A stretch of DNA of 55,695 nucleotides, the filler included, from Dirinaria sp. TL-2023a (Eukaryota): the NCBI GenBank assembly GCA_051941275.1. It is 3 parts of 3 records of this genome, joined end to end, with 100 filler letters (N's around TTAATTAATTAA, not from the genome) between each part and the next. Parts side by side here need not be neighbours in the genome. Positions count along the whole stretch, not along the records: positions 18,653 to 37,139 come from JAVEBF010000382.1; 2 more parts are not named here. The stretch is one strand, 5' to 3'. The notes below the pieces were generated by a model. That model was not told where the DNA came from. It ran no database searches and was given only the letters and a program-made list of their open reading frames with translations. Positions within the stretch are counted from its first letter, which is position 1. Each line of letters opens with the position of its first letter. The translations under genes were made by a program, and so were the position numbers. Of the stretch, positions 1-55,695 are shown piece by piece.

Positions 1-1319
1 CCGCCACCCTCACCACCACCCCCTTCCCTAACCATCTTCTCCCTCTCCGCCCTAATAACCCCCAACACGCCCTCGAGGCTCGCGCGCCAGGTATCCAGCC
101 GGCCCTGGACTTCAACCCACTGCCTCTCCCCAAAAACACGATACGTGCTCCTATGAATCAAAAACGTCTGGTTGCGTTGGGACAGTTTTCCCTCCACGAG
201 TCCCGCCCTGATGACATCGATGACCCACATCTCGACCTCGTGCGGCGCGACCTGCAGGGCGGCCGCGATCTGGGCGTAGTTGAGGGAGCGGGAGGGCGTG
301 CTGGCGGCGAGGGAGGCGAGGGTGAGGAGGCGGATCTTGCGCTCGAGAACAGGCGCCGGCAAGCCGGCCCGGGAAAGGAAATCCGGGTGCGTGCTCAGGA
401 AGTCGTTGTAGTCTTCGAGGAGCTCCGAGGAGAAGAGTTCGAGGATCTCGTAGTAGTCTGAGGCGAGGGATGAGGTGGAGGAGGAGGAGTGCAGCGCTTG
501 GATACAGTCCAGCGCAGTCAGGTCCTGGAAATCGAAGTGCGAAGGGTGCGATAGTGCGGATTTCAGGGCTCGTAGGGAGAGTTCCTGCGCGGTGGGGGAG
601 GAGGCTTCGGATGCCGGGATCGTGCGCAGCGCGCGGAGGAGGTAGCTGTAGGATTCGTCTGCTTCGTGCGCGTCGGACGCAGCGTCTGCGATGGACAGGT
701 ACAGGTTGCGCTGGTCCTCGGCGTCGATGTCCCATTGGGCGATCCACAGGTCGAGGTTTTTCAGCTGGTTGCGCAGCGTTTCGAACGAGGCGGTGCTGCG
801 GACGACGCGCAGGATGGCGAGGAAGACGTGGTACCGCACGTCGTTGGTCGGGGAGAGGATGTTGAAGATCGTGGTCAGGATCGAGAGCGCGAGGCCCGTC
901 CCGTGCGAAGGCGAGGAGGTGATGGGCGCGGACAGGTTTTGGCAGATTTTCGGCAGGAATTTGTCGTTGTTGGGGGACTGGCGGACGAGGTGGACGAGGA
1001 GGTTGTAGGTTGCGATGAATTCTGGTGGGGTTGGGGTTTGTTTAGATAGGGTTTTCTTTTTGGAGTTTTTCTTGGACATCGTCATGATGGATGCTTTCTT
1101 ACCTTTTTCTGGGGCGCTGTTGAGGATCGCGCTCGCGGTGACGAGCTTCTTGAGCGCTTCATCTTTCTGACCTTGTTCTAGGAGAGGTGCGACCTCGGCT
1201 TTCAACGACGAACCCTGGTCGCTCTGTTTTTTCCGCACGTCATCGATGTATTGAGCAAGCTCGTCGGCGAGCTCGTCGAAGGTGCCTTCAATTAGAAGGG
1301 AGTTGGTAGGGCCAGGCAT
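1..1319 (-). CDS. eIF3m: Eukaryotic translation initiation factor 3 subunit M (PCI domain); 3' end runs off the window
   Basis: ATG at 1319 gives MPGPTNSLLIEGTFDELADELAQYID...SAPEK. Intron 1022-1102 (GTAAG...CAG), then EFIATYNLLVHLV... to HRSTYRVFGERQWVEVQGRLDTWRASL, matching the fungal eIF3m N- and C-termini as I recall them. Missed by the ORF track. Confidence 0.9.
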   Translation of the reverse strand, partial: MPGPTNSLLIEGTFDELADELAQYIDDVRKKQSDQGSSLKAEVAPLLEQGQKDEALKKLVTASAILNSAPEKGKKASIMTMSKKNSKKKTLSKQTPTPPEFIATYNLLVHLVRQSPNNDKFLPKICQNLSAPITSSPSHGTGLALSILTTIFNILSPTNDVRYHVFLAILRVVRSTASFETLRNQLKNLDLWIAQWDIDAEDQRNLYLSIADAASDAHEADESYSYLLRALRTIPASEASSPTAQELSLRALKSALSHPSHFDFQDLTALDCIQALHSSSSTSSLASDYYEILELFSSELLEDYNDFLSTHPDFLSRAGLPAPVLERKIRLLTLASLAASTPSRSLNYAQIAAALQVAPHEVEMWVIDVIRAGLVEGKLSQRNQTFLIHRSTYRVFGERQWVEVQGRLDTWRASLEGVLGVIRAEREKMVREGGGGEGG

Positions 1320-2269
1320 TGTTGAATAGTAAGTACTGCGAGTTATAATGCGGCCAAAGTGTGGAAAGTGAAATGTGCGGTCGAAATCTTGGCACTCGTT
1401 TTCGACCCCTAGCTTTTTAGGTTTAGGGTCACGATGTTGACTACCTTAGGGTTGCAGAAAATGTATTCAAACAGTCAATCCGACAGTAATTATATTCGTC
1501 TGGACTTGGATAGACTTCATGACAAAAAATTACGCATTCAATAGATGATGCATTGATATAATATCGCAGATGAGTGGAGCTTTCCATTGATGCTGAGAAT
1601 AAAGTTTTGTAGTGTAGCCCTCCCAACAAATTGAGGGATGAAAACGAGCAAGAGAGACCAAAAACCACCCTCAACTTGCCCAAAGCGCCTATCTTCATTG
1701 GTATCGCGAGAGCATGCTTCCTCACGACCTCTTTTTATTTTTTTAACCTTCTGAATTCCGATTCTTCGAACCATCATCTACTTGGGAAAAGTGTCAAACC
1801 CTTTTTAAAAACCCACAGACAGGATTAAACGCTATCAAACTGTAATGCCGCTAAATCATACGACAATTAGACGCCAGGTATATTTAGCCGTCTTTTGCAA
1901 CAACAGCAGACCATACTCGCCACTTAGTCCCTTGATCGGGTTGAATGAAACTCAAGGTTGGCAAGATAGATAATCAGGCACAATCATCCACAAAATAATC
2001 CCCCCTTCAATTGACTCAAGAACAGTTAAGAGGAACCATCGAGAAAATGCATGAACGAGTGGTATGCGATAGACAGATTCGGCCTCCAGCGCGAAAGGGT
2101 TAGCTGGCAGGGTCGTTATGCATTTGGGGCAGCTATGAAGAGTCATCCCAGGAAGATGGTAACAGCAGTTGCTGACGGATAGTCTTTGTAAAGCGAGCAT
2201 TGCAGTTGGGCGTTAGTCTGGGATTAAATACCCCGTGAGTCATTCATGAACGTAGGCCTCGATTAAACT

Positions 2270-4715
2270 TTATAACACATCGACAGAAAGACTCCTTCCA
2301 TCCAGAGAAATATTCGCCATAGATTTCAGGACGAAATCCGCGCGCGCAGCCTCAAAGTCCAATTTCCCCAAATCTGACGGATACGCACTGTACGTCCTCT
2401 CGATGATCTTGTTTAATTGCGTCTCTCGTCTAGCTGTGTGCTCGTTCTTAGTTTGGAATGGGGACCACGTGGCACCGATTTGCCTCCGTCCTGCAGCTTC
2501 TAGAGGAGGAAGGACGGTGTTGGCGAGGAAAACCGTTTCGGTGGTATCATGAATACCATTGAAGCAAAGCGTAAAGAGCTGGCTGATAGATAGATCGCTC
2601 TGTATATCTTCTTCAAGGCAGCTGTAGGCAATGATCGTAAAGAAGTGGAATAACATTATAGAATGCTGCCGAAAATTATATAAGAAGGCGTAGCACTCTG
2701 CTAAATCCTTCAGTGTTTTCCGGATGCGAGTCGCAGTACTGGCTAAGGTGGTGTAGTGAGGCTCAAGATCTGCTGGGGAAGGGGGAAACGTGAGGATTAG
2801 GTGGATTAGGCCTTGTAAGAGAGTACCACACTCCATGCTAAAGCAGTTTTGAACTAGGTTGCAATATATAGCGCGAAGAACAAAAGGTAGCACTCACTGA
2901 AAGAGAAGATGTTGTGGCGAAAGGGAAGCATTTTGGGCCATGGCTGGAGCCAAAGAGTCATACCAGCTCACCAAATGCTCAAGGTGGTTCAGTAGTTGTT
3001 TCCATGAAGTCAACCCATAAGGTTTCGCATTGTCGTCATTTGGAAAGGCAATGCAGGTAACCTCATGGATCTGCATGTAAAGTTCACATTTGGCGGCTTG
3101 TACAGCATTGAAGTAAGCTGAATTCGCCGTATCAATTTTTGACGAGTTCGATATAGAATTGGTGGAACCTAGCCTCCAATTTCCAGAGTATGGGTTGGGA
3201 TAAAAAGGGCCGGATACGGTCATAGGTGGAAGTCGAAAGTAAAAACAACAGGTCCTTAGACGGTTAGACAATAGAATTTCCTGAACAGAAATAAGACGAA
3301 CACTCACTTCTCAAACCTTAGTAGAGCCCACTCGGTCACAGCGCAGCCTCGGAAATACCGAGGATCCAAGCGCCGTAAGGATTCATACTCTTGGGGTAAT
3401 ATCGGTTGCTTGAAAAAGCCCAACTCTCTGCCCATACGAATTGCTTGATAGAGGAATAAAAACCCTATTTTATCCTTACCTTCGGTGTTCAGAGTGGCTG
3501 CAAGTATACACGCAGCTTGAATCGCAGTTATGCTGGCTTTGTGCTCCTCAAGCTGCCAAAGTCGTCTTGCTTCTTGATAGAAGTGAGAACCAATGTTTCC
3601 TTCATCCCAAGGCTGATGTCGATTTTGAACCTGGTGGGAACTATGCTAGAAGAACGTCAGTCTAGTCTGTACGAGGCCCAAAGTCTACGTCAGAATTGAG
3701 CTTTACTCACAGCAGCAAAGCATAAAATTGAGTTGACCAATAGAGGTGAACAGAAAGCTTTAGAACCGGCGACTAGGTCGTCGAGAAATAAATCTTTGTC
3801 AACAAACGCGAAAATTGGATGCTCGATAATGAACTAGAGCCGAAGCAAGTCAGAAAAGCGATGATCTTCACAAGGAACTCTTGTCCAAGCGCGAGCAGAC
3901 ACTTGGTCGAAACGACTATCCAAAAGGTTCTCAAATCCAGGTAAATCAAGTAACGAGGGGACCGAAGTTCGACTACTCTTGTCACCTCGTGTAGTCAGAG
4001 AGATGGAGAAAGACTTCTTACATGGCTTTCTCATCAACTTCTAGAGTCCACCCATTGGATAGAGTAATTGAGCTAGATTGTATTGCAGGAGTACTATGCC
4101 TGCCCAATCCAAGCTCTGCTGGAGCCAGAACCCAAAAATAAAGATCATGCTCACGTTGGGCAAAGCTCCATACAGGCGATTTGGTTGACAGGTTACTGGG
4201 TGCCGCTGAAGCTAACCATGGCTGCATGAGGAGATCACCATCTTACATTAATCTTAACACTGAATCAGGATCATTTCCCCTTCGAATTCGTTGCAGGATG
4301 CCGAGAGCGTCCGGTTCAGACCTGGATTGCAATTGATCGAAAAGCTGCTGCAGTGTCTCTAATTTTGCGTGCTGGAGCCTGGCATAATTTTCCACAGCCT
4401 GTTTGCTTGCTCGAAATTCATTATATTCACACAGTACGTTCTGCTTCCGACAGGCCGAACATGATGGCTTTTGTCCATCACACTGGGAGAGAACGAAATC
4501 CAACCTCGTTAATCAGCAAATTCACCACGGATTTTCCACGCCCTGTGGAATCATGGCCTCACCTTGGATTTTCTCTTACGGCAGTTCTCACACGCTTGCT
4601 CGATTGTTTCTCGTTTCTTGCGAAAGGGCTGTTGAGAAGAAGACTGATGGGTAGGAGATGGCGCAGACGTCGGTGCAGTTGAACGATGCCGCTTATAACC
4701 GCTTGATGACGCCAT
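2270..4715 (-). pseudogene. Zn(II)2Cys6 transcription factor (NirA-like group, fungal-specific TF domain), probably inactivated
   Basis: Exon 1 ends ACENCRKRKSK and splices to CDGQKPSCSACRKQNVLCEY. Middle region reads WTRV...FVDKDLFLDDLVAGSKAFCSPLLVNSIL and FYQEARRLW. In-frame stops interrupt conserved motifs: TAA 4243-4245 (LRLM*DGDLLMQ) and TAG 3834-3836 (LLRL*FIIEHP, normally LYF). Confidence 0.8.
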
Positions 4716-6720
4716 CTGGAATTAATGAGAGAAAGATTCAGCGTTATTATCATCAATTTAATGTTGTGCATGACTCTACCTGGAGTTTGCGGACAGACCG
4801 ATCCGGAGCTGAATAAGAATGACATCACTACTTTATGCAATCACTTTTGAACAGTGTGCAGTGCACTGCAAATTATACCTTAAGGTACCTTGGGCTGTTT
4901 GAAACGCTAGCGCTAGATATGGACCTGGAATCTCTTTTTACCTTAAGTTTGGCTAATTGAGCCCGCAGTGCGCACTGACAAGGAGCGTAAGCTATCCTCA
5001 GTGTGGCATCTCTAAGCACAAGCCAGACGTCCTGCGACAGCAATGTAATCGAGACATCCTCATGAGTGCCAGCATTTCTCATTGCTGACGGTCAGTGAAG
5101 TCGAAGTTCGCAAATTCAGCAACCTAAGAGCGATAGCAGTACCACAAATTCCATCATCCAGACCGCGATACATCGCTCGTAATTGTCCAGATAAAGCCTG
5201 ATATCGGACACCAGGCGAGCACCTTGAACTATGCAACATCAAATATGACCACGTATCATAGCAGCGACTGAAAATAAAGCAGCAGTGCGTCCTCACGCTA
5301 GAGTTTGCGTAGATCATGCATCATACGAATCCGATCTTGTAGCTTTGCAGGCAGAGAGCACTTTGATAGTAGTGCGATGGCATAACACCATGATGCTTTC
5401 GATGCATTTGGATCAGTTCAGAATGCGTCTACCGCACGAAGCTCAGCATAAATGCACCTTCAAATCTTTCAAAGATTCTCGGCTTCACCACATTCTCCGG
5501 CAGGATTCGACCCTTATCTAGCGATGAATTGGCTCGAGACCTTTTGTCAGGTACTCGATCAATGCCTCGAAGTCGAGTTGAAAACGCGCGGTCTATTAGC
5601 CTACCTATGTTTTGAGTCGCTTGAAGTGAATGATAGATACTTCTACTTAGTGAATGTAGGGACCGGTATCAACCCAGCTGGTACTGACAGACTTATCTCC
5701 TTGCAAATTATTTACGCTGCCAAACACAACGGCAATATCACCACGACTTGAGTCATTGTTTCCAGAGCTTTCAAACAGATATTGCCATTACAGGCCAAAG
5801 GCTTTGAATGTAATGTGGTGGTCCAAGTTTCTGGCTGATAATTTCCTCGCTGCCTCCGCAACATCGTTTTGTTTGGAATGAGTGCATCTATTGCTTGGAT
5901 ACTTTGATTCAGATCTCTCCCTTGGCGATCTTGTCGCCGGTGACACCTACTTTCGCACGTCTCTCCTTTTCAATTCGCTGCTTTTGCGTGCTTGTGTAAG
6001 CCAGACGACCTAGTCTTGATGCACATGCCACTAGTCAGGGCTTTGGCACGCTTCTCCAAGTCCGTCAACTGCCCTTCGGATTCGATTGAATCGCACGCTA
6101 TGCATTTACGTATAGTCCGCAATTTGCGCTGGAATAAAAAGGCAATTCGGAAGTGTCTTCAAGTTTTTTCGTGCCAAGCAGCTTGACAGCCATCTAGCTG
6201 CTGCTAGCACTTCACTTAAAATAGTTTCAAGCGAGCAAGCTGTGACGAATTGGAGGGTTCCGCCGTACCTCAATTGAGCAAGCGGTGGACTAGGCGTCGG
6301 GAGGATGAAAGCTGTCTTTTGTTGTAGTACAAGGCACAGCCGGTAGAGCAAAGCATCTGTCCAGCGGAAACGATCGCATTGGAAAGATGCCTAGTGTACA
6401 CCCAGACAATCAAGATTTGAGAGCTGATTTCAGTGTCCGTCGTAGGTAATTGAGCAACGCAAATGACGAGTCCTAGATTGAGAGAAAGTCAAGCAAGAGT
6501 AGAAGGGAAAAGGCAAGAACAGGAAAGAATTTCTAGTCGAACAAGAAGACCAGAGACTGTAGGCTAGGTTCTGTTTCTCTGCTTCTATTCGTGCTTCTAA
6601 CTCTGGTCTGAAATTGCCAATCTCTTAATGCTGCTCAGTAATCGATCATCACATATCACACCGATATTGTTATAATTTTAATTAGCGCAGCTAAGGTCCA
6701 GTTTCTAGAGAGGTAGTGGC

Positions 6721-6837
6721 TCAGTACGTCTTCCCTCTTGGTTTTGGAAGGGAATCTCTTGGTTGAGCGAATTTATCTCAGTACGTCATGCCTCTTCATT
6801 TTGGGAGGGAAGCTCTTGGTCGAGCGAATGTATTATC
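6721..6837. repeat. Imperfect ~57-bp tandem duplication spanning a stop codon
   Basis: tcagtacgtcttccctcttggttttggaagggaatctcttggttgagcgaatttatc (6721-6777) is followed by tcagtacgtcatgcctcttcattttgggagggaagctcttggtcgagcgaatgtattatc (6778-6837). Confidence 0.85.
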
Positions 6838-7623
6838 ACTGATGTTGTGTAAAAGACCGCAATTGCAACGACGCTTGCTGTACCAAACGTCACAGCAATC
6901 TGTCATCTGTCTTTCAGTTTCCTTTCCGTATTCTAGTGGGGCACGTAGCTCTGCCTACCTTTGCATGGTCATCCCAAGCAAGATTGCGCGCCAGTGGGCT
7001 AAAGACGACGGAAAAAAGGGCAGCCAAGAATGTCGCAACGGACAATGTAAGTAACATTATTGGACTTTGCAACGCGTACACGTATAAGTTGTTTAAAGCG
7101 CCTGGCTCGTCGCCTTTAATACGACGTTGGACTACTTTGGCTGCATCCTCTTCTTGTTGGATATCAGTTTGCGACCTTGTTCTTTTCTCTCCCGGCAACA
7201 CCAGCATTTGTTGTGACCCATTAACGACCGATGTCAACGAGAACAGCAGACTACAATAGAACAAAGCCGGCGCTGACCAATGACTCGTTTGTATACTGTT
7301 CCACTGGAGGCATGACGTTACCGACGTAAAAAGTAAGCCACCCTTGAAGAGAGTCAGCAACGGCTGTCGGAAGGTAGCGGACTACGTTATACAGCAATTT
7401 GTATGTACTTGCTCTCATTCCTTTTTAATTCTGACCACTCGACAAACAGAACTCTCAACTCGGAATCACCTGCGGAGGCTATCTTTGTAAGTGGGCCAAT
7501 AGTGGTGCGCTTATGCAGGTGGTGGTAGAAAAAAGTCCAGAAGTACACCACAGACTCCCGAAAAGGCCGCCAAATATACTTAGAGGCGAAGCTTTTCACG
7601 CTCAATAAAGAAGGTATCTTCAT
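6786..7623 (-). CDS. Hypothetical multi-pass membrane protein (3 exons)
   Basis: Exon 1 MKIPS...YIQIA; exon 2 GGLLFTSVTSCLQW...HWSAPALFYCSLLFSL...YALQSPIMLL...WDDHAK; exon 3 IAVTFGTASVVAIAVFY...EEA*. Splice sites keep the frame; about four hydrophobic segments. Confidence 0.7.
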
Positions 7624-8967
7624 GACGATGGTTGTCCTTACAAGGAAACAGAGTCATAGTCCAAAACAGTTTTGCAATGATCCAATGCAGGATCACAATT
7701 TGAGTCAATGATGCATATTTATCGGATATAAGGAGAAGATGCGTAGATGCACAATGCCGGTGCGTTGTTGGTTACCTAATCTATGCGAGCATGCCTCGGT
7801 CAATTCCAGAGAACGACCTATGTTCACATGGTGATTAAATGATCATGTGGTGATGCTTCTTGGTGCAATCAACGTAGAAATGCAGGTGGCTACTTAGGAT
7901 TACTTCATTCCTCGACATTCGCGGATAGCGGTAATCATACAGTAGATACGCGAAGAATATTAAGAACTTACCTAGGTTGATAGGCTGTTTATGTAGGTGG
8001 TGGCTGCCGTCGGCTTCGGAGATGAGGGAGGCTTGAGCGGGTGGGGAAGCGGGCAGTTCACCTTCGGTAGAAAGCCGAGCGAGAGCCTGGGCCCTTGGCT
8101 TTGAAGTTGTTTATTTGATACGCTATGCCCAATATGTCAATAGATACATGTACATAAGTTACCTTAAAAGGGGCTCGAACCCATAGACCGCTCCGCCGCA
8201 TCAACCACTTTCGGAGGGTAGGAATGGAACACTTCAGAAAACAGAAGACAGAAAACAAGCCGGTCGGAGCGAACGTCCCATACAATTTCTCGGCAGAATT
8301 GGATCGCGTGTGTTCGCCTTCGTCGGAGGAGCTTCGTTTGATCATCCGTTGATGATCACATCCTGGCCGTCCTCCTGCCCTTGCGTCTCCGTTCTCTTTC
8401 TCTTCTCATTGAGACAAGGAATTCGCGAAGGGATGCTCCCCAATTTAGACGGAGAGCATTGACCCTATCTATGTGTAAGGATCTCGCGGTCCCGAGCTCT
8501 CCACGGCCTGCACGAATGAATGTGCTTTGCCGGTCTCGTCATGGTTTTTCGTGAGCTGTTACGATAGAGCCTCAGGTACTGACTTACTGAACTGTGGATG
8601 TGTTCAGTTACAGGACCAACTACGAAGAAGAAAGGAAAGACGAGGAAATTCCCTGAACAAAACAGGGATTCTACTTGCGTTATGATAAAAATAGCGAACA
8701 GCGTTAGAAGTACAAGCGCAATTCTCTTAAAAACCAACCTTGCCATCTCCATACCATCTTTACTTTAAGCGCTCGATCAACAACTGTCTAAATCCAAAGA
8801 TTTTTTTAAACCGTTCTGGCTCTGGCTCTGTGGAACAAGTTTTTGTCAAGGATATGTTGAGCCGTGATAGGATGGGTTTATTTGGGAGTTGAGGCATGGC
8901 ATGTGCTGAGAAATGATATCTCCTTTACTGCTAATGTATATCAGGGGCGGATTCATTCGCCGGGATA

Positions 8968-8969
<2 letters not shown>

Positions 8970-8998
<29 letters not shown>
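8970..8998. repeat. Poly(T) homopolymer, ~29 nt
   Basis: Directly visible; a shorter T-run lies at ~9077-9085. Confidence 0.9.
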
Positions 8999-9396
8999 GG
9001 TGATGTGATAGGAAGTTATGAGATTGGCAAGGACAGCATTTATAAGATGGGTAATGAGAGTTCGGTGCCTCAAAACTTTTTTTTTTGGGATGTAGGGAGA
9101 ATTCCTATTATTTGGACTGGCTGGGGCAGGGAAGTATGTAGGTGAGTAGGTAGTTGACTTTACTTCTTCAGGGAACATGCATCTATCTTACTCTAGACCG
9201 CGTTGCTCTCAAACAAAACCGAGAGTTCAATTAGTCTTAGATAAGCTCAGTTGGCAGTAGCACCGAAGCGATATAAGAAGAGTACAGCGTTATTCGCAGT
9301 GATGTTGCTAGCCACGGTATACCACAAGCGTATGGCCTCGTAAGCTTTTGCAAAGTGTAGAGCGGTAACATAGCAAGCAACTGCCTCCCCCTCTAA

Positions 9397-12358
9397 TCAT
9401 TGACTATACTCCGTGTCAGATTGTAAAGCACCTGTCATCATGTATGGGCCGGTATTCGTGGTCTCGATAGCATCCGCTACCTGACGGCCTTCCGCCACGG
9501 CTTCATGGTCATCCGTCCCATACGAGCCTTCCTCGCTCTCGTCCTCAGACGCAGCTGCAATTTCGGCATCAATGGCCGACATGCGTTTGACGAACTCATC
9601 CTGGAGTTTCTTCAGCCAGGTCGCCAGGACCTGGCCCTGCATGTTTCCCTCCTCCGCTTGAACAAGCTGCTCTCGCAGACTCAAGATCAATCTCCGGCGC
9701 CGCGCCAAAGCTATTGTCTTCGAGCTCTTCTTTCGCTTCTCCATGTTCCGTGTCAGCGTACCTGAGACTTCCTCTGCTGTCTGAATAACAACAGCAGGCA
9801 ATCCAGCTACTTTGGCAAGGGCAATTCCGTAATGTTCCTCAGTCACAATTCCATTCGAGATCTTGTAAAGCATGGTCATTGAATTTGCTTTTCCCATCTC
9901 GACGGCAAGATGCAGGTTGACCACTCCGTTACGTTCAGAGAGGATCTTGGCCAGATCACGGAAATGAGTGGCAAACCAGACAAGGGCCCTACTCTCAACA
10001 AGCGCTTCCGCAATTGCGATTGCTATGCAAAGCCCATCACGAGTGCTGGTGCCCCGCCCAAGTTCGTCGATGATGACCATACTGCGTTCGTCGACGTTGC
10101 GCAAGATAAACGCCGTTTCCCGCATCTCGGCTGCAAAGGTTGATAAATTTGCTTCAATGCTATCTTCTGTCGACATCCGAGCAAATAGCTGGTGAAAAAT
10201 GGGGAACGATGCATATGTTGCGGGAACAAAGCTTCCAGTCTGCGCCATTATAGCCATCAGCACAAGAGATCGTATATAGGTACTTTTACCGCTCATGTTG
10301 CAGCCTGTTACAATCTGGAATCTGGATTGCTGAGTCGCATATGCGTCATTTGGCACGAATCGACCTTGCTGTGCTTTCTCCCGGATGGGATGCCTGCCAT
10401 TTTTGATCGCCAGGGTGTTGGTCAACTCTGGCCTACAGTAATCAAGCGTCGTCACCAACTGTGCGAAAGCAGCTACCATGTCTAGTAGAGCTATTGCTTC
10501 GCAAATCCTAATAAGTGGCGCCACGTCTGCCCGAATCTGGTCAATAAGCTCTTGGATGGATTTGTCGCTCATCTGTAACACTTCATGATGCGAATCGGCG
10601 ATCTTCTGGTTCCACTTCAAAAGGTCTAGCGTTTGGCACTCAACGAATGTTTTCCTCCGATACTGGTTGATGAAGACATCAGGTAAAAGCCCTCTTTCGT
10701 CCAGCTCCGAAGCTGGAATACGTATGTAAAACTGTCGCGATGAGTCATACTTCATTTCTAATGCTAGATTATACTCTTCTACACAGTCATTAGTTTGGAC
10801 ACAGACTTCAGGAGGTTCATGTTCACCGCCAAGATCTGAGACCATTTGGTATGCATCAGCATTGGCTTCCTTGTAAGTCATCCTAGCCACGTCGAGCAGA
10901 CCATTGACACCTGACTAGAGCAATTTGTCAGTAAGCTGAAGGACGTAGTATGCCACGCTCGACGAGCCTTAATTGCATATGTTCGCTGGTTCCTCAAATC
11001 CAAAGGCTGGTTCTGATAAGTTATATCCTCATTGATCGTCTCATCTATAATCTTCTGATAATCATCTATCATGTCCGGAGCGCACAGCTAATCACTGTCA
11101 GCATATGTTTCAGAACAGAATCGTCTGTCCTACGGTGGAGATGCGCCTTAATAGCTCTGACTTGACTCCGGTCAACGCGTCGAAAACAGGAGGAATAGAT
11201 TTGATATATTGTTTGAGCAGTATCACGTTGTTTATAGACTGCTCGCAATACTGTATTCCGGGCTTCGTAGGAATTATGGTGATCTGTATAGGATGTCAGC
11301 GTGTGCATAAGTGCTTCATGAAATCGTAACATTACCGCAGTTAGCACTCGGTCGACGTCAATGAAACCTTTGAGCGCTACATCTGGAATTAGCTTCCAAC
11401 TATGCCTATTAGGTGTGGCAACAATAAATACCTTGGCGTACAGCAAAAAAGACATCCTCCTTAGTAGCGAGTTCCTCCAACGCATCATAGCGAATTTCGA
11501 GATCAGACCTGCTAGTCAGTGGTTGCAAGAGGTTATTCTTCAGTAAGCGAGCACCCATTGGCGTCAAGGTCTGGTTCATCAGGCCGTATAGACAATCCCT
11601 CGAACTCGCATTCTGCAGGTTTTGAATAAGTTCCAGCGCCTGCATTGTTGAGAGATCGATCATCATTGAACCTTCTGATGGTTCATACTTGATGCGGAGC
11701 GAGTGGTAAGCAAAAGTGAAGTTCAGCATGTGTTCGATATACTTGAGAACCTGGACCGGTCTTAGTCAAGCGGAGGAAACGAGGAATGATGCCGACAAAC
11801 AGCGGCAAAGCAGCACGTGGCATAAAAATTGCCTCCTATAGACACTTTGATCGCTTCAACATCTTGTTTAAACGCCAACTGCTGTATATAGTCAACGCCA
11901 GCCGTCTCAGACCAGTATCTTCTGTCTGCTGAGGAGAGGAGAAGATGAGGGTGATTGGCCTCCACAAACGAGTACAACTTTGACTTAGGCTGGACAGCGG
12001 TGTTCATGAAGAGAACCTCACTGGGCTGATAAACTGCTAACTTGTGCAAAGTATGAAGAAACGTCTGATTGTCAGATATCTGACAAAGCACAGCTTCTGC
12101 AGTGGTCAAATTGACAAAAGCGAAACCAACAACAGGAGAGATGCCTCTGGATTCGCTGACCGCGCAGATGATGTCTTGATTATTGCTTCCAAGGATTGTA
12201 GAAGTGGCAGTCCTGGGTCTGCTACTCCTTGGTCTTCCAGTGCTTGTGCTTGTCTGGCGTCTTCGTGGTGGCTGAGATGTCGTGCTTTCTTCCATATTCG
12301 TAGGGTAGGAAGTGGAAGCCGAAGTATACGATGTTGACACACGGCTACTCGCCGCCAT
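9397..12358 (-). CDS. MSH4: MutS homolog 4, meiotic crossover protein (about 7 exons)
   Basis: N-terminal ICAVSESRGISPVVG, IDLSTMQALELIQN, TLTPMGARLLKNNLLQP, P-loop VTGCNMSGKSTYIR, IIDELGRGTST, FATHF and HYGIALA. Lacks the mismatch-binding domain I, as expected for MSH4. Exons join in frame. Confidence 0.92.
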
Positions 12359-13898
12359 GATGTTATCATTCGTTCAAACACTGTTATCATCACGCTACAG
12401 AGTGACGAGAGTGAGTAATGATATACGGACATGTAAGTAAGTACCTTGGGTATGGAAGTCAGGATAAAGTTTCCCCTTGGCACTTCATTCAGGAGGCTTG
12501 GCTTGCTCGAATCCCAGCTCCAAACGAAGTAGTGTGAGTCCTTCATTAGTCTAGGAAATTCTGAAAAGGTATTACAAGGCCGCACTTTCCGCATCGCTGC
12601 ATAGACTCGGCATTTTTGAGTAGACGACACAACTCGCTATACAACAAAAGGGACACGGTTGCGGCACAAGGTCTTCAGTGAGACCGATAACTTCTTGAGA
12701 CATTACTTGTTCTAAAGTACTTTTTGCACCGTTCTATCCAGCGTTTGGTACTTGAGCGAAGTCCAGCGCCCACGAAAGTCATCCCTCTCACCTGCAAAGT
12801 GAAGAAGTAGTCATCCACAGCAAGGTCGCCTCAAATAGGGTCCGGCTTGAGCCTTGCGAGGGCGAATTTCTGAGTCCGTGTGGGCCTTCCGACAAGCAGA
12901 TGATTGTCTCGAAGAAGATGCACCCTGGTAGGCATACATCGTATGATGATCCAGTCGCCCGGCCGAGCTGACACTCAGGTGCTTCATACATACCGGTGTC
13001 CTGTGGGACATCGAAGTCTTCAGAAGAGTAGAAAAACTTTGCTCGACCCACACTCAAAGGTCCGGGTCTACGCTTGTCATTGAAATAGGGGTCATCCGCA
13101 ATTTTAACGAGCGAAATGTTCGTTGGTGTAAGTCGTCATGGAGGCCGTATACAAGTCCCATCAGGACGGTTGCATAACGCTTGGGCGCTAAATGAGGCCA
13201 GCCATCTGCGCCAATATCCAGGTCCCCATCTTGGATTTTTGTCTCGAGCCTATCTCTTGCGTCAAAGGCTCTCGGATGTTGATTTACGTCCTGAGGAATA
13301 TGAAGTCATAGGCGCGGCAGGAAGAAAATGATGCCATCAACTAGATAATATGTTTCGAGTCCTTTTGCTGCAAGACTAGAAGTGACTACAGCTCTCTCTT
13401 GAACAAATACTCTTCGGAGGGCTAGGGACTTTGGAGAGCCAGCAGGGGACGAGGATTATGTACGAGCTCAGGGTTTTGAGCCTTGACAAGCGTATCAAAA
13501 TCTTAATTACCCTTTTTGGCTTAACTCAATAATTTCCGCCGGCTCACGTAACGGATATTGATCTTTTGCTCAATTGTTCCTGGCATTTTCGAGGGTATTA
13601 TCGAGGCGCAAGCGAGGATTAGAATCAAGAAAGTGACATCTCAAAGAATAAATGCTAAGGTCGGTAGATAGGTAGTCCGTAGTCAGGCGTGAGCTTAGGG
13701 TTATCGATCTAATCTTCGTCGTCTTGGCACATCGTTCAGTTGGGCTTGGCACTTTTTCGACGCAGTTTCCATTTTGTGGGATTTCTTACCTTCTAGTAAG
13801 GTAGCCGAGTTCCTGGGTTGAGCAGCGGATCAATATTAAGTGCATGAGGCTGCTGGTCAAGAAAATTGAAATATCCTGTGAGCGCATTGCAACGTTAG

Positions 13899-15762
13899 AT
13901 GGCTACAGTACCACCTCCGCCAAGTAAGCGGCAGAAGACTGCAGAGGCAGAGAAGGCCAGAGAGCAGCAAAGCGTGGAGGGCATTCCAAAGGGCCTTGGG
14001 AACATACGGGTGCAATTCAGCAATCAATCAAATGGCGAACATGTGGGAGCACCGGTTTCGGTACCGGTCACTCATGCCACAGTAAAGAACCTTGAACTTC
14101 TCCTCAATACGCTGCAAGGAAATGTATGTTCATAATCTTCTGGAGAGTTTCCTTGCTATTAATCGCGTTTCTCATATCTTCTCGTTTCTATTTCGTCGGA
14201 AATTTGCAATGGTATTTATTGATATGACCTGATTTCCCAAATCCTGGCGCATCGTCTTACAAATTTGAATCGAGAGGAATAATATCACGCACCCTTTCTA
14301 GTGGGTCCGGCTCATAAGAGAAGCCTTATGAGAACGCCAGGACCGATTAGCAACTACTTCGTGGCGGAGACACAGGAGAAACGCACTACTACCTCACAGT
14401 GTAAGAGCTGACCTCAAGCAGGATGATTCTGAGCGAGTACCATATCGATTCACCCACACCTACAGCCGTGGTTCCGCTGACGACAGTTCAGCTTTGGGTA
14501 CGCTTGACATTGCTAGCGACATCTACCGATCCTTGTTGAAGTCCGGCCTAAGGACTACTGAGGACATCGTCACGTTACAATTTACTCCTCAAGCCGTGTT
14601 CAAAGTCCGTGCAGTATCGAGATGTTCGTCCTCAATACCTGGTCATGGCCAAGCTATTCTGGCTACTCAGTTCTCCCCTTCCTCTTCTTCCCGTATGGTG
14701 ACTGGCAGCGGGGACAACACCGCACGAATATGGGATTGCGATACTGGAACACCATACAAGACATTAAAAGGCCACACTAGTTGGGTCTTAGTAGTGAGCT
14801 GGTCATCAGATGACTCAACAATAGCAAGTGGAAGTATGGATAATACAGTTCGTCTTTGGGACCCTAAAACCGGCGAAGCTCGAGGCAACCCTCTGAAAGG
14901 CCACACCAAGTGGGTTAACAGCATAGCTTGGGAACCATTCCATGTTCAGTCTCATGGACGCCCTCGGCTAGCATCAGCGTCGAAGGACTGTACTGTACGG
15001 ATATGGGATACTGTATCAAAGCGAATCGAAATTGTCCTCAGTGGTCACAAGGACTCTGTGTCATGTGTCCGCTGGGGGGGCACAGGATATATCTACACAT
15101 CCTCGCGGGACAAAACCGTCAAAGTCTGGAATGCTAAGGACGGCACCCTAGCACACAACCTTACCTCACATGCGCATTGGGTGAACCACTTAACTCTCTC
15201 CACCGACTTTGTGCTTCGTACAGCGTACCATGACCATACAAGAGAGATCCCTAGCACCGAAGAAGGCAAATTGGCGAAAGCGAAGGAGCGGTTTGAGAAA
15301 GCTGCGACAGTGAATGGTCACATTGTTGAACGACTAGTAACTGCCTCGGATGATTTTACAATGTACCTCTGGGAGCCTGCCACCAGCAACAAACCCTTGG
15401 CTCGTTTACTCGGCCACCAAAAGCAAGTCAATCATGTGACATTCTCCCCAGATGGTCGATACATTGCCAGTTCTGCCTTCGACAATCACATCAAGCTCTG
15501 GGAATCACGAGACGGCAAATTCCTTTACACCTTGAAAGGTCACGTGGGTCCTGTATACATGTCTTGCTTTTCTGCAGACAGCAGGTTGTTGGTCAGCGGG
15601 AGCAAGGATACGACGCTCAAGGTGTGGGACGTGGCAAGCGGCAAGCTGAAAGAGAATTTGCCAGGGCATCAGGATGAAGTTTTTGCGGTCGATTGGAGCC
15701 CTGACGGCGATAGAGTGGGGAGTGGAGGGAAAGACAAAGCCGTCAGAATCTGGAGACATTAA
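13899..15762 (+). CDS. RSA4: Ribosome assembly protein Rsa4/Notchless (NLE domain plus WD40 repeats)
   Basis: MATVPPPPSKRQK...LELLLNTLQGN, then intron 14124-14421 (GTATGT...CTGAC...CAG), then DDSERVPYRF...QAVFKVRAVSRCSSSIPGH; eight WD repeats ending VRIWRH. Confidence 0.95.
14175..14375 (+). ncRNA. Candidate intron-encoded box H/ACA snoRNA
   Basis: Hairpin CTTCTCG (14178) / CGAGAGG (14271), H box ATAATA (14279-14284), second hairpin (TCACG/CGTGG, CTAGT/ATTAG, GGTCC/GGACC, CTCATAAG/CTTATGAG), ACA at 14370-14372. Flanked by a perfect 9-bp stem, 14165-14173 / 14376-14384. Confidence 0.6.
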
Positions 15763-16403
15763 GTAGACTTAGAGAAAGCTAACATGGGCCGCACGACTAT
15801 ATTGCATCAGGGTGCTGATAGTGACCAAGGTCCGCAGAGACGAAAAACGTGCATCACATTTAGGCCGATGGCCACAATCGTTGACGAGTGGGACAGTACT
15901 GTTTTGCAAGGTACGGAGGTAAGCGTGAATGCCTACCTATTCGCTAGTCCGCAACTATTAGCTTCAATAATAATACCTACTTAAATAAGTTCTCCGGGCA
16001 AAAAGATTGTGATACAAGGCAATTGCACCAGGGCACCTGCTGCGTCCTTACGACAAGAGATTCAAGCGCCCTTTTTTTTTATGAAGAGCGTTTAAACCTT
16101 TTTGTCGAATTTGGTGTCATGCTATCTGGAGCCTATTAGCTGCAGCTACCTTACCACTGCGAGGACTTCCCTAAACGGTTTTGTAGCTCGACCCTCAGCA
16201 ATCCCCCCTGCTTGCGGCCGACGCCATGTTCCGTAGCCGATACGCCGTTAAACTTATATGTCTAAGGTACACAGCACCCAGGCATACCTTGCCTGCCTCT
16301 GACGCCATTTTTTCCTTTCTACAAGGCTTCTCGAGGAGTGGCCAAATTTGTTCCATAATCATGACCTCTAGCTAGATGCAGCACTGACTAATCCACAACC
16401 AAA

Positions 16404-17183
16404 TCAGTGATCACAGCAAGTACACTGACACTTGCCAGCTCTTCTTGGCGCTACACCGTCCTGCTCTGGCGCTGGCAGAGGCAGCGGTGGTGGCTGATCC
16501 ATCAATCTCGGGTCAGTTGGGGTCTCCATGTCCTCAGGCCTCGCCATCGGCGGCGTAGAGGGGTCCCCATTCTGTGCAGCCTGGCGACCTTCCAGCCTCG
16601 CAATCTTCGCTTTCAGGTTATAAACATCCTGCGCGGTGACATCGGGGTTCCACCTCCTCTGCAACACCTCCAATACATCCTTCGGGCTCCTGGAATCCTT
16701 GAACATCTCCTTCGCTTCCTCCATGGCTTCCCTCGGCAGCTGTCGCAAGCTCGGGTGCTGCGTCGCGCTCTCACTCCGCTCATGTCCATTGTGCTTCGGG
16801 TTCATCATCGTCAACACCCATGTTCCGTCGTTCGTCCGCTTGGCGCGAGCTTTCCAATTGCAGCCGACCAAGCGCCGAGTGCGGTTCTTGCGCACGCGTG
16901 TTTCCGGGGTGAGTTTCCAGTGATTGACGTATTCACCGCCTCGGTCGCAGCGCACATACGCGATGCCGCGTTTGTAGTTGTTGCTGGAAGTGACGCACGC
17001 GTAGCCGTGGGCACGGGCGTGAGATTGGCAGGCGGTCATCAGGTCTGGCAGAGAAGCAAAACTACCTTCTGGAGGCGGTGGCATGCCATTGAATGGGTCT
17101 GTTTGGTCGATCTGGTCCGCTTGGTAGGGGCCATTGGGGGGGTTGGGAGGAGGATAGTATTCCTCCTCTTGGAGATAGTCCAT
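16404..17183 (-). CDS. FAR1/AFT-type (Mutator transposase-derived WRKY-GCM1 fold) DNA-binding protein
   Basis: Intact 259-aa ORF with ARAHGY...VRCDRGG...GCNWKARA...WVLTMMNPKHNGH...HPSLRQL, followed by an HTH-like segment (SPKDVLEVL...TAQDVYN). No DDE domain, and no TIRs seen. Confidence 0.8.
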   Translation of the reverse strand: MDYLQEEEYYPPPNPPNGPYQADQIDQTDPFNGMPPPPEGSFASLPDLMTACQSHARAHGYACVTSSNNYKRGIAYVRCDRGGEYVNHWKLTPETRVRKNRTRRLVGCNWKARAKRTNDGTWVLTMMNPKHNGHERSESATQHPSLRQLPREAMEEAKEMFKDSRSPKDVLEVLQRRWNPDVTAQDVYNLKAKIARLEGRQAAQNGDPSTPPMARPEDMETPTDPRLMDQPPPLPLPAPEQDGVAPRRAGKCQCTCCDH

Positions 17184-17346
17184 TGAAGGGTGGTCGAGAC
17201 CCTCGAGGGTCGAACGACGTCGACGAGACGAACCGGGATTGATTTAATCGAGTATCGAATTTGATATGGGGAGAACGCTGTTGTATCCGTAAAATGGGTG
17301 ATTTGGAAGGACAAGTCGTGGGTTTAAGAGGGCAGGAGAGGGCTTA

Positions 17347-17355
17347 GTCACGTGA
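17347..17355. promoter_or_regulatory. bHLH (Cbf1-type) E-box GTCACGTGA in a ~320-bp divergent promoter
   Basis: Matches RTCACRTG and lies between the starts at 17183 (-) and 17502 (+). Confidence 0.4.
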
Positions 17356-17501
17356 TGTGCTGGCACTAACGCCTTAAAAGGTCAAGCTACGGTAGTTCTT
17401 CGGACAAAACTGCTCGTCGTCATTTCACACTGGCCGATGGCATAGAGCTTACCGTACCTTAGTACTCGAGTAGTAACATCATCCCTTTGCTATAGGGGTC
17501 A

Positions 17502-18552
17502 ATGCCATTACTGCCATTAAGGCCTACAATTTACAGAAGCCTGATATCAAGATCCAATGGAGGCTTGGGAAGAAGAAGTTCCTTTCTCAGGCAGACCCGG
17601 GCATTAACAATATCCTCCGAGGTCGAGGTATGCCAATGGCGTCTTCCATTGATTCATCAAATTGACGTTCTGACTAGGGAAGCAATGGCAGCGCAAATAG
17701 ACTGGAAGGGGATACGGAGGTGCGGCGACGCGAAAGAAGCCCTGCCACACGACTGGAAGACAGCTCCATTGTGTCCGAAGAAACCATCAGCCGTAGAGGA
17801 CAAGCTCGGGTGAAGCAAGCAGCCGAAGCAGCAGAAAAACAAGAGGTTGCCAAAAATGCACCTCAGGCAGATAGCGCACCCAATCATTCCGATGCCCCAA
17901 ATGGAGTGAACCCAGAACGCTTTCCTCAAATGGACTCTACGGAGAACCAGCGTCCTCTCGAGACATCTAAAAGGCTGCAACGCAAGCTCGAGCCTCCGCC
18001 TCCTAAACCTGTTATCCCGAACCACATTCCCCTCCTAGAAGGCGAGGAGGACCACCCCGCTCTGCGGCAGATTCCGGATACCGATCCCAGACGTCGTTCT
18101 AAACCCGCGAGGCCTTGGAAAACTGCTGCACTTAAAGCGTATCGCGATAAGCACAAGGCTGCTAAAGCTCAGCGACGAAAGGCCTTCGAGGCAAAGCGGA
18201 AGGCGAAAAAGGTAGCGGAAGGCCAAAGACAAAACATCAAAGCGGAGCAAAACACCGAAGAAGCGGAGCCAGACCGCCCGAAAGTCCCGAAGTCGGCCAT
18301 CAAGGCCGCACGCAAACAAAGGAGGGTGGAGTCTCAAGAACGGAAGCGAGCAATAGCGATGAGTATCTGCCGCGCCTACGGCTTCACAGTCGAAAACACA
18401 GACGGCGCCGCCGATATCAAACCAACCGTCACAGGGATGCAAGGCGCAGAAATCGATTTCGACGCCATAGAATCCGACTTAGAGAAGAAAAACAACCGCA
18501 AAAATTCGCGGAAAGATGCAGCAGCAACCAAGACACAAAACCCCGCCGCCAC
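17502..18552 (+). CDS. Hypothetical basic protein with probable mitochondrial targeting peptide; truncated by the gap
   Basis: Arg/Ser/Leu-rich, acid-free N-terminus MPLLPLRPTIYRSLISRS...; intron 17628-17677 (GTATGC...CTGACTAG) joins in frame to the Lys/Arg-rich ORF running into the N spacer. Confidence 0.65.
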
Positions 18553-18652
18553 NNNNNNNNNNNNNNNNNNNNNNNNNNNNNNNNNNNNNNNNNNNNTTAA
18601 TTAATTAANNNNNNNNNNNNNNNNNNNNNNNNNNNNNNNNNNNNNNNNNNNN
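18553..18652. other. Artificial contig-joining spacer
   Basis: N44-TTAATTAATTAA-N44 (100 nt, stops in all six frames). Confidence 0.97.
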
Positions 18653-19317
18653 GATATAACACCCCCGGTTGTGGAATCTTTGCTTATCGTATACATATGA
18701 ATCTCGCGATGCTATCGCGTATGAATCAGAACCATATCAAGAAAAAAATTGACAATTTTATCTTTCTTTAAGGTCCTTTCAAAGAACCGCAAAAACATTC
18801 CATTTACAACTATATATACTTTATCAGCACATAAGACATATTCTGACCTATAACGCACTACGTGTAGGTTTACTTCTCGTGATATCAGGTTTTATTAAAC
18901 TGCGTCAGGGGATAGAATCCAGCTTCGATATTAGATTTTTAACTTCCCCGCCAGCTAAGTGAATAGCTAGTTTTGAGTCTTTTAAAATGCGGTAATGGAT
19001 GGGCTTGAAAGGGAGGTGTAAGGGTGGAGCGTAAATTGGAGGGAAATTTGATGAGCAGGTGAAGAGATAAATACAGAAGCTTGTCAAAAAGTTACAGGTA
19101 CTACTGAAAAGCCTTTCGTGTATGAGAGGAGGAATGGCAAGAGGGGGTTGAAGGGCTTTTCTGTCCTGGAAGGATGATCAAATAGCTGCTGAGCACTGGA
19201 ATGGATGTTTTATATGTTGGATTAGAGAAAGTACGCTATAAATTAGGTATATAAAACTTGAGGACCGAGCTGAAACCACAGAGAAGGAAAAAGCCAAAAA
19301 AAAAAGAAAAAAGATCC

Positions 19318-20352
19318 CTACCCATCGACCAACTCTCCAGCAACATCAACCACAATCTTGCCCCTCGCCCGCCCCGTCTTCAACCGCTCAAACGCCTTTG
19401 GCGCTTCCTCAAACCCAAATCTCTGATCCAGCACCGTTCTAACCTTTCCCTCCCCCATCCACTCCGCGATCTGCGCCAACTCCTCAACTTTCGGCTGCGT
19501 AAAAAACCCTTCCGCAGTTCCTTTCATCCCGCCCAGCCAGCCTGGCCACAATTTCCTCTTCACGTTGTCCACAAGCCCGGAAACCGAGAGATCGCCCGCG
19601 ACTTTCACAATCACCGCGCCCGGCTTCAAATACTCGCCACAGCGCCAGATCAGTTCTTTGTCTTGGCCGACATTATCAGCCGCGTGATCGAATTTCGTTT
19701 CACTGGCTATTAAAGCATCGAGAACCTTCTCTTGCTTATAGTCAATGACCTTATCCGCGCCGAGCGACTTGCATAATTCGACGTTCGGAGTCGAGCACGT
19801 GGTAGTAACATGGCACCCTACCGCCTTAGCAATCTGTATCCCGAAAATTCCTGTGCCGCCAGAGCCTCCATTGATGAATATCTTATCGCCGCTCTTCACG
19901 CGCGGAACTATGCTTTGATACGCTGTCAACCCCGCAACCCCAATTGTAGTGGCATCAACCAGGGATACATTCTCCGGCAGCGCAGCAGTACCCTTCGTGC
20001 TCGCGACAGCGAACTCCCGCAAGGCACCGCCCGCGATGGGTGTGCTGCCTGCGACGCCGAAAACCAATTGGCCAGCTTTGAAGGAGGATCCCGGGGCAGG
20101 AGTCACGATCGTCCCCGCGAAATCGATGCACGGGGTGAGTGGTTTGGAGAGGAAGCGCGTGACGAGCGGCATTTCGGCCGGCTTGTAGTCGACTGGGTTC
20201 AGAGCTGTGAACTGGATCCGTACGAGGTGTTGGTCTGTCTTAGGGGTTGGGAGGCGCGCGGAGGGGTTCAGGTGAAGGTCTTTTTCGAGCCCGTTGCGCG
20301 CGCTGGTGTATTGCCAGGCGCGCATTGTTGAGGGTGGGGTTGAGGATGCCAT
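19318..20352 (-). CDS. Medium-chain dehydrogenase/reductase (NADPH:quinone oxidoreductase / enoyl reductase-like)
   Basis: Single-exon 344 aa: ALNPVDYK, DFAGTIV, AGLTAYQ, FINGGSGGTG, LGADKVIDY, GRARGKIVV. Confidence 0.92.
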   Translation of the reverse strand: MASSTPPSTMRAWQYTSARNGLEKDLHLNPSARLPTPKTDQHLVRIQFTALNPVDYKPAEMPLVTRFLSKPLTPCIDFAGTIVTPAPGSSFKAGQLVFGVAGSTPIAGGALREFAVASTKGTAALPENVSLVDATTIGVAGLTAYQSIVPRVKSGDKIFINGGSGGTGIFGIQIAKAVGCHVTTTCSTPNVELCKSLGADKVIDYKQEKVLDALIASETKFDHAADNVGQDKELIWRCGEYLKPGAVIVKVAGDLSVSGLVDNVKRKLWPGWLGGMKGTAEGFFTQPKVEELAQIAEWMGEGKVRTVLDQRFGFEEAPKAFERLKTGRARGKIVVDVAGELVDG

Positions 20353-21507
20353 TGTTAGGGATTGCGGGTGTAGATGTGGGTTGTTGCATTGTGCGGTGGT
20401 GAAGTCGTTGTTGTTATATAGATTTTATTATCGTAAGTTTGAGAAATGCCTGAATGCACAGCATTGGATCCGAGGGATCAGACAGTTCGTGTATGACGGC
20501 ATTCAGGAGTCGGTGGAGAGTAATGCCGGCCCGTCGGATGAATTCCTCAGCCGGCGGGCTTACTAAGTAATTAGCTCTGGTGGCCGATGAGGAAAGTTCG
20601 GCCGACTTACCTTCAGATCGCTTCTTTGTTATTGATGTTAGACTATGGCTTTTTATCTACAGTCCTCTCCCTGGAATTAGTGTGAGGACCGTCAACTTAC
20701 CTCTACAACCAAGTATTACGAGCGTATGCGTTCATAACCCGCCTGTCGAAGGAAAGTCTACGTCTTACATTCGCTCCACAATTGCACGAATACACAGCCG
20801 ATGGTCACATGACGGCCAACTCAAGAAGCTCTTCATGGAAGGAGCTATGGGCTGTCTTCTTGAGCGTAGGAACCCGAGAGTGAAGGCTAGACATTTTGAC
20901 ATGGCCGATCTATGTGACATTATCAAAGAAGTCTAGTAATTCGGAAAGATCGGGTGTCTCACCCGTAAGTGTACGGCAGAGTACCTAGCTCCTATACTAG
21001 GATGATACCTAATGTGCTGGGATCCAATTTGGGGCAAGCAAGCATCTACGGGCTAGAACGCCATCGCATGCCTTGTAAGCCCAGCCTTGTCAGCAGATAT
21101 GCACCTATCGAGACTTCAATGCGAGCCTCAGAGAACTTGCAAGGCAAAATAGATATTTGGAAGCAAGGGCATACAGGTGCATTTTCGAGACTAGCTACAC
21201 ATATGCTATGGAAGCTAGCCTCTAAAGGTAAAATTACAAAAGTCTGATTGCAAGCTGTCTCAACAGAAGCCTCGTCCATATCGTGACAATCCCTCCGGCC
21301 CCCCCAGAAAACATCAACCATTTCATATCACGGATCACCCCTGAGTACTTGGAATGCAGAACATCAAATGCTAGTGTCGGTGGAATTTGTGTCCGTCGCC
21401 GTAAGGGTTGCTTTGAGCGGCGTCAGTCCATCTAAGCAACTTTGATATAGCTAAAAGATGAAGAATGGACTTACAGCGTATAATCATGCTCCTGGTCTCT
21501 CCCTTGA

Positions 21508-22504
21508 CTAGGACCCCGTTGGTGCAACCTGGGCCTGGTCCAGAGTCTTAGTTGGCTCGTCTCCCGAACCCACGCATTCAAACCCTCCCACCTTCCCTCC
21601 CGCCTTTGCTGCTGGCGCAATTTGGAACGCAGGGCAGTGGTGGCGGCGGCGGCGGTATTCTCCTACTATTATTTGCCCTAACACATCGCGGTTTTCTTCA
21701 GGCTCAGCTTGCCTCGAGGTTATTTCTCGCTTAAATTTGCCAATAAGGTTAAAGTCATAACATTCACAGCGTCCGTCAGTCAATCGTACGGGTGTTTCGC
21801 CTGCAGAGCAGTGGAGGTGCGAGCATACTCCTCTCTCTCCTAACCAGCCGCGCTTTTCTTCATGCTCAACTTGCTCCAGGGCTATGTCTTGCTTCTCTTT
21901 GGTACTCAAGCTCTCACCAAGCTCAGTAGTTTGACTAGCGACATCCCGCTTGCTTCCGCCAGCGGTCTCGCAAGCACATTCTCCGTTAGGCTTTGAAACA
22001 CGAACAAGGAAGAAGGGGCAGTGATAGTTCGAGCATGGCCCTTTCGCTACTATTAATCCGCGCTTTTCTTCATGCTCAGCTTGCTCCAGAGCTATGTCTC
22101 GCTTCTTTTTGCTACCCGAGCTCTCATCAAACTCAGTCGACACAGTTTGAGTAGCGACATCCCGTTTACTCCCGCCCGCGGTCTCGCAAGCACATTCTCC
22201 GTTAGGCTTTGAAACAGGAACAAGGAAGAAGGAGCAGTGATAGTTCGAGCATGGTCCTTTCGCTACTATTGACCCGCGCTTTTCTCTAAGCTTATACCCC
22301 AAAGTATAATCAAATTCATTGTCCGCCGTGTACTCTTCTGCAGAAGAAACCAGTCAACCATCATAGACTCACACGGTCGACAAGTCTCAACTCACCATGA
22401 CGGTTCTTTCGAATAGAGAGTCCCTTAGGTTGAACGGTTGGAGCTGCGAGACTTGAAGTGACCACGGAGGCTACCAGTACGGTAGCTAGTAGCGTTCGAA
22501 GCAT
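21508..22504 (-). CDS. Secreted Kex2-processed repeat protein (KEP-like) with three Cys-rich core peptides, ~312 aa
   Basis: Signal peptide MLRTLLATVLVASVVTSSLA; 58-nt intron 22338-22395 (GTGAGT...TTGAC...CAG) joins in frame. Repeats of 216 and 210 nt, with cores bounded by EKR...KR. Confidence 0.85.
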
Positions 22505-25314
22505 TGTGAAGCCTTGGAGAGAGGCTAACAGTTGGAGTAGTGACAAGTAATGCAGAGGAATGAAAGGTCTTGCTAGATCTTGGTCGTACACATGTATGAG
22601 GAAGCCACGTTTCAGCGCAGAAATCGAAGTGGGAGAGGATACGGAGAAAGAAAGAGAATCTGCTTTCACGAATTATAAGTAAGATTGCCAAGATTCTTAA
22701 CAGTGTTTATCCGGATGATCGAGCCATTGAAGGAATATGCACAGGCGGTGAAGTCCTTGTTCCGAGGCTGAAATGCCAGCAAAAATAATGTTGAAGGATT
22801 CATTGAAAGGACGTTCATTGGAAATGACGGATTATTCCTCCATGTGAAAATTGGATTCCTATCCCAATCCACTACGCCGTGGTGTGTTCTGCAAGAAAGG
22901 CACAATAGGATACAGGAGCGCTTCTCTGTGAATCCTCATGAAAGTGAGCTGTGTCGATGCTTTCCTAAGTTCATTTACTCGTCGACTCTGCCGAAGCCTC
23001 CTGCATTTGAGGTCAATAAAGTACGACAATTCAATTGTTCTGATTGAGATACGAGGGATTGGTGGTTTTTGGAGGGTATGGTGTCCTTTCGAACGATTAC
23101 ACTGAGCGGGTGTATTAGAAAAATCAATCAGCATCAAACACGAAAGTGCATCTTTCCAGGTCTTTGGTTGAGAACCTGCTTCGACTCTGTGAGAAATCCA
23201 ACACCGGCGCTAAGTATAAACGTGCGAGAGCATGAGGGGATTGGGTTTTTTTTATACAGACCTCTCTTTTCTTCCCCATGTACCGGTGCAGATTACCTCT
23301 CAAGATATCGATTCCGGGATAAATCCCTCTGGTCTAGAGTGTAGGCGTGGACGCAGGCAGAAAAACTTCCTCTTGCAGGTCCCCAAGGATCGCAGTACGA
23401 TTCAGAGCGCCTCACATGAAGAGCAGCTTACGTTGAGTCGTTGACATATCTCCATCGCATGAAATAATACCAGATAGTGGCTCATTCTTCCTAGCCCTAC
23501 CCGCTTTGGCCGAGTGGGAGGTTAATCTTGGAGAGAACCTCTGGGCAACTGGCGAGGGGGCAACTGACGGAGCTAATCCATAGGGAATGAGTTGCGAGGA
23601 GATGCTTAGGCTAATTATCTAGCCGGGGTTGAGGCCTTATCTTCTTCCCTGTCCTTAGGTTGGAGCGAGGTTTTTTTTGGTTCCCCTTTTTGTGGGAGTG
23701 TGGTGCTTCAGACTTTGATCCCACCACCACTACCAAGCGTTCCAGCCACGTGACATTATACCTAACTTGCTTCCGTAAGCACCTCCATCGTTGCCAACCA
23801 TATCATCTCGTGCTTGTACGAGTGAGCACTCAGGAAGTGGGAGTGTCACAAGTACAAATATCGCAATGCGTGTGTTTTCCAATGAACGCTATTGATTAAT
23901 CCAAATTATGTTGGCCTGTTATCATGAATGAAACAGAGAGCTGTGACCTGTAGTGATGAACAAGGTATTTTCTCCTTCATCCATAAGAGTCTCCTAGCAG
24001 CTACCTACTTCTTTGACAGATCGCTGATTCTGTAAATGAAGGTCGGCATGCAACACTCTTCTTTGAAAATCCAGCATCTACTCCGTAGAGGTTCAGAGAT
24101 TGCGATTCGCTAATTATGTACGATATGTGACGCCTCATCGAGGCGCAGGTGCATATCTAATCATATCAGCCACACCACTTGTCAGCCACGCTCGGCTTGG
24201 TGTTCCTAGCCACCAAGGGTCTAGAAGAGGCTATTAGTATGCCACGAAAAGCCGCAAGACACAGTATGAAGACTGTAGGTAGCGCGCATTTCACGCTTTC
24301 TCTCCGTACTCTCGTCGCGGGCACTTTCGTGTCCATTGAGAAGGCTCTCGTACATCTGAGGTCTATTCTCCAAGGGACCAATCACACAGTATGCTGGATG
24401 TTCGCAACGATCAGATCATAAACAACGGATCGATTATTGCCAGCTCAGCCTCTGTCTGCAACCCAATTTATCCGATGGGTGAACGAGGTCATCCAGCTGC
24501 ACCCTTGTAGATGTGGCTTGAAGCACTGCCTTCTTTTGCAGCTCTACCAAGCTACAACTTTTCGCGAATTATGCTGGCACCTGCGTAGAGCTTTGGTGAA
24601 AGGTGATCAGGCTAAGTCGTGCTTACAGACGTTAGCACCATCTCCCTCGTGTTTTTGTCTGTATGTCGAGCTCTCTGTAGATATGATAGTCTTTAGTCAT
24701 TGGAGACCTCTTGATAAATTATTTCACGACCATTGTTCCACCATAGGATGGCCCACAACGGCTAGGCTTTGCGCAAAGCTTCACGTCGCATTGTGCTCAA
24801 GAGATAAGGCCTGTATCAACACCGCATGGAGTGCTGCTAATGGTACTTTGCTTGCTCATACGTAGCTTTGAGGAAGGTGGTGCCGCTTCGCAAGGCCATG
24901 CAAACAAATCGAGCTGGTGTGTGTCAAATGATGGGCTGTACAGATTCATTAGCGTGCGCCATTGAATGATGATGACCACTGAGGGCCGAGAAATGTGGCG
25001 TATAGTTAGCCACTGGCATGTTCGTTCGAAACTGCTGTCGCCGCCCAAAAGTGCATCTACTTCTGGTAGATAGCAATCCTAGATGAAGATTACCTGGGAA
25101 TTAGACACTTTCGCAGCAGCTCCTGCCCCCACCATCTCACATCGCTGACCACCATAGCTGTGGATCACTCAATTCAGAAGACAAGGCTGATAATGGACTT
25201 ATCGATGCAACGCCAATCAGCCTTCGTAGACAGTGTTGGCGATCAGCGTATAAGAATGCCTGATAGGTACTGTTCTCTTTCGCCTCGCAGATCTCCCCAC
25301 ACTATCCACGGTCA

Positions 25315-27796
25315 ATGGATCCTCTGTCTATTACTACTGGCGGACTCGCAGTGATCGGCGCTATCAAACAAGCTGTGGAATGCATCCAAAAGCTGAAAGC
25401 CATTCACCAAGCTCCAGTTGAAGTCGAGTTGCTGCTTGAAGAAGTTGTCGATCTACACGAATTGTTGGAACATGTCGAGGCAGCGCAAAAACCGCCGGAA
25501 TTTGGGCCACTACCGACGGAATCGCCGAAATGTCTAGACCGGCCGATCTCCCGCATCTCGACGAAGCTGAGAGAGCTCGACCAATTACTTCAGTATCACT
25601 CGGCTCGGATGCGTCGCAGTAGATTCGACTTCGGCTGGGTGCGGGGCCGGCAGAGAGCTAATGCTTTGCGCCGAGATTTGAAGCTTCTGCGTATGAATTT
25701 GTGCACTAGCCTGTCTGCGACTACCTCGTGAGTCGCCACCACTCTCTGCATCGCCCCGCATTTGCGACTCAACGTACTTATTGTCCTGAAGCCAGACCGT
25801 CACCCGTGTCGAGTCTGCTGTTGAGCGTTTTAGCATTGAACATATAAAAGCTACACAGCTGCTTACGTCGTTCATCTGTGGAACTTCTTCTGCGCAACAT
25901 TGCTCCGAAAACCCGCCATTTGAGGTCTGTCGCGAGGACGGTAGCCTGCATTGTACGTTTCAACATCAGCTTCACTCATCAAAGAGTAAGCGCCTTACCT
26001 CGGTACAGCATCCAAAACATTTCTCGAAGATGACTCGTCATCCTCCTCAAGCTCGAAAGGCTGTCAAATTGGAAGAAATCAAGCAGCCAGTGCAAATCTA
26101 CGCTAAGAAACCGAATGCTGCATGCGAACCTTGGTGCAGTTGTGCTTGCCATAAGAAGACTGTATTAAGGCTAAAGCATCCCAACATTGTCGGTTCTTTT
26201 TCCGTAGCGTATAGTGGTCTACCATGGGTTACAGCAAGCTGCGACCAGAAAGCGTGCCAGAGCAGATCAATACCCAGTGTCGCAATAACTGCCCAATTTC
26301 CCGAATGGTTTTGGAAACGGTATTGGTCTTCGTCTTTCTCCTACACGGCAATGTGTGGACCTGGAATCAATTACTCCAGATTACCTCGCACCGTGAGCTG
26401 GTGGGAGCTCTGGCGACACGGTATAGATGGTAACCTTCGCGCTATACAGGACCTTTTCTCGCAAAAACTTGCATCACCTTGGGACGTTCAGGCTCTGGGC
26501 GGCTCTCTCCTGCACTATGCCGCTGGTCACGGCCACTGGGATCTTGCGAAATTCCTTGTGGCTGAGGGGGCAATTTTGGACAACGAAGACGCTTTCAACG
26601 ACAGCCCCGCAAGTTTGGCGTGGGGGAAAGTCCTCGAAGGCTCTCTTGCTGAGGATGAAGCGTCCATGGTTTCTCGCATGTTTGCCGACACCGATTATTT
26701 GCAAACGCGACAGTTCACCGTTCTTCACAAGATCGTGTTGCGCCTCATTCCCAGGACAATCGAATCCGAATTAGCTTACTCTACACGCGATCTAAACGCC
26801 GTGGATTCGACCGGTCGTACTTGCGTGTCCTGGGCTACTGCGCGCGGTGATGAGGACGCATTGAAAACGTTGCTCGACTACGACCCTGACGTGAATCTCC
26901 CGGACGGCCAGGGTAACACGCCTCTGCACTATGCACGCAACAGCGCATGTGTCGATATTCTCCTCGACGCCGGCGCAGACATTACCGTCCGTAATTTCTT
27001 CGGTCATACGCCCTTGCACATGGTCTGCCGAGGCACCGGCTCTCCCTCGGTCCTTAAACGGCTCAGAGAAGCCGGGATCGACATGAATGCCACGGACAAC
27101 AGCGGCGAAACCGCACTCACCAGTGCCGCGTTCAGGAAACAAGTAGAGTGTGCTCGGTACTTGATCCAGCAGGGCGCAGACGTAGACCGTGGGATCGATG
27201 GACACGGCAACGCGCCAATCCATATGGCTCTCCTTTCGAATGCTCCAGCAATATTAGAGCTACTTTTGGCCCATAACGCGAATTACACGCGAGCCAATGC
27301 CCATAATCAGACGGTCTTACATCTGGCGGCATGCTTGGGCGATGAGGAGACCGTCCGAGTGTTGATCACGCATGGGCTCCAAGATATGGATATCAGCGTC
27401 CAAGACGTCGAAAGCAGAACCGCAGAAGACCTGCTCCGCGAACGCGGAGACGACGATACCGATCCCAACTTCAAACTCAAGTTCCGCCAACTTTTAGAAA
27501 CCATCGCTGCAGCTCAGCACCCCGTTTCACCAACGCGTACAGCAACGGGTGCGAGGAAGTTAGGAGGAGAATTGCCCACGGAAAAAGCGGCAATCGAGTT
27601 CCTCAAAGACGGCTCCGGCGTACATTTCACTCCTCTCTCCTCCTCTGATGATGATGACGAGAATGAAGATTACGAATTCGATGATGTTTATGCAGAAAAT
27701 AGAACTGATAATACCCACAGCACCCCGGCGGTGCTGTTTTATGATGCAGTGGAAGAACTGAATGAAGCTCTGCGCGTGGTGGAAATCACGGTTTGA
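25315..27796 (+). CDS. Ankyrin-repeat protein with N-terminal HeLo-like (fungal STAND N-terminal) helical domain
   Basis: MDPLSITTGGLAVIGAI...APVEVELLLEEV N-terminus; intron 25728-25791 restores frame; CEPWCSCACH Cys cluster; ankyrin repeats (GSLLHYAA, GNTPLHYA, GHTPLHMV, GETALTSA, QTVLHLAA). Confidence 0.85.
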
Positions 27797-28751
27797 TTTT
27801 TATTTAAGTTGGCTTGTATATACGTATAGCGTGGCAGCTCGACACGGGGGTCATAAGTGGCTTTCTTTCCGTTATAGAACGAACGGAATGCAAATGAAGT
27901 ATTCAATATAGGCCCCGTGTTGAAACTAATTGCGAATGCGTGCGTCCGCGGCGCCTGTTCCGAGGATTCAATGGCGAATTGAGCAATACTCATGCTAATT
28001 TCCCTCCTTAGGCTTACTGTGAAGAGTCATACTGAGTTGAGTTGCCCCTATGCTAATTAGTGGTTACTCAATTAGGGGTAAGTAAACACAAGATAAATCC
28101 TCGGGAAACCTTGGCTCAATAAGGTACCGAGGTAAGCATGGACTATGGAGTAGTAGTGACGTCAGATATGCGAACTAGGTTCATCCATCCCCTGGCCCAT
28201 GTCAAGAACCAAAAAACTTTAACTACCTACCTGCCAAATTAAAATACCTACCTCTTTCTTGCAAGCCACAGATCGAGGTGGAGGAAAGAAAGAAGCGCCC
28301 GAACCGAACGCGCCCCAACACACGATGTCAAGAGACTTATATTATATTAATATTCTAGTCGCTGACGAGATACCGCCGCGTCACAGGATAGGATACCTGC
28401 TTGTCGGTTAGCAGTCGGGACACACAAGGCTTCTACTACTAGCGACCGAAACACTCCAACAGAGGAGGTGCCTGATATAGTGCTGATTTATTGGGGTAGT
28501 AGGCTTAGTATTTTCACGCTCTGATCCGGCTGTCGCGGATGTCGAGTAATGGGTTTTTGGTAATTTGATTTGATTTGATTGGATGAGAATGTTTATTATA
28601 CATTGGGGTTTTGAGGGAGGTGAGAGAGAATGAGCGAGATAAAAGTTGGTTTTACGCGTGGCGGGAGAAGTCTCTATAGACTACGTCGTTCTCAGGAACA
28701 CGAGAGAGGGATCTTCATTTTCTCACCCCCCTTCTCTCCATTCCTCAAATA

Positions 28752-30239
28752 TCACGCAGTCTCATACGCCGACGTCGCCCACTCCAGGAACCAATTCGGG
28801 TTAACTTGATAATCCTGATACGATCTAGCACTTGGGATCCGTGACGATTGACAGTACCGCGGGACAGGTACTCCTGCAAACCGGTCCGCGATCCAGTTCA
28901 GCCACGTCACCTGACTCGCGAACAGCACGGGGACATGTTCGACGCCCGGATACGTCAGGTACTGGAGCTGGGAATGGGGATAGGCGTAGCAGGTCTTATT
29001 AACCGCGTTATCGGTGATTTGCGGGAAAGTTAGCGTATCACCTCCGCCCTGCAGCACGAGCATGGGACCCGCAATCGGGCGCCCGCCGTTCGCGGTTATG
29101 CTCGAGAATGCCTTGGCGGAGTTGCTGTTGTACCAGTCCGGTTGGAATAGTTCCGGCTCCACGAAAGAGACTGCCACTGCGGACCTGCAGCCTTGGATTT
29201 GCGATAGCAGCGCGTACCGCTTCACGCCAGACGGGGTCAGGATCTCGCTCGCGTTGAAGGAAGGGAAGATTTGTGGGAGAGCATTCGCGATGAGCATCCC
29301 GACGGCCTGGAAAGAGATGCCGCCGAGCTGGATGATGTCGTGGAGATTGGTCACCGGCGAGCCGGCAACGGCACCGAGGTAGCCGTCCACGGGCTCCAGA
29401 GCCTGCCGTTGCGCCGCGCCCCAGGCGGCTCCGCCTCCCTGCGAGTGTCCCATCAAGACGAAGCGCTTGCTGAGGCTGGGGAACGCCGTCTGCGCCGCCT
29501 GCACGGAGTAGAACAGGTCATTCGCGTGCGCCGGGTTGGCGAAGTAAGGATGCCTGATCTCCTTCCCCTCGCTGTCGCGGTCGATGCCGAGCCCGGCGTA
29601 ATCAGGTGCCACGACGACGTAGCCTTGCAATGCCAGCGTGAAGGGAGCGGCGAACTGGTACCACAGATTCCGAACATGCGACGGCGCGCATTCCCCAAAT
29701 GCACCGCTGGTCCCGTGCGCCCAGCCCACGACGGGGTAGCCATCTGCTTCGGTCCGGGGGGTGTACGGCCATAGAATGTACGCGGAGTTGGGTACAGTCG
29801 AGCCGTTCAACGTCCGCGACTGGTACAGGATGCGCGAGAGAGCGGTGTTGGGCGGCAGCGTGTACAGAGATGTGTTGGTGTAGACTTGGACTTTCAACAG
29901 GGAGCCTGGCGGGGCGTGGGAAGCATTGCTGGGTAGCCGGTAGAAAGGATCCGTGTGGACGGAGCTGCCCGCCCAATTCGATTGCTCGAATTCCAGCGCG
30001 ACATTGATGTTTTCCGCCAACGTGTCGTTGATCCCTGCGTCTGACTGCTGCTGCTCGGATAATTGAGCGGACGATGCGAAAGTATCGTTCTGTGGAATCA
30101 AGACCGACTGGGCATTTGTTACAGCAAGAAAGGCAAGCGCCGTCAAGACAATTGCAATTGATTGGAGACTCCGGCAACATAACATCGTGGCTAGTAGATG
30201 CTTGACATTCAACGGCCGCTCGGAAAAAGTCAAAGGCAT
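28752..30239 (-). CDS. Secretory lipase-like alpha/beta hydrolase (LIP family)
   Basis: Signal peptide (start more likely the ATG at 30185), VVGWAHGTSG, VVAPDYAGLG, nucleophile elbow GHSQGG, LQGGGD (Asp), PGVEH (His). Confidence 0.9.
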   Translation of the reverse strand: MPLTFSERPLNVKHLLATMLCCRSLQSIAIVLTALAFLAVTNAQSVLIPQNDTFASSAQLSEQQQSDAGINDTLAENINVALEFEQSNWAGSSVHTDPFYRLPSNASHAPPGSLLKVQVYTNTSLYTLPPNTALSRILYQSRTLNGSTVPNSAYILWPYTPRTEADGYPVVGWAHGTSGAFGECAPSHVRNLWYQFAAPFTLALQGYVVVAPDYAGLGIDRDSEGKEIRHPYFANPAHANDLFYSVQAAQTAFPSLSKRFVLMGHSQGGGAAWGAAQRQALEPVDGYLGAVAGSPVTNLHDIIQLGGISFQAVGMLIANALPQIFPSFNASEILTPSGVKRYALLSQIQGCRSAVAVSFVEPELFQPDWYNSNSAKAFSSITANGGRPIAGPMLVLQGGGDTLTFPQITDNAVNKTCYAYPHSQLQYLTYPGVEHVPVLFASQVTWLNWIADRFAGVPVPRYCQSSRIPSARSYQDYQVNPNWFLEWATSAYETA

Positions 30240-30796
30240 GGAGAGCTTTGCAGAAATAAATACTATTATCGATTGTGATTGAAGGAATGAGATTGCAGAT
30301 GAGTGACGCAGCGATTGCAGATCCCCATGCAGGGCGGAATCCCACGGATAGCTGTGATTGATGAAATGAACGAGACTTATTACCTAGTCAAGCAGCATGT
30401 AGGGAAGCCTATTGATCCTTAGGCTTGATGTCATTCCGCATGATCCGATGCGTGTTATTGACAATCTTCAGTGCCGATATTATCTTCGCTCAAACGTGCA
30501 GCGAGGCGACTTGACACTGAGGATTGTCGAATCGATGGTAGTTGTTGGCTTGGCTGGATACTAGGCAGAAGATTGGATCAGGGCGCGGTCGTTAGGAAAG
30601 AAAAGAAAAAGCAGAAGCCGTCCTCCCTAGAAATCGGACAATGAAGACTAGTCGAAACAGGAGCCAGCTCAGTAGCAGCTACCGCAATCGCTTCTCGCTC
30701 TAAAAGTACCAGCTATCAGGTTCGCACTGCCCTTCTCGGCGCATAGATTGAGCTGGAAAGGAAAAGAACGTCTAGCAAATGTTCAACACGAAATTG

Positions 30797-32520
30797 CTAC
30801 ACGATTGCATCATTGCTTCGATCTCGGAAGCGGACCTCCTCGGCAGTCCGCAGATTGTCTGGCGAGCAAGATGACGAAGTCTGACTTCTCTTCACGGCAA
30901 CTTGACATGCCTTGTCCAGGTTCTTGTCAGCTCTGACTGCCATTTTTGTGACGTCGAACGGCGCGGTAAGCAGCCCAATATATCTTGACAGGGACAGCCA
31001 TGGATTCCTCCGTCGTATTGCTCGTCCATGTACAATCACGTGGCCACCGATCTCAACGATTAGGTCTGGAATATTTAGGATCTCTTGGATGTGCTTGGCA
31101 GCCTCCGATCGATTCTGAACCACTGTATGGAGAATCGGGTCTGATACCTTGTTCATTTCAGCAGCAATCCGCATGGCGGTCACCCTGCCGAAAACACCAG
31201 CGACCAACACCAAGCCCAGCACCATTATTGTACTCGTCACCGAGACTAAAGATGCTGAAGCAAATAATGCGGTGCCGTACGCAAAGACGGCGATGCTGCT
31301 GCCCTTGGAAATTACTCGGAAACACGCATGTACGCTGAGACGCCTTCTGCAGATACAATGACATAGAAGCAGCTGTTTCTTTTTACTTAGGCTTCTTGAT
31401 TCGGAATCGTGATCATGCTCGTGAAGTTGAATCCTCTGTGGATAGTCTGGAGAACATCTTCACCATGATTACCCTGAACGACAGGAGTATCGTGGCTGAT
31501 CTGAATATTGTGAGGTGACTTGATGTTACGCATGATCCAATTTTGAGTGAAGGGTATTCCAGCGATATTCTCGATGACAGAAGCAGCGGCAACGAGAAAG
31601 TACCAAAACCACATCCAGGCCCAGACCTAGATGTGGGGAATTTGAAGTCAGCCGTGACGCAAGCCGTATCGGATGAGTTCATTGTGGTACTTACGCGACG
31701 CCACCATACAATGACTGCGCCTTGTTGAGCATATTGAAGAGTCAGAATTATTACAAAGACGAGAAATGCTTGAATATCAACGCCAATCCAAACACTACGA
31801 TAACTTCCACCGCGATCATCATCAGCCCGCTCTTTGACGCGGTTGAAAAATGCCTTGACTGAATTGAACCTTGCGATGATTTCGGCATCGACATCTTGCT
31901 GGTGTAGCTTGTTCGCCCTCGAATTTATTGTTGCGACCATTCCGCCACAAGGGAAGGAGACTTTTGGATCGTAAGCTCCAGCCTGAGTGGAGACCACCGT
32001 CCCGCCTAAGCTGAGAAACATTGACAAGACGTCTGCCAGGGGCACCAGCTTGTACACTAACCATAGCTCTTTGGTCGGTGGCCCAATCAAAGCCCCTGCC
32101 GTCGGTAATAGGCTCAGAGCACTAGCTGCACTGCTATATTCGGCAGCCTTCAAAGTTCCTAAAGAGTTCAGTGCCAGACTGAGTTTCCCTAAACAGTAGG
32201 CGTTTGCATTCGGCCGACTAGCGGCTCTGATAAGTCTTCCTCGAGTAATCCATGGCCTTATGTAGAATGATTCCGACTCGTGATCGATGTCTTGTTGTAG
32301 GGTAGGAGATTGAGGAGTAAATGTCTTGTTAGGTAGAATCGCGGTGGGTGTAAAGATATTGTTTTTTAGAGGCGCCTTGTTGTAGAGGTGATCTTACGCG
32401 AGAGCTATCGGCAATGACAGCAAGCCCATGAAAAGTAATGGTTCAATTCGTGAGAGCAACCACTGGACGCGTCGAAGCATATCGGTGCCGATATACAGCG
32501 CGATGAACGCCATCGATACC
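30797..32520 (-). pseudogene. Decayed multi-pass membrane protein gene
   Basis: Continuous protein-like text (ASALSLLPTAGALIG...ELWLVYKLVPL; WAWMWFWYFLV; FAYGTALFASASLVSV...GVFGRV) broken by an in-frame TAA at 31387-31389, a frameshift near 31335 and a probable frameshift near 32395. The 5' end is approximate. Confidence 0.65.
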
Positions 32521-32562
32521 TGATGTGCCCTTGCATTGCTTGTTAGACTCTTTTGGCGCATG

Positions 32563-32569
32563 GCTGTTG

Positions 32570-32604
<35 letters not shown>
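32563..32604. repeat. (GCT/AGC)n trinucleotide microsatellite, 14 units with two GTT interruptions
   Basis: gctgttgctgttgctgctgctgctgctgctgctgctgctgct. Confidence 0.9.
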
Positions 32605-32605
<1 letters not shown>

Positions 32606-33177
32606 GAGTGACTCTCAAGCGTTCGGCTCACAAACCACGAATCGCGATCAGAGCCTGAGTAGGCCAATTGCCTGTAGTAGAAGATGTAGCGTAGGCTATC
32701 TGGAGCTAGAACGAAGAAACATTCTCGCTAAAGAGGAGATAAAAAGCCAGAAGAGTTCAACGAAGTAAAAGGACGTATATTATGAAGGGGGATGAGGCTG
32801 AGATCGATCAACATTGCTCACTGCTTTCGCGGCGTACTAATTTAGATCATTTGCTGGGTAGCAGTTAATCTATCCAGCTAGGGGTCTGGTCAAGCACATT
32901 TCAGTGATTCAGCGATGACTCTTACAAGAGCATTGCTCAATTGAGGGCACGTGACATGAAGCACGGCGCCTACACGTGAAGCTAGCCAATAGCAAAAGCC
33001 ACATGAGTGGAGGCTGCATACGAACAAGTATCGCATACTCCTTCATGCCTGGTCAGCAATCAACTACTATGCAATCTTCATTTGGGGGCGAGATCGACCA
33101 AGGAAAACGATAGCAACAAGAATAGTAGTATCTAGGTATGAGGTTGAAGATCAGATCAGTGGTGCCAACGTTCGTGA

Positions 33178-33466
33178 CCTCGGGACGAATCCTTCTGAGG
33201 CTATACCTTATTCACTCGCTACGACGCTTAGAAACATTCTCTGCGTATAAATAGGCATCAAGAGCCCGGAGGCATTGAGAAAAGAAAATGAGTAGTGGAT
33301 GTGCCAGCAAAGTACTTAGCACGGGGAGATTGGGTGGTCCTCGGTGGTGTGCCGGGGGAAGTTACCTAAGCACAATGTGCCTCGGTGATTGGACATCTAG
33401 TATAGTACATGCTTACCTAAGCTCTGCTTGATCGCACCGACCAATGCCACATTGGGAAGGCCTCGG
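33178..33466 (+). promoter_or_regulatory. Cluster of four CCTCGG (FarA/FarB-type) motifs upstream of the desaturase-like gene
   Basis: CCTCGG at 33178, 33339, 33380 and 33461, all in the same orientation. Confidence 0.5.
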
Positions 33467-33749
33467 GCCGAAGATGCAACTAGGGCACTTCTTGGCGTAC
33501 TTGCCCAGCTTAAATGGATTCAGATAAGGCAGATCAGCGTCCAAGGCACGGAGATACTTTATCTAGCGCTGTGATTTTTCTCTCCGTCTTCTCTCCAATT
33601 ACCTACACAATCTACTTCTATGATTGTTACTGCTTGAGGTAGGATCTCAATTGTTGAAATGCTACTTGCCTAAGTTGAGCCACTCTCTCTGCGCCTCTCC
33701 ATGCTCTTATCGTTTTCCTCTCGCGTTCAACTTGCCCAGCATAATCAGC

Positions 33750-35194
33750 ATGAAGGCGTCATATGACCCAAATTTGACTCAATCTGATGTTGCTGTATGG
33801 CAGAACCTCAAGCGCGATATTGGCACGGCTGAACAGAAGAATCTCGACAATTTTACGGACCACGATGACCTATCCACTGTACAGTTCCTGACCGACATCA
33901 ATAGTACGAAAAGCGAATCGTTTCAGCCGACAGTCTTCACCACATGGGATGAAGGCGACCTCCCGCCTTTGATCGAAAAGTATATAGTCCAGCCTTATGC
34001 TTCTTGGGCCAAAACCGTGGTTCGAAGGCCGACAGACGTAGTTTTTCTCACCCACATTCTGCTCTATCTGTTTACATCAGTACCCAGCGCGGTAGGACTG
34101 TATTGTCGTTTCACCTGGTCACATGCCGTAATCCATTGGGTCATGCAGGCATATTACAGCGGCTCTTTCACTTTGATGCTTCACAATCACATCCACAACA
34201 ATGGCGTGCTGGCGCCTGAATATTCACTGTTCGACAAGGCGTGGCCGTATATCTTGGAGCCCTTGATGGGCCACACCTGGGACTCTTACTATCATCATCA
34301 CGTGAAACATCATCATGTGGAGAACAACGGTCCGGGCGATCTGTCGTCGACAATCCGCTTCCAGAGAGATAGTCTCCTTCACTTTTCCCTCTACGTTGGC
34401 CGCTTTTTGCTGCTCGTCTGGATCGAGCTACCATTGTATTTTCTGCGCAAGCGGAAGCCAAGGCTAGCCTTCCGGACTGTTGCCTCCGAGCTTACGTCGT
34501 ATGCTTTAATATACTTCCTAGCTCGACATAATCTGCGCACGACAATGTTCGTATTAGTAATTCCGCTTATACAAATGCGTATCGCGATGATGATCGGAAA
34601 TTGGGGACAGCACGCCTTGGTAGACGACGAGGACCCAGATTCCGACTTCAGATCCAGTATCACTCTGATTGATGTGCCGGTGAGTAAGCGCCTCGTACAT
34701 TTAACGGCATCCTTTCCCCGCAGTGCATCATCTTTTTCCTTTCCATGATGTCTATATTGAATGGACATTGCTGTCATTGTTCGAACAGATTCCTGCTGTA
34801 CTTACTGTCTCCAATCCTTATCACTTTCAACCAGCGAGTTCTAGCTCCCCTTTGCTAACATAAAACCGTGCAGTCCAACCGCCACTGCTTCAATGATGGC
34901 TATCATACATCTCACCACCTCAACCCACGACGGCATTGGCGCGATCACCCAGTCGCCTTCGTCAAAGCCAAGGCCCAGTATAGAGAAGGTCGCGCGTTGA
35001 CCTTCCACAAAATCGACTACATCATGATGACTATCACTCTACTAAGGAAAGACTACATGCATCTTGCGTCATGCCTGATCCCCATGGGTGACCAGATTAG
35101 AATGAGCCAGACCGAAATCGCAGAGATGCTTCGCTCGAAGACGAAAAGGTTTTCGGAAGAAGACATCATGCGCAAGTATGGCAGAGTCAGTTGA
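33750..35194 (+). CDS. Membrane fatty-acid desaturase superfamily protein
   Basis: Three His boxes: HNHIH, HHHVKHHH and FNDGYHTSHH. Intron 34680-34873 (GTGAGT...GCTAAC...CAG); TM segments. Confidence 0.88.
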
Positions 35195-36125
35195 GACACT
35201 CAAGCCTAAGCTCGTGCACTACCCAGGTACCATACGGCCAGACTTGTAGCTCCTCGAACTTATACTTAATATGGATTCGAGTCACATAAAGCTTCCACCT
35301 ACGAAGACATCTTGAAAGAGCTCATAAGCAGAGGCAAAAGGCCGATCGAAGCGTATGACCAGCACTCGTATTTGTGAGCCACGCATCATTACCGAGGCAC
35401 AGTGCTATAGAATGAGAAGCGCAATACTTTCAAAATAATGGATAATTCGACTTTACGAGCAACTAGATAACAATATCCAGAATAGATCACCCTTAGAGCG
35501 TATTATTAATCGACTGATGTCAATACTAACCTTGGCTGCCGGAGAGGAACCAAGGCAAAGGAGTTTCTACAATCTCACTTATCAATTTTGGCCTCTCTCT
35601 AATTCCTTCAAACCTTTTCATTGTGTGAAGCTTTTGAAAATGTACGGTGCTGACTACCTCTGCACTACGAGGTATTTCATGTTACCATTGATTTTGCTCA
35701 ATCTAGCGAGGGCATGATTATCCTAGACAAGGTGGGAGTTGTGCTACTGAAGTGAGGATTCTCGACTGAAGTGTCTCCGTGAAGAATTAAATCCGAATAA
35801 TGAGTCTCACTTTCCAAAGGAATCCTGGGCGACGACTGAGAAGTGGGCAGGCTCGGCAGGTTTCTATTCTGCGCATAGCGGCTCTACTGATAAGCATGGC
35901 AGCATTCAATATTCGCGACACCGTCCAACCGTTCTCGGGCGCAAGGGGACCTACCTAATTTGCTAGGCGCTCATCCTGTGTCGTAGGTGCATAGGTACTT
36001 CGCGACTATATACGGAGTATTAAAAGATTCTTCCGAAGAGCATCCATTTACTCGTCACGCATTCTTGTGCCTGGTCCAGAACCATTCCATACCCAACCTC
36101 AGTCACAGATCTAATTGATTCGAGT

Positions 36126-37139
36126 ATGCTTTGCAAATTTCAAAACTCCGTCTACTGTGTCTTCCTCTACTTCACTGTTATATTGCAGCAATACGCCTCG
36201 CCCTACGTCGCACAGCTGCCGCATCCAACAAGCGACAACCCGAACCTGATAGCTATCCATAACAACTCTCTCTCAACAACTCTCTATAAGTAAGTCTTCC
36301 TTCAAAAATCCAATTCCTTTCATGGCATCTCCGCTAACAACACCACCAGCGCGCAAACCCCCACCAGTCTCTCCCAGGAAGAGCCTCCAACGGACTTCAG
36401 AGTGGAGTACAACTGGAAATCGCAGAGCATCAACTTCCGCGACCTCGATTTCTTCAAGACGGTAATCCTCAATGCGGCAACCATGGCACTTCGGAGCTGG
36501 AACGAGCCAATCTCGTCATTCAGATTCCCCACCCCCTTCAAAATCGCCATCGGATTCGTAAGCAACCCCGCGGGTCCCGGCTTCTGCGCCAAATATATAA
36601 TGTGGGCGCTCGAAGAGACGTTTGACATCCTGGTCGAAAACGCACGATATGCGGCCGGGACGGTGGTCGTGACTCTCGGGCCCCGCGGTGTTGGAGTCGG
36701 CAATGTCTATTCTACCATCCACCCATCGCTGCTCGTCAATGGAACGGCCGCTACGACGCCTCTGGTCCAAAAAGAAGCACAACTAGAAGAGCCATCACCT
36801 TCGAATTCGTCATCGACACTGTCTTTCTCAGACCCGGATCCATCAGCAGCGCTTGGAGGCCTCGCCGCACACCACCGCACAGGCCAAATCAGACTGCACT
36901 ACCGCGCCCACGGGCACATCTTTACCCCGGCGCAAATCTTCAACGCGACCCTCAAACTCCTCCTCCTCACCGCCGAGAACCCGCAACGAAGAGTCTCCAT
37001 CTGGCCCAAAATCGCCACGTACAACGTCATGGAAGACTTCACCTACACGATGCGGCCCACGAGTTTCGCCCTGCGCGAAGGTTTCGAGGTCATCGATGCC
37101 ATTTTCGCGCTGACCACCATTGTGGATGCGATGAGTAGG
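36126..37139 (+). CDS. Hypothetical secreted protein; truncated by the gap
   Basis: Hydrophobic N-terminus MLCKFQNSVYCVFLYFTVIL; intron 36290-36349 (GTAAGT...GCTAAC...CAG) in frame with the 36402 ORF. Two loosely similar domains are separated by a Ser/Pro linker. Confidence 0.7.
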
Positions 37140-37239
37140 NNNNNNNNNNNNNNNNNNNNNNNNNNNNNNNNNNNNNNNNNNNNTTAATTAATTAANNNNN
37201 NNNNNNNNNNNNNNNNNNNNNNNNNNNNNNNNNNNNNNN
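37140..37239. other. Artificial contig-joining spacer
   Basis: Identical N44-TTAATTAATTAA-N44. Confidence 0.97.
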
Positions 37240-37692
37240 GCGTCGCTCTTCTTGCCCGTCGCCTCGGTACATATCAGCATGTCAGCGATGCTAAGCGATG
37301 CGCCGCACTCCGCCGCGGCCCCGGAGAAGAGATACAAGTGCACATAGAGCCTCTCAAGTTCGGGTTGGCTCAGTGGGAGAGCAGCGTCCACACGTAAGCC
37401 TTGTTGTTGCGCTAGGCGCTCAAGATTGGAAATATGCCTAAAAAGCCCAACTCGGTGTTGGTGTCATAGTTGCATTTTGTGAGCAGCGCCAGCAGCGCAG
37501 GCAACGTGTCGGGAGCGAGCAGAGTGGTCAGTGTGTGTGGTCGGAGTAGGCACTGCCGCTGAGGCTGACGGCATGTGGAAAATTGTGAATTGGTTGTTAT
37601 TGGTGATAGCTAGAGTGAGGAAAGCGGCTGAGTGATTTGACAAGAGCGGATTTGAGGTCGTTGAGGTTGTTTGAAGCAATAGCCTCGGTCAT
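37240..37692 (-). pseudogene. Ankyrin-repeat pseudogene fragment
   Basis: LALLTKCNYDTNTELGFLG...SA*RNNKAYVWTLLSH*ANPNL and, after a frameshift, AAAECGASLSIADML...KKSDA resemble ankyrin repeats with stops. Confidence 0.5.
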
Positions 37693-39051
37693 GTCGGGGG
37701 TTGACGGAGGGATCTGGTATGTTTGATGCCTGCCTAACATCTCGACCTGCGTCACAAAGATGGATTACTTAGCCAACGCTGATTTCTGAGGAAGCTTGTA
37801 CTCGACATTTAACTACTTAGTGATCAAGTCTTATTTTTCTCGGATTTTGTGCCCGAAAACTGCTCATGGTACGATGGCAAGGGTATATCCTGAAAAAGTG
37901 TGGTGATAGATTCGACGTCATATAGCATGTGATCGAGGGGCGGTCAAATCTGTCGTCGTATTTGAGCGTGTAAGGGATGGTATCAAGAGTAATCGCAAAC
38001 GTTGGGCTGCCTACCCGGACCTTGAAACAGGACTGAAACAGGACGAAAAAAAAAACCCACCGAGAGACTGAGCTTAAGTTGAATGATAGACATGCTCGTT
38101 CAAGGGTCAGGTATGGGAAAGTCTGATAGTGTCTCTTGGAGGAGTAAGGTAGGAGTACCTACGGAATCTTACGTGGCATTATTCTGCGCTCTTGGTCGTA
38201 TGGCAGGCACTACAATGACAGATCATGTGATGGTTGTGCGCAAGAAAGGATGGAAAAGTGGGATGGGGAATTTGCCAATTTTCAAATTTCCAGATTGGCA
38301 ATTGTCGCGGAATTTCGGGTTTTGAACTTTTGGCCGGGATATTGTAAGTTTGGTCGCCTGCACAGGGTCTTTGTGGGGGTCGTCGCTGTGTGGGATGAGA
38401 GAGGCTCGTCTCGTCAACTGCAACGGCCAACGGTCCTCGGTCCTGCTGCACTGAACCTCCCACCTGGGTTCTGCTATAACGCCAGATGCTTATCAAAGGA
38501 TCATTGCGGCATACAGTACATACTTTCAGTAATGGAGCCTGCTTCCCCAGACCAACCGAGGGAAATTTGTGACGCGCGGGGATACGAGTACATGTACCTC
38601 ATGTATGTCATATCACTCTTGCCGAAGCGGCTCGATCCAATGGCCGACCATTGTAGATTATTTGTGCGAAATATTTTTAACGTTAATTGGTGGAGGTAGT
38701 GTATTACTAGATCTGGTTTGCATAAGGTTTGCAAACCAAATGTGGGAAAGCCCCTTTTTCCGGGCTCGGGTCGATGCGAAACAACCCACTACACGTCAGC
38801 TAGCAGACTTGAGGAAACGAACCAGATGCCGTCGCTTCGCGAATATTCTCCACAACCAATTGTCAGGTGGCTCAACCTTGTTCAATTGCCACAACGGTGG
38901 CTGGCTGTCCACGCGGGAAATCGCCGAACCGAGACGGGATCTGCTGGGACTTCCATTCTCAATCAACCCAAAATACAAGTGCTATCAATAATTTCCAGCC
39001 TGACTGTTGGGGTGAAGGTGAGAGGACAAAGCTTTCGAGACTTTGAGAGTA

Positions 39052-39754
39052 CCATAGCGGTTGTATACGAGTCTGTATTACCGTATATTGATGGTTTCTT
39101 AGTAAACACGGTCATTTGACTGGTACAACGGTATAATGACGTGATATGGTAAAAATTCAGAGACGCCATTGAAGATTTACGGTCATTTCTAAAAAAACGG
39201 TCATTTGACGGTATTCGCAATTTAGCGTGTAATAGAAAAAGACGATAAACGTGGATAAACGTCTCCAATTTTTTTCAGATTATATATACTTTTAAGGCTT
39301 GGCACAGGTAGAAGTAATATTAGCTTAGTTGTAAATAGAGAATAGATAACAAATCAATTTAAAAATATCAGTGTTCGATTCTCACGCGTGAAATTAATTT
39401 GTGTAGTGTGCCTTATACTCTTACTTTATCTAAGATACCTTACATTATAAGTCTCCTCAAGCTCAAAAGATTTAGCAGTAAAAGATCGTCCAAATAATTT
39501 TTTGGAAGTAGAGAGATTAAGCGAATGGCGGTCATTCTACAGTCATTCTACGGTCATTTTACGGTCATTTCACGGTCATTTCAAAGTGAAACGTCAACAA
39601 TGACGTTCCACTTTTTTGGAACGTTAGAATCATTTTGACCGTCTCAAAAAAGCAATCAAACGTTTACGGTCAACTAAAAATTGACGACAATGGAATGTTA
39701 CCGTAGAACTATCGTCTGATTACCGTAATCAGAACACTCATTGGGCCGCTATGG
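39052..39754. mobile_element. Non-autonomous DNA transposon (MITE-like) with TIRs and TA flanks
   Basis: TA|CCATAGCGG (39052) ... CCGCTATGG|TA (39754), with weaker inverted similarity for ~55 bp. Repeated ACGGTCATT motifs; AT-rich noncoding interior. Confidence 0.7.
39528..39582 (+). repeat. Five tandem 11-bp units (consensus ACGGTCATTYY)
   Basis: gcggtcattct acagtcattct acggtcatttt acggtcatttc acggtcatttc. Confidence 0.9.
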
Positions 39755-40295
39755 TAAGATTCACGTGTTAATCAATCGCAGAGGAGTTGCGGATACTAGG
39801 TCCTGACCTGGGCAGACCATCGCGTGGCGTAAAAAAGAACAAGGTATTTCTGCATAAGGTACGGAGTAACCTCATGTGGCTAGTGCGTGATCCATGCGCT
39901 TCGACAGGGTCGAGGCGGGTGTGAATGGCTATTGGTCAACTGACCCCTGGGCGGCTCAAATCTAGCGTCGAAATGTAGTGCCGCTGGTCGTCGACTCAAT
40001 TTCTCAATCTCATTTGCTCATTTTAAAACAATTGAATGCGTCGACCACACGGTGAGGGGCCGCGCGTTGCCTCTAGAACCATAAAGAAGGACGTGAAAGC
40101 CGCTTAATGAAGCTAGCTACAAGAGCTGCTGGTAAATGCGTGACTGTCCTACCCTATTTAACTTGCCTTTCTTCGTTCTTTTGAAAATGCTCATGGTTAA
40201 CACTCGCCTTGCTTCTCTCGAATTTGCTATCACCAAAGCTTCACAATTCCTTCAATAATAAGTAGATTGGTCACTGCTATCGGCTGGAGACAAGC

Positions 40296-41020
40296 ATGCA
40301 TTTATTCACTCGGATCAAAACCAAGTTCCTTTCCGCGTCGCAACCTTGCCCACCCCACCAACTCCACAAAATCGAGAATGTGCAAGAGATACTTATCTGG
40401 CCCCTGTCTGATAAGAACCCAAGAAATTATCTCGCCTTGTTTGATACTGGAGCACAAATAAACTTAATCATCCGCTCCATTGTCAATGACTTGGATCTCC
40501 CAATCTACAAAGATTATACTGGACCCGAAGTCGTCGAGGTCGTCGAAGGCATGAACTTTCTGGTTAACAATTATGTACAACCCAAGTGGCAGCTGCACAT
40601 AGGTCAAACATCACATCGGGAATTCCCCTTCTTCGTGGTCGACCAACTACCTCACAGCCTGGGTGTCGTGCTGGGATACCATGTCATGAATGACATCGGC
40701 ATAAGTCTTCATGCCAGCAAGATGGCTCTTCCCCTCTTCTTAAAGAGCGGAAAAGGTTCGTCGTGCCTCCTCGCTTCGGAAGGATAGTAATGTGACTTGA
40801 CCTATTAGACAGCAACGTCCAAAAGCAGCCTCAGCACACTAGTCAGATCCTCGATGGTGCCAGACGTCGGGAACAGAGGCAGAAGACGCTTGATCAAGCC
40901 CATGGGTATACGGCAAAGCCATCTGAACATAGGACGCCACAACATCAGCCATCGCAGCAGCTCGCTAAGGAAAGAGATAGCGCGTACTCTCAGTCGCAAA
41001 ACAAGACCTCACACAAATAG
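40296..41020 (+). CDS. Stand-alone retropepsin-like aspartic protease domain protein
   Basis: YLALFDTGAQINLI catalytic motif, FFVVD...VVLG downstream; intron 40756-40808 (GTTCGT...TAG) to a Gln-rich tail ending TAG at 41020. The true start may lie upstream. Confidence 0.7.
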
Positions 41021-41637
41021 ATCGCTGGTCGAGTGAACTGGGAGCGACATTAAGCCAACTCCGTGGAAAGACTTTCTTTCTTCTTTCCCAGACGTCGACT
41101 AAGGCTTTCTGACCAGTGCATTCTTTATCATTTCTCTGCCTGTCTTTTCTCTTGGCATGGAGCGGTAACAGATTGATGAGGGGTTTTGTGGACAGAGAAG
41201 AGAATGGCTAGGCCCCCACGAGAATGTGAATGTAAATATGTAATGATGTTATGATTCCTCAAGAGTATGTGCTACGTAAACAGGACATCAACAGCATGCG
41301 CATAGATAATGTGTGTTTGTTCATACTGTAAGCCAGTATGCAGAAATGAGCGAGGACGTGTCAAAAGCCTACGGAACTAAGCCTTTTTGGAGTAGCCTGT
41401 CACGGCCCGGTCGGCAGAAATTCGGTCCGAAAACACGTTGAGTAAGGTAGGGAGTAATAGGCCCGAGGGGCGAGGGGCTTACCTTAGTCAGGCATCTCTT
41501 CTACATGTGGTTAATTGATGCTGTTTAACCAACACTATCGATGATGTGTACATGAACTTGACTCACAATAAAATAATCTGTTCCGACTTCTCTTTTCGCA
41601 GGGTCAGTTCTATTCGTGGTCCTCAATAGTAACAAGG

Positions 41638-43641
41638 ATGGCTAAGGCGACGCCTAATGTACTATCGGCGCGCTGCACAAAGATCTGAAAATAAGATCAT
41701 CGTCGCTCAAGTTGGAGCTACAATCCGATGTTGATCCCAAGATTGCTACCAGTGCGATAGAACTACAGGATGCCAGCAATCATGATCAAGCTGCGCAGAA
41801 ATCTAGCCGCACGCAAGAACAGGCCGGAGCCGACGAAATATTTGGATCTTCGGTTAACGGAAACTTGGAATGCTTCCACGGTCCCACAGGGATCAGATCT
41901 GCACTTTAGTTCACATGAATCTTTCTGCAACATTCCTTCATGGGATTGTGTGCGTGTCGCATTGTCGCAAGAGAGGAAGGCGCAGAGAGCGCCAAAGCCG
42001 ATGATAACTTGCCCGACAGCAGGTGTATAGGTCCTTTGAGCCAGGTCGTCACCGAGCAATTCAGCGCTCTCAGCGATCTAGGATGGCATCAAGCAGCATG
42101 GCAGATTCTCTGGGACAAGAGCGAGACGAGGTTTACTGACTGACGCTCAAGAGAGCTTGCTTGCACTATCTGCACCAATGATCTTTGGACGACTGTATTG
42201 ATTTTATTCGATGAAGACACTTTACATGTCCTCGATTTTCGTCTTCATCATTGGCGCAATTCTGACCGCCGCCGCTTCAACGGCTAAAGCATTCAATATA
42301 GGGCGTGCACCGAACGGTTTAGGAGCAGCCGGCATGAGTGCGGGCGTATCGATGTGAGCTTTCAAACAAACGGTAAATGTAAATTATTATGAGATCCTTA
42401 TTATTGATAGATCATGTCAGCATCATCGCGAATACAACCTCATTCGAGCACTGGCCCATTTTTCTTGCAAATTTCGACGGCGTAGAATGTGCCGCCCTCC
42501 TTTGGTCTCTTGATGAGCGGAACCGTAGTTCATCACTCGTTATGGAGTGTCAGCTTCTACATCATCATCCCGCTGGGCGTCATTATCGTTGCTGCAGTGC
42601 TCTTCAGCACCGATCATCTCCGTCGGCCCAAAAATGCACAACTCAACCGTAACGCTAGACACGAGCGGCTCGACTTGGAAGGCTTCAACAAAGAAGTACC
42701 AATGACTGTGTTTCGTACTTTTCCTACAGTGGGGGAAAGGCTATAGACTTGGGCTAATTGGAGAATTGTCCTTCTGCTCGCAACGACTTTGGTGCTTCTT
42801 ACTATATTCCTTCTCGTGAATACAGAGCTGGAGACAAAAGCATGGTCCCACTGACAATGCTGCGTCAACGTACTGTCATCTTCGTGAGTTTCATCACTTT
42901 TTGCAATTGTGCGACTCTTTGGGCGACGGCGTATGACGTGAGCCACAGTCCATCTCCTTGCACTGATGGCTTGCGTTGTTAACTAGTGTCCAGTTACCTT
43001 CGTACTTCCAAGCAGTACGCGGTGCAAGCACACTCCAATCTGGTCTCATGTACCTACCTCTGGCTGTAGCTATGGCTATCACTGCGCTAGCTGAAGGTTC
43101 TTTGATGAGTTTTATCGGCTACTACAGTCCGGTCTTGATGCTCGGCAGCGTTTTTGCGGCTGTTGCAGTGGGGCTCAAAGGTACATTGACGCCGAACACA
43201 GATTCCGGGGAGTGGATATTGTATCAAATCGTCTACGGGATTGGCATCGGAATGGCTTCCCGACCGCCCTCCATTGACGTAGAAACTGTGCTTAATGGAT
43301 CCACGGCGCCCACAGGACTAGCTCTATTGAATTTAACATTGATCTTCGGCGGCATGGTCATCCTATCCATTGTGCAAAATATGTTCCTCAACCGGTTATC
43401 CCGCAATCTGGCCATAGAAGTGCCAGGACTAGATCCGGACTTGGCATTGAGTAATGGCGCGACAGACCTTGTCCAAGCGGTCTCTGCACAATTCCGCGAC
43501 CGGGTGCTAGGCGCCTATGACGGGGTTCTTAAGGATGTTTTTGGTATTGCATGAGGTCTTGCATGTCTGGCCGTCGTCAGCACACTCGATATCGAGTGGA
43601 AGTCTGTTAAGAATGAAAAAATAAATAAGCACCCCAGGTGA
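41638..43641 (+). pseudogene. MFS drug:H+ antiporter (DHA2, AflT/GliA-like) pseudogene
   Basis: Remnants VTEQFSALSDLGW, IGRAPNGLGAAG, LPSYFQAVRGASTLQSG, IGYYSP, YQIVYGIGIG and terminal IEWKSVK. Several stops and frameshifts, including TGA 43552-43554 before the last helix. Confidence 0.85.
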
Positions 43642-45698
43642 TTCCATTATTGCAAATCCCTTACGCTTGCAGGCTTAGCGCAGGAAATCTCTAAGCGAAC
43701 GTTTGTCTTCCAAGCTACGAAGATCTTGCCCTAAAACAGTCAAATGCAGTATAATAATTGGACCGGAGGTCGACATCATCGTCTGGCCATGCTCTACTCT
43801 GTCGACATGACTCGGTCGGAGTCCATCGTTGGTCTTGTTTAACCAGGTGACTGCTCTTACGGGTCAAGGACAGACACTAATTTGGCGTTCTGCCTCAGCG
43901 CCAGTGGCTTGACTGACAGTCTTTGCAGCCAGCGCCTTTTCATTGTACTTTCCGGACAACCTCGACAGTGAATTGTCGAGGGCACGAGGTATGAACGATA
44001 ACCGCCACCTCACAACGAGATCCCCAAGCCGCCTCAACCCGATGATGCGAGTTGCACCCAAGACGCTTGTGAGCAAGACGGAGCTGTATAGCACTGATAC
44101 CTCTTAAAACTCGTATTTTGTGCTTATTCACGCGCTGAGAGGGTACTTTAAGGCGTTAATATCGAGGTCCATCCAGCATACATTTAGCACAATGGTATCA
44201 GACGACAGGTGGAAGCTTACACAGGCCCTCAATTCAGCCCTGGGAAATGGGGATATCACCTTCCAAACCGAGGATCAACTAGTACGGCAGCAAACGGCAC
44301 TTCGTCTCTGACAGCATGTTGACCTTCTGAAGAACCTTAGGCTTGGGCAATTGCGTGGTGTCAGACGTAGCGGCAATCTGCGGCGACGGATGGAAGCGTG
44401 GAAATGTTAAGGGTCATGAGCTTGGCACACAGGGCGAGATGAAATGAAGTTGAGCCCCTAACGCGGTCCGTCTTTGAAGCAATGCAAAACCGAAATTTCA
44501 GAGTACAGCTCGGCAGAGCGATCGAGACATACGGTCGGATTTACTTGTCACCTGCCAAGACTTATTACTGATACTTCATGTACTCATCCGATCGCGGGAT
44601 ATTTCATCAGCGCAGTTGGTCAAGGCTAGCCGATTCTGACATTGTAGCTTGTTATGTTGACTGAGTTGAGCCGAAAGTTCTTAACTACCGAATAAAGAGT
44701 GTGACTGCATACTCGTGATCCTACAACTTTTTCCTATCCCCTTGATCACGAGCGAGCGAAGAAAGAATAAAAAGTAAGGATAAAGTACGAAAGGAATATA
44801 ATGGTTTGAAGATAAGAAAGAAAGAGTGTCTTGGGGTCGATTTTTCAAACACCTGTTGACATGGACTTAAAAGCAAGTGGGTTCCGAAGAAAGTAGGGAT
44901 CAGGCTGCAATTTACACCCAAAAGGAAGCGCAGCCATCCAACATCACTCTGCATCACCCAGGTCGCGCGTCTTTAAGGCGGCGCTCACCCAGTGCTTGAT
45001 TGGGCGTGAAGTCAGGGCAGATTTCGTTCTCCTTTGCATTAGGCTGTCATGCACTTCAGGTATGCATTATTATTATCCTTTTACCTCCTTTCTCTCCTGA
45101 TTGTTACAATGTGAATCATGCATTACCAATTCCAGTGCTTTGAGGCTCACAATACTTTTTGTCTGCGTAAACTCATGCATAATCGGAAGCATGAAGTGCT
45201 GCTCATCGAGATTTAATGTACATTATGCTGAGCCTTGGCAAGGCTTCGCACCTGACCATATCGATATCTTTCAGCCTCGTCAGTAACGTTCTTATCATTG
45301 CTGCCATAAATGCTCGGTTGCATAAATGAGCAAGTTCTCCGAAGCGTTGTGCTGGTACCCAATCAAAAGCCTTACAAAATCGAAATATCGGCTGTAACGC
45401 CCCGCATACCGTACATGGTGTAATCTGTAGCCCTCCCACGACGTCCTCAGATGAACCGAAACAGCATGAATAGGAGTCCTGGGAAACGCTTCCTTACGCT
45501 ACCTGCTCTGTATTCGAGAGAAGCAAACATCTCAAACCATTGCTGAACCCCTTATCGCTGTTATCTTCGTGGTGTGAATGATGCGTGCAATTATTTCTGG
45601 TTCGAAGTTGAACTTTACACAGCTCGAAACTGACAGTTTCGCCTTTCCCATTGACTAAGCAGTGGTAACATCGTGAGTACTGACTTGCCAAGGTCGCC

Positions 45699-46743
45699 AT
45701 GTTGGACTCGTCGTCTGCAGCAGCGCCCGGACGGGGGAGCTGGTTGAGAGTCGCAGCTCTCATGGGTAGCAAACCCGAGATGGCGATCTTCAGAAAGTTT
45801 CGTGTTCTCAATGCCCTTCGGCTACTAGAGATGCAGTCCGACCTGATGCAGCAGGAACAAGATTATGCATACATCTGCTCAAGGGATGCTCGAGTCGACT
45901 GTCCTGCAACTCGATCGTACCCGAAAGATTGGGAAGCTTTGAATGAGTCACTAGGGAAAGGGGGCCCTCACCAGAGAGACGCCTGGAGAAAGCTCCGGAA
46001 CGGATTAGACTCTTATAGTATCTATACATTTCCGCACTTGATTGCTTATGAGAAAGCACTAACATGTTGAACAAACAAAGCTTTGGTGCAACAGATCAAG
46101 ATCTGTAAGCAAGATGGTCCCAGCAAGCACGACTTGAACATACTCCAAGACTGGCTCGTCAGCGCCGAAGGCAACGAATCGTCCTTACGAGGGCCAGGCT
46201 GGGATGCATGGGAGAAAGAGCAACGAGGACTTTGGGACATAGGAAATGATTATGTGGTAATGTCTCCGAAACACAGAAGAAGAGATCGGTTTGAACGCTG
46301 GTTTGGGGACACCGTACTTGGTCTATATAACCGCCTCATGAGCAGGCGCTTCGGAGTAGGCCGTACAAGAGACGAATCCTAACGAAAATGCTGACTGGAA
46401 AGCAATCTCCCAACAAGGATGACGAATTTGGCCTCACAGATTACAATGATGCCAAGATCTCAGTAGCAGCGGACATCACCTGTACTCTATTCGCCCCACT
46501 ACTTACAACTGTGCCGATGTTCGTGCTTTACTTCGTGTCGGATATCAGGACCCGCCTCGGTATAATCATGGGATTTACGACTCTATTTTCCATCAGGTCA
46601 GTGTAATAACGTGCCCATGGTATGTCAACTATCTTATCAGGTATAGCCTTGCATTATTTTCGTCCGCAAGGAGAATCGAAGTCTTTGCTGCAACTTCTGC
46701 ATTCGCAGCTGTCCAGGCTGTTTATGTCACCGTGAATCAGTGA
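45699..46743 (+). CDS. DUF6594-type membrane protein (4 exons)
   Basis: GSWLRVAALM...AIFRKFRVLNALRLLEMQSDL, PSKHDLNILQDWL, C-terminal TMs ending ARRIEVFAATSAFAAVQAVYV. Introns 46018-46080, 46356-46402 and ~46597-46646. Confidence 0.8.
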
Positions 46744-47825
46744 AGATCAGAGGAAGGACGATGGAAGGCGACGTTGAAAAGAAAATTATAGAACAAGAGG
46801 TATTGATGCAAGTATTTACTGGCGATCTTGCGTATTATCTATACTGCATTGGTTGACTAAGTAAAAGAAGGTCTATACAAGACTTACATACTAGACATTA
46901 CCTAGCAATTGCTTTTTTACTTGCCTCGGTACTCAGACCTACCTAAGTTTTGGTCACAAAATTTCTTAGGGTTGTCGCCTGATTTTTAAGGTATCAGCCT
47001 TACCTAGGGTTTGTTTACGCCTAATTAGTTCTAGCTCCTAGCAAACTCTTCTCCATTGAGGTGCAGCCATACCGCACACTACTGCTCAACAAGCTCCGAA
47101 ATATCAGAAAGATTCCCAATCATCTTGTTGCTAAGAGAACGCTTCAAAGCTCATCCCAGAACTGCAGCGAAGATTCGCCTCAGTGGCAAAGCCACGAAAC
47201 AAAGCCATTTCATTTTCTAACCTACATTATCTTCACTTACCTCAGGGTACTCTCCAGGAGTTTCTATCCTTTCTCATAGCCATGTTGAAAGCGCTCATGA
47301 GGGCTACAGAAGCATACATTAGGCAATACTAATGATAGTCTCAGTACGAATTGCACGTACTATCATCACCATTCACCCTCGTAGGCCATTCTTCTGAAAC
47401 CCGAGGTGTTATTTTTTCGAACATGCTCAGAATTTTCATCCCCAAATTCAGCATGCACAGGCGAACGCTTTTAACTCCTATGCTCCTTTTCTCTCCTCTG
47501 CGCCGTAGTTCATTGCGGCCACGGACTTGAAGGCAGCAGTCGGCGGCGGTTTTTTTTGGACGGGTGTCTGATTCCAACTCATTTTATGCTTAATGTGAAT
47601 GAACCATGGAACATCCTATGGGTCATCGCATGTGAAAGCCAGCCTCTGTGTCGGTGACCGACAAATGAACTGAGCATGTGTGAATTATTTAGGCAACTAA
47701 ATAATCCTTTCATCGAGGGCAGAATACGTTTTTAAGGACTTCCTGGCCTCTTAATAAATCCTCTACAATATATATATATATGGGCAATTGTTCTCCGTCA
47801 ACTCAATCAACCTAGGGGTTACACG

Positions 47826-49958
47826 ATGGCTTTCAAAGGCTTCCTTCCTTCTCCTGGTGCATCCCCCAAAGGATCACTATCAAAATCCTCGGCCAAGCGA
47901 CGTATATTCCTCCGTGAAACCGAAGACGACAGCGGGCCAATGTACATCGAAGAATACATTTACAGACGAGACCGCTATAGGTCTTCCAGTACACCTTTCC
48001 CTTTCCCGCTACCTATGTCGCTCGAGACGATACCGCCGCATCTTGCCTCGATATACAGGATAGATTCAACCCTTCGGCAGCTTATCAGCAAGAGACTTAC
48101 GGATCAAGGTATTCAGGCCCAAACCATAGAAGTTGGCTTACAACACAAACATGGTTATCCTAAGAGTCAGTATTGGATTATCCTTCCTGCTAAGCAAGCA
48201 CACACTGACCTTGTCCGTATAGATGGGGACAAAAAAGTACCTGTTCTGCTCATCTTGTGTGACGCGGGGGAGAGTAATCCCCTAGAGAGGTGGTCAGCTG
48301 CACGACGCGACATCACGAAAGACCTTGACGACAATGGCCTTTCAGAGCTTGAGGTTGAGATCCAAGACCGTGCCCGTCACTACCAACCTTCTCTGTTTCC
48401 GATCCACCCCAACAACAAGGCTGTGGCACTATACAAGTCAATTCGCGGAGAATTACTTGTCCGTGTCTACAACAACATTGGGCATAACTGGCAAATTCTC
48501 TCACTTTTCGAAGTGGGGCGTATGTCCAATTCAAAGAAAGCAACTATCGTTCTCATGGTCTCACCTGTGACTGAGGCAGATTGGAGTATCCTAAAGGCGT
48601 CCCTTGAAGCCATCGTCCGTAGGGAGCAGGAAAAGTTTGGGGTCAGCTTACAAGTTGAGATAATGCCTGGCGGCTGCCGAGCCATGCCGCTCGAGGAGGA
48701 GGAACAAGAGCCAGACATGCCGGGCCAATCTTTCGTGCACAACTACAATACCTATCCACGCCAAGGCACTAGCATTGGTGTTCTAGGAGAACGGGGCGGC
48801 GGTACCCTTGGAGGTTTTTTTCGCATGGTTTCTCCGACAAAAATTCACCTAGGTTTTCTTACTAACTCTCACGTCGTCGCTCCACCACGCACTGCTTCCG
48901 AAAAGGTAAGGACGACATATGACTTTCAAGGCTTACGATACAACGCGCCAACAAGCGATCCTGGGCGAACGTGGCTGTAGTACTTCGCAAGAAAGGATGC
49001 CGAAGCCACTGTAGCTCAAGCAATTGCTATTATCGAGTCACGCAGAAGCCTAATAGATGACGAAAAAAGCTCAGAGCAAACACGGGAGGAGAGAGGCTTA
49101 TCAACACCGGAAACAAGGGCCAATCTTGAAGCAGTCATAATTCAGCTTCGCCAGGCGATTCAAGCAACGGAAGAGATTTTGAAGAGTGCTAAAAAAATGC
49201 CGAGATTATACGGTCGGACTATTCTCGCATCTGGAAGAGCCCTCACATCCGGCTTGAAAACGTTAGATTACGCTTTTGTCGAGACGTCTGAAATTGGTGA
49301 TACTCGTCTCCCTGACCAAACCACGTTCGATATTGCCAGAGCAGACCCGACTCGGCTTGGTTTCTCTCAAGCATTAACACTGCCTCCCAAATATAGCCAG
49401 TTCTCCAATATACGACCAGGGCAATGGTACTTTAAAGTAGGGCGAACGACTGGTCTCACCAGCGGGATATGCAATGGCGTAGAGACCTGGGTTAGACCAA
49501 CAAAGCAGCATACGCTATTCAACGCGAAAGGTGGAGTCGAGGCGATACGGAACAATGGAAGAAAGCTCAAGACAGAAATGACTGAGCTTCAGCAAGGGCA
49601 CAGCATAGTAAGACTTGTGTACGAGGAGGATGGGAAGCCAGTGGAGATGGAAGGTGAAGAGGGCCTTTACTATGCTGATGAATGGGTAATCGTCAATGGG
49701 TCTGTCAACCCGCTTTCCTCCAATAAGCAAGAGGATTTCTGTGCTTCCGGCGAGTCGGGAGCGCTGATCATTGATACCCTTGGTCGTGTTGCTGGGCTCT
49801 TGTGGGGCGATTTGACAGGCTTTTGTGGGCCTGCTGAAAGACATCGGCCATATATTGGGGCTGGGATGGTGACAGACATCAACGATGTCAAGTCCTTTAT
49901 GAAAGGAGCTCTTGGTTGGTCCAAGGATTCCAACGTTGACGTCCTGCGCTGCCCGTAG
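47826..49958 (+). pseudogene. Trypsin-like serine protease (Ssy5/Nal1-like) interrupted by one in-frame TAG
   Basis: GTLGGF, LTNSHVV (His), LDYAFV (Asp), FKVGRTTGLTSG, DFCASGESGALI (Ser). The two ORFs share a frame, separated only by TAG 48978-48980. Likely 57-nt intron at 48166-48222. Confidence 0.8.
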
Positions 49959-50675
49959 TGGTTGCAGCTTGCATACTCCCAACAACTACCTTAAGTTTCG
50001 GGAGAAAGCTTCCTTCAGTTTTACCTAGTTCGCCCTCAGAAACAATGTTAAATTGAAACCTTCCAAGAGCTCCCACTCGAAATAGAGTCTCACCTTGTCT
50101 CGCAGTGCGCTTTTGGGGCCTGCCAGTGAGCTGATTAATATCGATGACCGGTTTTATAAGTCTGTAGAAAAAGCTATTCATCACACCAAAGTTCGGTGAA
50201 TGACCCTCCCCTTTTCTATCTCTTACTCACAATAAACCTGTGACATTGTCCCCATATTGTAACAATTTAAAAGATTGGCGATAATTCTGTCATAGGCCTC
50301 TACGCGTATTGGAAGAATTCAAGCTTTTCAAGCCACATTGTGATCAAAACGGTGCAGCATAGCCCTAACCCTAGAATATTATGCAGTTCCCATTACCCGA
50401 GCACTCCGAGTAAACAATGTGCTTTCCGCCCGGCTGTCCATTGTCAATTTCTGTGAGTGGGTTGCCGTAGTGTGATCATGCGATGTGAGAGACCAGACCA
50501 CTCATAGATCCAATGATTGAAATATCCGTGCATGGTGATGCAGGTTTTTGGGACCGCCAGGACTGCTGATGTCGACGCGTACAAGGCTCCGGGACCTATC
50601 TGGGAACCGCGTCGAGGTTCGAGTTCTAAATCAAGCAGCGCATAAAAACATATATGTACTTCTGGTGGTGCAAGA

Positions 50676-53600
50676 ATGAGTGCATTTAGCCCGTCTGGCA
50701 CCGCGACGTTTACGCCTAAGAGCAGATCTTTTGCTCAGGCGTTGGGGAAAAAATCACGAGAATATGCGCGCCTCCATCTGTCGCTGCAGACGGTGATCGG
50801 GACTACAATATGCTCTCCTAACGCCTTCGACTGCCTTTCTGGGTTCCATACATTCGCTGTATGTGCCGGATCCGCTGTGGCACATGCGCGAGTCGACGAA
50901 GAGCTTGACATCACCCAAACATTCTATCGAGCCGGACCCAATGCAGTGGCTGCGAATCCCAGCTACTCATTCTACAATTCTCCAACGCCGAACGTTTCGG
51001 TTGACGGGCCCAGGAATTCTGCGTCTATTTTCAAAGACACTCATTCCGGATTTACAAATCCTGTGATACACGGCGATGCTTCCACCAGCTCACCCGGGAA
51101 AACGAAAGCCAGCACCCGAACCAGGGCTGCAAATTGTGTGTCTCTAAGTCCTGATGGCCAATTCCTCGCAATTGGAGAGGTAAGGCTGCCGCTAGAAATC
51201 CAATTCCAGCCTGATTTCGTCAGACAGGATACAGTCCACGGATCTGCATTTTTGGATGCAACGAGAACGCATCTCGAGATGTCCCATTGACCATCTTGAA
51301 CGAGCACAGTAAATTTGGCGTTCATTCATTAGCATTCTCTCCTGACTCTCGGTGGCTATGCTCTCTCGGTAATGTGAATGATGGTTTCGTGTTCCTCTGG
51401 TCAATCTCCAAAAACGGTTCTGCGCGGTTGCATTCGAGCAACAAGTGCATCTCTAATGTTCAGGATATTGCTTGGATGGGAAATTGTGTCGTCACAGTTG
51501 GAACTCGTCACGTGAAAATCTGGAGACTCGACCAGCCTCTGCCACCTTCACCAACGAAAAGCCGATATCTAGAGGGTACGCCAAATAGTCCTGCACCAAA
51601 AACCCTATCCGGAAGAAATTGTATTCTCGGATCACTCGTGGATTCAACCTTCAAATGTGTAGTTGCGAGCTCTGATTGCACCGCTATACTTTGTACGGAA
51701 AATGGTGAAATATGCCTCCTGGATGACACAGATCAAAATCAACGTCTGGAACAGATCGCCACTGTGCCATTCAAAGTATTGTGTGTTTCTGTAGATATTG
51801 AGAAGAATTTTGTCCTTGTTGGTGGAAAAGACGGTAAATTGCTGGCCTTGGATTTGCGGAAATTGGTAGGACGAGAATACCTGGCTGCACCTCAAGATAA
51901 CTCACCCGATGTCTTTTCCGACCCATCTTCCTCTCAGGAACTTGGATTGTGCCCAGATATCGTGGCTACTGGACCCTTGCGTAATCGGATCCTAGCAGTT
52001 GATGCCTCTCACCACATACAATTCATGGAGTATCCTGAGGGCAGTGAGAGAGTTTTCGTCGGCAAGCCAATTAAGCAGATACCCGCCCATGACAGCGCAG
52101 TACTAGGTGTTGCTAACCTGTCAACACCGAACAAGCAACAAGCGGATTTCTTCACATGGTCTTCACACGGGATCATCTACTTTTGGACAATAGATGGAAC
52201 TTGTAAAGGCAGACACAAACTCGCTTTGAAACAAGAGTCGCTTTCTGGAGTACAGGACCCAAATGCGTTGACCGTCTTGAAGGCATTGTCTGATGACACA
52301 TTTCTGTATGGTGACAAATGTGGGAACATGAGCCTGGCTGGAGAAAACCCGACCTTCCTCAAAGTACACGATGGAGAGATAACCGACATGGCGCTATCTT
52401 GTAAAGACCAAAGTCTCAATTTAGTAGCGACGTGCGGTCGAGATCGGACGTTGCAGCTTTTCCAAATCGATGGACAGCGTTTGGAACTCCTACAAACTTT
52501 GGAGAATGAGCACGCCGCAACAGTAAACAGCGTCTTTTTCCTGGCGGATGGCTCGACTCTGCTATCAGCTTCGGCCGACCGGACTGTCGTCATACGATCA
52601 ATAGCCTTCTCGAAAGATCAGAGAGCAGCATTTTTCACAAGCAAGGTCATAACACTAAGATCGAGCCCGGTATCAATTGCTCCATCAGTCACCCAACCTG
52701 GGATACTGGTTGTATCAACAATGGACAGACAATTTCTGAAGTACGATATCAGGTCAGGCCATTTGCTACAGACCTTCAAAGCCTCAGATCTGGGGGGGAA
52801 TGAATCAGTAATTCTGAGCTCTCTCAAGATAGACTGCTTGCGCAGCGAAGGACTTGAAACATACATCTTACTATGTGCCTCATCTACAGATAGGTCTCTT
52901 CGAGTTTACGATCTGGATACCGGATCATTGCTCACAAAGGAGTACGGACAGCTTGCAATCAGTGATCTATCTCTAGTCGAACACAGTAGCAGCGATTGTG
53001 ACCACGCATCTCGTCACCTCATCAGCGCCGGTCTCGATGGCACTATCATGATCTGGAGATTTTCGTCCCCCGAGCAACGAAATCCTGATCTCATTGCGAA
53101 CCACGAGCCTACATCGAGTGAGTCCTCCAACGCTGCTCAGCCACTTCGCCGGATTTTGTCGCGATCAGAACTTTCGGAATACCAAAAGTCATTGGAATCT
53201 TCTCAAGATCCGCCAACACCCACTCGTGGGTCTCAACCTTCCCGAGCAAAGAAGAAAACCTCGAGACTTACTCTTGCAGCTACGCCTAGACAGCATGCAC
53301 AAAGATATTCAAAGAGTGCTCATCATTCGCCGTCTTCATCTATCGCTGATGCAGCGGATCACAACTCCTGGCGTGGCGATACGTCGGCACTGCCTTCGCA
53401 TAAGGTTCCCCTAATGTCGCGTGCGAAGCGCTCTGCCTCGGACGCTGGGCAACATAGCCCAAATACAGCGGAGAGTACATGTGATTCATCACCATCTATT
53501 AAGCAAATTTGTCGAACTCTTCGCGACTATCGAAGCAGATTGACTGCTTCATCTGACAGCCTCAGTCAGGACGATGGCCGAGAGTTGGAGCGCGAGCTAA

Positions 53601-53773
53601 CACTTACCATCCAGGCCGTTGGCATGAAGACATACAAGTCGCATGAGACATCAAGCAGCGCAGCGACTGAGGATAGTGCGCTAGATGGCTGGCTCACGAG
53701 GATGATAGATGAAAGGCTTGCACTTAAACTGAACGAATCCAGGAGTGACAAGGCGGAAGAGAAAGGCTCTTGA
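50676..53773 (+). CDS. WD40-repeat protein, WDR62/MAPKBP1-like
   Basis: LSLQTVIGTT, CAGSAVA, SPDGQFLAIGE|TGYSPRICIF (intron 51180-51223), many WD repeats, low-complexity Ser-rich region and C-terminal helical segment. Confidence 0.85.
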
Positions 53774-54429
53774 GCATGAGCTTCTCGCATGCGAAACAGA
53801 TCTGGACAAGGATAGCCAAGAGTTCAAAGACCTCAAGCATGACCTTGCCGTTGGGTACTGTTAAACTAGGCTGCACCTTTCGGTACCTAGGCTTTGGTCC
53901 TGGAGGCTGTAAGCGCTGTAGTAACACTCCAGCTGCCTAATGGGGTAGCTATTGTGTAACCAAAGTAGTGCAAGCGAAGTTTGAGCTGGAGACTCATTGC
54001 CACGGGTCTTTTGATGTAGGACAAATGAGAGTATGGGAAACGATTTGGTATAATGATCGCTCAGAGTCTTCAGTACGGTTGGAAAAGCGAAACGTCGATC
54101 GACTTGGAGGATCAAAGAGGTATATAATTATATAGAGTGTACCGATAGGGTTTTCATGGGAGTTGGAGGACGGGGTAAATGCTGACATTCAATTGACTCG
54201 AAATCGTTAACCACTCGGATGGCCAATATTCATTGGCATCTACTCTACGTAAAGCTGGAAAATTCTGAAGGGTTGAAAGCAGATTCTGTCTCTCAGAACT
54301 AGGCGGCAGCGTACCTCAAGAAGTTCAGAGAAATCGAGGTGGTGTGGTGTGTTCCAGGATGCGCAGAACGGTAGGTACTATGGATGTGACTACGAGTAGC
54401 GCTCCAATGATGCCTGTGATGTCAAGAAA

Positions 54430-54443
54430 CGATCACGTGATCG
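54430..54443. promoter_or_regulatory. Perfect 14-bp palindrome containing the E-box TCACGTGA upstream of MOB1
   Basis: cgatcacgtgatcg, ~225 bp upstream of the ATG. Confidence 0.4.
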
Positions 54444-54666
54444 GTCTCCTGTCAACAAACCGAATCAACAATGGCAACCACCGCTTAGCTACACGATTAC
54501 ATGCCAGTGATCATCTAAACCAGATCATTTGTGGGAAAGTTTTATTGAAGCAACAAGTATGAATACCTTACCCGCAACACACTTAGAAGATTGCCTGGCT
54601 GACTCGTGGAATGAAGCAGCACCTGCTCACTTCACGCTCCAGACCTCAGCTCTCCCTCGTGAGAAC

Positions 54667-55695
54667 ATGACATCCTTCATTACCACAATGTTCGTCTCTA
54701 CGCCTTTTCCCAACCCCTCTCCCAAACCTTTGCCTCCTATCTTCACGCTGGCCCAATCATCATCTGCCCTGTCCTTGAACACCCACCATGTTGCGTGTGA
54801 ACCAGAGGAGACAGTCGCCTACTCACCAACAGAAATGACCCCCAATCTCCCAAGCTTACACCCCCTTCTGAACAGAAACGCTCGCACGAGGAACCAGTTC
54901 AAGCCACGGAATACCAACAAAGGCTCAAGTAGCTACCAGCTTCGGCAGTTCGCAGAGGCGACACTTGGTAGTGGGAGTCTGCGGAAGGCGGTTAAGCTAC
55001 CGAAAGATGAGGATCTCAATGAGTGGTTGGCTGTGAATGGTAGATTCCGACCAATTGCTTGTAAATCGCCGGGCTTTGTGGCTAACATGCTTACAGTCGT
55101 CGACTTCTACAACCAGATCAATCTGCTCTATGGATCAATAACTGAGTTCTGCTCACCACAATCCTGCCCCGAGATGAAGGCCACGGATGAGTGAGTAGCT
55201 TTGGGAGCATCTCCAATAGCCAAGTCTAATCGACAATCAGGTTCGAGTATCTATGGCAAGATTCGGAGAACTTCAAGCGCCCAACGAAGATGCCCGCTCC
55301 GGAGTATGTCGAGCACCTGATGGCGTGGGTGCAAGGCAACATTGACAACGAATCCATGTTCCCCAGCCGCATCGGTCAGTCTTTACCATCATCTCCGCAC
55401 GCAATTTATACATTACTGTCCTAAATGCATGGGATTCTTAATTACTGATCACGAAAGCTGGCAGGCTACCCATTCCCGAAGGTCTTCCCCACCCTCATCC
55501 GCCAAATCTTCAAGCGCCTCTATCGGGTCTACGCCCATATCTACTGCCACCATTATCCCGTCATCGTGCAATTGGGTCTTGAGCCGCACCTGAACACGAG
55601 CTTCAAGCACTACGTGCTTTTCATTGATGAGCATAGCTTGGCAAGCGGCAAGGATTTTTGGGGTCCTTTGGGGGATCTGGTGGATAGTATGCTCA
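54667..55695 (+). CDS. MOB1: Mob1 kinase activator (SIN/MEN); 3' end runs off the window
   Basis: Five exons give [18 protein letters not shown]...[17 protein letters not shown]...[18 protein letters not shown]...[16 protein letters not shown]...[16 protein letters not shown]...[10 protein letters not shown]. Confidence 0.95.

Follow-up and report, generated by a model that had tools for sequence, protein, structure and literature searches.

A putative Kex2-processed repeat protein predicted to carry three four-cysteine peptides in the lichen-forming fungus Dirinaria sp. TL-2023a

Kex2-processed repeat proteins (KEPs) have been defined by Le Marquer et al. as proteins with a signal peptide and at least three internal repeats with Kex2 sites between them (PMC6339444), and by Umemura as proteins with at least three tandem repeats, each of at least 8 and no more than 100 aa, located between KR, KK, RK or RR pairs (PMC7329392). 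According to these surveys, the size of the repeats ranges from 3 to 352 aa, the Rep1 peptides being 37 aa long (PMC6339444), and 2560 of the 7878 fungal KEPs surveyed were without homologue (PMC7329392). Some KEP types match HMMs of cysteine-rich domains, such as Chitin_bind_1 or Hydrophobin_2, as listed in Table 2 of the published survey. The KEP architecture is reported to be shared by ustiloxin-type precursors, and a DUF3328 gene to be located near 22% of the KEP genes (PMC7329392), the signature of DUF3328 being a pair of HxxHC motifs (PMC12048977). The known alpha-pheromone peptides are described as 9-24 aa in length, the KR pair being followed by XA/XP Ste13 signatures (PMC6339444). For the K2PP effectors, it has been proposed that the pro-domain helps folding, and Kex2 is said to prefer an aliphatic residue at P4, both in the SnTox3 preprint (bioRxiv 10.1101/2020.05.27.120113).

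Dirinaria is a lichen-forming genus (Caliciaceae, Lecanoromycetes). Lichen fungi are difficult to handle experimentally, and their secreted peptides are almost unexplored. Genes combining a signal peptide with Kex2 sites, but no repeated cores, are reported in a survey of lichen RiPP clusters (PMC12048977), and a recent preprint describes large lineage-specific repertoires of predicted antimicrobial proteins in lichen fungi.

The window analyzed in this work is the whole stretch of 55,695 nucleotides of Dirinaria sp. TL-2023a (assembly GCA_051941275.1), in which a secreted polyprotein of disulfide-rich peptides had been proposed in a preliminary description. The features of the gene are the following:

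21508-22504, minus strand: whole coding region of a 312-aa precursor (two exons, one intron, stop at 21508-21510), with a spliced translation equal to the NCBI protein.
22338-22395, minus strand: predicted intron of 58 nt, GTGAGT...CAG, phase 1, the junction of which yields the NCBI protein exactly.
22445-22504, minus strand: signal-peptide-like N-terminus, aa 1-20, with putative cleavage after aa 20 (hand rule).
22276-22444, minus strand: pro-region, aa 21-57, split by the intron, without cysteine, ending in R-E-K-R (the first KR) before core 1.
22168-22275, minus strand: core 1, aa 58-93, 36 aa, C-x4-C-x13-C-x-C, with KR after it at 22162-22167 (HMM domain, 68.2 bits; AlphaFold2 beta-hairpin).
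22060-22161, minus strand: acidic spacers A1 (aa 96-116, ending in KKKR, charge -4.2) and B1 (aa 117-129, ending in EEKR, charge -5.1).
21952-22059, minus strand: core 2, aa 130-165, 36 aa, identical to core 1 at 33 of 36 positions, with KR after it at 21946-21951 (HMM, 68.4 bits).
21850-21945, minus strand: acidic spacers A2 and B2, aa 168-199, charge -7.1, internal dibasic site lost.
21733-21849, minus strand: core 3, aa 200-238, 39 aa, a diverged unit at 36% identity to core 1 in which the Cys spacing is retained, with KR after it at 21727-21732 (HMM, 65.2 bits).
21511-21726, minus strand: decayed fourth unit, made of a spacer-B-like piece ending in ENR (aa 241-253) and a tail (aa 254-312).
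21848-22285, minus strand: 216-nt tandem duplication, 2.1 copies, source of units 1 and 2 (Tandem Repeats Finder, 89% matches, score 689).

The exons 22504-22396 and 22337-21508 of the minus strand were joined into a 939-nt coding sequence (312 aa plus stop), in which the ATG at 22504 starts the first exon of 36 codons and the second exon contributes 275 codons and the stop at 21510-21508. The spliced product was 100% identical to the protein P0003, annotated at NCBI as 'hypothetical protein Q9191_003327 [Dirinaria sp. TL-2023a]', and the intron and gene model initially proposed agree with this independent annotation; all the coordinates given at that time were exact. A 270-nt contig from one of three DNA sequencing runs matches positions 21308-21577 identically, the rest of the stretch being uncovered.

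The analysis of the precursor revealed an N-terminus in which aa 3 is basic, aa 4 to 17 form a hydrophobic stretch (14 residues, mean Kyte-Doolittle 2.01) and S/A occupy positions -3/-1 before aa 21, these being the features of a signal peptide by hand rule. The pattern C-x4-C-x13-C-x-C is present in the three cores (3/3), which start with G-S, G-L or G-W. The protein contains seven KR dipeptides, every one of them at a unit border (aa 56, 94, 115, 128, 166, 198 and 239), and the net charge of the spacers lies between -4 and -7, spacer B ending in EEKR immediately before the next core. The signal peptide and pro-region ahead of KR-bounded cores, and the acidic spacers between these, had all been recognized in the preliminary description, as had a fourth unit with ENR in place of EKR and two lost cysteines. 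In that unit, the tail of 59 aa retains 2 Cys and contains four consecutive CGC codons (RRRR) as well as a 12-nt segment duplicated internally at 21583-21606, and the unit is weakly matched by an HMM of five cores (i-E 0.4). The residues at P4 of the seven KR sites are R, G, K, E, G, E and K, and their not being aliphatic counts against processing of the precursor into three peptides. The monoisotopic masses computed for the core peptides with two disulfides each are 3611.594, 3706.715 and 4320.971 Da, from an intact precursor of about 32 kDa, and their predicted charges are near-neutral (-0.2, +0.8 and -1.1). This near-neutral charge points to no known activity class.

The number of KR dipeptides (7) was compared with shuffled sequences, which contained 1.51 on average and reached at least 7 in 3 of 20000 shuffles; the enrichment was about 5-fold both in the precursor and in its only relative found, the protein P0004. 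Growth by intragenic duplication had been suggested for this gene, and the 216-nt tandem duplication listed above bears this out. Core 3, which had been described as highly diverged with exact Cys spacing, is identical to core 1 at 12 of 30 ungapped positions and retains the 4 Cys (hypergeometric p=0.018); since its dS with respect to cores 1 and 2 is about 0.9-1.0 and its dN about 0.7, it derives from an old duplicate. Between units 1 and 2, the core with its KR has accumulated 6 synonymous and 3 non-synonymous differences (dS 0.26, dN 0.035, dN/dS of cores 1/2 about 0.13; binomial p=0.008 against neutrality), and spacer A has 0 synonymous and 8 non-synonymous differences (Fisher test of core versus spacer A, p=0.009), with 1 synonymous and 1 non-synonymous difference in spacer B. 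These substitution counts, which are small, point to purifying selection on the cores and to none on spacer A.

A phmmer search with the 312-aa query against 1.84 billion cluster representatives yielded 2 proteins at E<=0.001, the query itself and P0004. The latter is a 192-aa metagenome fragment encoded in an ENA contig (E 7e-21), with 41% identity over 140 aa by BLASTP and 41-43% identity to the Dirinaria precursor. It starts mid-core and is probably, as far as can be judged from its sequence, a truncated gene call from a eukaryotic contig. Its layout repeats that of the Dirinaria protein (core, dibasic site, spacer A, spacer B, dibasic site), with two complete cores of the pattern C-x5-C-x14/15-C-x-C, of predicted charge +1.9 and +1.1, and one partial core resembling cores 1/2 (12 of 19 positions identical). 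A dibasic pair is found at the five alignable core-flanking sites (KR, KR, RR, KR and KR; 5/5), and the KR inside the spacer is replaced by ER. The cores of both proteins share 11 of 36 residues at the core-2 position and 6 of 35 at the core-3 position, and the spacers are 42-57% identical, a single comparison that rests on two family members, one of them a fragment. The columns invariant over the five complete cores are four Cys, one Val and one Gly.

Nothing beyond P0003 and P0004 emerged when 5.8 billion clusters were searched from word seeds, in one case with a profile of two sequences (484, 25 and 4447 candidates scored), and no second copy outside the precursor gene was detected with the core HMM among the 1440 ORFs of at least 25 aa in the window. 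When JGI metagenomes were scanned with the alignment of the two proteins, 140 stretches fitted the pattern, none of which was confirmed. The locus L001, retrieved in the JGI scan with P0004, was a false positive, an 8-residue pattern word inside a 797-aa ORF which we take, by eye, to be a bacterial fatty-acid-oxidation-like enzyme. Pfam gave no match at E<=0.01 and only meaningless ones at E<=10, and the PDB sequence search gave 0 matches at E<=10. With the fold comparison described below, these results uphold the early assignment to an uncharacterized family. In the literature searched, no fungal polyprotein of four-Cys peptides with the pattern C-x4-C-x13-C-x-C was found, and similar Cys-rich types may be listed in the KEP tables that supplement PMC6339444 and PMC7329392.

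Core 1 was modeled with AlphaFold2 from an alignment of the three cores with moderate confidence (mean pLDDT 70.3, pTM 0.37). In the model, Cys1 and Cys2 are separated by a short helical turn, and strands 18-22 and 28-32, the second of which bears Cys3-x-Cys4, form a beta-hairpin. The model of the whole protein, built from a two-sequence alignment, was poor (mean pLDDT 36.5), with spacers below 50; only the three cores reached pLDDT 50-61, with the same hairpin in each, and this model fits beads on a string. When the core 1 model was compared with the PDB by Foldseek, the best E value was 1.2. VIA-align against 48161 chains produced 4 neighbors at Z>=2, in a range of 2.1-2.4 that is too weak for a shared-fold claim, the four being SP11/SCR, two spider toxins and a squash trypsin inhibitor, all of them small peptides rich in disulfides. 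In the ESM Atlas, the whole protein reached a weak score of 0.79 to a cluster auto-named 'Pheromone 1', and the core alone had no usable match.

The neighbors of the precursor gene are, at 19318-20424 on the minus strand, a gene resembling those of zinc-type alcohol dehydrogenases/quinone reductases and, at 25267-27796 on the plus strand, one for ankyrin repeats with an N-terminus weakly similar to PigL_N, and genes for an alpha/beta-hydrolase (lipase-like), MutS, WD40 and eIF3m proteins are located at a greater distance in the window. DUF3328, tyrosinase, methyltransferase and P450 families had no match in 31 of the 62 ORFs of at least 120 aa in the window and in 58 of the 134 ORFs of at least 60 aa between 13 and 33 kb; the scan covered the ORFs from 15.7 kb onwards that do not overlap large annotated genes and was made ORF by ORF, so intron-split genes may escape it. 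The double HxxHC motif was present in none of the 1440 ORFs of at least 25 aa in the window, and a single motif occurred in 3 short ORFs. The early remark that no DUF3328/UstYa gene lies nearby holds for the scanned part of the window, ORF-wise.

The layout of the Dirinaria precursor, as predicted from its sequence, fits both published KEP definitions. A signal peptide is predicted by hand rule, SignalP having been used in the published pipelines; the three repeats of 36, 36 and 39 aa fall within the 8-100 aa range, with the HMM scores listed above (68.2, 68.4 and 65.2 bits); and KR flanks all three cores on both sides. We therefore consider it probable, from these sequence features, that the protein is a KEP, a pre-pro-polyprotein from which cleavage in the Golgi would release three peptides with two disulfides each. 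The interpretation of the preliminary description, a secreted Kex2 polyprotein of disulfide-rich peptides, is thus supported by the sequence tests, whereas processing, secretion, disulfides and activity are what we infer from them. In the proposed mechanism, the N-terminal signal peptide, as judged from the sequence, would carry the chain into the ER, where each core would fold as a small beta-hairpin in which two disulfides tie the Cys1/Cys2 loop to the Cys3-x-Cys4 strand, a fold proposed because of the moderate-confidence model and the invariant Cys framework. By reference to the established fungal pathway, a kexin would then cleave after each KR in the Golgi and a Kex1-type carboxypeptidase would remove the C-terminal K and R, and the peptides of 36, 36 and 39 aa would be secreted together with acidic spacer fragments.

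The weakest step of this mechanism is the last one, in which the products would have a specific target in another organism and serve as a defense molecule, a toxin or a signal to the lichen partner. We propose this because the peptides are near-neutral and because the cores diverge strongly, within and between the two precursors known, on a Cys scaffold that is retained together with spacers and cutting sites. Conservation of scaffold, propeptide and sites, divergence of the cores, more than one core type in a precursor and a distribution that is very narrow form the combination typical of molecules directed at other organisms; we therefore favor a target-specific defense peptide or one directed at the partner, and this is the least secure of our conclusions. 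Classical cationic membrane-active peptides do not fit because of the near-neutral charge, and we think that the predicted products are neither membrane-lytic cationic peptides nor a mating pheromone. A more far-reaching proposal, to which we give only a slender chance, is that this gene and P0004 represent a lineage-restricted 'cassette' precursor, in which one transcript would encode several different two-disulfide mini-proteins with a fold that has no solved relative, and conserved acidic propeptides would surround mature peptides that change fast, as is seen in animal toxin and host-defense precursors; in the lichen, these would be selective toxins or recognition signals toward the algal partner or the thallus microbiome.

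Other readings of the same data have been considered. The protein might be secreted whole or partly cut, for example with the N-terminal pro-region alone taken off, and be a modular wall-associated or adhesive repeat protein with Cys-rich domains on flexible acidic linkers, a reading that we judge unlikely. The cleavage itself is a prediction at sites with P4 residues that are not of the preferred aliphatic type, and a pro-region with KR behind it recalls the K2PP arrangement presented in the SnTox3 preprint. The beads-on-a-string model would suit a linker-domain protein equally well, but the dibasic pair flanks every core and is conserved in P0004 while the cores change, both proteins contain about 5 times as many KR dipeptides as their shuffles, spacer A is unconstrained, as expected of discarded pieces, and the layout agrees with both KEP definitions. 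Decay is apparent in the C-terminal unit, with its lost KR, two lost Cys, codon microsatellite and 12-nt duplication, and could be extended to the whole gene as a non-functional or spurious ORF in a repeat; this appears very improbable for an open frame of 281 codons with a canonical intron, a core dN/dS of about 0.13 and a relative at 41-43% identity that shares the architecture.

A modified RiPP precursor of the dikaritin/ustiloxin type, or of another enzyme-tailored class, in which the cores would be cyclised or modified and not simply disulfide-bonded, would have the same KEP architecture (PMC7329392); the association of DUF3328 with part of the KEP genes in that survey also speaks for it, and tailoring genes may sit outside a cluster. 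Nevertheless, DUF3328 and the other tailoring families were unmatched in the scanned ORFs of the window, no double HxxHC motif was found in the 1440 ORFs, and cores of 36-39 aa with an invariant four-Cys framework are unlike the short dikaritin cores, which leaves this reading with a probability slightly lower still than that of a non-functional gene. The least probable of all is that the gene encodes the precursor of a mating pheromone of the alpha-factor type. It has a signal peptide, repeats and KR sites in common with such precursors, and 'Pheromone 1' was the closest language-model cluster, at a score of 0.79 that is below the level of more than a mere lead; the cores, by contrast with the published pheromone peptides of 9-24 aa with XA/XP Ste13 signatures after KR (PMC6339444), are 36-39 aa long, start with G-S, G-L or G-W and belong to three different types in one precursor.

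Returning to the processing of the precursor into three peptides, the Dirinaria gene is a small, testable candidate that predicts three defined peptides with exact masses. If the peptides were active, they would add to the fungal disulfide peptides a class that is new at the level of the fold; otherwise the gene would be one of thousands of orphan KEPs. Should the 'cassette' proposal be true, partner control in lichens would for the first time become accessible at the protein level.

Cysteine-stabilised alpha-beta defensins have six or more Cys, with a CxxxC paired with a CxC. As in defensins and small disulfide-rich toxins, a C-x-C strand would be tied to an upstream Cys pair in the Dirinaria cores, but these have four Cys, not six or eight, and the spacing of the first pair is x4 (x5 in P0004), not x3, so the defensin Cys pattern is absent from the cores. 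The closest non-fungal design analogy is the Ib-AMP precursor of Impatiens balsamina, in which several four-Cys two-disulfide peptides are likewise encoded per transcript (PMC4695807); it is, however, a plant precursor of 20-aa basic peptides with CC and CxxxC motifs, with a different protease system and no homology to the Dirinaria precursor. K2PP effectors such as SnTox3 share with this protein the signal peptide, a Cys-free pro-region with a dibasic Kex2 end and a disulfide-bonded mature part (predicted here), as described in the preprint cited above. They contain a single mature domain, whereas the Dirinaria protein has three small units with their own flanking sites; no single folded domain that follows one pro-domain and accounts for over half of the secreted protein was found, no larger folded domain being predicted by the models.

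The ustiloxin/dikaritin precursors share the KEP layout (PMC7329392), but the Dirinaria cores are long and Cys-rich, and a DUF3328 gene with two HxxHC motifs near the precursor was absent from the scanned ORFs of the window. Neither were the 9-24-aa repeats and XA/XP Ste13 signatures of alpha-pheromones found. Judged from these sequence features, the precursor is not a dikaritin (DUF3328 test in the scanned ORFs of the window), not an alpha-pheromone (length, no Ste13 signatures) and not a defensin (Cys number and spacing). KEPs such as Rep1 of Ustilago maydis, with its 37-aa peptides, share the signal peptide, the at least three repeats and the KR between them (PMC6339444, PMC7329392), and a Rep1-type precursor may be regarded as the closest design analogy. 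With respect to the KEPs described, the Dirinaria precursor differs in its invariant four-Cys framework, predicted to fold, in the diverged core types within one precursor, in the bracketing of each core on both sides and in the two acidic spacers between cores; no sequence relation to them was detected, the searches having given P0003 and P0004 alone. The early statement that known KEPs have mostly short cores is right in part, although repeats of 3-352 aa, the 37-aa peptides of Rep1 and Cys-rich types exist, and the degree of novelty is smaller than was then implied, with 2560 of 7878 KEPs already orphan and Cys-rich KEP types among those published in these surveys. Because KEPs are numerous and often orphan, and some types have Cys-rich domain matches, the Dirinaria gene has been filed under this known kind: the precursor is new and almost without relatives, yet of a well-known fungal precursor type, and the kind itself is unsurprising.

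Two features were located within the decayed fourth unit at the C-terminal end of the precursor:
21583-21606, 12-nt tandem duplication (2.0 copies)
21643-21654, four consecutive CGC codons (RRRR)
Both the 12-nt duplication and the CGC-codon run are slippage-type changes, which suggests that this tail of the precursor is by now free of constraint.

The sole homologue of the precursor, the 192-aa metagenome fragment P0004, is encoded on a 28487-nt contig from an ENA metagenome and has its first residue in the middle of a core. P0004 probably represents a truncated gene model, called in prokaryote style on a eukaryotic contig, perhaps that of a lichen fungus.

Elsewhere in the window, two weak matches below the Pfam cut-off were found:
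40266-40787, + strand, retroviral-type aspartyl protease (E about 1e-3)
16404-17243, - strand, FAR1 DNA-binding domain (E 0.0025)
These stretches may be remnants of mobile elements, and the FAR1-like one is overlapped by an antisense ORF of 264 aa. Three pairs of long ORFs, each pair in one frame with a single stop codon between its members, are also present:
47736-49958, + strand
38148-39119, + strand
2270-3310, - strand
The Pfam search with these six ORFs revealed nothing meaningful, five of them lacking any match and the other (2894-3310) showing one sub-threshold match; the stops could be intronic, or the genes could be broken.

The precursor gene is isolated, with divergently and convergently oriented neighbours on either side, and no ORF with a Pfam match was found in the approximately 1.9 kb upstream of it (22505-24421). 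Its upstream neighbour is the following:
25267-27796, + strand, gene with a PigL_N-like N-terminus and ankyrin repeats (Pfam)
The ankyrin repeats were detected with an E value of 3e-47 and the PigL_N-like N-terminus is a weak match (E 5.6e-05) under the Pfam cut-off; this layout recalls that of fungal STAND/NLR-like proteins.
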